Shown: positions 1 through 25,019 of the stretch, one piece after another | Numbering within the stretch: the stretch's first letter is position 1 | Layout: each line of letters begins with the position of its first letter | Assembly (NCBI GenBank): GCA_964363385.1 | Contig: CAYIIA010000001.1 | Location: forward strand, 1 to 25,019 | Direction of reading: 5' to 3' | Length of the DNA: 25,019 nucleotides | Source of the DNA: an uncultured Gammaproteobacteria bacterium | GTDB lineage: Bacteria; Patescibacteriota; Patescibacteriia; 2-01-FULL-39-33 | Notes under the pieces: generated by a model | What the model saw: the letters and a program-made list of their open reading frames with translations, nothing else | Database searches by the model: none | Told to the model about the DNA's origin: nothing | Program-made: the position numbers and the translations under genes

Positions 1-2
1 GT

Positions 3-347
3 TATATTCCTTCCAATGAAAAATTATATTGTTTTCTCAGGGATTGCGGTTATATCCTGATTTTTAAAAAAGTCTCCTTTCTGCCCGGAGGATCAATTAA
101 AGGTAATATAGATGTCGAGCTGACACTTTTAGCAATAATTAATTATTCGATTTATGACAAAGCAATTATTGTTACCGGTGACGGCGATTTTTATTGTTTA
201 ATCGAGTATTTAAAGAATAATAATAAACTTCTTAAGTTAATGGTCCCAAATCGATCAAAATATTCCCTATTTTTCAATGATTTTAAAGACAGTTTGGTTT
301 TTATCGGTGATTTTAGAAAAAAATTGGAAAATCAAAAGCCCCTTTAA
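3..347 (+). CDS. NYN/LabA-DUF88 (PIN-like) domain protein, 5'-truncated by the window edge
   Basis: Frame 3 is open from the window start to TAA 345-347 and reads ...IKGNIDVELTLLAI...KAIIVTGDGDFYCLIEYL...; the KGNxD and (S/T)GDGDF motifs are typical of NYN domains. Not in the supplied ORF track. Confidence 0.85.
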   Translation, partial: YIPSNEKLYCFLRDCGYILIFKKVSFLPGGSIKGNIDVELTLLAIINYSIYDKAIIVTGDGDFYCLIEYLKNNNKLLKLMVPNRSKYSLFFNDFKDSLVFIGDFRKKLENQKPL

Positions 348-417
348 TAAAAGGGGCTTTGTGATGGGAGAGCTAACTGTCGGACCAACCCTAAGTGTCA
401 CTCTCTCTCGGTGATCT
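327..417 (-). ncRNA. Candidate ~90-nt small RNA convergent with, and overlapping, the NYN 3' end
   Basis: Consensus promoter at 424-451 on the minus strand, no credible ORF, and it ends in the 334-360 hairpin plus U-tract. Confidence 0.5.
334..360. terminator. Bidirectional intrinsic terminator hairpin at the 3' end of the NYN gene
   Basis: AAAGCCCCTT-TAATA-AAGGGGCTTT inverted repeat; the minus strand continues TTTTGATTTT. Confidence 0.75.
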
Positions 418-423
418 GATTTG

Positions 424-451
424 ATTATATCAATCTTAATAGGTTTGTCAA
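424..451 (-). promoter_or_regulatory. Sigma70-type promoter TTGACA-16-TATAAT with extended -10 (TGn)
   Basis: The minus strand reads TTGACA aacctattaagattga TATAAT. Confidence 0.75.
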
Positions 452-469
452 GCAACCAACCACGATTCC

Positions 470-690
470 TTAAAAAATCAGATATTGTCCGGGAGGGCGC
501 CAATTTTTCCATCCAGCGCTTTTTAAAGCGTCCGCAGTAAAAGGCTTTCTGACTTTCGGACTAGCCTGATTCTTATCAAACTGAATTATTTTATTGAAGC
601 CGCATCTTACAGAGCGGTTCTCTGCGGCTTAACCCCCCGAAGTCTCCGAGGGAACACCGCAGCGCTCCATAAACTGTTATTGCATGCTTC
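470..690 (-). ncRNA. Candidate structured non-coding transcript of unknown class (multibranch fold)
   Basis: Promoter at 697-725. A 15-bp closing helix (669-655 with 539-524) encloses three hairpins. No start-codon-led ORF. The 3' end is uncertain. Confidence 0.4.
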
Positions 691-696
691 ACTTAC

Positions 697-725
697 ATAA
701 TAACCTCTCCATAAAAGATTGTCAA
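697..725 (-). promoter_or_regulatory. Sigma70-type promoter TTGACA-17-TATTAT, back-to-back with the RNHCP gene promoter
   Basis: Minus strand: TTGACA atcttttatggagaggt TATTAT. Plus strand: TTGTCA(719-724)-17-TATTCT(742-747). Confidence 0.65.
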
Positions 726-757
726 AGGAGAAAAATAGTGGTATTCTAAAGGAAAAT

Positions 758-1084
758 ATGCCTAAGAAATTCAGCAAAAAAGAAGAGGATTTTGTCTGTG
801 AGCACTGCGGTTTTGAAGTGAAAGGAACCGGGTACACCAACCATTGCCCCAAGTGCCTTTGGTCCAAGCATGTGGATGTTAATCCTGGAGACCGTTTGGA
901 GCCTTGCGGCGGGATGATGAAGCCGGTGGATTTGTATTTAAAAAAACAAGACTGGGTTCTGGTCCATGAGTGCGAGAGTTGCAGTTTAGTCAGGAAAAAT
1001 AGACTGGACGAACAGGACGACTTCAATGAAGTTTTGAGATTGGAAAAGAAGATTAATGAGGGGAAGGTTAAGGGGATGAGATAA
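758..1084 (+). CDS. RNHCP domain Zn-ribbon protein (108 aa)
   Basis: FVCEHCG...YTNHCPKCLWSKHVD..PGDR...CGGMM...HECESC. ATG 758 is preferred over the TTG start at 719 because of the promoter position. Confidence 0.85.
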   Translation: MPKKFSKKEEDFVCEHCGFEVKGTGYTNHCPKCLWSKHVDVNPGDRLEPCGGMMKPVDLYLKKQDWVLVHECESCSLVRKNRLDEQDDFNEVLRLEKKINEGKVKGMR

Positions 1085-1097
1085 TTGTTAAAATAAT

Positions 1098-1292
1098 ATG
1101 ACTCCCAAAGTAAATTTCCATTATTCCGGCGTCTATGACCGCAATTGCCGGGAATGGATGAAAATTCATCCGCGTTGGGCGAGAAAAGAATATTCTTCCG
1201 AAAAAGAAGTTTTGTCGTATTTTAAAAAAGTGGAAAAGATTTGGCGGAAGAATGAAAATCGTATTTTAAAGGAACTTTCCAACACTGAATAA
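1098..1292 (+). pseudogene. 64-aa N-terminal fragment of a hypothetical protein, probably truncated by the downstream AT-rich cassette
   Basis: KVEKIWRKNENRILKELS loosely resembles YQRRWKRVERDFFILLS in the 8016-8786 protein. The ORF stops abruptly where composition becomes more AT-rich. Confidence 0.45.
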
Positions 1293-1310
1293 ATAAATCC
1301 AATTAAGTCC

Positions 1311-3119
1311 ATGAATAGAGTCAAAGAAATAAGGAATGTTTTTAAGGGCGTAAAAAGTGGCAATTTTCAAATTTTGTCAATGCGTATTTTTTCTGAAGAA
1401 AATTTGGCAATTCTTTCGGTTTATATAAACAATATTAAAGATAGGTCGTTGTTGGTGGACAATTTAATTAGTGGTTTATCTAGTTGTGACAGAAATTATG
1501 ATTGGAATGTGGGAAGTATTTTACAACATTTGGATGTTGATTTAATAATTTCTTCTTTGCAGAAAATTAAATTATCCGCTTTGTATAATTCTATCGGTTT
1601 AGTCTGGGTATTGGGCGAATTTAAAAATATAAACCCGGTCATAATTGATTTTTTATATGCCGTTATTAATAATGCGGAGGAATCGGATGCGTGGTGGAGA
1701 GCAGCTTTTTCTTTGGAAAAATTGGGCATTGATGAAGCGGTAAATTTACTAAAAATGTCTTTAAAGCATAAAAAAATAAAAAACCTTGATTTTTACTTAA
1801 AAAGAATGAATGACAAAAGGTCTATTATCAACATTTTAATACTTAGTAATATAGATAATATAGAAAAAAGCATATATCCGAAAATCAAAGAGATATTTTT
1901 AAAAACAAATAATTGCGAAACCATAATAAATTGTTGTTGGCTGATAGGAAGGTTAAAATTAATTGATGACGAAATTTATAAAAAATTGTTATTATTGATT
2001 AATCATAATAATTACGAATTAAAGTATTATACTTTTTTTGCCTTGCAAAATAATGCGACAGAAAATTTAAGGCCAATCATGGAAAAATCCCTTTTTGATA
2101 AAGATCCTTTGATTAGAAAGATGGCCGCTAGGGGTTTATTTAGTATTGGCAATGAAAACTCTCTTAATATTTTGGAAGATGCCCTATACAAAGAAGAAGA
2201 ACAATCCGTTGTTTCCGAAATCAGTAAAGCGATTTATTTTTTAAAAAATCCCTTAGATAGGAGTTTATCGTTAATAGAAATAAAATCATGTAAAAGTGAA
2301 AATGGCATGATTTCTGATGAAAGCGACAAATGGTATAGCGATCCGGCCATATACAATATATTTTCAGAAGCGGAAGATCCTGAAAATATCTGTTTTAGTT
2401 TGATTAGCAAAAAGATCAAACATAAAAAAATATCTAATCCAATAGATTTGGCGACGGGAACGGGGAGAATGATGTGGCAGATTATCGATAATATAGAGTT
2501 TGATGGCAATCTTTATGGTGTGGATTCAAGCAAAAACATGTGCGAATATATCAGTAAGCGGATTAAGAGAGAAAGAAAGTATACTAGCAATGTAAAAGTG
2601 ATAACATCTTCAATAAATAAATTATCTAAGAAAATTTCAGTTAAGTCTGATTTCATAATAAGCTCTTTCGGTTTTCCGAGTAAAATTAGCGATTATTCTT
2701 TGTGTATTCAAGAATTAAGATCGGTTTATTCACTATTATCCAATGATGGAATTTTTTTAACGATCGGTTGGGATGAGACTTTTAATGATGAATTGAGTAA
2801 AATGTGGTTTAAATATATACCAGATAAGATTTATGCCTCTAATTTTGAAGAATGGAGAAAAAAAAGAATGGAATTAATTAATTCTCCTCGCAATTGCGGC
2901 TTGAGCTGGTTTAAGAAAGGAATCAGTGCTCCTTTGCAATTTTCTTCTTTGAAGGAATCGGCGCATGTTATGGGATATCTTTTTGGTCGAGATGCCGCTC
3001 AATATGTGGTAAAAAGCGGAAAAATTGAATGGATTATGTCGATGGGCATAACATTAAATACAAAATCGGATTTGAAAAAAATATTAAAAAAACATGAAGG
3101 AAATAGAAATTTTAGTTAA
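1311..3119 (+). CDS. HEAT/PBS-lyase-like repeat protein fused to a C-terminal class I SAM-dependent methyltransferase (602 aa)
   Basis: Helical repeats WRAAFSLEKLG, CCWLIGRL and DPLIRKMAARGLFSIG; MTase motif I IDLATGTG, then YGVDSS; visibly AT-rich. Confidence 0.7.
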   Translation: MNRVKEIRNVFKGVKSGNFQILSMRIFSEENLAILSVYINNIKDRSLLVDNLISGLSSCDRNYDWNVGSILQHLDVDLIISSLQKIKLSALYNSIGLVWVLGEFKNINPVIIDFLYAVINNAEESDAWWRAAFSLEKLGIDEAVNLLKMSLKHKKIKNLDFYLKRMNDKRSIINILILSNIDNIEKSIYPKIKEIFLKTNNCETIINCCWLIGRLKLIDDEIYKKLLLLINHNNYELKYYTFFALQNNATENLRPIMEKSLFDKDPLIRKMAARGLFSIGNENSLNILEDALYKEEEQSVVSEISKAIYFLKNPLDRSLSLIEIKSCKSENGMISDESDKWYSDPAIYNIFSEAEDPENICFSLISKKIKHKKISNPIDLATGTGRMMWQIIDNIEFDGNLYGVDSSKNMCEYISKRIKRERKYTSNVKVITSSINKLSKKISVKSDFIISSFGFPSKISDYSLCIQELRSVYSLLSNDGIFLTIGWDETFNDELSKMWFKYIPDKIYASNFEEWRKKRMELINSPRNCGLSWFKKGISAPLQFSSLKESAHVMGYLFGRDAAQYVVKSGKIEWIMSMGITLNTKSDLKKILKKHEGNRNFS

Positions 3120-3663
3120 GGTTTTGGACAATAAACAAAAAGCTTTGTCAGTTTTAGATTCTTACAAAAAGGTTGGAATTAAAAAAATCACGGACACCTA
3201 TTTTTTTAATTCTGAACGCAACGAACTGCAACCGGATCAATCGGGGCGGCTTACCAGGTGTTTAAGATTGAGAAAAAAAGAAAATAAGAATTTTTTAGCT
3301 TATAAAATAGATTATTTTAATGAAAAGGGCGTTTGGCTGTATTCTGATGAACACGAAACCGAAGTTGCCGATTTTGAAACCATGATGGTTATTTTACGCC
3401 ATTTAGGATTAGAGATTCTAGTGGAAATAAAAAATAAGAAGCATATTTACCTGACGGATAAATATGAGATTGTCTTAGAAGAAGTGGAAAATCTCGGATT
3501 GTTTTTAGAAGTGGAATGTCTTGGCCAGGTTGAAGATGATAAAGTTTTAGATGTTAAAAATGAAATTTGGAAATTCATTAAATCTTTAAAAATGGTTACG
3601 GAAGAAGAGTCGAACGCCGGCAAACCGGAATTGATGATAAGAAAAGGATTGGGGAAGTTTTAA
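3094..3663 (+). CDS. CYTH (class IV adenylate cyclase/thiamine triphosphatase-like) domain protein
   Basis: MKEIEI..., DTYF, LRLRKK, EHETEV, IVLEEVENLGLFLEVE. Overlaps the upstream gene by 26 nt. Confidence 0.85.
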   Translation: MKEIEILVKVLDNKQKALSVLDSYKKVGIKKITDTYFFNSERNELQPDQSGRLTRCLRLRKKENKNFLAYKIDYFNEKGVWLYSDEHETEVADFETMMVILRHLGLEILVEIKNKKHIYLTDKYEIVLEEVENLGLFLEVECLGQVEDDKVLDVKNEIWKFIKSLKMVTEEESNAGKPELMIRKGLGKF

Positions 3664-3825
3664 GTTTTATTGATCCGGAAATTCGGGAAAGTGAAGTTTT
3701 AAAGACTGATAAAATCCCTTGAACCGAAACCTAATTTAACGGAAAAGATTTTCTCTGAGAGGTTTTGCAAGAAGTATGGTTTTAGATTTAATAAGAGTGT
3801 TTTGGCTAGGATTATTAAATAATAG
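3664..3825 (+). pseudogene. 3' relic (last ~52 codons) of a paralogue of the 5402-6025 peptidase
   Basis: Reads VLLIRKFGKVKF*RLIKSLEPKPNLTEKIFSERFCKKYGF... versus DLLIEKFGKAKFLRLIKSLEPKPNLTENIFSARFCKIYGF. By manual count 127/162 nt are identical to 5867-6028. In-frame TAA at 3700. Confidence 0.85.
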
Positions 3826-3842
3826 AAAAATAAGCGGATTTT

Positions 3843-3899
3843 AAAAAAAATAACGGCCGGCCTTCTCCCTCACGCGTGTCGTGAAAGAGAAGGCCGGCC
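3843..3899 (-). terminator. Intrinsic terminator of the FadL-like gene
   Basis: 13-bp stem GGCCGGCCTTCTC/GAGAAGGCCGGCC with an inner TCACG/CGTGA stem, then a U8 tract on the minus strand. Confidence 0.8.
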
Positions 3900-3906
3900 T
3901 TTGCCG

Positions 3907-5073
3907 TTAGAATTTCCAATCGGCTCCGAAGCCAATCGTTACTGTCTTAGCCTTGAACTCGTTGCCCCGGCTGTCTTGCATGTCACCCCAGCCGTAGATG
4001 ACGTGAGTGTTGAGAGTCCAGTCGTCGTTCACTTTCTGGTGGAAACCGAGAGCCACATCCCAACCCGTGACGTCCGGCGTGAGTTGGCTTACAGTGCCCT
4101 CCGGTACGGCCGCATTCTGGTAGCCTATGCCTCCGCTTAGCCAGAGGTTTTCCTGAATCTCCTTGCGGAAACCGACATGGACACTGTAGTTGTCCCGCCA
4201 GTCCAGCAATTTGCCCTTGGTAAGCGGCAGATCATGGAAACTTAGTTTGACATCGTCCACGGTCTGGCTGTAGCCGTACCAATGAAGGGAGGCTGCCAGA
4301 AGCAATTTTTTGTTCGCTTGGCAAGACACGCTTAGACTAGTCATGTCCGGGAATGTGAACGAACTATAGAAGCCGTCCTTGAGAGACAACAGACCAAGAG
4401 GACCCGAGATCTTTGTGTTGCCTTCCAGATGCGCTTTTAATTCGCTCATGTATGACAGGCCGAGGGTCAACTTCTCTGTCTGCCACATCACTCCAACGTT
4501 TGCTCCCAGTCCTAAGCCCGTCGCTTCGCTGTCCGTGAGGATTGGGAGATATACGTTCTTAATGTCGAAGGGAGCCAGATACTTGAATTGGCACCACCCG
4601 ACATTCAATCCCGCGCCCACAGACAGATGGTCTGTCAGTCGCAGCGAGATCGCCGGCGTGATGTTCGTCAGCGAGATCAGGGTTTCGCTTTTGAAGAATC
4701 CTTTGGACCAGTCCGCATCAAAGGCAGCGCCCATTCCGTAAGGTGTCATAATCCCGATGCCCCAAACCGCATCTTTGTTTATGGACTTAGTCAGTCCAAG
4801 AAGAGGCATGGGGTAGACCATGTCATCCCGGGATCCATGCGTACCCAACCGATTTTTAATCTTGAATTTCGGTTGGATCGCCTGGACACCGAAATCCAGA
4901 GAATCTTCCAAATTAATGATCCCGGCCGGGTTATCCCTAAATAGAATCATATCGTCCGCATAGGCTCCGCTCATACCGCCATGACGGCTGCCAATACCGC
5001 CCACCGGATTGAGACCGCCAGCCCAGGCCGGCAGAGTCATAACGAGTAGAATTGTAAAGAACAGTTTTCTCAT
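3907..5073 (-). CDS. FadL/OmpP1/TodX-family outer-membrane beta-barrel transporter (388 aa)
   Basis: Signal peptide MRKLFFTILLVMTLPAWA; family N-terminal pattern GSRHGGMSGA...DNPAGI; YGMGAAF; amphipathic strands; C-terminal ...GFGADWKF beta-signal; GGAGG SD. Confidence 0.85.
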   Translation of the reverse strand: MRKLFFTILLVMTLPAWAGGLNPVGGIGSRHGGMSGAYADDMILFRDNPAGIINLEDSLDFGVQAIQPKFKIKNRLGTHGSRDDMVYPMPLLGLTKSINKDAVWGIGIMTPYGMGAAFDADWSKGFFKSETLISLTNITPAISLRLTDHLSVGAGLNVGWCQFKYLAPFDIKNVYLPILTDSEATGLGLGANVGVMWQTEKLTLGLSYMSELKAHLEGNTKISGPLGLLSLKDGFYSSFTFPDMTSLSVSCQANKKLLLAASLHWYGYSQTVDDVKLSFHDLPLTKGKLLDWRDNYSVHVGFRKEIQENLWLSGGIGYQNAAVPEGTVSQLTPDVTGWDVALGFHQKVNDDWTLNTHVIYGWGDMQDSRGNEFKAKTVTIGFGADWKF

Positions 5074-5141
5074 TTCCTTATCCTCCGTCCCTTTTAGGGA
5101 CTGTTTGTGTCAGCCAAAAACAACCTTTTCTGTTGCCATCA

Positions 5142-5201
5142 TTCTACCATATTTATCTAAATTAGTCAAGACTTGACAATTGTATTATATTAAGGTAATA
5201 T
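5142..5201. promoter_or_regulatory. Divergent sigma70 promoters: minus TTGACT-17-TAGAAT (porin) and plus TTGACA(5173-5178)-17-TAATAT(5196-5201) (RNA unit C)
   Basis: Both hexamer pairs have 17-nt spacers. Confidence 0.6.
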
Positions 5202-5206
5202 ACAGG

Positions 5207-5364
5207 TATTCATTTTATGTTTCCTTCATAAGTGGAGTAGCCCCCGGGGAAGAGGGCAAGTAGTCGTGAGGCACGCATTAGATGTACGACATCTCAATCC
5301 GTCGACCAAAGCGACATCCCCAAACAGCACCACCGACCGGGAACGCCCAGTCGGTCTTTTATTT
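5207..5364 (+). ncRNA. Candidate small RNA unit C (multi-hairpin, own promoter and terminator)
   Basis: Hairpins CTTCA/TGGAG, GCCC/GGGC, CGTG/CACG, AGATGT/ACATCT and GTCG/CGAC. Terminator ACCGAC.GGG/CCC.GTCGGT (5332-5355) plus U-rich tract. Shares TAGTCGTG-N3-CACG and AACAGC with units A and B. Confidence 0.5.
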
Positions 5365-5401
5365 AAAGCATAGCGATAAGCCTAAAACAATAATTAAGTT
5401 T

Positions 5402-6025
5402 ATGAAGCAATTTTTAACTGTTGGATTAGCAAAAAAAGATAAGAAATTTGAGAGTTTTTTGGAGGCAACAAAAAAAGAGTTGACCGCTTTTTTTAACTCA
5501 AGCGTTCCTGAACCTTTGATTTTTCTATTAGAGTCTCGGTTGGAATTGGATCTGATCTGGGGACAAAAAACCGAGAAGTGGGTTGTCGGAGGCACAAAGA
5601 ATGGATCTATCTTTATTTTAGATCCTAAGGTTTATACTCAGCAATCAAGCCATAAAGACAAGAATGATTTTTGGAAAACATTGAAACACGAGTATTGCCA
5701 TATATATTTCAGATACATCACTAAAGGTGTCAATCCTCTTTGGCTGCATGAAGGATTGGCCTCATATTTGGCTGATCAGAAGAAAATCTGTGATGATCCT
5801 TTGGATGTTTTTTCTTATTTTGATAAGCCAGGAAAAGGACTGTATAATGCCGGTTATTTCTGGGTTGATTTGTTGATTGAAAAATTCGGGAAAGCGAAGT
5901 TTTTAAGATTGATAAAATCCCTTGAACCGAAGCCTAATTTAACCGAAAATATCTTCTCCGCAAGATTTTGTAAGATATATGGCTTTAAATTCGATAAGAA
6001 TGCTCTTACTAAACTCATAAAGTAA
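5402..6025 (+). CDS. Peptidase MA-like HExxH metalloprotein (207 aa)
   Basis: LKHEYCHIY followed by WLHEGLASYLA (gluzincin-like). Start placed at ATG 5402, after the RNA C terminator. Confidence 0.75.
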   Translation: MKQFLTVGLAKKDKKFESFLEATKKELTAFFNSSVPEPLIFLLESRLELDLIWGQKTEKWVVGGTKNGSIFILDPKVYTQQSSHKDKNDFWKTLKHEYCHIYFRYITKGVNPLWLHEGLASYLADQKKICDDPLDVFSYFDKPGKGLYNAGYFWVDLLIEKFGKAKFLRLIKSLEPKPNLTENIFSARFCKIYGFKFDKNALTKLIK

Positions 6026-6028
6026 TAG

Positions 6029-6070
6029 AAAAAACGGGTCAAAATATTTGTGTATATTGCCCGTTTTTTG
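6029..6070. terminator. Intrinsic terminator after the peptidase gene
   Basis: AAAAAACGGG...CCCGTTTTTT inverted repeat. Confidence 0.7.
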
Positions 6071-6075
6071 TTGTT

Positions 6076-6281
6076 TTGACAGAGGTTTCCACATCCTCTA
6101 TAATGAAGTTAGTAAGGAGCAGTCGTGCTTCTTACAGTCCGCAAGGTACACCTCGTAGGAGGTAGTCGTGATACACGGCGAACAGCTAATTTGACTTTAC
6201 GCACCGGTAGTTCCACTATCCTAGTCAGATAAGTTTGTCGCCGTGCCTTTTTTTGTTTAAATTTACCGGTGTGTGTTGACA
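6076..6281 (+). repeat. Module copy A: promoter P1 - structured RNA - terminator - promoter P2 (dispersed repeat of 9985-10181)
   Basis: TTGACA(6076)-17-TATAAT(6099). The first ~120 nt are nearly identical to copy B. Second TTGACA at 6276. Confidence 0.9.
6111..6254 (+). ncRNA. Candidate small RNA unit A (~145 nt)
   Basis: Stems GTAAGGAGCA/TGCTTCTTAC, CC-GCAA-GG, ACCTC/GAGGT, CGTG/CACG, ATTTGACT/AGTCAGAT and CACGGCGA/TCGCCGTG, then U7. Covaries with copy B. Confidence 0.7.
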
Positions 6282-6445
6282 AAGTTTGGTATTAGTGGTA
6301 ATTTAAAATCACAGTCCTTTACAATAGATTAAAAGCCCTATTTATATTGTCGTTTGACAGGGTTAATAGTATTAAATGAAGATCTATGGTGGATTTTCAA
6401 CCCAAAGAATGGCAGGAGAATATAGGCAAGAAAGGAGGAAAAGCC

Positions 6446-6595
6446 ATGAAGCGTGACTGGAGCAAGTTTCAGCCCAAGGCGATCGTCGCTTCGTCAAAGA
6501 AGCCGAGTTATGCCAATATGGGACGCCCTTGTTGCGGCGGTTCGTGCATCGGCGGCAACTGCAAAGCCGTTCCGAAAATCGGCGGTATGTTCTGA
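6446..6595 (+). CDS. Putative RiPP precursor peptide (49 aa) with Cys/Gly-rich core CCGGSCIGGNC
   Basis: AAGGAGG SD 7 nt before the ATG; lies directly upstream of an RRE-rSAM/SPASM gene. An in-frame upstream ATG at 6386 would give 69 aa. Confidence 0.75.
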   Translation: MKRDWSKFQPKAIVASSKKPSYANMGRPCCGGSCIGGNCKAVPKIGGMF

Positions 6596-6609
6596 TCGGC
6601 GAACTTCGT

Positions 6610-6650
6610 TGGGTTCCACGGCGCAAGCGCTTTGGAACCCATATTTTTTT
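6610..6650 (+). terminator. Terminator-like hairpin between precursor and maturase
   Basis: TGGGTTCCA/TGGAACCCA 9-bp stem with an inner GCG/CGC stem, then a U7 tract. Confidence 0.7.
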
Positions 6651-6668
6651 AGAAAGGAGGCGAAAAGA

Positions 6669-7952
6669 ATGAAACAAGCGTTTCTCCCAGAAAAAGTTGT
6701 TTTCTATATTGAACCAAATGAACGGCTGGGGACCATTCATAATCTAAAAAACGATGGAAGGGCGTATGTCAATGCCGACACGATAGAGATTATTCGGCAT
6801 TTGGTCCAGGGGAATGATCTGGGTTCCTTTTTTCCATCGGAAATGCCAAGGGAAGAAAGAGAAGGGCTTATTCGGCAAAGTGAGTCCGTGTTGCGTCAGT
6901 TAGAGGATTCAGGGTTTTTGACCGAAGAGAATTCTGGCCGGCAAGGGCTGATCAAAGAAGTAAAAGCCGATCCGTCGCTTAGAGTGGTTTTCATCGAACT
7001 GACGAAAGAATGCAACTTGCGATGCAAGCATTGCTACGTTCCTGACGGTAGCGGTTCCGCAAAGCGCATGAATCGCAGCCAGATGACCTTTGCCGAGGTC
7101 TGCGGTTTAATCTCGCAGATTGATGAGCTGGGAGTGATGGAACTCCAACTTACTGGCGGAGAGCCATTTATTCTGCCATACATTCTTGGTGTTATAAAGG
7201 AAGCGCAGAACAGACTAATCCCTTGCTCTATTTTTACTAATGGAACATTAATGACTGAGGATATATTTAGATATATATCCGAAAACAATCATGGCTTGAT
7301 TTTCTACATAAGCCTGGATGGCCATCAAAAAACCCATAATGCTTTCCGTAGAAGTCAGGGAGCGTTCCAAAAGACCGTCGGGGCGATCGAAAGGTTGCTT
7401 CAAATGGATTGCGATGTCAGGATTAATACTTCTATCGGCAGGCATAACATCTCCGAGATGCGCCAATTCATCGAATTCGTGAAAAACAAATTTGGTGTTT
7501 TGCACAGGTTGGTTACTGTGGAGCCTATTGGTCGGGCAAATGCTGAAATAACCATTTCCGCCGAAGAATTCGCGGATCTGCTTCGGGAGAGTCAAAATAC
7601 GTTTGAATTCCTCGATAGCCACGACTCAATTGCCGATTGGTCGACTCCTGCCTGCGGAATCGGTTCATCAATGTTATTTATCGACGCATACGGCGATGTG
7701 TCGTTCTGCCCGACTTTAACGCAAAGAGAAAATCCTGAGTTCTTGGCAGGGAGCGTCGCCCATTCTTCGCTAAAGGATATCTGGGAAAATTCATCTGTCT
7801 TTAGACAATTCAGATGGTTGCAATGCAGAGAAGTGGAACAATGCGGTTTTCGCGAATTATGCAAAGGGGGTTGCAGAAGCCGGGCGTATCTGTCCACTGG
7901 AGACGCCAATTCGCCTGATCACGCAATGTGTTTGTTGTATAAGAAGAGTTAA
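6669..7952 (+). CDS. Radical SAM/SPASM peptide maturase with N-terminal PqqD/RRE-like domain (427 aa)
   Basis: AAGGAGG SD before ATG 6669; RRE-like GTIHNLKNDGRAYVN...VLRQLEDSGFL; CNLRCKHC (CxxxCxxC); LTGGEP; SPASM-type CGIG...GDVSFCP...CREVEQCGFRELCKGGC...AMC. Confidence 0.9.
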   Translation: MKQAFLPEKVVFYIEPNERLGTIHNLKNDGRAYVNADTIEIIRHLVQGNDLGSFFPSEMPREEREGLIRQSESVLRQLEDSGFLTEENSGRQGLIKEVKADPSLRVVFIELTKECNLRCKHCYVPDGSGSAKRMNRSQMTFAEVCGLISQIDELGVMELQLTGGEPFILPYILGVIKEAQNRLIPCSIFTNGTLMTEDIFRYISENNHGLIFYISLDGHQKTHNAFRRSQGAFQKTVGAIERLLQMDCDVRINTSIGRHNISEMRQFIEFVKNKFGVLHRLVTVEPIGRANAEITISAEEFADLLRESQNTFEFLDSHDSIADWSTPACGIGSSMLFIDAYGDVSFCPTLTQRENPEFLAGSVAHSSLKDIWENSSVFRQFRWLQCREVEQCGFRELCKGGCRSRAYLSTGDANSPDHAMCLLYKKS

Positions 7953-7957
7953 GTTTG

Positions 7958-7990
7958 AGCCTAGCCATCCGCGGTTGGGCTTTATTTTTT
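7958..7990 (+). terminator. Intrinsic terminator after the rSAM gene
   Basis: AGCCTAGCC/GGTTGGGCT stem followed by TTTATTTTTT. Confidence 0.7.
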
Positions 7991-8015
7991 GGCCTTAAAA
8001 TGGTATCATTCTTTT

Positions 8016-8786
8016 ATGAGCCTGCCGAAAGTAAAATTCATCGATATCCCGTTATCCAGAGAAATCGATTGGATGCATGGTTTTTTATTCCAAAACGAAT
8101 GGGGATGGGGGAGGTATATAATCAAGAAACATCCGAAGATTAAGAAAGTGCTTTCTTTCAAAACCGAGGCGGAGCAGGTCAAATTTTTAAAAGAGTATAT
8201 TATTAGGTTCAGGAAAGAAAATCGAAAACTGATAGAAAATAACAAAGCAGAATATCAAAGAAGGTGGAAAAGAGTAGAGAGGGATTTTTTTATCTTGCTT
8301 TCAGAAATTATGCGGATTAATTGGCCTAAAAACAGAAAAACGATCACAGCCATGGTTTCCATTAATCCAATCTGCCCCCGTTTTTTGAAAGACTGGAGTT
8401 TTTCTATTTTTTACGATTACAAGAAAATACCCCACGCATTGGAAGTTATTATGCACGAATCCTGTCATTTCTTGTATTTTGAAAAGTGGAAAAAGATGTA
8501 TCCTAAAATGAGCTTAAAAAGATTAGAATCTCCATATTTAGAATGGCATTTAAGCGAGATCATAGTGCCGATCATTTTGAATGACGGTCGTGTTCAGAAG
8601 TTATTGAAGCAAAAGGCGGTTTTTTACGCCGAGCATAAGAGGATAAAAATAGGTGTTAAAACCGCTCCAAGATATTTTACTGATTTATACAACAAGGTTG
8701 CTAAAATCGATGGTTTTGAAAAATTTTTAAAAAGATCGTGCCAGGCGATTAAAAGGAATGAAAAGCTGTTTAAGGCTCAACTTTGA
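8016..8786 (+). CDS. Hypothetical HExxH-motif (putative Zn-metalloprotease-like) protein (256 aa)
   Basis: VIMHESCHFLYF, then WHLSEIIV. Start placed at ATG 8016, after the terminator. Confidence 0.7.
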   Translation: MSLPKVKFIDIPLSREIDWMHGFLFQNEWGWGRYIIKKHPKIKKVLSFKTEAEQVKFLKEYIIRFRKENRKLIENNKAEYQRRWKRVERDFFILLSEIMRINWPKNRKTITAMVSINPICPRFLKDWSFSIFYDYKKIPHALEVIMHESCHFLYFEKWKKMYPKMSLKRLESPYLEWHLSEIIVPIILNDGRVQKLLKQKAVFYAEHKRIKIGVKTAPRYFTDLYNKVAKIDGFEKFLKRSCQAIKRNEKLFKAQL

Positions 8787-9048
8787 ATGTTAAAGCAATC
8801 ACTATAATACGGAATACAACAAAATTTATCAAAACAATAAAGATGCCTGGGGAAAGAACCCGAACAAATACCTGCAGATGGTCTGGCAGAGACTGGATCC
8901 CGGCTCGGAATTTTTAGATTTGGGCTGTGGCCAGGGAAGAGACTCGATGTTTATGGCCAAGCAGGGATTCAAGGTTGCGGCCGTTGACGAAAATAATCAA
9001 AGTGATATGATAAAGGCAAGAAGAAGTTCATTTCAACTTAGTATCTAA
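8787..9048 (+). pseudogene. Frameshifted, truncated class I methyltransferase (TehB-like N-terminus)
   Basis: The frame from 8794 reads ...AWGKNPNKYL...FLDLGCGQGRDSMFMAKQGFKVAAVD and then degenerates to TAA 9046. ATG 8787 is out of frame by one base. Confidence 0.75.
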
Positions 9049-9072
9049 AGGAGAGGAAAGGAGGTGGTAGTA

Positions 9073-9432
9073 ATGGCACATGCCACATATCCGTCAGTTT
9101 TTTGGGATAATAGTTCAAATGCCTACAAGTGTGAAATGCGGGATAAGAAAACCGGTCAAGCTTGGGGGCATGGTTACGGGATTACGCGTAACGAAGCTAT
9201 TCGTAATGCGCGTCATAACCAGCCGAAAGATCCCGTGGTTAAGAGAGCAATCGGCTGGGTGTCGCACCATCCGTTCATAGCCGGAGCCGCAGTCGGATGT
9301 TACTTGCAATACCGTCACGCCAGATATCACCAGGACGAACTGAGACCGGCTGATTATCTGGTAGCGGCGATTATGATGGGGACTATTGTTTGGGCCGCTG
9401 TCAAAGTCTTTGATTGGCTGATGGAACCCTGA
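9073..9432 (+). CDS. Hypothetical membrane protein (119 aa): small N-terminal alpha/beta domain plus two hydrophobic segments
   Basis: AAGGAGGTGG SD; hydrophobic segments FIAGAAVGCYL and YLVAAIMMGTIVWAAVKVF. Confidence 0.7.
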   Translation: MAHATYPSVFWDNSSNAYKCEMRDKKTGQAWGHGYGITRNEAIRNARHNQPKDPVVKRAIGWVSHHPFIAGAAVGCYLQYRHARYHQDELRPADYLVAAIMMGTIVWAAVKVFDWLMEP

Positions 9433-9588
9433 CCCGGCAACAGAAAGGAAAGAAGGTCGGAGTTTCAGAGCCAACATGGCTTTGGATTAGTACATATAGC
9501 CATTTAGCGGAATGGCCATCTACGCGTCACCGAAGAACATGAAAAAGAACGAGAGCAAGTCATTCCAAAAGAAGGGAGGTGTTGCCGT

Positions 9589-9672
9589 ATGAAGCAGATA
9601 GTTATCACTGAATCTCAAAGCATTGTGTCTGTCGCGCAAATCGTAATGTCAACGTCCTGCGGTATCGGATAA
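9589..9672 (+). CDS. Small peptide MKQIVITESQSIVSVAQIVMSTSCGIG (27 aa)
   Basis: GGGAGGTG SD 7 nt before the ATG. Below the ORF-track length cutoff. Confidence 0.5.
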   Translation: MKQIVITESQSIVSVAQIVMSTSCGIG

Positions 9673-9683
9673 CCAAGGAAGAG

Positions 9684-9872
9684 ATGGTTTGTCGCCCATT
9701 GTGGCTTGTCCCGTCCGACTTGTCGCTAGATAGCGACATTTTATTACCGCGGGGATTTCGCCACCGTAGTGGTACGATGACATTATGGCGTGTCGAGGAA
9801 CAGAGGGAAAGAGGTAGTCCAGAGGTCGCCCATAGAGGTAGAGTCCAGAGATACCATTTCAGATTCCGGTAA
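9684..9872 (+). CDS. Hypothetical protein (62 aa)
   Basis: Purine-rich AAGGAAGAG before the ATG; follows the 27-aa peptide by 11 nt; no recognised motif. Confidence 0.35.
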   Translation: MVCRPLWLVPSDLSLDSDILLPRGFRHRSGTMTLWRVEEQRERGSPEVAHRGRVQRYHFRFR

Positions 9873-9984
9873 GGGCTAACATCCGATGGCCACACGCACA
9901 TTTACCGAAGGTTCGTGTTGAATGCGCGATCCCACAGGAATGTCGCGCCGAAGAGCGATTTTCCTGACACGATTTTCCTGGCTC

Positions 9985-10181
9985 TTGACAGAGGTTTCCA
10001 CATCCTCTACAATGAAGTTAGTAAGGAGCAGTCGTGCTTCTTACAGTCCGCAAGGTACCTCGTATGAGGTAGTCGTGATACACGGCGAACAGCTAATTTG
10101 ACCTAACAGAACGAGTAGTCGCTATCTTGGTCAGATATGCTAGTCGCCGTTTTTTTGTCTAAATTTACATGCCACTTGACA
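9985..10181 (+). repeat. Module copy B: promoter P1 - structured RNA - terminator - promoter P2
   Basis: TTGACA(9985)-17-TACAAT(10008). Second promoter TTGACA(10176)-17-TATTAT(10199). Confidence 0.9.
10020..10156 (+). ncRNA. Candidate small RNA unit B (paralogue of unit A)
   Basis: Same stems as A, with ATTTGACC/GGTCAGAT replacing ATTTGACT/AGTCAGAT (compensatory change); ACGGCGA/TCGCCGT plus U-tract. Confidence 0.7.
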
Positions 10182-10263
10182 CAAAATAGGTTTTGTGATA
10201 TTATTATCTGAAGCATTAATGAAGGTTTTGGAGCACGTTTACAACCAAGAAAGGAGGCAGATT

Positions 10264-11226
10264 ATGCCGCACAGCCATCAGAAAAAGCTCTTGCGGCGTC
10301 TGTCGCCGTTTGAGCTGGAAAAGGAAGTCGACAGAAGGAAATCCCGGATTCATTTGTTCCAAGTCAGGGATGAAATCATCCAGGATGCGCCTGAAATCTT
10401 CGAATGTGAAGAGTTCAAAAGAGTCAAAAAGCATCCTAGCGTGAGTTGGTTCATCCGCAGTTTCTGGCAATGGAACGAGTATGCCCTGCCGATCATGAGT
10501 TCGTCTTCACATCCGAATTTCGGGATGCAGGACAAACTTTGTGAATTGGCCCACCCTTTCCTGAGAGGGACAGTCGTGGATCTAGGTTGCGGTGCTGGCG
10601 ATTTCTATAACCGTTTGTTCAAGGTCAATGGCCGGAAGATCGAAAAAATCTTCGCGGTGGATATTGACTGGGAGGCGTTAGTCCTGATGCCTCACAAGCT
10701 CAGAGAAGTCGGTTACCGAGGCAAGGTCGGCCTGATCCAAGGATCTACCATGTCTCGTCTGCCGGTTTGGAATGAAACCGCGGATTGCGTGCTTTCGAGC
10801 ATCGGAGGCGTCACCTATGCCGGCTGGTGGTTTGAGAACGACCGCCTTGTCTGCGAGGGTAGGGAGGCATTGTCCAAGTGTTTGAAAGAAGCCAACCGCG
10901 TTTTGAAGCTTGGCGGACATCTGGCATTCTCGAGCCTGAAGCCGAACCCGAATTTTGAGATGGTGCTGGCTGATTCGTTGATCTGGCCGGTAACGCATCT
11001 GAAGTTTGATGTGTTTTGGAGAGTTGCGAGGTACGGGTTCCACATCAAAAAAATCTCTCAGTTTCTCCATGAGGCTGAGAAAAGGCAGAATGCCCATTAC
11101 CTTTCTCTGGAAGAATGGGATTCCTGCCTGAAAGAAGCCGGGTTCGAGGTCGTTGTTTCGACTCTGGGCGAGTGTTACGCTAAGCAAGGCGTGGTAGTCG
11201 TTGCCAGGAAAACGCGCAATGTCTAG
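10264..11226 (+). CDS. Class I SAM-dependent methyltransferase with N-terminal extension (320 aa)
   Basis: AAGGAGG SD before ATG 10264; VVDLGCGAG; FAVDID; EANRVLKLGG. Confidence 0.85.
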   Translation: MPHSHQKKLLRRLSPFELEKEVDRRKSRIHLFQVRDEIIQDAPEIFECEEFKRVKKHPSVSWFIRSFWQWNEYALPIMSSSSHPNFGMQDKLCELAHPFLRGTVVDLGCGAGDFYNRLFKVNGRKIEKIFAVDIDWEALVLMPHKLREVGYRGKVGLIQGSTMSRLPVWNETADCVLSSIGGVTYAGWWFENDRLVCEGREALSKCLKEANRVLKLGGHLAFSSLKPNPNFEMVLADSLIWPVTHLKFDVFWRVARYGFHIKKISQFLHEAEKRQNAHYLSLEEWDSCLKEAGFEVVVSTLGECYAKQGVVVVARKTRNV

Positions 11227-11274
11227 GCTCCTAATGGTCCGTCGCATACGGGCAGTTAGGAGCTTATTTTTTTT
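11226..11274 (+). terminator. Intrinsic terminator after the methyltransferase gene
   Basis: GCTCCTAA/TTAGGAGC stem followed by a long U-tract. Confidence 0.75.
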
Positions 11275-11333
11275 GCTTTGAAAATGTGGTATAATATGAA
11301 CAATGATAGCTCATATTTAAAACAGGGGGAATT

Positions 11334-12977
11334 ATGAATTTTTTTGCTTTATCTGGTTTAACCAACGGCTTAATAGCTTTAATGTTTGGGTTTTTTGTGG
11401 TTTATGAAAACCGTAAGAATGTTATTAATATAACTTGCGGATTATTAACATTAGCAACGGCTGTATGGTCTTTAAGTTATTGGCTTTGGCTCGGTTTTGG
11501 GTCTAGTCATGATTTGGCATTGTTTTTTGTAAGACTATTGTCGTTAGGGTCCACCTGGATTCCAATTTTTTATTTGCATTGGATTCTGTCTTTGCTCGGC
11601 CTACAGAAAAGAAAAAAATTCTTATTACTTTTTGGCTACGTAATCACGGTATTACTTAGTATATTCGGTTTTTCAGATCTTTTCGTATCCGGTGTCCAGC
11701 AGAAAATGTATTTTAATTTTTGGCCGAATGCAGGGATATTATATTCTTTTTATATTTTTATTTTTTATGGCGGCATTGTGGTTTATTGCCTTTATCTTTT
11801 AACTAGAGCGGCCATAAAAAGCAAAGGCGCTGAAAGAAGCCAATTATTATATGTCATTGCCGGTACTATTGTCGGATTTGGCGGTGGAGCAACGAATTTT
11901 TTGCTATGGTATAATATTATGATTCCCCCTTATGGAAACTTTTTAGTTGGCCTTTATCCGATAATTTTTACCCATGCCGTTACGGAGCATAGATTTATGG
12001 GGATTAAGGTAGCGACTACAAAGGTTTTTTCAGTGATGATAATAGTGATTTCTTTTATAGAACTTTTAATTTCAAGGTCTCTGCAGGAATTGGTTTTTAG
12101 ATTTTTTATTTTTGTCATAGTGGCATTTTTCGCTTTTTCGCTTTTCCGGTCTGTTTTAATTGAGATAAGACGCCGCGAAGAAGTAGAACGCCTGGCCAAG
12201 AAACTCCAGAAAGCCACCAATGATCTCAAAGCCGCCAACAAAGAACTCCAGAGATTGGATGAAGCCAAATCCGAATTCCTTTCCATTGCCTCCCACCAAT
12301 TAAGGACGCCTCTGACGATCATCAAAGGATACATTTCCATGATGGTAGAAGGCAGTTATGGTTCCATCTCGAACAAAGTGAAAGAAAACTTGGGGAAAAT
12401 GTATATCGCTTCCGAACGTTTAATCTCTTTGGTGGAGACTCTGCTTAACATCTCCCGCATCGAAGCCGGCAGATTGGAATTCAATCTGCAGCCCACGGAT
12501 TTTTCCGAAGTAGTCGGATCAATAGTGGAAGACTTCCAGCAGAAAGCCAAAGAAAAGAATTTGAAGCTGGGATTTTATCCGGAAAAGAACCTGCCCAAAG
12601 TCATGACTGACGGAGAAAAGATCAAGGAAGTCATTTCCAATTTCTTGGATAATTCCATCAAGTACACGGAAAAAGGAGAGGTCACGGTCAGCCTCCACCA
12701 AGAGAGCCAGTCCGTGGTGTTTTCCTGCCAGGATACAGGCAGGGGCGTGGAACCGGAAGATCTGCCGAGGCTGTTCAATAAGTTCGTCCGGGGCAAGGGT
12801 ATGATGCAGATACACACTGAAGGCACAGGCCTAGGATTGTATTTTGGAAGAATGGTCATTGAAAACATGGGTGGAAGGATCTGGGCGGAGAGTCCGGGCA
12901 AGAACCAGGGATCCAAATTTTCCTTTTCTCTGCCTCTGGCAAACAAGAAAGAGGCTAAGAAGATAAGTCCCGCCTAA
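11334..12977 (+). CDS. Membrane sensor histidine kinase (N-terminal 7TM/HisKA_7TM-like input, HisKA, HATPase)
   Basis: Multiple TM segments; H-box SIASHQLRTPLT; N-box NFLDNSIKYT; G-boxes DTGRG and GTGLGL. Confidence 0.92.
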   Translation: MNFFALSGLTNGLIALMFGFFVVYENRKNVINITCGLLTLATAVWSLSYWLWLGFGSSHDLALFFVRLLSLGSTWIPIFYLHWILSLLGLQKRKKFLLLFGYVITVLLSIFGFSDLFVSGVQQKMYFNFWPNAGILYSFYIFIFYGGIVVYCLYLLTRAAIKSKGAERSQLLYVIAGTIVGFGGGATNFLLWYNIMIPPYGNFLVGLYPIIFTHAVTEHRFMGIKVATTKVFSVMIIVISFIELLISRSLQELVFRFFIFVIVAFFAFSLFRSVLIEIRRREEVERLAKKLQKATNDLKAANKELQRLDEAKSEFLSIASHQLRTPLTIIKGYISMMVEGSYGSISNKVKENLGKMYIASERLISLVETLLNISRIEAGRLEFNLQPTDFSEVVGSIVEDFQQKAKEKNLKLGFYPEKNLPKVMTDGEKIKEVISNFLDNSIKYTEKGEVTVSLHQESQSVVFSCQDTGRGVEPEDLPRLFNKFVRGKGMMQIHTEGTGLGLYFGRMVIENMGGRIWAESPGKNQGSKFSFSLPLANKKEAKKISPA

Positions 12978-13023
12978 AAAACGGGATTTTAGTTTTAGCC
13001 TAATTTAGCTATTTTATTTGATT

Positions 13024-13075
13024 AAACTTTATACAATTTCATTTTTTTGACAAACTTTATAAAGTTTGCTAGAAT
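13024..13075 (+). promoter_or_regulatory. Promoter TTGACA(13047)-17-TAGAAT(13070) containing the perfect 18-bp palindrome CAAACTTTATAAAGTTTG (13051-13068), plus a second imperfect copy (13024-13039)
   Basis: Read directly from the sequence; lies upstream of an HTH-containing gene. Confidence 0.75.
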
Positions 13076-13081
13076 AAAAAC

Positions 13082-14014
13082 ATGAATATACGCCAAAAAT
13101 TGGAAATCATCAGAAAATCCCTGGGCCTGACCCAGGTTAAGCTGGCAGAAAAACTCGGCGTGTCTTTTGTTTCTTTTAACCGTTGGTGGACCGGTAAATC
13201 TGTTCCCCGGCCCAAAGTCCAAGCCGCCATTAATGATTTGTTTCTGGCTGTAACCGGACAGAAAACGATTCCGACCGACCAGCTCTCTGCCAAAAAGCAG
13301 ATCCTAAAGAAGAAATCGGCGGAGCATAATAATATCATCTCTGAAATTTTAGCCAATCCTGACATCCGCGACCAGCTTGTTTTGAAACTCACCTACAACA
13401 GCAATAGCATTGAAGGAAGCACTCTTACCGAGCCGGATACGGCAGCCATCCTTTTTGACAACGCGGCTCTGCCTGACAAGAGCTTGACGGAACAATTGGA
13501 AGCGAAGAATCATCAGACTGCTTTGGTTTTTTTATTCAACCAAATCGCAAAAAAGGAAAGGATAGACGAGGGGCTGGTTTTAAAACTCCATCAAATCCTA
13601 ATGAACGGCATCCGGCCGGATGCCGGATTATATCGCCGGCACGGTGTCAGGCTTGTCGGCGTCAATCTGCCGACCGCGAATTATTTGAGCGTCCCCAGGT
13701 TGATGTCAAAGGTAATGGATGATGCCAATAAAAAAACCAATGACATTATTTCTTTGTCTGCCAGCGTCCACAGCCGTTTTGAGCAGATCCATCCATTCTC
13801 GGACGGCAACGGACGTATCGGCCGCTTACTGGCGAATTTCATGCTCTTGAAAGCCGATCTGGCTCCGGCTATAATCCATCAAAAGCGGAAGCGCCTTTAT
13901 TACGCTTATCTGTACAAGGCTCAGACTGAGAATAACCATGACCAGCTGGAAGATTTCTTCTGTGATGCGATCATGGACGGCTTCAAGGTTTTAGAACGCA
14001 AAGAAATGGATTAA
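13082..14014 (+). CDS. XRE-type HTH - Fic domain protein (310 aa)
   Basis: N-terminal LGLTQVKLAEKLGVSFVSFNRW; inhibitory-type SNSIEG; canonical Fic motif HPFSDGNGRIGR. Confidence 0.92.
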   Translation: MNIRQKLEIIRKSLGLTQVKLAEKLGVSFVSFNRWWTGKSVPRPKVQAAINDLFLAVTGQKTIPTDQLSAKKQILKKKSAEHNNIISEILANPDIRDQLVLKLTYNSNSIEGSTLTEPDTAAILFDNAALPDKSLTEQLEAKNHQTALVFLFNQIAKKERIDEGLVLKLHQILMNGIRPDAGLYRRHGVRLVGVNLPTANYLSVPRLMSKVMDDANKKTNDIISLSASVHSRFEQIHPFSDGNGRIGRLLANFMLLKADLAPAIIHQKRKRLYYAYLYKAQTENNHDQLEDFFCDAIMDGFKVLERKEMD

Positions 14015-14046
14015 ATTAGGAAGAATAAAAATCCTTTAGGGATGAC

Positions 14047-14074
14047 AAAACCCCGCTCCTAGGAGCGGGGTTTT
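14047..14074. terminator. Bidirectional terminator between fic and thrS
   Basis: Perfect palindrome AAAACCCCGCTCCT/AGGAGCGGGGTTTT. Confidence 0.85.
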
Positions 14075-14077
14075 ACC

Positions 14078-15820
14078 TTATTCTCTATTCTTAATCTCTT
14101 CCAAAATCTCTTTGACAAACTCTCCCGCTTTCTTAGCTCCCAAGTCTCCAACGCCTCTCTTCCTCACCGAAACCGTATCCTCGGATTTTTCCTTCTCTCC
14201 CACCACTAGGATGTACGGCGTCTTTTCCTTTTCCGCGTTCCTAATCCTCTTGCCCAAGGATTCATTGCTGTCATCGAGCTCCACCCGGATATTATTCTTT
14301 TCAAAAATTTCCTTAACCTTTATTCCGTAGTCATTGAACTTTTCCGAAACCGGGATGATCTTTACCTGGTTGGGAGAAAGCCAGGTCGGGAAAGCGCCGG
14401 CGTAGCGTTCAATTAGGAGCGCCATGGTCCTTTCGTAAGCGCCGATGGAAGAGCGGTGGATGACAATGGGCCTGACTTCCTGGCCCTTCTCGTCAATGTA
14501 CGCCATATCGAATTTTTCCGGCAGAGCGAAGTCTATCTGCACTGTAATAATAGTATCTTCCTTGCCGAAAACATTCTTCATCTGGATATCCAGCTTCGGC
14601 CCGTAGAAAGCCGCTTCTCCCTCAGCCTCCTCGTATTTCATCTTGTTCTTGTCCAGGATTTTTTTCAGAGTCTTTTCCGACTGCTCCCAAGCTTTGGGAT
14701 TGTCTATGTATTTCCCCTTGTTGTTCTTGGGATCCCATTTGGAAAAGCGGTACCAGAAGTCGGAGAGCCCCAGAGTTTTCAAGATGTACTGTATCAGATC
14801 CAGGACGCCCTCGAATTCTTCTTCCAATTGATCCATCCGGCAGATGAGGTGGCCTTCGGAAAGGGTGAATTGCCGAAGCCGGATGAGGCCGTGCATCTCG
14901 CCGGAAGATTCATTCCGGAAAAGCGTGGAAGTTTCGTTGTAACGGATAGGCAGATCCCGATAGCTTCTTTTCTCGGCTTTGTAGATCTGGAATTGGAATG
15001 GGCAGGTCATGGGCCTTAGCGCCATTTCTTCGCCTGACGCGTCCAGGACGAACATGCCGTCCCGGTAGTGGTCCCAGTGCCCGGAAACTTTGTACAGATC
15101 GCTCTTGGCCAGATACGGCGTCATAGTCAGCTGGTAGCCTCTTTTCTTTTCTTCGTCCTCTATCCATCTCTGCAAAATCTGTTTAATAATGCTCCCCTTG
15201 GGAGTGAGTAAAGGCAGTCCCTGGCCGATGAGATCTGAGGTGATGAACAGCCCCAATTCCTTTCCTAATTTGTTGTGGTCCCTTTTTTCCGCTTCTTGGA
15301 GCATTTTTAAGTATTCCGCCAATTCTTCTTTGGTTCCGAAAGCCGTGCCATAGATCCTTTGGAGCATGGCGTTTTTTTCACTGCCTTTCCAGTAAGCCCC
15401 GGCCACTCTAAGCAGTTTGAAATTTCCCAATTCTTTAGTGGAAGAAACATGAGGTCCTCGGCAGAGATCTTCAAAATCCCCGACTTGGTAAAAGGAAACT
15501 TTTTTCTCGCCTTGGTTTTTTAAATCCTCGACCAATTCCAATTTGTACGGCTGGTCTTTTAGTTTATTTTCAGCTTCTTCAATTTTGACCTCCTTTTTAT
15601 TGAATTCCAGATTCTTTTTAATAATCTCTTTCATCTTCTGTTCAATCTTATCTAAATCTTCCAAGGAAAAAGTCTCGCCGTTTAAGTCAAAGTCATAATA
15701 AAATCCGTCGTCAATAGTCGGCCCGATGCCGAATTTGACGTCCTTAAAGAGCTCTTTGACGGCGTATGCCAGGATATGGCTCGTCGAGTGCCGGATAATG
15801 TCCAGTTTTTCTTTTTCCAT
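14078..15820 (-). CDS. thrS: Threonine--tRNA ligase (580 aa, lacking the N-terminal TGS domain)
   Basis: IRHSTSHILA, DLCRGPH, RPMTCP, GLIRLRQF, EAAFYGPKLD, IHRSSIGAYER. Start at ATG 15820, downstream of the T-box terminator. Confidence 0.97.
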   Translation of the reverse strand: MEKEKLDIIRHSTSHILAYAVKELFKDVKFGIGPTIDDGFYYDFDLNGETFSLEDLDKIEQKMKEIIKKNLEFNKKEVKIEEAENKLKDQPYKLELVEDLKNQGEKKVSFYQVGDFEDLCRGPHVSSTKELGNFKLLRVAGAYWKGSEKNAMLQRIYGTAFGTKEELAEYLKMLQEAEKRDHNKLGKELGLFITSDLIGQGLPLLTPKGSIIKQILQRWIEDEEKKRGYQLTMTPYLAKSDLYKVSGHWDHYRDGMFVLDASGEEMALRPMTCPFQFQIYKAEKRSYRDLPIRYNETSTLFRNESSGEMHGLIRLRQFTLSEGHLICRMDQLEEEFEGVLDLIQYILKTLGLSDFWYRFSKWDPKNNKGKYIDNPKAWEQSEKTLKKILDKNKMKYEEAEGEAAFYGPKLDIQMKNVFGKEDTIITVQIDFALPEKFDMAYIDEKGQEVRPIVIHRSSIGAYERTMALLIERYAGAFPTWLSPNQVKIIPVSEKFNDYGIKVKEIFEKNNIRVELDDSNESLGKRIRNAEKEKTPYILVVGEKEKSEDTVSVRKRGVGDLGAKKAGEFVKEILEEIKNRE

Positions 15821-15836
15821 ATATTTTGGGTTATTT

Positions 15837-16008
15837 AAAAAACCTCTCATCTCAAAACACATCTTTCGGATATATTTTGGGACGAGAGGATTTCCCGCGG
15901 TTCCACCCACATTCTTTGCCTGACGGGCAAAGCGCTTTTTGTCTGAACTTAGCCTGGTTTGAAGGGCCTCATTTAGAGGCAGGCGGTTGGTAGCCGTCTC
16001 AATCGTTT
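15837..16008 (-). promoter_or_regulatory. T-box riboswitch leader of thrS (transcriptional terminator type)
   Basis: The minus strand has AATGTGGGTGGAACCGCG...CTCGTCCC (T-box antiterminator), preceded by the stem III-like CTTTGCC/GGCAAAG and followed by a long terminator (15889-15843, GAAA loop) plus U6. Confidence 0.88.
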
Positions 16009-16014
16009 GACTTT

Positions 16015-16043
16015 ATTATATCCCTATCTAAAAAGGCCGTCAA
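16015..16043 (-). promoter_or_regulatory. thrS promoter TTGACG-17-TATAAT
   Basis: Read on the minus strand. The divergent argS promoter is TTGCCA(16051)-17-TAAAAT(16074). Confidence 0.75.
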
Positions 16044-16086
16044 ATTTTCATTGCCAAAATCCGTTTTTTCCGTTAAAATTACAGAT

Positions 16087-17793
16087 ATGGAATCAAGCAG
16101 CTATAAAATCAAGAAACAGATTTTGGATTTAGTCGCGCAAGCCGCTGGACCCAAGATAGATGTCAACCAGCTGGAAGTGGTTGTCCCTCCCTCGACAGAT
16201 ATGGGTGATTTAGCCGTGCCTTGTTTTTACCTTTCAAAACTGCTTCGCCGTTCGCCCAACCAGATTGCGGACGACCTGGCCAAGAAGATGTCTCCGGGAG
16301 GGATTATTAAATCCATCCAGAATGTCGGACCCTACCTTAACTTCTTCCTGACTCCGGAGATCTTGGCTAAGGAAGTGTTGAAGGAAATTAAAGACGCCAA
16401 GGAAGGATACGGTTGCATTAAAAAGAATAAGGAAAAGGTTATGATAGAGTACTCCCAGCCCAACACGCACAAGGAGGTCCACATCGGCCACTTGAGGAAC
16501 GCGGTCTTAGGCGCTTCGTTGGTCAATCTTTTCCGTTGCCAGGGATTCAAGGTAACCGCCGCGAACTATATCGGAGATATCGGATCGCACGTTGCCAAGT
16601 GCTTGTGGGCTCTGGACAAGTTCCATAAAAAAGAAAAACTGCCGGAAAACAAAGGTAAGTTCCTGGGACAGGTGTACACAGAAGCCGTGCAGAAAATCGA
16701 GGCCAACCCGGAATTCAAGAACCAGGCGGATGAGGTTTTGAGGAAATTGGAACAAGGAGACAAGAAGTGGATTTCTTTGTGGCAGAAAACCAGGAAATGG
16801 AGTTTGGATGAGTTCGACAAGATTTACAAGACCTTAAACATTAGATTCGATCACTTCTTCTTCGAGAGCGAAGTGGAAAAGCCGGGCAAGAAAATCGTGG
16901 CGGATCTTCTTAAAAAAGGTTTGGCTAAGAAGTCTGAAGGCGCCACGGTCATTGATCTGGAAAAACATAATCTTAAAACCTTTTTGCTTTTAAAATCAGA
17001 CGGCGCTTCCTTGTATTCCACCAAAGACCTGGCCTTAGCCCAGCTTAAATTCAAGAAGTTCAAAATAGACCGGAGCATTGTCTTAACCGACACCCGCCAG
17101 AATTTTTACTTCAGCCAACTTTTCAAGACTTTGGAGATAATGGGATTCAAACAGCCCATGTCGCATGTGCCGTATGAGTTTGTCACCCTGAGGGAAGGCG
17201 CCATGGCTTCCCGGACCGGTAACGTGGTCTTGTTTGAAGATTTTTTCCAGGAAGTGCTTTCCCGAGCAAGGATGGAAACGAAACAAAGGCACAAGGAATG
17301 GAGCGAGAAGAAGATAAATCTCACAGCAGAGAAAATTGCTCTCTCGGCCATTAAGTTCGGCATGCTTAAAGTGGGCAACAACAGTGTCATCGTCTTTGAT
17401 CTCGAAGAAGCTCTGAGCTTCGACGGTTTTTCCGGACCATACTTGCTTTACACCCTGAGCCGGATCAGCAGCGTTTTTAAGAAAAACAAATCTCAAAATG
17501 CCGGCCATATAGATTACCGCAAACTGGATACGGAAATTGAAAAAGAAATCCTTTTGAAACTCGCAGAATTTCCGGAAATATTAGTTAAGGCCAGAAAAGG
17601 GTTCGAACCGAGCGAAATAGCTAAATACCTTTTTGAACTCTCCCGCCTTTTCGCCAATTTCTACCAGACTGTTCCCATCCTTTCTTCTGCCAAGGAAAGC
17701 CGTCAAGCCAGATTAGCGCTCCTCCAGGCTATCCAAAAGGTATTAACCGATGGCTTGGCTGTTCTAGGCATTGAAACCCTGAAGGAAATGTAA
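16087..17793 (+). CDS. argS: Arginine--tRNA ligase (568 aa)
   Basis: GPYLNF, IEYSQPNTHKEVHIGHLRN, YIGDIG, LKSDGASLYSTKD, MASRTG, GPYLLY, RLFANFY. Start placed at ATG 16087. Confidence 0.97.
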   Translation: MESSSYKIKKQILDLVAQAAGPKIDVNQLEVVVPPSTDMGDLAVPCFYLSKLLRRSPNQIADDLAKKMSPGGIIKSIQNVGPYLNFFLTPEILAKEVLKEIKDAKEGYGCIKKNKEKVMIEYSQPNTHKEVHIGHLRNAVLGASLVNLFRCQGFKVTAANYIGDIGSHVAKCLWALDKFHKKEKLPENKGKFLGQVYTEAVQKIEANPEFKNQADEVLRKLEQGDKKWISLWQKTRKWSLDEFDKIYKTLNIRFDHFFFESEVEKPGKKIVADLLKKGLAKKSEGATVIDLEKHNLKTFLLLKSDGASLYSTKDLALAQLKFKKFKIDRSIVLTDTRQNFYFSQLFKTLEIMGFKQPMSHVPYEFVTLREGAMASRTGNVVLFEDFFQEVLSRARMETKQRHKEWSEKKINLTAEKIALSAIKFGMLKVGNNSVIVFDLEEALSFDGFSGPYLLYTLSRISSVFKKNKSQNAGHIDYRKLDTEIEKEILLKLAEFPEILVKARKGFEPSEIAKYLFELSRLFANFYQTVPILSSAKESRQARLALLQAIQKVLTDGLAVLGIETLKEM

Positions 17794-17830
17794 TCTTGTA
17801 TAAAGGAACAAGGAGGGATATAATCCAAAT

Positions 17831-18205
17831 ATGGAAAAGAAACATAAAATCCTAATCGTGGAAGACGAGCCGGAATTGGCGGAGATGTTTTCTTTGGGAT
17901 TAAGGGATGCTGGTTTTGAAGTCTTGGTTTTAAATGACGGTTTGGGAGTAGCGGTGAAGATAAAGGAGGCGAAGCCGGACTTGGTGCTTCTGGATCTGGT
18001 CATGCCGAACATGAACGGATATGAGGTTTTGAAGGAAACAAAAGACAAGACAAATTGCGCTATTTACGTCTGGAGCAATCTGACTCAGAGCAGAGAGATT
18101 AAGGAAGCTAAAAAATTGGGAGCGGACGGTTATCTAATTAAATCCGATTTCACGCCCAAAGGATTGGTGGAAAAAGTCAAAGAAATATTAAATCATAAGC
18201 AATAA
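17831..18205 (+). CDS. Single-domain response regulator (CheY-like receiver)
   Basis: ILIVEDE, DLVLLDLVMPNMNG, GADGYLIKSDFTP. Confidence 0.92.
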   Translation: MEKKHKILIVEDEPELAEMFSLGLRDAGFEVLVLNDGLGVAVKIKEAKPDLVLLDLVMPNMNGYEVLKETKDKTNCAIYVWSNLTQSREIKEAKKLGADGYLIKSDFTPKGLVEKVKEILNHKQ

Positions 18206-18208
18206 AGT

Positions 18209-18403
18209 ATGAAGCCAGTAGTAAGCGATGTCTGCATTGGTTGCGGCACTTGCGAAGCGATCTGTCCGGCCGTCTTCAAGGTTGAAGAAAAAGACGGCAA
18301 GATGATCGCCATCGTTCTAGATGCGGATTATGCCGCAGAAAAAGAAAGGATAGATGAATCAGCCTCGGCCTGCGCGGTTTCCGCCATCAGTTGGGAAGAA
18401 TAA
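18209..18403 (+). CDS. Monocluster ferredoxin
   Basis: CIGCGTCEAICP...CAVSAI. Confidence 0.9.
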   Translation: MKPVVSDVCIGCGTCEAICPAVFKVEEKDGKMIAIVLDADYAAEKERIDESASACAVSAISWEE

Positions 18404-18415
18404 AAGCAATCATGG

Positions 18416-18445
18416 AAGAACGGCGTTAAGGCCGTTCTTTTTTTG
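18416..18445 (+). terminator. Intrinsic terminator after the ferredoxin gene
   Basis: AAGAACGGC/GCCGTTCTT followed by a U-tract; it overlaps the -35 of the ileS promoter TTGACT(18444)-17-TAAGAT(18467). Confidence 0.8.
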
Positions 18446-18480
18446 ACTAAACCTGTAAATATTGTTAAGATTGGGGTATT

Positions 18481-21333
18481 ATGCTGACCATTTCCGATAA
18501 AGAAAAACAAATCCAGAAATTTTGGGAGGAAAACAAGATTTTTGAAAAAACCCTTGAAGCCACTAAGAACGGTCCGGTTTTCAATTTCTACGACGGACCG
18601 CCCTTTGCCACTGGCACCCCGCATTACGGACACCTGGTTGCCAGCCTCATAAAGGACGTCGTGCCTAGGTATTGGACCATGAAAGGGTATTATGTGGAAA
18701 GGATCTGGGGCTGGGACTGCCACGGTTTGCCCATTGAAAACATCGTGGAAAAAGAACTGAATTTCAAGAGTAAAAAGGAAATCGAAGATCTGGGCGTGGA
18801 GAAATTCAACGAGGCTTGCCAGTCCAAGGTTTTGATGTATGCCGAAGAGTGGAAGAAGACCATTTCCCGCTTCGGCAGATGGGTGAATATGGACGATGCC
18901 TACCGCACCATGGATTTGAAGTATATGGAAAGCATCTGGTATGTCTTCAAGGAACTCTGGAACAAGGATCTGATCTACGAAGGCTATAAATCCATGCATG
19001 TCTGCCCCAGATGCGAGACCACTCTTTCGCAGTCCGAGGTGACGGAAGGATACCGGGATATCAAGGACATTTCCTTGACCGCCAAATTCGAATTAGCCGA
19101 CGAACCCGGGACTTTTGTCCTGGCTTGGACCACGACGCCTTGGACTTTGCCGGGCAATGTGGCTTTGGCTGTGGGAGAAGAGATTGAGTATATCCAAGTT
19201 TCCAAAAAACAAATCGAACCAGGAGAAGAAAAAGAGAAATACATCCTGGCCAAGGAAAGGAGTTCTATTTTAAACGACGAATACAAAATTGAAAAAGAAT
19301 TCAAAGGCAGGGAATTAGTCGGTAAGAAGTATCTGCCTCTTTTCCCGTACTACCAGGAGCAAGAGATAAAGAACAAAGAAAATCTCTACACCATTGTCAG
19401 CGCGAATTTCGTCACGACCACGGACGGCACCGGCGTGGTGCATATCGCCCCGGCTTACGGCGAAGAAGACATGGTTTTGGGCAAAGAAAAGAACCTGGCG
19501 TTCATCCAGAACATCACTTTGAGCGGAAATTTCAAGGATGAAGTGGAGGAGTTTAAAGGCATGAATGTGAAGCCGGCTGAGGACACTAAAAAAACAGATA
19601 GGGTGGTTATTGAATATTTAAGGAAAAAAGACCTGCTTTTTTCGACGCAGGAGTATGAGCACAGCTATCCGCATTGCTGGCGTTGCGACACGCCTTTAAT
19701 CAATTACGCGACTTCTTCCTGGTTCGTCAAAGTGACGGCTATCAAGGAAAAAGCTTTGGAATTAGCCAAAGATATTAATTGGTTTCCGGGACATATGAAG
19801 GAAGGACGTTTCGGCAAGTGGTTGGAAGGCGCCAGGGATTGGTCCATTTCCCGCCAAAGATTCTGGGCTTCAGCCATTCCCATTTGGCGTTGCGAGTGCG
19901 GAGAGATCATGGTTTTCGGATCCATTAAAGATTTGGAAAAAGCGAGCGGGCAGAAGATTGAAGATCTGCACAAGCATATCGTGGATAAGATAGAAGTGGA
20001 TTGCAAATGCGGAAAGAAAGTGAAGAGAATCCCGGATGTTCTGGATTGTTGGTTTGAATCCGGCTCCATGCCTTACGCCCAGAAGCATTATCCTTTTGAA
20101 AACAAAAAAGAATTCGAGAATATCTTTCCGGCGCAGTTCATTGCCGAGGGTGTGGATCAGACCCGGGCTTGGTTCTATTACCTCCACATCATCTCGACCG
20201 CTCTTCGAAACCAGCCGGCTTTCAGAAATGTCATTGTCAACGGCATCATATTGGCAGAAGACGGAAAAAAGATGTCCAAGAAACTCCAGAATTATCCTGA
20301 ACCGGAAATCGTGATGGAAAAATACGGGGCGGACGCTTTAAGGTATTATCTCCTCTCCTCTCCAGTCATTGCCGCGGAGAACATGAATTTTTCCGAGTCC
20401 GAAGTCAAGGAAGCGATGCAGAAAGTCGTGATGCTCATCGGCAACGTCCTTAATTTCTACAAACTCTACCAGCCGGAATTGGAAAACAAAAAAACCATTG
20501 AAAGCGAGAACATCCTGGACCAGTGGCTGGCGGCCAAGCTTCATCTCCTGATCAAGGAAACGACGGAAGCGATGGAAAAATACAATCTGGCCAAGGCGGT
20601 CAGGCCGATCCAGTCTTTCATCGATGAGTTTTCCACTTGGTGGCTCAGGCGGAGCCGGGATCGTTTCAAGGGCGAAGACAAAAAAGACAAACAGAGCGCT
20701 TTGCAAGTCTTCCATTACGTTCTTCTGGAACTGTCCAAGATAATGGCTCCTTTCACGCCTTTCGTGGCTGAGGATATTTACTCTACAATCCAAGGCGGAG
20801 CCGAATCTGTGCATCTGGAAAAATACCCGAAATTTGACGAGGATCTCATTAACCATGAGCTGATCTCCCAAATGGATCAAGTAAGGAAGATTGTGGAACT
20901 GGGACTGGCAGCAAGGGCGGAAAAAGGGATTAAGATCCGCCAGCCTCTCTCCGCCATCAAAGTCTTTGGGTATGATCTGAATGAGTATCTGACCAAGCTG
21001 ATTGCGGAAGAATTGAATGTGAAGAAAGTGGAATTTGAAAAAGGGGGGATTAAGGCGGTCCTGGACACGGAACTTACAGAGGAATTGAAAGTGGAAGGCG
21101 CTTTCCGGGAGTTGACCCGGGTAATCAATGACCGGAGGAAGAAGGCCGGACTCACCATTAATGACCAGATAACTGTTTTTTGGAAAAGCGAAGGCTTGGC
21201 AGTCAGGAAGGTTTTTGCCGGCTTTGCCAAAGAATTAGCCAAAGCTACGATCGCTAAGGAATTTAAAGAAGAGGATAATCAAGGACCGGAGGCGGAAGTG
21301 AACGGGGAGAAGATTAAATTGGAGATAAGATAA
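18481..21333 (+). CDS. ileS: Isoleucine--tRNA ligase, type 2 (950 aa)
   Basis: YDGPPFATGTPHYGH, GWDCHGLP, WTTTPWTLP, DWSISRQRFW, DCWFESGSMP, EGVDQTRAWF, KMSKK. Confidence 0.96.
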   Translation: MLTISDKEKQIQKFWEENKIFEKTLEATKNGPVFNFYDGPPFATGTPHYGHLVASLIKDVVPRYWTMKGYYVERIWGWDCHGLPIENIVEKELNFKSKKEIEDLGVEKFNEACQSKVLMYAEEWKKTISRFGRWVNMDDAYRTMDLKYMESIWYVFKELWNKDLIYEGYKSMHVCPRCETTLSQSEVTEGYRDIKDISLTAKFELADEPGTFVLAWTTTPWTLPGNVALAVGEEIEYIQVSKKQIEPGEEKEKYILAKERSSILNDEYKIEKEFKGRELVGKKYLPLFPYYQEQEIKNKENLYTIVSANFVTTTDGTGVVHIAPAYGEEDMVLGKEKNLAFIQNITLSGNFKDEVEEFKGMNVKPAEDTKKTDRVVIEYLRKKDLLFSTQEYEHSYPHCWRCDTPLINYATSSWFVKVTAIKEKALELAKDINWFPGHMKEGRFGKWLEGARDWSISRQRFWASAIPIWRCECGEIMVFGSIKDLEKASGQKIEDLHKHIVDKIEVDCKCGKKVKRIPDVLDCWFESGSMPYAQKHYPFENKKEFENIFPAQFIAEGVDQTRAWFYYLHIISTALRNQPAFRNVIVNGIILAEDGKKMSKKLQNYPEPEIVMEKYGADALRYYLLSSPVIAAENMNFSESEVKEAMQKVVMLIGNVLNFYKLYQPELENKKTIESENILDQWLAAKLHLLIKETTEAMEKYNLAKAVRPIQSFIDEFSTWWLRRSRDRFKGEDKKDKQSALQVFHYVLLELSKIMAPFTPFVAEDIYSTIQGGAESVHLEKYPKFDEDLINHELISQMDQVRKIVELGLAARAEKGIKIRQPLSAIKVFGYDLNEYLTKLIAEELNVKKVEFEKGGIKAVLDTELTEELKVEGAFRELTRVINDRRKKAGLTINDQITVFWKSEGLAVRKVFAGFAKELAKATIAKEFKEEDNQGPEAEVNGEKIKLEIR

Positions 21334-21335
21334 GG

Positions 21336-21361
21336 AAGCCCGGCCTAAAGCCGGGCTTTTT
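21336..21361 (+). terminator. Intrinsic terminator after ileS
   Basis: AAGCCCGGC/GCCGGGCTT followed by TTT. Confidence 0.8.
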
Positions 21362-21433
21362 AAAACAAAAAGAAAACCCGCATGCCTGCGTAGGCTCACG
21401 AGCTTAATGGGCGCCGATGCGTCCGGTGCCGAT

Positions 21434-21565
21434 CTAATCGGCTGATTTTGCTTCCTCCGTTTTTTGCAACATTTTTTGGATCATTGAGGAATGAGTCAGG
21501 TCTGGGTTGAGTCCCAGTCCTGTAAGAGCATCCCGCAGTTTCAGTATCAAAGCGTCTGCTGTCAC
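21434..21565 (-). CDS. Small hypothetical protein (43 aa, MTADALILKLRDALTGLGLNPDLTHSSMIQKMLQKTEEAKSAD)
   Basis: GTG start with an AAGGAGG SD; dedicated perfect promoter TTGACA(21631-21626)-17-TATAAT(21608-21603). Confidence 0.6.
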   Translation of the reverse strand: MTADALILKLRDALTGLGLNPDLTHSSMIQKMLQKTEEAKSAD

Positions 21566-21673
21566 GGCATTTTCCTCCTTTTTTGTTTTTACCGTAAAAA
21601 CAATTATACCCTCCTGACCCAATATTGTCAAGAGGGATTGTTAATCTTTGAATATTGGTATAATATATACTAT

Positions 21674-22246
21674 ATGATCTCCTATCTCCAAGGCAAAATC
21701 CAATATAAATCAAATAACGTCAAAAAAGACAATTTTTTAATTGTCAACGTAAACGGCGTGGGCTACAAAGTTTACGTCCTGGATAAATTGTTAATGGAAA
21801 CAAAGTTAGAGCAGGAAATTGAGGTTTTTGTGTATACCCAAGTAGCGGAAACCGCTTTGGATCTTTTCGGCTTCAAGACCAAGGAGGAATTGGATTTTTT
21901 TGAATCCCTTATTTCCATTTCCGGCATTGGGCCAAAATCCGCCATGGATATTCTGCAGAAAGCCAAGATTGAAGACTTGAAATCCGCGGTTATGTCCAAC
22001 AACTCGGAGATCCTGAGTAAAGTTTCCGGCATCGGGCCGAAGACAGCTTTCAAAGTGGTGGCTGGATTAAAAGACAAATTCGGCAGTTTGGATTTAAATA
22101 TCGACGAAGGATTCGGAGACGCCCTAGAAGCATTAATTGGTTTAGGATACTCTGCCAGCCAAGCCAGGGACGCTTTAAGCCAATGCCAAGCGGAAGATAT
22201 GGGAGAAAAAGTGAAACAAGCTTTAAAGATCTTAGGGAAAAGATGA
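21674..22246 (+). CDS. ruvA: Holliday junction branch migration protein RuvA (190 aa)
   Basis: MISYLQG, NVNGVGY, LFGF, LISISGIGPKSA, KVSGIGPKTA, ALIGLGY. Start at ATG 21674. Confidence 0.96.
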   Translation: MISYLQGKIQYKSNNVKKDNFLIVNVNGVGYKVYVLDKLLMETKLEQEIEVFVYTQVAETALDLFGFKTKEELDFFESLISISGIGPKSAMDILQKAKIEDLKSAVMSNNSEILSKVSGIGPKTAFKVVAGLKDKFGSLDLNIDEGFGDALEALIGLGYSASQARDALSQCQAEDMGEKVKQALKILGKR

Positions 22247-23607
22247 TTTCAAAAGTTAAAAAAATGATCCCTTCCCATTTAATGTCGCAGTACCACAGAT
22301 TCTGGGCCGTCTTCTCCAATTTTTTCTATGGCTTCCCTTCAGAGAAGATGGTCGTCATCGGAGTGACTGGGACCAACGGAAAGTCCACGACGGTCATGTT
22401 AATCGCCAAAATTTTGGAAAAGGCTGGTTTTAAAGCCGGATCTGCTTCCACGGTCAAATTCAAGGTGGCAGACAAAGAATGGCTTAACAGCGAAAAGATG
22501 ACTATGTTAGGCAGGATGAAGTTGCAGAAGCTTTTAAAACAAATGGCAGGATCAAAATGCCAGTACGCAGTCATTGAAACCTCTTCCCAGGGCATTGAAC
22601 AGTCTCGCCATCTCGGCATCCATTACGACGTGGATATTTTTACTAATCTTACGCCGGAACACATCGAAGCCCACGGCGGTTTTGAAAATTATAAAAAAGC
22701 CAAATTAAAATTATTCAAAAAGTTGGAAAAGGAAAAAAGGAAGAAGATAGGCGGGAAAGAAATTTCCAAAATAATAATTGTGAACGCCGACGACGAGCAC
22801 GCCAAAGACTTCCTTAACTTCCGCGCGGATGAAAAAATCCTTTTCGGCATAGAAGCAGGAACCCTTTCTCTCAACTTCCAAGAATCATTAAGCCAGAACG
22901 TTTCCGGAGACAAGAGCCAAGGAATAGTTATTGCCAAAAATATTATTTTCAAACCGGAAGGAATCTCTTTTGAAGTCCAGGACACTCATTTCGACTTGAA
23001 GCTTTTTGGCAAGTTTAATGTGTATAATTCATTGGCTGCAATCTCTCTGGCCCTTTCCCAAGGATTGGATTTAACAGTTTGCAAAAAAGCTTTGGAAGAA
23101 GTGGAGGGCTTGCCAGGAAGGATGGAGTTTATAAATGAAGGCCAAGACTTCAAAGTTCTAGTAGACTATGCCCCAGAACCGGAGAGTTTGAACCAGATGT
23201 ACCGGACCATACAGGATCATGGGATGAAGAAAGGGAAAATAATCCACGTCTTGGGATCTTGCGGAGGGGGCAGAGACATCTCCAGAAGGCCTGTTTTGGG
23301 CGGAATTGCCGCTAAAAATGCAGACGTGGTTATTATCGCCAATGAAGACCCGTATGATGATGATCCAATGGAAATAATCAACCAGGTGGCTCAGGGAGCA
23401 ATCCAGGCCGGAAAAACAGAAGGAGAGAGCCTTTTAAAAGTGTTAGACAGAAGAGAAGCCATCCAAAAAGCTTTAAATCTAGCCAAAAAAGACGACCTTG
23501 TTATTTTAACCGGCAAGGGAAGCGAACAAGCGATATGTGTGGCAAAAGGCAAAAAGATCATCTGGGATGAGCGTCAAGTGGCAAGGAAAATCCTTAAAAC
23601 CCTCTAA
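22243..23607 (+). CDS. murE: UDP-N-acetylmuramyl-tripeptide synthetase (MurE-type Mur ligase, 454 aa)
   Basis: GVTGTNGKSTT, IETSSQG, FTNLTPEHIEAHG, GKFNVYN, PGRME, GSCGGGRD. ATGA overlap with ruvA. Confidence 0.88.
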   Translation: MISKVKKMIPSHLMSQYHRFWAVFSNFFYGFPSEKMVVIGVTGTNGKSTTVMLIAKILEKAGFKAGSASTVKFKVADKEWLNSEKMTMLGRMKLQKLLKQMAGSKCQYAVIETSSQGIEQSRHLGIHYDVDIFTNLTPEHIEAHGGFENYKKAKLKLFKKLEKEKRKKIGGKEISKIIIVNADDEHAKDFLNFRADEKILFGIEAGTLSLNFQESLSQNVSGDKSQGIVIAKNIIFKPEGISFEVQDTHFDLKLFGKFNVYNSLAAISLALSQGLDLTVCKKALEEVEGLPGRMEFINEGQDFKVLVDYAPEPESLNQMYRTIQDHGMKKGKIIHVLGSCGGGRDISRRPVLGGIAAKNADVVIIANEDPYDDDPMEIINQVAQGAIQAGKTEGESLLKVLDRREAIQKALNLAKKDDLVILTGKGSEQAICVAKGKKIIWDERQVARKILKTL

Positions 23608-23631
23608 ATTAACAAAAAACACTTTATGGCC

Positions 23632-23640
23632 TGTGGATAA
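23632..23640 (-). promoter_or_regulatory. Perfect DnaA box (TTATCCACA)
   Basis: TGTGGATAA on the plus strand; an inverted two-mismatch copy TTATCCATT lies at 23646-23654. Confidence 0.5.
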
Positions 23641-23975
23641 TTTGTTTATCCATTTTTTTATTTTCAAAAAAGACATTCACAATATTAAGAAAAAATAGTA
23701 ATATTTTATCTAAATTTAGATAAAAAAGAATTTAATTTGACAATTATTAAATTATTATTAGAAAACCTTGACTTTTTATTGATTTTCATGCTAACATTAA
23801 ATTACTGATTTTTAGCGGTTGCTAAATCCTAAAAATCCTACTATAACAAGTCATTTAGGTATATAACCTAACAAGATAGTGGGTAAACAATCAAAAACAT
23901 CATAAATCTAGAAAAACTCATTTCTTGATTTGCCTTTAAAAGCGGATCAGAATTAAAAGAAATGAGGCTTTTTTT

Positions 23976-25019
23976 ATGTCTGACCAAAGCAAAAGAATCA
24001 GCTTTTCTCCTAAAGCCAACCTGGTGGAAGCGCCAGATCTCATTGAACTGCAAAAACGTTCATATGATTGGTTTTGGCGTGAAGGACTGGACGAACTTTT
24101 TGAAGAAGTCTCACCGATCACGGATTTCATCGGCCGTGATCTAGAGTTGTCTTTTGGCAAATATTTTTTGGACGAGCCAAAATTTGATGAAGTCACCAGC
24201 AAAGAAAAGAATATTTCATTTGAAGCGCCGCTTAGAGTCAATGCTAAACTGGCTAACAAGAAAACCGGACAGAGCATTGAACAGGAAGTATACCTGGGAG
24301 ATTTTCCTTTAATGACTGATCGCGGCACTTTTATCATCAACGGCATTGAACGCGTAGTGGTTTCCCAACTCATCCGTTCAGCCGGTGTTTTTTTCACCAA
24401 TCAAGCTTTAAATGACAGAAACTATTACGGCGCCAAGGTTATTCCTAACCGCGGCTCCTGGCTGGAATTTGAGACGGACGCCAACGGCGTAATCTGGGTC
24501 AAGATAGATAGAAAAAGAAAAGTGGCGGCCACGGCATTGCTTCGAGCTTTTGGTTTTGGCACGGATGAACAAATCCTGGAATTGTTCAAAGAAGTTTATC
24601 TTGGTGAAGTGGATTATATCCGCGCTACCTTGAAAAAAGACGCTTCAAGCAATGAAGCCGAGGGTCTGATCGAAATCTACAAACGCATAAGGCCGGGAGA
24701 TCTGGCTGCTCCGGACAATGCCAAATCCCTTATTGATAATATGTTCTTTAATTTCTCCAGATATGATTTCGGCCGAGTCGGCAGATACAAGCTCAACCAA
24801 AGATTTGCTCAGGAAATGAATATCAATAAAGAAACCAGGGTTCTTCTCAGGGATGATGTCATTAATATTCTGAAGGAAATAATCAGACTTAACCAAACCC
24901 AGGAATTGGCCGATGATATCGATCATTTGGGCAACAGACGCATCAGAGCGGTCGGTGAATTAGTCCAGAATAAATTCCGGATCGGTTTGGCCAGGATGGA
25001 AAGAATCATCAAAGACAGG
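23976..25019 (+). CDS. rpoB: DNA-directed RNA polymerase subunit beta, 3'-truncated by the window edge
   Basis: Manual translation from ATG 23976: PDLIELQKRSYDWF...EVYLGDFPLMTDRGTFIINGIERVVVSQLIRSAGVFF...DDIDHLGNRRIRAVGELVQNKFRIGLARMERIIKDR. Open to the window end; absent from the ORF track. Confidence 0.97.
   Translation, partial: MSDQSKRISFSPKANLVEAPDLIELQKRSYDWFWREGLDELFEEVSPITDFIGRDLELSFGKYFLDEPKFDEVTSKEKNISFEAPLRVNAKLANKKTGQSIEQEVYLGDFPLMTDRGTFIINGIERVVVSQLIRSAGVFFTNQALNDRNYYGAKVIPNRGSWLEFETDANGVIWVKIDRKRKVAATALLRAFGFGTDEQILELFKEVYLGEVDYIRATLKKDASSNEAEGLIEIYKRIRPGDLAAPDNAKSLIDNMFFNFSRYDFGRVGRYKLNQRFAQEMNINKETRVLLRDDVINILKEIIRLNQTQELADDIDHLGNRRIRAVGELVQNKFRIGLARMERIIKDR

Follow-up and report, generated by a model that had tools for sequence, protein, structure and literature searches.

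By the textbook view, a transmembrane β-barrel like FadL requires BamA and an outer membrane, whereas the bacteria of the candidate phyla radiation (CPR, or Patescibacteria) are thought to have neither and to depend on others for their lipids. Described members of the FadL family include Escherichia coli FadL, known from structures (PDB 1T16 and 1T1L) and from mutants; the channels TodX, TbuX and CymD for monoaromatic hydrocarbons (PDB 3BS0, 3BRY and 6Z34); and BamG, the FadL-like subunit of the Bacteroidota BAM complex (PDB 9HIV, 9N2D and 9HJM). Certain homologues of FadL let signal molecules with long chains through. In Vibrio cholerae, VolA and FadL together serve lysolipid scavenging, by which the acyl chains of exogenous lysophospholipids are used (PMC3656444).

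Groundwater CPR cells viewed by cryo-TEM display a surface layer and no outer membrane; they attach themselves to hosts that are Gram-negative and are unable to synthesize fatty acids (PMC7906910). The lineage studied here is not among the cells imaged in that work. CPR lipids probably come from other cells, and lysolipids are enriched in them (PMC7242380).

Here, we analyze a FadL/TodX-family barrel gene in a stretch of 25,019 nucleotides, referred to as the window, which makes up the entire contig C1 of a Patescibacteria genome. Within the literature covered, to which most subscription journals did not belong, we found no work linking FadL-type barrels to Patescibacteria or CPR; names for some of these barrel proteins can already be found in public annotations.

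The barrel gene, its product and its host genome

The barrel gene (product P0001) occupies positions 3907–5073 on the reverse strand and is a stop-free reading frame of 388 amino acids. Its product matches the Pfam family Toluene_X (PF03349; OMPP1/FadL/TodX) with 129.6 bits and an E-value of 1.4e-37, the family cut-off being 29.7 bits. The match covers residues 26–363 and profile positions 22–384 of 421. In a genome scan, where it scored 127.9 bits, the gene was the sole Toluene_X member. A first-pass annotation of the window had described an intact, full-length barrel gene, which the uninterrupted frame and the Pfam score bear out, and had furnished it with a promoter, a Shine–Dalgarno sequence, a signal peptide, a C-terminal WKF and a terminator, each of which we could locate in the sequence. 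All of these lie on the reverse strand. The promoter (5141–5169) is of the σ70 type with an extended −10 element (TTGACT-17-(TG)TAGAAT) and matches the consensus at 10 of 12 positions; it stands back-to-back with a forward-strand promoter at 5173–5201. A Shine–Dalgarno sequence, read as GGAGGA (5081–5086), precedes the ATG by 7 nt. Eight nucleotides past the stop codon lies an intrinsic terminator (3845–3899) with a 20-bp stem containing 13 GC pairs, followed by a T run.

The first 18 residues (5020–5073) form a Sec-type signal peptide consisting of MRK, a hydrophobic core and A-W-A, after which cleavage is predicted; Ala18 and Gly20 are invariant in an alignment of the Patescibacteria clade. 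Residues 19–57 (4903–5019) correspond to the N-terminal hatch, or plug, with an NPA motif at 4924–4932. The last β-strand (3910–3939) ends in G-A-D-W-K-F, a β-signal-like C-terminus of the form aromatic-x-Phe. A terminal Phe or Trp together with an aromatic residue at −3 is found in about 19 of 22 clade members, and Phe388 is nearly invariant.

The structure predicted by AlphaFold (AF2) from an alignment of 30 homologues has a mean pLDDT of 90.5 and a pTM of 0.87; the only part of low confidence (pLDDT below 50) comprises residues 1–21 of the signal-peptide region. In a Foldseek search with this model, the best 24 PDB matches were all FadL, TodX, TbuX or CymD, headed by E. coli FadL at a TMq of 0.82 and an E-value of 4.6e-23. 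Its neighbors in the ESM Atlas are FadL clusters at TM-scores of 0.87–0.90. Before the first strand, residues 22–57 of the model are helical rather than strand-forming, with short helices at 29–33, 44–47 and 49–54. Asn48 and Pro49 are invariant in the clade and Ala50 is nearly so; the clade profile aligns this NPA motif, and the A-D-D ahead of it, with the NPA and ADDA motifs in the hatch of E. coli FadL. Gly105, Gly107 and Pro111 are invariant in the strand that aligns to strand S3 of E. coli FadL, with Gly107 falling on Ser100. The presence of Pro111 within this strand suggests a kink, S3 being the site of lateral opening in FadL. Members of the clade measure 381–404 residues versus 423–451 for other homologues, and have deletions after residues 76, 171 and 369; judging by strand parity, the deleted segments would be outer loops.

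By its Pfam score, its fold, the hatch with its NPA motif, the signal peptide and the C-terminal aromatic residue, the barrel is a member of the FadL/TodX/OmpP1 family. It scores 49.7 bits against the NCBIfam FadL equivalog model NF007988, far below the cut-off of 585, and the residue aligned to Asp348 of E. coli FadL is a glutamine. Together, these two features suggest that substrate handling may differ from that of FadL. The barrel is not a FadL equivalog; we place it in a subfamily of FadL/TodX channels that is specific to Patescibacteria.

The host genome comprises 691,712 bp on 85 contigs that average about 45% GC, with a completeness of 88% and a contamination of 0.39%. The sequencing runs containing the sequence are groundwater metagenomes. 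The genome shares its GTDB family with PEZY01000005.1 and JAUSEE01, both Candidatus Buchananbacteria of the Patescibacteria group. Its threonyl-tRNA synthetase is 50–67% identical to those of four family members with syntenic loci. The assignment to the Patescibacteria made from the letters alone thus agrees with a 0.69 Mb genome, with the Buchananbacteria family mates and with the housekeeping genes on the barrel's own contig, which include thrS, argS, ileS, ruvA, rpoB and a Mur ligase gene.

Inheritance, selection and integrity of the locus

Matches to the barrel protein occur in 23 of 35 genomes of the order, representing 12 of its 20 genera, and in 22 of the 33 other members of its own family; in an even sample of the whole phylum, 2 of 401 genomes contain one. 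PF03349 itself was found in 18 of 401 genomes of a class sample, among them 9 of 11 from the barrel's own family and five from one other family. All of the approximately 25 matches to the protein are open reading frames. In a maximum-likelihood tree, all Patescibacteria copies form one clade with a support of 100/98, within which the genera group together and which takes in a protein of Portnoybacteria as well as one copy belonging to a distant family. The closest relatives of the barrel are all Patescibacteria. A long branch leads to the clade; outside the CPR, its nearest homologues are metagenome proteins, and the structural neighbors in the ESM Atlas come from many diderm phyla. For the least saturated pair of orthologues (G410 and G411), dN is 0.027 and dS is 0.92, giving a ratio of 0.03; the remaining informative pairs have dN/dS ratios of 0.07–0.18. 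The barrel gene is under strong purifying selection.

The gene order is conserved as well. A series of RNHCP, FadL, variable genes, methyltransferase, seven-transmembrane (7TM) histidine kinase and thrS recurs across genera in independent assemblies, with syntenic contigs from other studies of up to 958 kb. In the window, the RNHCP-domain gene lies at 719–1084 on the forward strand (Pfam RNHCP) and provides one anchor of synteny; in relatives it is the immediate neighbor of the barrel gene. Among 16 loci compared from relatives, which represent eight further genera, it adjoins or lies near the barrel gene in 10. The opposite end of the module is marked by a second anchor, the housekeeping gene thrS (14,078–15,910, reverse strand; identified by Pfam). 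Between them, a forward-strand gene for a UbiE-type SAM methyltransferase (10,195–11,226; Pfam) adjoins the gene for a multi-pass sensor histidine kinase of about seven transmembrane helices (11,334–12,977, forward strand) with HisKA and HATPase_c domains. Residues 1–265 of this kinase contain six to seven hydrophobic helices, and its orthologues carry PF16927 (HisKA_7TM). The kinase is found at 15 of 17 FadL loci, including one in a distant family, and is the only near-universal neighbor. A SAM methyltransferase stands beside it at 9 of 17 loci: four relatives have UbiE-type orthologues in the interval from FadL to the kinase, and in other genera a membrane-anchored Methyltransf_20 protein takes the methyltransferase position. 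In three genera, a 3-hydroxyacyl-CoA dehydrogenase gene lies between methyltransferase and FadL; a CER1-like or acyl-reductase-like gene lies near the barrel in G410 and G411, and an AMP-binding gene is found 6 kb from it in another relative.

Relatives that lack the barrel keep the backbone of the locus, which indicates loss. The first-pass annotation had considered a recent acquisition from a diderm; the family-wide occurrence, the synteny, the monophyly in the phylogeny that it had called for and the dN/dS ratios of 0.03–0.18, likewise called for, do not support this. The barrel gene is native, vertically inherited and functionally constrained.

The composition of the locus can be reconciled with this. 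At 52% GC, the gene stands out from flanks of 30–38%, and in all 21 orthologues it is higher in GC than its flanks. Its GC3 of 0.63 places it in the top 2.5% of 529 open reading frames; the neighboring aminoacyl-tRNA synthetase genes have values of 0.58–0.59, and the genome mean is 0.53. The genes flanking the barrel in the window (HEAT-methyltransferase, CYTH and peptidase-like) have a GC3 of 0.29–0.38 and are absent from the site in relatives. The first two form an AT-rich cassette (1311–3663, forward strand; GC 0.30 and 0.33, GC3 0.29 and 0.34) that is inserted between the RNHCP and barrel genes, at a position where relatives do not have it. The apparent GC spike is therefore mostly an effect of AT-rich cassettes on both sides, while the GC3 of the barrel itself lies within the native upper tail. 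The cassettes split the module in the window, and the barrel keeps its own promoter and terminator. We dropped the notion that a high GC3 marks high expression, since the ten genes with the highest GC3 are a mixed set that includes a surface Ig-like protein, sugar enzymes, thymidylate kinase and RelA.

The GC contrast might also be taken to mean that the gene is a diderm fragment that was mis-assembled or mis-binned, or a very recent horizontal import that has yet to adapt. The public contigs over the locus are short unitigs of similar, low depth (2–6). A check of coverage had been proposed, and no aberrant joints were seen in it; one contig bridges 4870–5281 on the 5′ side of the gene, but none visibly bridges 3696–3907 on the other. 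Coverage is missing from some bins in some runs, to which we attach no weight. Loose ends at 3778, 5426 and 5820 find no match elsewhere in the window. Since their positions are within the peptidase gene and its relic, we read them as related cassettes in other members of the community, not as mis-joins. Moreover, it is the flanks rather than the barrel gene whose GC3 is out of the native range, its closest relatives all lie within the Patescibacteria, and the identical syntenic site with its housekeeping neighbors is found in independent metagenome-assembled genomes from other studies, which counters the possibility of mis-assembly that had been raised. We regard an artefact or an unadapted import as extremely improbable.

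Envelope machinery, lipid metabolism and the place of the barrel

Five families of outer-membrane biogenesis were sought in the 35 genomes that represent the order, 30 of them with a completeness of 90% or more, and in 14 diderm controls. Omp85/BamA was found in none of the 35, the barrel's own genome included, and neither were LptD, OEP/TolC, TamB or OmpH/Skp (0/35 each), with 2–7 of the 14 controls positive, depending on the family. Omp85 was likewise absent from five FadL-positive genomes of other families. At the genome level, the BAM (Omp85) machinery by which FadL/TodX proteins are assembled thus has no counterpart in the genomes searched. These counts agree with the earlier expectation that genes for outer-membrane biogenesis would be missing, and they speak against a diderm phylum with BamA, the finding that had been named as contradicting the whole picture.

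Other traces of an outer membrane are scattered. A secretin occurs in 2 of the 35 genomes and LpxC in 1 of them, about 11 kb from the FadL gene; LpxC is also present on the contig of P0002, the closest homologue. Being found in a single genome of 35, LpxC was rejected as a sign of lipopolysaccharide (LPS) and treated as a sporadic gene. A heuristic, non-exhaustive screen of the genome for further barrels, which looked for a signal peptide and an alternating C-terminal strand ending in an aromatic residue, returned none that was convincing; judged by sequence, its four other candidates are ComEC, a lipoprotein and secreted proteins and do not resemble barrels. Three FadL paralogues are present in some genomes.

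Fatty-acid synthesis had been expected to be lacking, and the condensing enzyme of FASII, ketoacyl synthase, was indeed found in only one of five genomes checked, which is not the barrel's own. As to the activation and use of fatty acids, DegV/FakB and PlsY were absent from all five genomes; AMP-binding proteins were present in one, ACP in two and PlsC-type proteins in two, and none of these was found in the barrel's own 88%-complete genome. The downstream part of a FadL–FadD pathway, an acyl-CoA synthetase or FakAB/PlsXY, thus has no match there.

We consider the most probable explanation to be that the gene encodes a native, selected FadL-type channel for hydrophobic substrates, probably serving to scavenge lipids, that is assembled without BAM. 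The barrel would be exported by Sec, its signal peptide cleaved after Ala18, and it would then, unaided by BAM, fold into some lipid layer on the surface of the cell, a step in which the trimmed outer loops may help. In a FadL-like manner, a hydrophobic substrate would be bound from the outside, the plug would shift, and the substrate would exit sideways into the membrane by way of a putative kink in strand 3. As its most probable substrates we regard fatty acids of long chain length, or else acyl chains and lysolipids, obtained from neighboring or host cells, because fatty-acid synthesis is mostly missing in these bacteria; with the routes for fatty-acid use mostly missing too, the substrate is one that we infer. 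We favor the cell's own envelope as the location of the barrel over the outer membrane of a host, giving the former a little less than an even chance and holding the latter to be rather doubtful. More tentatively still than the own-envelope location, we propose that an outer-membrane-type barrel free of Omp85 acts as a conduit for acyl lipids in a lipid-auxotrophic CPR bacterium, in its own envelope or in a host outer membrane, with the 7TM kinase and the methyltransferase as partners.

Several points weigh against the explanation we prefer. Among them are the lack of a known route for free fatty acids in the barrel's own 88%-complete genome and the features hinting at a substrate handling unlike that of FadL. 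Without an LPS layer, hydrophobic molecules enter a bilayer without a channel, so the benefit to a single-membrane cell is unclear. A barrel inserted into the cell's own membrane from the outside is expected to be upside-down compared with FadL in an outer membrane, and the retained β-signal-like C-terminus would fit a dependence on a BAM-like machine. That last feature would make sense if the barrel were recognized by the BAM of another cell, and one can imagine it as an exported tool that is set into a Gram-negative host's outer membrane where the cells attach, and there it would open a route for host lipids and other hydrophobic compounds to the epibiont, possibly using the host's BAM or inserting spontaneously. 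The attachment of groundwater CPR cells, themselves devoid of an outer membrane, to Gram-negative hosts (PMC7906910) is in keeping with this, as is the lack of any insertase found in the lineage, and the short outer loops would ease insertion. The protein, however, has a plain Sec signal with no delivery system linked to its gene, and the genes conserved alongside its own encode a membrane sensor kinase and cytoplasmic enzymes rather than proteins of secretion or attachment. BAM, moreover, acts from the periplasmic side, beyond the reach of a cell on the outside, and LPS leaflets resist spontaneous insertion. We therefore think such a tool unlikely.

The barrel might instead be the ordinary resident of an unrecognized outer lipid layer, remnant or novel, assembled by means that have no relation to Omp85, Lpt and TolC. 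The scattered secretin and LpxC genes and the FadL paralogues could be seen in this light, and the barrel retains every hallmark of an outer-membrane protein. Yet five independent biogenesis families are each missing from all 35 genomes, the screen yielded no second barrel in the genome, and the groundwater CPR cells that have been imaged, albeit of other lineages, show a surface layer and no outer membrane (PMC7906910). A hidden layer of this kind strikes us as quite improbable. It is also conceivable that the protein is no nutrient channel at all, but provides sensor input or signaling, for example by way of a hydrophobic signal read by the 7TM kinase, or is a surface receptor or an adhesin. 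The near-universal presence of the kinase (15/17 loci), the scarcity of enzymes for fatty-acid activation and the passage of long-chain signals by known FadL homologues would fit such a role. However, lipid genes (3-hydroxyacyl-CoA dehydrogenase, acyl-reductase-like, AMP-binding) are found repeatedly next to the barrel across several genera, the hatch and the NPA transport motif are invariant, and a kinase adjoining a transporter is more simply its regulator, all of which makes this reading very improbable.

A conserved, selected FadL-type barrel in a lineage without BamA is a concrete protein at which these two textbook rules, on barrels and on the CPR, come together. It could reveal BAM-independent assembly, an overlooked envelope layer or a step of lipid acquisition in episymbiosis, and together with the 7TM sensor kinase and the methyltransferase it forms a small module that is open to expression and assay.

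Comparison with known channels

The fold of the barrel can be superimposed on that of BamG at TM-scores of 0.62–0.67. We nevertheless rejected an identification as BamG, since the NCBIfam score is 29.3 bits versus a cut-off of 250 and the genomes do not contain a BamA partner. VolA–FadL offers a precedent for a FadL-type channel that serves the use of lysolipids, which are enriched in CPR cells (PMC7242380). That system spans a true outer membrane and works with a surface lipase and FadD, whereas neither a VolA-like lipase nor FadD was identified here.

TodX, TbuX and CymD share their family with the barrel and match its model at TM-scores of 0.74–0.77; by a slight lead, CymD is the best of all solved chains with the clade profile (E 4.5e-27). 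While these channels sit in hydrocarbon-degradation operons of Pseudomonadota, the neighbors of the barrel gene are the sensor kinase, the methyltransferase and lipid-type dehydrogenases and reductases, and no genes for aromatic catabolism were seen around the barrel loci in the window and the relatives compared.

Compared with E. coli FadL, to which it is about 20% identical, the barrel is some 35–50 residues shorter by virtue of its trimmed outer loops, and its lineage, unlike E. coli, lacks BamA, LptD, TolC, TamB and Skp, with FadD mostly absent as well. What the two proteins have in common is the Pfam family, the plugged-barrel fold (TM 0.82), the hatch with its ADD and NPA motifs, a glycine-rich strand 3, the signal peptide and the C-terminal aromatic residue.

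Immediate surroundings of the barrel gene

A two-gene, AT-rich cassette (window 1311-3663) separates the RNHCP gene (719-1084, plus strand) from the FadL-family barrel gene (3907-5073, minus strand). It consists of a HEAT-repeat/methyltransferase fusion with a GC content of 0.30 and a CYTH protein with a GC content of 0.33. The locus comparison places the RNHCP and barrel genes as immediate neighbours in several relatives, which suggests that this cassette was inserted at a variable hot spot.

Immediately downstream of the terminator of the barrel gene lies a 165-nt relic (3666-3830), which matches positions 5869-6033 at 79% identity and corresponds to the 3' end of a peptidase-like gene (5282-6025); the barrel gene is therefore flanked by a peptidase gene and a fragment thereof. 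In the relative G427, two peptidase-like genes of the same sort are located upstream of its FadL gene. Between 5141 and 5201, promoter-like sites stand back-to-back, one on each strand, and overlap inside a single AT-rich spacer of 60 nt. The minus-strand site is the promoter of the barrel gene, while the plus-strand site, TTGACA-17-TAATAT, points to a small-RNA-like unit and the peptidase-like gene.

FadL loci in relatives

Some Patescibacteria genomes contain three FadL-family matches each, namely G427 (contigs C41, C17, and C35) and G752 (C2, C23, and C12). One of the matches in G752 is interrupted by an internal TGA, and the C12 match is short and only partial. Six kilobases from the FadL gene of G425 lies an AMP-binding (acyl-CoA-synthetase-like) gene (locus L027, 2326-3513; G425:C7:29526-30713), the sole one found across the five genomes checked.

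The contig CAZSPT010000031.1 (loci L026 and L042) shares the RNHCP-FadL-kinase-thrS-argS order. Its MAG is titled 'uncultured Gammaproteobacteria bacterium', yet it is placed in the window's own Patescibacteria family, and its public taxonomic label looks wrong.

LpxC-family and Secretin genes

In G420, an LpxC-family deacetylase gene (216 bits; locus L025, G420:C2:93025-93843) and the FadL gene lie some 11 kb apart; G420 is the only one of the 35 genomes of the order to contain an LpxC-family gene, with none in the remainder. An LpxC-family gene is also present on the 8.9-kb contig encoding P0002, the closest homologue of the barrel protein.

Two genomes of the same Patescibacteria family, both without a FadL gene, contain Secretin-family (PF00263) matches above the cut-off (G401:C11:1442-1921 and G422:C19:4302-4706). 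Secretin is a further outer-membrane-type protein in this BamA-less lineage.

Follow-up and report, generated by a model that had tools for sequence, protein, structure and literature searches.

Architecture of the locus

The window, meaning the whole 25,019-nt stretch of DNA that was analysed, carries two copies (A and B) of a predicted promoter-RNA-terminator unit termed T. Copy A is followed by the genes of a Cys-rich peptide and of an enzyme that matches the Pfam families Radical_SAM (1e-17) and SPASM (3e-9), whereas copy B is preceded by a small protein gene and a second structured RNA, termed S, and followed by a methyltransferase gene (Table 1).

Table 1. Features of the T locus, in coordinates of the window.
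Feature	Position	Strand	Remarks
Promoter of T copy A	6076..6104	+	TTGACA-17-TATAAT, 12/12; AGAGG-N9-CCTCT in spacer
T RNA copy A (predicted)	6111..6256	+	~145 nt, loop subtype 1; start placed from the -10 position only
Copy A P1	6112-6121/6126-6135	+	
Copy A P2	6150-6154/6159-6163	+	
Copy A local trap hairpin	6165-6170/6174-6179	+	
Copy A closing stem	6174-6181/6238-6245	+	
Copy A helix 2a	6184-6187/6232-6235	+	
Copy A inner stem	6189-6196/6223-6230	+	
Copy A apical loop	6197-6222	+	
Copy A divergent apical block	6198..6244	+	subtype 1: CGGUAGUUCCACUAUCCU
Copy A U-tract	6248-6254	+	
Cys-rich 49-aa peptide (..PCCGGSCIGGNC..) and radical SAM/SPASM enzyme	6446..7952	+	downstream of A; translation, Pfam
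Conserved neighbour gene, 119-aa protein	9073..9432	+	N-terminal beta-beta-beta-alpha domain, C-terminal helical hairpin (putative membrane anchor)
Shine-Dalgarno sequence and small ORF in S	9575..9672	+	27 codons here; invariant GGAGGUG, 7-nt spacer; ends at conserved TAA
S RNA core	9627..9793	+	13-bp P1 enclosing 9-bp P2; inner hairpins, one of variable length
S RNA continuation	about 9935-9966	+	hairpin with CCGAAGAG loop
Promoter of T copy B	9985..10013	+	TTGACA-17-TACAAT, 11/12
T RNA copy B (predicted)	10020..10158	+	~137 nt, loop subtype 2: GUCGCUAUCUU
Copy B closing stem	10082-10088/10144-10150	+	
Copy B inner stem	10096-10103/10129-10136	+	
Copy B apical loop	10104-10128	+	
Copy B U-tract	10150-10156	+	
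Separate promoter of the methyltransferase gene	10176..10204	+	TTGACA-17-TATTAT with TG, 11/12; after copy B
SAM-dependent methyltransferase	10265..11226	+	downstream of B; Pfam Methyltransf_31/25/11

A duplicated module had been proposed at this locus from the letters alone, in what we call the sequence-only reading. Pairwise alignment and a BLAST search of the whole assembly showed that the duplication is real, with exactly two copies in the 0.69-Mb genome (6076-6256 and 9985-10158) that share 88% identity. The locus was found in groundwater DNA sequencing runs only, and no RNA-seq run contained it. As had been noted, the first ~120 nt are nearly identical, with five differing columns in 122 nt, the AGAGG-N9-CCTCT repeat included. 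The pairing is also kept between the copies: ATTTGACT/AGTCAGAT is replaced by ATTTGACC/GGTCAGAT through a compensatory change of U-A to C-G, both copies retain GUAG/CUAU, and the closing stem ACGGCGA/TCGCCGT is followed by T7. The description of the unpaired segment as changing completely was overstated, as TTACGCACC and TAACAGAAC match at 5/9 positions; the divergent block is in fact the entire apical part. The proposed homology up to a second -35 hexamer holds for the 21 nt after the terminator, of which 20 are identical (T7-GT[T/C]TAAATTTAC), and TTGACA is present in both copies, but a stretch of 7-9 nt just before this hexamer is unalignable. Predicted folds of A and B have energies of -51.8 and -52.4 kcal/mol, with z-scores against shuffles of -4.4 and -4.8, respectively.

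Homologues and structure of the T family

Homology searches extended T to 10 units in seven genomes or contigs of one Patescibacteria order, all from groundwater. Besides A and B, they comprise two units each in G009 and L065 and one each in G023, L040, L061 and L062. A covariance model built from the foreign units alone, with the window left out (R2), matches A with 65.7 bits (E 4e-11) and B with 60 bits (E 6e-10). At the gathering cut-off of Rfam 15, the whole window gave no match to T or S, the sole hit being DUF3800-V at 595-691 on the minus strand. A search of positions 6000-6400 at E<=10 returned noise only (mir-986 with 15 bits, and DLEU2_4), and the G009 and G023 loci gave no relevant Rfam match. 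Together, the Rfam scans and the foreign homologues support the earlier proposal of a non-Rfam structured RNA family of ~140 nt, in which the scaffold is conserved and the apical part varies more.

In the 3' domain of T, 87.9% of cells are paired, compared to 22-42% in slid controls. Seven pairs show double changes, counted over 8-10 related sequences whose alignment follows the structure of the model itself, and the covariation score on these sequences is 0.315 against 0.168 in shuffles, with 0/500 shuffles scoring as high. Moreover, the first unit of L065 has a G-C to A-U change in the closing stem, which is invariant in the other units. No ORF is shared by the T units; the frame of 35 codons in A is reduced to 12 codons (GTG-led) in B by a 2-nt indel. 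On comparative grounds, T is an undescribed and narrowly distributed family of small RNAs with a conserved structure.

Mosaic history of the two copies

Across the family, the apical loop occurs as two subtypes, GGUAGUUCCACUAUyCU and GUCGCUAUyCU, and the genome of the window has one of each. Re-alignment of A against B gave 5/122 differing columns upstream, 14/48 in the apical block and 1/21 just downstream, and the MAFFT alignment gave 5/122 against 16/47 (Fisher p 1e-6). The identity of A to B is 97% in the 5' part and 73% in the 3' part, compared to 50/87%, 50/84% and 53/83% to the second unit of L065, to L040 and to L061, respectively. Overall, the 3' part of A is 77-87% identical to units in other genomes and only 73% identical to B. 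As this part is nearer to foreign units while the flanks are nearly identical, we infer two old loop subtypes set in recently homogenised flanks; since both flanks are homogenised, A and B have clearly exchanged sequence. These alignments document both the mosaic pattern and the two loop subtypes. The pattern is a clear instance of concerted evolution that affects only part of an RNA gene: the flanks are homogenised within the genome, whereas the apical block is kept between genomes as two subtypes. This contrast suggests that function is determined by the apical loop.

The neighbouring protein and the S RNA

The 119-aa protein has homologues encoded ahead of T or S in G009 (at 64% identity), L040, L061, L062, L065 and G133. 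The AF2 model of the protein (pLDDT 88) has a beta-beta-beta-alpha domain that lacks the first helix of the dsRBD fold. Structural similarity search using Foldseek returned top matches that are nearly all dsRBDs, with E values of 0.06-0.5, and residues 1-51 align to dsRBDs with Z of 5-6.5. In the Atlas, the TM scores to dsrm clusters are 0.41/0.58, and HicB-like clusters are also present. Pfam gave no family for the protein and no dsrm match. The predicted model thus weakly suggests that the N-terminal domain may be dsRBD-like.

For the S RNA, alifold gave 36 pairs, eight of which have double changes. The S model R3 scores 154 bits in the window, 164 in G133, 173 in L065, 73 in L066, 50 in L067 and 31 in L069. 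The small ORF within S has the same Shine-Dalgarno sequence, spacing and stop in 4/5 loci, with C-termini of the form ..SxCG[IV]G, and is probably translated.

The protein gene and S precede T in the window (copy B), G009, L040, L061, L062 and L065, so that copy B has the same setting as T in most other loci. Gene order therefore links T to the gene of the putative membrane protein and to the S RNA. It is a tentative and rather doubtful proposal that T with its two subtypes, S with its small ORF and a membrane-anchored dsRBD-like protein form one undescribed RNA-protein module of this Patescibacteria lineage. In such a module, the protein would tether S and/or T to the membrane by their long helices, and the T loops would provide two specificities, one per subtype, which would explain why both subtypes persist in a gene that is otherwise homogenised.

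Predicted promoters and terminators, and downstream genes

By consensus match alone, TTGACA-16/17 promoters precede 9/10 T units in the seven genomes. The AGAGG-N9-CCTCT repeat in the spacer is missing from the T promoters elsewhere and is thus not a feature of the family. All T units have a GC-rich closing stem followed by T5-T8, a predicted terminator; a simple terminator scan made no call at this stem, as the domain within it is longer than the loop that the scan allows. Each copy had also been credited with a second promoter. That of B is good, with 11/12 matches and a TG, but the candidate after A (TTGACA at 6277, -10 TAATTT) is poor and was not called by the promoter scan. The genes after T units comprise the RiPP pair, the methyltransferase, a zinc-ribbon ORF and a dehydratase/epimerase (twice), and a search across the T loci found no consistent downstream gene or pathway.

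Interpretation and alternatives

We favour, with a probability of about 50%, the reading that A and B are paralogous genes of a stand-alone structured small RNA family. Each T would be a transcription unit of its own, in which a consensus sigma-70 promoter and an intrinsic terminator flank an RNA of ~140 nt that lacks a conserved ORF. As this RNA is synthesised, CACGG, the 5' strand of the closing stem, would first pair locally in a short hairpin. Synthesis of the 3' strand (CCGUG) would then allow a long and irregular helix to form from the closing stem, a 3-bp helix and an inner stem of 7-8 bp. This helix would stop transcription at the U-tract and display an apical loop of 25-30 nt, the 3' half of which is conserved. 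Gene conversion between A and B would have homogenised the promoter, the 5' half and the 3' flank. T would act as a free RNA via its apical loop, possibly bound by the upstream-encoded dsRBD-like membrane protein.

A possible but less probable alternative is that T is a conditional terminator, either riboswitch-like or a protein-controlled attenuator. A ligand or protein at the apical part would set CACGG in the trap hairpin (read-through) or in the closing stem (termination), and the strong T promoter would drive the RiPP genes after A and the methyltransferase gene after B. A local hairpin is predicted to sequester the 5' strand of the closing stem in 8/10 units, compared to 11% of shuffles; it has two topologies, with the partner upstream in A and B and downstream elsewhere, and the two G009 units differ in it by a G-C to A-U double change. 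A conserved trap hairpin of this kind is seen more typically in conditional terminators than in plain sRNAs. In addition, 7/10 units are co-oriented with the next gene, and the units of G009 and L065 are in tandem, like tandem riboswitches. Read-through could matter where the downstream ORF has no recognisable promoter (G009) or only a poor one (A). However, the downstream genes are unrelated across loci and convergent to T in L040 and L062, and strong separate promoters serve the genes after B, after G023 and after the second unit of L065, the first unit of which is followed by the second unit's own promoter. Furthermore, folding of the full-length RNA yields the terminator in every case, 6-14 kcal/mol better than the pre-X'' fold, with the trap hairpin being much the weaker structure, and no known aptamer in Rfam matches.

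Two copies only, at 88% identity, would also fit a recent segmental duplication, in which a promoter-terminator unit drifts with no RNA-level function. This reading is very unlikely, because homologues in other genera keep the structure and show compensatory changes; covariation across such homologues, for which a search had been suggested, makes T more than a recent duplication with drift. Moreover, the 3' part of A is nearer to foreign units than to B, and divergence is sharply limited to an internal block, which uniform drift does not give. Least probable of all is the sequence-only proposal of a guide RNA with a target-programming variable loop, which would also help to capture cassettes by serving as a portable promoter and as an anchor for recombination. 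The apical block does vary most within T and lies inside a conserved scaffold, and A and B bracket a 3.7-kb accessory segment and have exchanged sequence. Nevertheless, only point changes separate the loop segments of orthologues, both subtypes are conserved across genomes, and the supposed seed is a set of point-mutated relatives (UUACGCACCGG in A, UUACAGUACGG in L040, UUACAGCAUCGG in the second unit of L065, UAACAGAACGA in B). The suggested search of these segments against the own genome gave nothing beyond shuffled controls, the longest exact complements being 10-11 nt compared to 10-14 nt in 30 shuffled controls. Adjacent RNAs showed no cognate complementarity, viral contigs gave no match, and Pfam and PADLOC identified no nuclease, recombinase, transposase, integrase or RT among the window ORFs. 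The interval between A and B holds the ancestral protein-S-T block rather than captured cargo, and the DNA contigs, which at low depth are weak evidence, have no deletion joints. With only two copies per genome and convergent downstream genes in two loci, the anchor and portable promoter survive only in the weaker form of two copies that have exchanged sequence. An integron-like attC site was also considered and rejected, given only two copies, no integrase and no GTTRRRY core in the stem.

Patescibacteria, ultrasmall and for the most part uncultured, have reduced genomes; a literature search returned no report of T or a similar regulatory RNA family among them. Here, a genome of 0.7 Mb devotes two strong predicted promoters to an ORF-less, covarying RNA, and related members of the lineage keep this RNA beside a second structured RNA of larger size and the gene of a small putative membrane protein that may have an RNA-binding fold. 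T, S and the protein together offer a concrete, testable candidate for RNA-protein interplay in bacteria for which experimental handles are scarce.

Comparison with known RNA systems

Paralogous Rho-independent sRNAs are kept as pairs or tandems in OmrA/OmrB, PrrF1/PrrF2 and the Qrr family. These resemble T in having their own promoter, a length of about 100-150 nt, no ORF, an intrinsic terminator (predicted for T) and a copy number of at least two in each genome; the copies may lie in tandem and combine near-identical parts with a divergent one. They are not known to bear any sequence or Rfam relation to T. Unlike in these pairs, the part of T that is identical between copies is peculiar to its genome, whereas the divergent part recurs across genomes as two conserved subtypes, and the predicted terminator is the base of an irregular helix of ~80 nt instead of a short hairpin.

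Terminating riboswitches and attenuators share with T a conserved structured domain, a closing helix that would compete with a local hairpin, a following U-tract and the tandem arrangement seen for T in two genomes. By contrast, T has no consistent downstream gene, most units are followed by separate promoters or convergent genes, the closing helix is itself the predicted terminator, and Rfam contains no matching aptamer. The tracrRNA/crRNA, the omega RNA of TnpB/IscB and the bridge RNA of IS110 likewise have an internal segment that varies more than the conserved scaffold around it, whereas T has no associated nuclease or recombinase gene such as Cas, TnpB/IscB or an IS110 recombinase among the window ORFs, no repeat array or transposon ends and no targets beyond chance in its own genome, and its segment is not hypervariable. 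The orphan DUF3800-V RNA (RF02964) of the same window resembles T as a promoter-driven, ORF-less, covarying RNA defined by comparison and gene linkage; neither T nor S matches a model of this sort, and T is linked instead to the gene of a ~120-aa putative membrane protein.

T is a narrowly distributed family of structured RNAs

The duplicated stretches of the window, copies A and B, are members of T, an undescribed family of small structured RNAs (~140 nt) with a narrow distribution. A BLAST search of copy A against the whole assembly (0.69 Mb in 85 contigs, 88% complete) returned exactly two copies, with 88% identity, and together with the alignments this establishes the duplication as real. 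The alignment of A and B also bears out much of the detail of the sequence-only reading, namely the promoter TTGACA-17-TATAAT/TACAAT with AGAGG-N9-CCTCT in its spacer, the compensatory change from ATTTGACT/AGTCAGAT to ATTTGACC/GGTCAGAT, the GUAG/CUAU pairing retained in both copies, and the ACGGCGA/TCGCCGT closure ahead of T7. Other statements of that reading were too strong: the homology does not run unbroken to a second -35 hexamer, being interrupted between the terminator and that hexamer; the promoter scan did not call the second promoter of A, whose -10 is poor; and the 9-nt unpaired segments, said to change completely, are identical at 5/9 positions. The same scan scored the first promoter at 12/12 consensus matches in A and 11/12 in B. 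Both copies fold far more stably than their shuffles (z of -4.4 for A and -4.8 for B). A GTG-led frame follows the AAGGAG of hairpin P1, with 35 codons in A and 12 in B; as a 2-nt indel makes the lengths unequal, it is no conserved ORF.

Positions of the features in the window and in related loci
Feature	Location	Positions	Strand
DUF3800-V RNA	window	595-691	-
'Multibranch RNA' of the sequence-only reading	window	470-725
FadL/Toluene_X-type barrel gene	window	3907-5073	-
FadL/Toluene_X-type barrel gene	L033	11-1153
FadL/Toluene_X-type barrel gene	L040	1403-2650
Unit C	window	5173-5364
T copy A	window	6076-6256
Cys-rich peptide gene	window	6446-6595
119-aa protein gene	window	9073-9432
S element	window	9575-9975
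S ORF	window	9589-9672
S core	window	9627-9793
T copy B	window	9985-10158
Proposed T-box	window	15837-16008
Promoter with T-like inverted repeat, G007	L055 (G007:C57)	1540-1600
T-like RNA in G133	L063	1870-2140

A covariance model built from A and B (R1) matched the 3' domain weakly in G009, which has the tandem units u1 and u2, and in G023, both genomes of the same family. A search for the conserved-block pattern among species-representative genomes and their metagenome twins returned the same two records and a Candidatus Buchananbacteria MAG (L040). A second model, R2, matched A with 65.7 bits (E 4e-11) and B with 60 bits (E 6e-10), and since it was built from foreign units only, these matches independently confirm the homology. 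The conserved neighbour gene led to further units in L061, L062 and, as a tandem pair (T1 and T2), L065, bringing the family to 10 units in 7 genomes or contigs; the named relatives bearing T are groundwater Patescibacteria. The other 31 genomes of the order yielded no T, and neither R1 and R2 on 150 genomes of the class nor the pattern on 400 genomes of the phylum, in searches whose filters scored part of the candidates, found it beyond the genome of the window; a pattern scan of viral contigs was likewise empty. BLAST matches of the T unit in 60 relatives were chance matches of 15-28 nt within genes, and the other exact-pattern matches in metagenome contigs were also due to chance, lying in an apparent succinyl-CoA synthetase gene (MKIHEYQAKAILAKYDVPVP).

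Several look-alikes were not counted as T. A 31-bit match in G007 has neither closing stem nor terminator and consists of a TTGACC-17-TATAAT promoter between ATTTGAC and GTCAGAT, plus flanking UCUAGUCAGAUAA; this inverted repeat is the same as that of the T inner stem (ATTTGAC/GUCAGAU), and the site could be a T relic or a common motif at the DNA level. Unit C of the window has its own TTGACA promoter, hairpins and terminator, and has GUAGUCGUG-N3-CACG in common with A and B; neither R1 nor R2 matched it, and the other T loci lack a homologue. At the position of T in G133, downstream of the larger RNA S, lies a longer, divergent, promoter-driven RNA of ~240 nt, the first part of which is T-like (AUUGACC ... 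UGGUCAG ... GUUGUCCCGU), and which lacks the CACGG strand and extends to a different terminator.

Structure of the 3' domain

In the 8-unit model alignment, pairing holds in 87.9% of the cells that make up the closing stem, 3-bp helix and 8-bp inner stem, compared to 22-42% in a control in which the 3' partners were slid by 1-3 columns. Double-sided changes occur in 7 pairs of the domain (8-unit alignment; a 6-unit version was also run), and the covariation score is 0.315, against 0.168 in shuffles with none of 500 reaching it; all these figures come from few and related sequences in an alignment adjusted to the model. At its centre the inner stem has A-U or G-C (5 vs 3 units) and at its top U-A or C-G, and in L065-T1 the closing stem has CACAG/CUGUG in place of CACGG/CCGUG. 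The 5' domain consists of one or two hairpins whose sequence is unconserved between genomes, and often begins with an SD-like, purine-rich run that pairs with a strand rich in C and U.

Copies A and B form a mosaic

The first 122 nt (6076-6197) were rightly described as nearly identical, with 5 differing columns, compared to 14/48 over 6198-6244 (Fisher p 1e-6 for the two blocks, MAFFT alignment) and 1/21 just past the terminator. The 3' part of A is 87% identical to L065-T2, 84% to L040, 83% to L061, 77% to L062 and 73% to B. Over the promoter and 5' half, A shares 97% identity with B and ~50% with the foreign units. There are two subtypes of the apical loop, CGGUAGUUCCACUAUyCU (A, L040, L061, L062 and L065-T2) and GUCGCUAUyCU (B, G023, L065-T1 and both G009 units), which occur in tandem in L065, where the 5' halves of T1 and T2 are 73% alike, exceeding the likeness between genomes. 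In the simplest reading of these alignments, A and B would be paralogues of long standing, with flanks made alike by gene conversion and apical blocks held apart by selection. A recent copy that merely drifts was rejected, as the mosaic pattern of differences speaks against it, and a neutral duplication is unlikely.

T as a stand-alone RNA or a conditional terminator

We propose, with a probability of about 0.5, that T is a stand-alone small RNA with the apical loop as its functional site, which is the most likely reading. Nine of the 10 units, both tandem members of L065 included, have their own TTGACA-16/17 promoter, and the genes downstream are specific to the locus: A is followed by a Cys-rich peptide and a radical SAM/SPASM enzyme, B by a methyltransferase with its own 11/12 promoter, the G009 units by a double zinc-ribbon ORF without clear promoter, the units of G023 and L065 by dehydratase/epimerase genes with their own promoters, and those of L040 and L062 by convergent genes. 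These own promoters and differing neighbours favour a stand-alone RNA over a leader, and regulated read-through may be compatible with the layout as well. The main rival, in which T is a conditional terminator, draws its best argument from a conserved folding trap: in every unit CACGG, the 5' strand of the closing stem, is predicted to enter a short local hairpin (-5.5 to -9.7 kcal/mol) before the 3' strand is made. In this hairpin the 5' strand pairs with a downstream partner in most units, and with an upstream one in A and B (GUCGUG-AUA-CACGGC). A stricter trap criterion holds in 8/10 units vs 11% of shuffles (nominal binomial P 6e-7, the units being non-independent), and the double change between G009 u1 and u2 preserves the hairpin. 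However, the terminator is always favoured in the full-length fold, and we consider such a switch possible but rather doubtful.

The sequence-only reading had further suggested a guide RNA whose variable segment selects targets and whose repeats capture cassettes, which is very unlikely. The segments of the orthologues are point-mutated relatives of one another (UUACGCACCGG, UUACAGUACGG, UUACAGCAUCGG and UUUUAUAACGG), and the A and B loops find exact complements of at most 10-11 nt in their own genome, within or below the 10-14 nt reached by 30 shuffled loops. Duplex energies of T loops or 5' halves with the cognate upstream region (protein and S) were no better than with non-cognate ones. The window holds no nuclease, transposase, integrase or RT, and in four groundwater runs the DNA contigs, which have a depth of ~5x and break at the repeats, showed no joints, a result uninformative about recombination. 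A search for RNA-seq runs with the locus returned none.

The neighbouring protein and the S RNA

Homologues of the 119-aa protein encoded upstream of B lie on the same strand just upstream of T in G009 (64% identity), L040, L061, L062 and L065; the family is very rare, with 15 clusters among 1.84 billion representatives. S always lies downstream of these homologues. Copy A and the G023 unit stand without the protein gene and S; the ancestral position is therefore that of B, and A lies in front of the RiPP-like genes found ahead of the block. PADLOC and Pfam searches with the protein were empty save for a sub-threshold holin match (E 0.09). In the AF2 model (pLDDT 88), an N-terminal beta-beta-beta-alpha domain precedes three helices; the second and third are long, and the C-terminal helices may form a membrane anchor. 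Structural similarity search with residues 1-51 returned nearly exclusively dsRNA-binding domains as top PDB matches (RNase III, DGCR8, Staufen, Loquacious, PKR and mL44), at modest scores (Foldseek E 0.06-0.5, Z 5-6.5) and with HicB-like folds also among the matches. This model offers a lead, the protein being a candidate partner of the long S and T helices.

A FadL/Toluene_X-type outer-membrane barrel gene also recurs near T in three of these small genomes, convergent with it in G009 and L040, which is surprising in Patescibacteria, as they are generally held to be without an outer membrane.

S is a second conserved non-coding element, located between the protein gene and the T promoter. The 5' part has an invariant GGAGGUG, a 7-nt spacer and a putative ORF of 18-27 codons with a common TAA stop; the multi-helix core comprises a 13-bp P1, a 9-bp P2 and a hairpin of variable length; and the less conserved 3' part has a terminal hairpin with an CCGAAGAG loop. 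The helices are long-range and show covariation, with double changes in 8/36 pairs of the core. The covariance model of S, R3, detects it downstream of that protein's gene in G133, L065, L066, L067 (where the end of the contig truncates it) and, with a weak match, L069. In all, S follows homologues of the protein at no fewer than nine loci. As a new RNA, S may be more substantial than T. The S ORF ends in ..STSCGIG in the window and ..SxCG[IV]G in other genomes, and the Cys-rich peptide beside the radical SAM/SPASM enzyme contains ..GSCIGG..; this likeness may be a coincidence.

Comparison with known RNA families

The Rfam check called for by the sequence-only reading left A and B unmatched by any of its riboswitch and sRNA families. 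At gathering thresholds and at E<=10 there was no match for A, B, the G009 and G023 loci or S, with nothing meaningful across copy A at the latter, and our literature search on Patescibacteria found no paper on structured RNAs of the T or S kind. The stretch AGAGGUUUCCACAUCCUCUAUAA, which we had presumed to resemble the preQ1-I aptamer, was dropped, having no Rfam match and being the promoter itself. The compact T-box proposed upstream of thrS did not appear in the gathering scan either. The only match of the whole window in Rfam 15 at gathering thresholds is a full-length one to RF02964, the DUF3800-V RNA (62.8 bits, cut-off 37.4), which is what the earlier reading had taken for a multibranch RNA of unrecognised class.

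What the first reader, a model, noticed from the sequence alone, without database searches (positions are those of the whole stretch)
6446..7990. Minimal RiPP-like cluster: CCGGSCIGGNC peptide + RRE-radical SAM/SPASM enzyme
Seen: an SD-led 49-aa peptide with a basic leader and four Cys in a Gly-rich core, next to a 427-aa enzyme with an RRE-like N-terminus, CxxxCxxC and a SPASM-type Cys array (Cx5Cx5Cx3C spacing). The pair forms a self-contained unit with terminators. Established: RRE-rSAM/SPASM enzymes install thioether (sactipeptide, ranthipeptide) or C-C crosslinks on adjacent peptides. Inference: a new thioether-crosslinked peptide class in a lineage with very little secondary metabolism. 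No transporter or dedicated protease is adjacent, though HExxH peptidase-like genes flank it.
Basis: partly seen in the sequence, partly recalled or inferred. Interest (0 to 1): 0.8.

Follow-up and report, generated by a model that had tools for sequence, protein, structure and literature searches.

The report
Radical-SAM peptide cassette in Patescibacteria
A gene for a small cysteine-rich peptide, the radical-SAM enzyme that most likely cross-links it, and a zinc-protease-like partner form a three-gene cassette that recurs almost unchanged in scattered ultra-small groundwater bacteria (Patescibacteria). It is a new family of a known kind of peptide natural-product system, and its product and role are still unknown.

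Summary
A 49-aa ORF with a Shine-Dalgarno site (6446-6595) precedes a 427-aa RRE / radical-SAM / SPASM enzyme (6669-7952).

A 256-aa HExxH protein (8016-8786) belongs to it in 15 of 16 related loci.

- **Precursor.** It lies upstream of every homologous enzyme whose upstream DNA is available. Its core GGSC(I/V)GGNCK is invariant, and 9 of those 10 codons vary synonymously.
- **Enzyme.** A model of the enzyme has an RRE-like N-terminus and resembles SuiB, SkfB and CteB.
- **Binding.** A complex prediction puts the conserved leader (W5, F8-S15) on that RRE. The score is 0.80 against 0.00 for the best control.
- **Regulation.** A hairpin with a U-run sits between the precursor and enzyme genes in all 12 loci read there, and it shows compensatory changes.
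- **Databases.** No Pfam or NCBIfam model covers the peptide or the HExxH protein. The enzyme scores below every curated cutoff.
- **Closest characterised relatives.** These are the enteropeptin (KGR) sactisynthases, at 34% identity with the same Cx5Cx5Cx3C spacing. They link a Cys to the adjacent residue.

Thioether chemistry is therefore likely but not shown. The cassette is rare and patchy in Patescibacteria. It is much better conserved than the neighbouring housekeeping genes, which suggests horizontal spread. I class it as a new variant of a known kind, of moderate interest.

The parts
6276..6304 (+). Putative promoter of the precursor operon: TTGACA, then a TGnTAATTT extended -10-like element.
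   Evidence: Read from the sequence. The block is conserved in 8 of 10 aligned upstream regions. That it acts as a promoter is an inference.
6379..6399 (+). Conserved inverted repeat in the 5' untranslated region (AAAATCCA...TGGATTTT in relatives). It probably forms an RNA hairpin.
   Evidence: Alignment A6. The window copy keeps the pairing through G-U wobbles, which favours an RNA structure over a DNA operator (inference).
6446..6595 (+). Precursor peptide gene (49 aa). Leader about 1-27 with W5, F8 and P10. Core about 28-49 with invariant G31-K40 (GGSCIGGNCK).
6610..6651 (+). Hairpin plus U-run between the precursor and maturase genes (terminator-like attenuator).
   Evidence: -21.4 kcal/mol, z -5.6. 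A hairpin with a U-run is present in all 12 loci, with compensatory changes.
6669..7952 (+). RRE / radical SAM / SPASM maturase (427 aa). RRE about 1-100. CxxxCxxC at residues 115-122. SPASM at 329-421.
7957..7992 (+). Conserved terminator hairpin plus U-run after the maturase gene.
   Evidence: 9 pairs, 4 of them with compensatory changes.
8001..8009 (+). Conserved TGnTAnnAT extended -10-like element, 6 nt before the HExxH start codon. The mRNA may be leaderless.
   Evidence: Alignment A5. Promoter function and a leaderless start are inferences.
8016..8786 (+). Conserved 256-aa HExxH (zincin-like) protein, the probable leader peptidase. HESCH lies at residues 147-151 and EWHLSE at 176-181.
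8812..9048 (+). Truncated relic of a TehB-like SAM methyltransferase, an accessory gene that is intact next to the cassette in some relatives.
   Evidence: Pfam TehB E 1.5e-9 on 8878-9045. Weak tblastn match to the L015 methyltransferase. Homologous intact genes are present in L015, L019 and L023.

Best explanation
This is a self-contained, horizontally spreading RiPP cassette of Patescibacteria.

1. The 49-aa peptide is the precursor.
2. Its conserved leader (W5, F8-x-P10 ... S15) docks as an extra strand on the N-terminal RRE of the radical SAM/SPASM enzyme.
3. The enzyme modifies the invariant core GGSC(I/V)GGNCK. It most likely links Cys34 and Cys39 (and Cys29 where present) to carbon atoms of nearby residues as thioethers.
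4. By analogy with its nearest characterised relatives, the enteropeptin (KGR) sactisynthases, the links may run from each Cys to the C-alpha of the residue just before it (S33-C34, N38-C39). That would give six-membered thiomorpholine rings.
5. A terminator-like hairpin between the precursor and enzyme genes keeps precursor mRNA in excess.
6. The separately transcribed HExxH protein, a zincin-like metalloprotein, probably removes the leader.

**Shown:** gene order, co-conservation, domain architecture, coding constraint and the conserved RNA hairpins.
**Predicted by models:** the RRE fold and leader docking.
**Inferred:** the chemistry, the protease role and the attenuator function.

**Odds:** precursor/maturase pair about 0.9. 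Thioether of some kind about 0.6. Adjacent-residue thiomorpholine about 0.25. HExxH protein as leader peptidase about 0.5.
For: **Co-conservation**
- The peptide ORF lies upstream of the enzyme in 15 of 15 assessable loci.
- The HExxH gene is adjacent in 15 of 16 loci. Once it sits upstream instead of downstream, in L018.

**Peptide alignment of 26 sequences**
- F8 and G31-K40 are invariant. C29 is nearly invariant and C30 is variable.
- One variant (P0155) keeps only C34 and C39.
- Synonymous variation occurs in 9 of the 10 invariant codons.

**Enzyme**
- Pfam finds Radical_SAM and SPASM.
- The AlphaFold model (pLDDT 82.5) has three strands followed by helices in residues 10-80.
- It aligns over its full length, N-terminus included, with SuiB (Z 25.6, model residues 4-427) and SkfB (Z 26.7). 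The radical SAM and SPASM domains align with CteB.
- The profile matches SkfB at 6e-25 and CteB at 1e-20.

**Complex prediction**
- The score is 0.80 against 0.00 for the best of 3 controls. That mark was reached by 58 of 80 solved complexes and 2 of 110 mismatched pairs.
- The confident interface covers enzyme residues 28-35, 37-38, 41 and 55-81, and peptide residues 5, 8-15, 17 and 26.

**Chemistry**
- The closest groups outside this family include the KGR-subfamily enzymes. P0087 sits in locus L041 with an Rgg regulator, a precursor ending KGRCPPHV, a PF00491 arginase and an MFS transporter.
- P0087 shares 34% identity over 329 aa and the same Cx5Cx5Cx3C spacing.
- In a maximum-likelihood tree the KGR clade is sister to this family with weak support (85/45). 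Both lie inside a 99/97 clade that is separate from the AhbD-like enzymes.
- A 29%-identical relative in another Patescibacteria genome (L003) also follows a Cys-rich small ORF.

**Hairpins:**

**HExxH protein**
- HExxH, E176, H178 and E181 are invariant.
- The best solved-structure matches are M1-type zinc peptidase catalytic domains, at Z 6-7.5.
- Atlas neighbours are Peptidase_MA_2, M1 and M61 families.
Against: - No modification has been observed, and no RNA run could be listed.
- All NCBIfam RiPP-maturase models score far below their cutoffs: StsB 116 against 625, PapB 103 against 340, AlbA 79 against 850.
- The sister relation to the KGR clade is weakly supported (85/45). The tree holds only proteins found by the word-based search.
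- The precursor shares no leader or core with KGR peptides beyond a G-x-C pattern.
- The SPASM region of the model has low confidence (pLDDT below 50 at 313-331 and 385-401), so the cluster geometry is not informative.
- The complex prediction places only the leader with confidence, not the core.
- The structural matches of the HExxH protein are below the level the tool regards as safe (Z below 8). It has no sequence match to any peptidase family.
- Its family is much larger than the cassette: 640 representatives.
- It occurs without an intact enzyme gene in L023, L046, L047 and L048.
- No transporter is conserved next to the cassette.
Confidence: 0.7

Rival explanations
1. The enzyme installs a modification other than a Cys-derived thioether, for example a C-C or C-O cross-link, an epimerisation, or oxidation of Cys to formylglycine. 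The invariant Cys would then serve as metal ligands, disulfides or recognition elements.
For: Enzymes with the same architecture do many different things. SuiB (Lys-Trp C-C link) is as good a structural match as the thioether synthases, and anSME scores Z 24. No curated family cutoff is reached, so the chemistry cannot be transferred by homology.
Against: The core has no aromatic residue and no Lys-Trp, Tyr or Thr-Gln type partners. Apart from Gly, S33, I/V35, N38 and K40, the only invariant side chains are the two Cys. The anSME target motif C-x-P/A-x-R is absent. The nearest characterised clade makes sactionine links.
Confidence: 0.15
2. The HExxH protein is not a leader peptidase. It is an iron/alpha-ketoglutarate-dependent HExxH oxygenase that tailors the peptide by hydroxylation or oxidative cleavage, as in ChlB-H, BpmH and PflC/PosC.
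For: HExxH proteins paired or fused with radical SAM RiPP enzymes have been shown to be alpha-KG oxygenases with a zincin-like fold (PMC12636437, read). The ChlB HExxH domain appears among the structural matches at Z 4.7.
Against: No member of the family matches any NCBIfam model at E up to 10, so the HEXXH-domain model is not hit. M1-type zinc peptidases score higher (Z 6-7.5) than the ChlB HExxH domain. From general knowledge, Patescibacteria are mostly anaerobic fermenters, which makes an oxygen-dependent step unlikely.
Confidence: 0.13
3. The small ORF is not the substrate. The enzyme is a cofactor or tetrapyrrole-type radical SAM/SPASM enzyme (AhbD/NirJ-like) and the ORF is incidental.
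For: The highest NCBIfam bit scores are to AhbD (140) and TIGR04053 (136).
Against: Those scores are far below the cutoffs (500 and 395). The tree separates the family from the AhbD-like proteins at 99/97. AhbD-type enzymes lack an RRE. The ORF is co-conserved in 15 of 15 loci under amino-acid-level selection and is predicted to bind the RRE.
Confidence: 0.03

Closest known systems
Enteropeptin (KGR-subfamily) RaS-RiPP system of Enterococcus/Streptococcus (radical SAM sactisynthase, arginase KgrD, Fe-S methyltransferase)
   Same: It is the nearest characterised enzyme clade found: 34% identity over the radical SAM and SPASM domains, with the same unusual Cx5Cx5Cx3C spacing. The precursor is short (about 49 aa). 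The target Cys is preceded by G-x (KG-R-C there, GG-S-C and GG-N-C here).
   Different: The leader and core are unrelated. There is no Rgg regulator, arginase, Fe-S methyltransferase or MFS exporter here. There are two or three Cys sites instead of one. The partner is an HExxH protein. The host is Patescibacteria rather than Bacillota.
SCIFF ranthipeptides and their maturase CteB
   Same: It is a minimal cluster of a Cys-rich precursor and one RRE-rSAM-SPASM enzyme. The core is strongly conserved across many genomes. There is no dedicated transporter, and the biological role is unclear. CteB matches the enzyme profile at 1e-20 and is among its top structural matches.
   Different: There is no sequence relation between the precursors. 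The SCIFF maturase model is not among the 25 best NCBIfam matches listed. SCIFF clusters lack the HExxH partner.
Streptosactin (GGG subfamily, GggB/StsB) and suisactin (QMP): type 2 sactipeptides
   Same: They have small Gly-rich cores with two small, unnested sactionine rings (PMC9389541). The StsB model matches residues 98-423 (116 bits).
   Different: The score is far below the StsB cutoff (625). The precursor is different, and regulation and host differ.
SuiB (streptide maturase)
   Same: It has the same three-domain architecture, RRE + radical SAM + SPASM, and aligns over the full length at Z 25.6. The leader is bound by the N-terminal domain region.
   Different: SuiB makes a Lys-Trp C-C bond, and neither residue pair exists in this core. 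Identity is 13-14%.
Fused radical SAM / alpha-KG-HExxH proteins (ChlB) and stand-alone alpha-KG-HExxH enzymes (BpmH, PflC/PosC)
   Same: A radical SAM RiPP maturase is paired with an HExxH protein of zincin-like fold.
   Different: Here the HExxH protein is a separate gene with its own promoter-like element. It has no detectable sequence similarity to that family and is structurally closer to M1-type peptidases.
Mycofactocin system (MftA/B/C)
   Same: A short precursor with an invariant core is modified by a radical SAM/SPASM enzyme. MftC is among the better NCBIfam matches (127 bits).
   Different: The score is below the cutoff (265). The RRE is fused rather than a separate MftB. There is no Val-Tyr C-terminus and no MftD/E/F or partner dehydrogenases.

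Membership tests
Radical SAM / SPASM superfamily (PF04055 + PF13186) | CxxxCxxC cluster motif in a TIM-barrel-like core | tested here: met
   C115-x3-C119-x2-C122. Pfam Radical_SAM E 7.5e-18. The motif is invariant in 28 homologues. The barrel fold matches solved rSAM enzymes at Z above 20.
Radical SAM / SPASM superfamily (PF04055 + PF13186) | C-terminal seven-Cys SPASM array for two auxiliary clusters | tested here: met
   PF13186 E 2.1e-9. C329, C347, C392, C398, C402 and C421 are invariant and C386 is nearly so. The spacing is Cx5Cx5Cx3C instead of the usual Cx2Cx5Cx3C.
RRE-dependent RiPP maturases | PqqD-like RRE domain (three strands plus helices) that binds the leader | tested here: met
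   The model has strands at 10-14, 20-25 and 30-35, then helices, with pLDDT above 90. The N-terminus aligns with those of SuiB and SkfB. The predicted complex scores 0.80 against 0.00, with the leader on strand 3 and helix 3. Pfam PqqD itself is not hit. Binding is predicted, not measured.
RRE-dependent RiPP maturases | Co-located, co-conserved precursor peptide gene | tested here: met
   15 of 15 assessable loci.
Sactipeptides / ranthipeptides | Cys sulfur linked to the C-alpha (sacti) or C-beta/gamma (ranthi) of another residue | not testable with these tools
   This needs mass spectrometry or NMR of the modified peptide.
Sactipeptides / ranthipeptides | Maturase reaches the curated score of a known maturase family (AlbA, StsB, PapB, SCIFF maturase) | tested here: not met
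   AlbA 79 against 850. StsB 116 against 625. PapB 103 against 340. The SCIFF maturase is not among the best 25.
Enteropeptin / KGR subfamily | Precursor with a KGRC core, plus an arginase, an Fe-S methyltransferase and an Rgg regulator in the cluster | tested here: not met
   The core is GGSC(I/V)GGNCK. None of those genes lies in the window or in the related loci. The enzyme is only 34% identical.
Mycofactocin maturase MftC (TIGR03962) | Score above the curated cutoff and the mft gene set | tested here: not met
   127 bits against a cutoff of 265. No mft neighbours are present.
Heme/siroheme radical SAM enzymes (AhbD, NirJ) | Score above the curated cutoff | tested here: not met
   AhbD 140 against 500. 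NirJ2 118 against 500. The family forms a separate clade at 99/97.
MA-clan (zincin) metallopeptidases, for the 8016-8786 protein | HExxH motif, a downstream third metal ligand and the zincin fold | tested here: inconclusive
   HExxH, E176, H178 and E181 are invariant. The top solved matches are M1 peptidase catalytic domains, but at Z 6-7.5. AFDB DUF4932 models match at TM 0.74-0.83. No Pfam, NCBIfam or PDB sequence match exists.
alpha-KG-dependent HExxH oxygenases, for the 8016-8786 protein | Membership of the HEXXH-domain family by sequence | tested here: not met
   None of the 26 members gives any NCBIfam hit of that kind at E up to 10. The structural Z to the ChlB HExxH domain is 4.7.

The most novel reading that the evidence does not exclude
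The product may not be an antibiotic. It may be a small peptide locked by two adjacent-residue thioether (thiomorpholine) rings that Patescibacteria use as a signal or an intracellular cofactor or metal ligand.

Three points are consistent with this reading:
- The 10-residue core is invariant across enzymes that have diverged to 50% identity.
- No exporter or immunity gene is conserved next to the cassette.
- Homologous 7TM-type histidine kinases lie next to the cassette in three different gene arrangements.

Such a molecule would be a first chemical handle on how these episymbionts sense or act on their hosts.
Probability: 0.2. Interest if true: 0.75.

Novelty: new variant of a known kind. 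Interest (0 to 1): 0.58.

Why it matters
Patescibacteria have tiny genomes and almost no recognised secondary metabolism. They live attached to other microbes, and the molecules that mediate that life are largely unknown.

Here a compact cassette, complete with its own regulatory RNA elements, is kept nearly unchanged in distantly related members. It appears to move between them, so it is likely to do something important.

For peptide natural-product chemistry, it offers three things:
- an uncurated radical SAM maturase family;
- a very small, Gly/Cys-rich invariant core that may extend the rare adjacent-residue sactionine chemistry of enteropeptins to two sites;
- a new family of HExxH partner proteins without any database model.

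The whole system is about 2.5 kb and can be tested by co-expression in E. coli.

Tried and rejected
**Searches that found nothing**
- Rfam at gathering thresholds and a tRNA scan found nothing in 5000-10500.
- Foldseek against the PDB gave no match for the HExxH model. A profile search of PDB sequences gave none either. Pfam and NCBIfam scans of 26 members gave only noise.
- Literature searches found no description of this family. The terms were Patescibacteria / candidate phyla radiation / Parcubacteria with radical SAM, RiPP, ranthipeptide and SPASM, plus the core motif itself.
- Only groundwater DNA runs hold the sequence, and no RNA run was listed, so expression and transcript ends could not be checked.
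- Earlier notes of this scan hold nothing on this family from other DNA.

**Ideas considered and dropped**
- *The upstream HExxH gene (5282-6025) is a paralogue of the downstream one.* There is no significant similarity. It is a Peptidase_MA_2-like protein.
- *The duplicated 125-180 nt promoter-RNA module (6076-6260 and 9985-10162) is part of the cassette.* It has only these two copies in the genome and is absent from all related loci.
- *Base composition marks an island.* The enzyme gene has the backbone GC content. Only the HExxH gene is somewhat lower.
- *The histidine kinase is functionally linked.* Three of about 12 contexts, against about 5 kinases per genome, is only marginal, so it is kept as a lead only.
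Full report
**Observation**

The window encodes a 49-aa peptide at 6446-6595, with GGAGG 7 nt before the ATG. A 427-aa protein follows at 6669-7952, also with a strong ribosome-binding site. The peptide has a basic N-terminal half, and its four Cys lie in the stretch CCGGSCIGGNC. Pfam finds Radical_SAM (residues 109-271) and SPASM (329-392) in the enzyme. The CxxxCxxC motif is C115/C119/C122. The SPASM cysteines are C329, C347, C386, C392, C398, C402 and C421, with the unusual spacing Cx5Cx5Cx3C. All are invariant or nearly invariant in 28 homologues.

**Host and distribution**

- The window lies in a 0.69-Mb, 85-contig genome that is 88% complete.
- Close homologues of the enzyme (39-81% identity, about 75 clusters) come from metagenomes. 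Those that carry names are labelled Patescibacteria, Parcubacteria or Azambacteria. DNA runs that hold the window are groundwater metagenomes.
- The enzyme is rare and patchy. It was found in 2 of 35 genomes of the window's own order and 3 of 401 sampled from its class. In 401 sampled from the phylum, the only match besides the window's own genome was one distant relative.
- Between the window and an Azambacteria locus (L013), the enzyme is 66% identical and the HExxH partner 68%. The nearby isoleucyl-tRNA synthetase is only 36% identical.
- The non-coding region upstream of the precursor can also be aligned across many loci.
- The genes flanking the cassette differ from locus to locus.
- Together this points to horizontal spread of a discrete cassette, although very strong purifying selection is not formally excluded.

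**The unit has three genes**

I examined 16 distinct loci: the window, L004-L008, L011, L015, L017-L019, L021, L022 and L024-L026.

- *Peptide.* The same small ORF precedes the enzyme wherever the upstream DNA is present, in 15 of 15 loci.
- *HExxH protein.* A protein of about 255 aa with an HExxH motif (window 8016-8786) is adjacent in 15 of 16 loci. In L018 it sits upstream of the peptide instead of downstream. In L015 the contig ends 204 bases upstream of the peptide, so that position cannot be judged.
It recurs near the cassette only in L017 and L047.

**The precursor**

An alignment of 26 peptides shows four regions:
- a conserved leader (M1, W5, invariant F8, P10, then a hydrophobic stretch);
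- a variable linker;
- an invariant core G31-G-S-C-(I/V)-G-G-N-C-K40;
- a semi-conserved A-V-P-K-I followed by a variable tail.

C29 is nearly invariant. C30 varies (C, G or N). One variant keeps only C34 and C39. Nine of the ten invariant codons vary synonymously among 13 loci, so selection acts on the amino-acid sequence. No Pfam or NCBIfam model matches the peptide.

**The enzyme**

- All NCBIfam matches are far below their curated cutoffs: AhbD 140 against 500, MftC 127 against 265, StsB 116 against 625, PapB 103 against 340 and AlbA 79 against 850.
- The AlphaFold model (pLDDT 82.5) shows three strands and then helices in residues 10-80 with pLDDT above 90, which is the RRE topology. A radical SAM barrel and a less confident SPASM region follow.
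- The best solved matches are the RiPP maturases SkfB (Z 26.7), SuiB (Z 25.6, aligned from residue 4 to 427) and CteB. The family profile matches SkfB at 6e-25 and CteB at 1e-20.
- A complex prediction of enzyme plus peptide scored 0.80 against 0.00 for the best of three controls. That mark was reached by 58 of 80 solved complexes and 2 of 110 mismatched pairs.
- The confident contacts are enzyme residues 28-35, 37-38, 41 and 55-81 with peptide residues 5, 8-15, 17 and 26. These are strand 3 and helix 3 of the RRE against exactly the conserved part of the leader.
- This supports binding but does not show it. The pass could partly reflect likeness to solved RRE-leader complexes.

**Regulatory anatomy**

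- A stable hairpin followed by a U-run lies between the peptide stop and the enzyme start in the window (6610-6651, -21.4 kcal/mol, z -5.6).
- Every one of 12 loci has such a hairpin with a U-run, with compensatory base changes. The two most divergent loci carry different hairpins of similar strength.
- From general knowledge of RiPP and bacteriocin operons, such partial terminators keep the precursor transcript in excess over the enzyme transcripts. That function is inferred here.
- A second conserved hairpin with a U-run follows the enzyme gene (7957-7992).
- After that hairpin comes a conserved TGnTAnnAT element, 6-7 nt before the start codon of the HExxH gene. This suggests a separate and possibly leaderless transcript.
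- Upstream of the precursor there is a conserved TTGACA / extended -10-like pair. There is also an inverted repeat (6379-6399), which the window retains through G-U wobbles, as expected for an RNA hairpin.

**The HExxH partner**

- The family has no Pfam, NCBIfam or PDB sequence match.
- Invariant residues include H147-E-x-C-H151, E176, H178 and E181.
- The model (pLDDT 77.6) matches AlphaFold DB clusters named DUF4932 at TM 0.74-0.83.
- In an exhaustive comparison with solved chains, its best matches are the catalytic domains of M1-type zinc aminopeptidases and other zincins, at Z 6-7.5. That level is only suggestive.
- Atlas neighbours are Peptidase_MA_2, M1 and M61 families at TM about 0.5.
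- A leader-peptidase role is the simplest reading. Recent work, however, shows that HExxH proteins paired with radical SAM RiPP enzymes can be iron/alpha-ketoglutarate oxygenases (PMC12636437). The ChlB HExxH domain scores Z 4.7 here, and no sequence similarity to that family was found, so I keep this as a rival at about 0.13.
- The family is much wider than the cassette, with 640 representatives at 50% identity. Relatives below about 55% identity stand alone (L046, L048). One locus has the HExxH gene without the enzyme (L023), and one has it next to a truncated enzyme relic (L047).

**Chemistry**

After the Patescibacteria family, the next-best hits form a well-supported clade (99/97) that is separate from the AhbD-like proteins. 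Within it, the family groups with proteins from Streptococcus and Enterococcus, with weak support (85/45).

One of these, P0087, lies in a cluster of six genes:
- an Rgg regulator;
- a 266-aa ORF;
- a 49-aa precursor ending KGRCPPHV;
- the radical SAM enzyme;
- a PF00491 arginase;
- an MFS transporter.

This is the KGR subfamily, whose Enterococcus cecorum products are the enteropeptins (PMC13361665). P0095, from E. cecorum, is 43% identical to P0087. The window enzyme is 34% identical to P0087 over 329 residues and shares its Cx5Cx5Cx3C spacing.

[quoted passage not shown] The invariant core here contains two G-x-C units (G-S-C and G-N-C), to compare with K-G-R-C. A more distant Patescibacteria relative (29% identity, L003) is also preceded by a Cys-rich small ORF.

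I therefore rate a Cys-derived thioether as the most likely modification (about 0.6). The specific idea of two adjacent-residue rings is a testable guess (about 0.25). None of this is shown.

**Accessory and neighbouring genes**

- A TehB-like methyltransferase follows the enzyme directly in L015. It lies near the cassette in L019 and L023, and it survives in the window only as a truncated relic (about 8812-9048).
- Homologous histidine kinases lie near the cassette in the window (11334-12977), L017 and L019 (54% and 33% identity). With about five kinases in this genome, the association is only marginal.
- No transporter is conserved.

**Verdict**

The finding is real. It is a conserved, mobile, three-gene RiPP cassette of Patescibacteria with its own regulatory elements. 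The kind is known (an RRE-dependent radical SAM/SPASM peptide maturation system). The family is new: the precursor, enzyme and HExxH partner are all outside curated models, and no paper describing it was found. The product, its chemistry and its role remain to be determined by experiment.

Noticed in passing
window 6076-6260 and 9985-10162: Two copies (88% identical) of a unit with a perfect or near-perfect sigma-70 promoter, about 150 nt without an ORF, and a T-run. Each is followed by a second promoter and a gene. The pair brackets the cassette. These are the only two copies in the genome, and none occurs in the related loci. No Rfam family matches.
   Followed up: partly
window 11334-12977; L017 3918-5555; L019 4865-9170: Homologous histidine kinases (54% and 33% identity; HisKA_7TM type in the relatives) lie within a few kb of the cassette in three different arrangements. 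The genome has about five kinases, so this is only a marginal association.
   Followed up: partly
window 8812-9048; L015 1781-2521; L019 9224-end; L023 9137-9880: A TehB-like SAM methyltransferase recurs beside the cassette. In the window only an N-terminal relic of about 70 codons is left.
   Followed up: partly
window 5282-6025; L017 11094-11732 (-); L047 2332-2808: A small Peptidase_MA_2-like HExxH protein, unrelated to the cassette's HExxH protein, lies near the cassette in three contexts. In L017 it sits beside a second, different radical SAM/SPASM gene with small flanking ORFs.
   Followed up: partly
L004 / L010 (genome G425, same family as the window's genome): The homologous enzyme gene carries one in-frame TAA, either a pseudogene or an assembly error. 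In L047 (G626) only the C-terminal half of the enzyme gene is left, upstream of an intact HExxH gene.
   Followed up: partly
L003 2817-3029 (-): A 29%-identical radical SAM/SPASM enzyme in another Patescibacteria genome is preceded by a 70-aa ORF with a Cys/Gly/Pro-rich C-terminus (seven Cys). It looks like a second, different RiPP family in the phylum.
   Followed up: no
window 9064-9432: A 122-aa ORF with a hydrophobic C-terminal half lies between the methyltransferase relic and the second RNA module. It has no Pfam match and no relative in the other loci.
   Followed up: no
window 595-691 (-): Rfam DUF3800-V RNA (62.8 bits, E 4e-12).
   Followed up: no
window 3907-5073 (-): A full-length FadL/Toluene_X-type outer-membrane barrel (Pfam E 1.4e-37), unexpected in a Patescibacteria contig.
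   Followed up: no
G000 contig C52 2810-3430 (-): A second, distant radical SAM gene in the same genome (27% identity over residues 73-290, open frame of 483 aa).
   Followed up: no

Follow-up and report, generated by a model that had tools for sequence, protein, structure and literature searches.

A putative minimal T-box with a very short Stem I and an intrinsic terminator upstream of thrS in a Patescibacteriia genome

Can a T-box leader with a very short Stem I control transcription rather than translation? The thrS gene is a classical T-box target. Four classes of T-box are distinguished: a long Stem I and a mostly transcriptional output characterize classes I and II, and classes III and IV, whose Stem I is short or intermediate, require a Stem II with an S-turn and act mostly on translation (PMC10482949). 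In the published view, transcriptional T-boxes generally depend on the elbow-binding part of a long Stem I for the fast capture of tRNA (PMC7583486), TBDB says the same of the long Stem I (PMC7778990), and the ‘ultrashort’ T-boxes are stated all to regulate ileS (bioRxiv 2023.02.28.530422). The leader studied here lies in a window of 25,019 nt, i.e. the whole stretch of DNA that was analysed (contig CAYIIA010000001.1 of assembly GCA_964363385.1, class Patescibacteriia in GTDB), from a genome of 0.69 Mb in 85 contigs that is 88% complete. The initial annotation had proposed that a very short Stem I with an apical ACC is combined with a terminator in front of thrS in this CPR-like genome, a combination that we find both in the window and in about 50 related leaders. 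We consider it likely, with a probability of roughly 80%, that the leader functions as an attenuator of thrS, namely a tRNA-Thr-sensing T-box whose decoding domain is minimal.

The thrS leader and its predicted folds

The product of thrS scores 675 bits against TIGR00418 (cut-off 384) and carries the Pfam tRNA_SAD, class II core and anticodon-binding domains. The sequencing runs listed as containing the leader stretch are DNA runs from groundwater metagenomes, with no RNA run among them. All of the elements listed by the initial annotation were located on the minus strand at the places it gave (Table 1). The thrS promoter matches the consensus at 11 of 12 positions and predicts a start at A16008 or A16007, so that there is indeed little room before the T-box motif, as had been claimed. 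Stem I, described at first as 3 bp (CGG/CCG), is actually longer, with one A·C mismatch in the window (15997/15983). The P0 helix encloses Stem I together with hairpins II and IIA, which gives a four-way junction made up of bases 1–62. At the other end of the leader, the 5′ strand of the terminator is the 3′ strand of the antiterminator (15889–15879 are shared) and the two structures are mutually exclusive. Between the end of the terminator and the ATG of thrS lie 17 nt, and the terminator covers no ribosome-binding site.

Table 1. Features of the thrS locus in the window and of the related glycine leaders
Feature	Position	Strand	Description
thrS (threonine-tRNA ligase)	14078..15820	minus	580 aa, ATG at 15820
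thrS leader	16007-15837	minus	171 nt, base 1 = 16007
Sigma-70-type promoter	16015..16043	minus	TTGACG (16043-16038), 17-nt spacer, TATAAT (16020-16015)
Closing helix P0, 5′ strand AAC	16005..16007	minus	bases 1-3, pairs with GUU 15948-15946
Junction strand GAUUG	16000..16004	minus	bases 4-8, conserved
Stem I	15981..15999	minus	6 bp: 15999-15994 with 15986-15981 (bases 9-14/22-27)
Stem I loop CUACCAA	15993-15987	minus	7 nt, apical
Thr specifier ACC	15991-15989	minus	bases 17-19, then conserved purine A15988 (A20)
Hairpin II	15966..15980	minus	GCCUC-UAAAU-GAGGC, directly after Stem I
Hairpin IIA	15953..15965	minus	CCU-UCAAACC-AGG, 3 bp, weak here; directly before CUAA
CUAA and GUU	15946..15952	minus	CUAA 15952-15949; GUU 15948-15946 is the 3′ strand of P0
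Single-stranded A-rich linker	15933..15945	minus	CAGACAAAAAGCG, 13 nt, 3′ end is the RRRxG purine string AAGCG
Stem III	15914..15932	minus	CUUUGCC-CGUCA-GGCAAAG, then AA; aligns well to the Rfam T-box model
T-box motif	from 15908	minus	GGGUGGAACCGCG, about 100 nt after the predicted start
Antiterminator	15879..15908	minus	A1 GGG/CCC, 7-nt bulge UGGAACC, A2 GCGGG/CUCGU
UGGA of the antiterminator bulge	15905-15902	minus	complementary to the tRNA 3′ end UCCA
Intrinsic terminator	15889-15843	minus	CCUCUCGUC...GAUGAGAGG, inner AU-rich helix, then U6 (15842-15837)
Gly leader	L168:296-403	plus	short hairpin, GGC in the apical loop
Gly leader	L170:1065-1236	minus	short hairpin, GGC in the apical loop
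Gly leader	L173:285-403	plus	short hairpin, GGC in the apical loop

The whole leader folds better than 200 of 200 shuffled sequences (z = −4.3), mainly owing to the terminator, the hairpin of which has a folding energy of −25.7 kcal/mol. For the 3′ part, the terminator fold is at −43.2 kcal/mol compared with −16.1 kcal/mol for the antiterminator fold, and the default state should therefore be off. The 5′ domain by itself is not significant on folding energy (z = −0.3): the junction of the window as proposed is at −10.0 kcal/mol, compared with −12.6 kcal/mol for the minimum free-energy fold, and the closing helix P0 costs 1.7 kcal/mol in the nearest-neighbour calculation. We consider this domain to be real because of its conservation and covariation in the relatives. 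A scan with the Rfam T-box model (RF00230), as suggested by the initial annotation, matches the 3′ half of the leader with 40.7 bits (E = 9 × 10−8), which is below the gathering score of 93, and the well-aligned portion is limited to Stem III and the antiterminator. This is the sole T-box-like Rfam match in the source genome, and none of 20 related leaders reaches the gathering score.

Conservation and covariation in related leaders

Homologous leaders were first spotted by a DNA search of 40 related genomes, and a covariance model with a hand-set structure was then built from the leaders of seven relatives. It gives one match in each of 22 of the 34 genomes of the GTDB family and matches in 62 of the 151 sampled genomes of the class, with many families represented. 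The Rfam T-box model exceeds its threshold in only six of the same 151 genomes, and T-box regulation in CPR bacteria is therefore under-annotated. Outside the class, a sample of about 145 genomes from the phylum gave nine matches, and by eye most of the thrS leaders among them appear to have a longer Stem I with GAAUACCA in an internal position. The best match that carries a name is in a metagenome-assembled genome labelled Candidatus Falkowbacteria (74 bits). The gene downstream on the same strand is thrS in 47 of 50 loci, the remaining three loci ending too early.

The model was used to align 52 matches, 48 of which are well-formed members and served for position counts. In this alignment, which was fitted to the model and is thereby biased toward its structure, 96.9% of the cells fall in standard pairs, compared with 72.5% in column shuffles (none of 500 reaches the observed value) and at most 52.3% when the partner strand is slid. 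Both sides change in 16 of the 17 pairs, including all six of Stem I (96.3% of cells paired) and all three of P0 (94.9%, with changes between AU, GC, CG, UA and others). The P0 variants include AAC/GUU, AGC/GCU, AGU/ACU, GGU/ACC and GAU/AUC, as well as CCU/AGG, AAA/UUU, UGU/GCA and AGA/UCU; the conserved CUAA (46/48) fixes the position of the 3′ strand of P0, and the slide control is clean. Helix A2 of the antiterminator also covaries (97% paired). The GUU of P0 had previously been assigned to a possible pseudoknot with an AAC in the loop of hairpin IIA. This pairing is possible in three of the 52 leaders, the window included, compared with 44 of 52 in which P0 is fully paired with the 5′-terminal strand, and the pseudoknot was rejected.

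As for individual positions, the alignment of the relatives’ thrS leaders, which the initial annotation had also suggested, shows that the specifier ACC is invariant, as is the A that follows it (48/48). A second ACC in the window (15958–15956) had been put forward as an alternative specifier; any ACC in that region is found in only ten of the 48 members and this candidate was discarded. In the Stem I loop, position 1 is a C in 75% of members, position 2 is always U or C and position 7 is an A in 92%, from which we infer an anticodon-loop composition (C-U-NNN-A-A). The junction strand is nearly constant (A5 47/48, U6 46/48, U7 47/48, G8 48/48), YUAA/CAA is kept in 46/48, and UGGA in the T-box bulge is found in all 48 members. 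So is the RRRxG purine string before Stem III, which precedes this stem in T-boxes (PMC7583486). At the place of hairpin II the relatives have a hairpin of unrelated sequence and at that of hairpin IIA one of 3–8 bp. Unconstrained folding gives exactly two top-level hairpins between Stem I and CUAA in 36 of 49 leaders, abutting in 31, with a mean z of −2.1 for this region; both hairpins are predictions from folding.

A strict test for the terminator, with overlap of the antiterminator 3′ strand and a U-run, is passed by 38 of 50 loci, and most of the others have shorter CCC...GGG-U-run versions. In 37 of 50 loci, the 70 nt upstream contain a promoter matching at least 10 of 12 positions, compared with one of 48 in a control inside thrS. 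Of the 42 promoters with a score of 9 or more, 41 have a −10 box that ends 6–18 nt ahead of base 1, and a long Stem I upstream is therefore excluded.

Some loci depart from the simple order of leader and gene. In about ten relatives another gene lies between the T-box and thrS (L032, L034, L042, L048, L052, L064, L076 and L080). It encodes a GNAT acetyltransferase in six loci (assigned by Pfam in L034 and L064 and by N-terminal similarity in the other four) and an SAM synthetase in L076, while L080 has a D-Tyr-tRNA deacylase and a 23S-IVS protein. In some members of the family (L051, G013:C7; L052, G047:C4), large insertions in the region of the linker and Stem III split the model matches, the leader of G013 being 263 nt long.

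The tRNA partner, the proposed mechanism and its alternatives

The invariant UGGA predicts U73 in tRNA-Thr, as had already been predicted from the window. In the family, U73 is present in 24 of 24 genes for tRNA-Thr(GGU) and in 50 of 50 other tRNA-Thr genes read (CGU/UGU/GGU set), and all 74 end in ...GGC-U. In the source genome, tRNA-Thr(CGU), which is counted among these 50, has U73 and no encoded CCA; the gene for tRNA-Thr(GGU) is present, and the end of contig C57 cuts it off after base 60, before N73. In some relatives tRNA-Thr(GGU) appears as two half-matches about 190–230 nt apart (G024:C1:278817-279081 and G019:C5:1875-2148; L157 and L163), with half-matches also in G013, G041 and G047, which suggests an intervening sequence near the anticodon region of these genes.

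Three weaker matches of the covariance model, likewise from this class, precede glycine-tRNA ligase genes (glyS; NF003211). Each combines a T-box bulge (UGGA or UGGG) with a terminator, and the one of L170 has a clean K-turn beneath the short hairpin (ACAGC-AAUGA ... UGA-GCUGU). These leaders look like a glycine counterpart of the minimal design, and GGC before glyS compared with ACC before thrS would amount to a natural codon swap.

These observations can be assembled into a mechanism. Transcription would start at about 16008, and the first 62 nt would fold into the four-way junction, in which the 3-bp helix P0 closes over Stem I and hairpins II and IIA. The 7-nt loop of Stem I, which resembles an anticodon loop, would display ACC for pairing with the GGU anticodon of tRNA-Thr. 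If the tRNA is uncharged, its U73-C-C-A end would pair with UGGA, the antiterminator would be stabilized and the polymerase would read through into thrS; if the tRNA is charged or absent, the more stable terminator would form and transcription would stop at the U6 run. Both the binding of tRNA and the response to its charging are thus deduced from sequence, and the junction would take the place of the elbow-binding and S-turn parts of other T-boxes.

Three other readings have to be weighed against a minimal tRNA-sensing attenuator. The least probable of them is a canonical T-box with a long Stem I, transcribed from further upstream and with a K-turn at about 16055. Rfam does align GGCAAUGAA (16055–16047) to the K-turn consensus and pairs G16054/C16053 with 15984/15983, but these are the only 2 bp proposed, the 3′ side has no GA, and this stretch is occupied by the 11/12 promoter and extends into the promoter and start codon (16087) of the divergent argS. 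Moreover, the relatives conserve only the promoter upstream of base 1, at 6–18 nt, and the 6-bp hairpin that bears ACC covaries independently. The Rfam placement of the K-turn, which overlaps the promoter and is not conserved, was rejected; a start further upstream with a canonical Stem I, named by the initial annotation as what would speak against its short Stem I, finds no counterpart in the relatives. A translational output of the actinobacterial ileS type, with the 3′ hairpin hiding a ribosome-binding site, is very unlikely, although the apical-loop-specifier T-boxes described so far are all translational ileS leaders (PMC10482949; bioRxiv 2023.02.28.530422). Here, U6 directly follows the 3′ hairpin, the end lies short of the ATG, and neither a Shine–Dalgarno-like run nor a start codon is found within the hairpin. 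In the relatives, a hairpin with a U-run is kept in at least 38 of 50 loci at variable distances from thrS, sometimes with an intervening gene.

It might also be proposed that the 3′ half alone senses any uncharged tRNA with U73 and that the 5′ junction serves folding, stability or protein binding, the last including a ThrRS operator like that of E. coli thrS. We identified no contact that would strengthen the 3-bp codon–anticodon pairing, and the conserved junction strands GAUUG and CUAA have no assigned role, both of which are in line with such a division. Against it, ACC and the purine after it are invariant although the sequence of the stem varies freely, and the codon fits the regulated gene in 47 of 50 loci, with GGC in its place before glyS; we regard this reading as slightly less probable even than a translational output. 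The E. coli thrS operator mimics the anticodon arm of tRNA-Thr. An operator of this kind was rejected for the leader because the Stem I loop shows the codon rather than the anticodon.

Relation to known T-box classes and other features of the genome

How does the leader compare with the T-boxes described so far? It shares most of its 5′ features with class III (ileS of Nocardia farcinica, Mycobacterium tuberculosis and M. smegmatis): a short Stem I without the elbow-binding double T-loop, an apical specifier placed almost equally far from the 5′ end, with a conserved A after it (A20 here, A19 there), and a next helix that follows Stem I without a linker, with Stem III and the UGGN bulge also in common. 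Binding at 24 nM is reported for class III. However, the loop has 7 nt compared with 5–6 nt in class III (PMC10482949), and the codon and gene are those of threonine, whereas class III has been described for ileS only. Its output device is an intrinsic terminator instead of a Shine–Dalgarno sequestrator, and we found neither an S-turn-bearing Stem II nor an F-box or IIA/B pseudoknot. The 5′-end helix encloses Stem I and two hairpins, whereas in class III a K-turn closes Stem I alone. The 5′ strand NNN-GAU-UG-R resembles the NNN-bulge-GA of a K-turn, and a K-turn-like fold is possible; the 3′ strand reads AA at the position of the K-turn GA, and no tandem G·A pair is conserved in the aligned relatives. 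Hairpins II and IIA have variable loops on short stems that are mostly perfect; we found no S-turn Stem II or IIA/B pseudoknot there, and they may hide a noncanonical equivalent. The initial annotation had described a hybrid of the actinobacterial ileS type with a terminator: the short Stem I with its apical specifier and the terminator stand, whereas the ileS type is too simple a description because the S-turn Stem II and the IIA/B pseudoknot were not found.

The 3′ side is closer to the transcriptional classes. Like glyQS of class II (Bacillus subtilis, Geobacillus; PMC10482949, PMC7583486), the leader would be transcriptional with the terminator as the default, has no Stem II domain and links its decoding domain to Stem III and the antiterminator by a single strand. 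It has none of the long Stem I, K-turn, internal specifier loop and glycine specificity of glyQS, nor the distal double T-loop with which glyQS contacts the tRNA elbow by stacking. With class I (RF00230, for example B. subtilis tyrS and thrS) it shares the same logic, with ACC having C in third place and UGGA facing U73, as well as the RRRxG–Stem III–AA motif and the choice between antiterminator and terminator. It lacks the long Stem I, AG bulge, distal loop, Stem II and pseudoknot of that class. For a Stem I of class I or II the promoter leaves 8 nt before the 6-bp hairpin, with nothing conserved upstream.

In our assessment the leader is a genuine T-box and belongs to an architectural variant that is large and apparently undescribed. 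We found no description of T-boxes in CPR lineages (Patescibacteria, Parcubacteria, Saccharibacteria) in the literature searched, and an earlier mention is possible. A bolder proposal, to which we give somewhat less than an even chance, is that it represents a fifth architectural class that works at transcriptional speed. Its decoding domain would be the four-way junction, with the tRNA held by just two base-paired contacts, namely the loop–loop pairing of the anticodon-loop mimic with the anticodon and that of UGGA with the tRNA 3′ end, and with no elbow platform or S-turn clamp; it would be the main T-box of this entire class of CPR bacteria, with a glycine counterpart before glyS. The family appears to break two rules, that terminators go with a long Stem I and that a short Stem I goes with an S-turn Stem II and translation. 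A natural family of this kind would offer a direct test of the minimum RNA needed to read the identity and charge of a tRNA during transcription, and its sensing part of about 130 nt would make a compact part for engineering.

Several features of the genome should also be mentioned. The ThrRS of the source genome has no N-terminal TGS domain. It is 57–62% identical to ThrRS from Clostridia, compared with 41–55% for most relatives of its own class, and a gene transfer behind this resemblance is possible. Divergent from thrS, argS starts at 16087 on the plus strand, and the two promoters stand back to back. With 8 nt between the end of the promoter-like site of argS (TTGCCA-17-TAAAAT, within 16051–16089, plus strand) and the ATG, the argS message may lack a leader entirely or almost entirely. 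At 595–691 of the window (minus strand), the Rfam DUF3800-V RNA gives a full-length match of 62.8 bits (gathering score 37.4). Finally, tRNA-Gly(CCC) and tRNA-Thr(CGU) adjoin without a spacer in contig C47 (2688–2834), neither of them encoding CCA, and this pair is also adjacent in most relatives.
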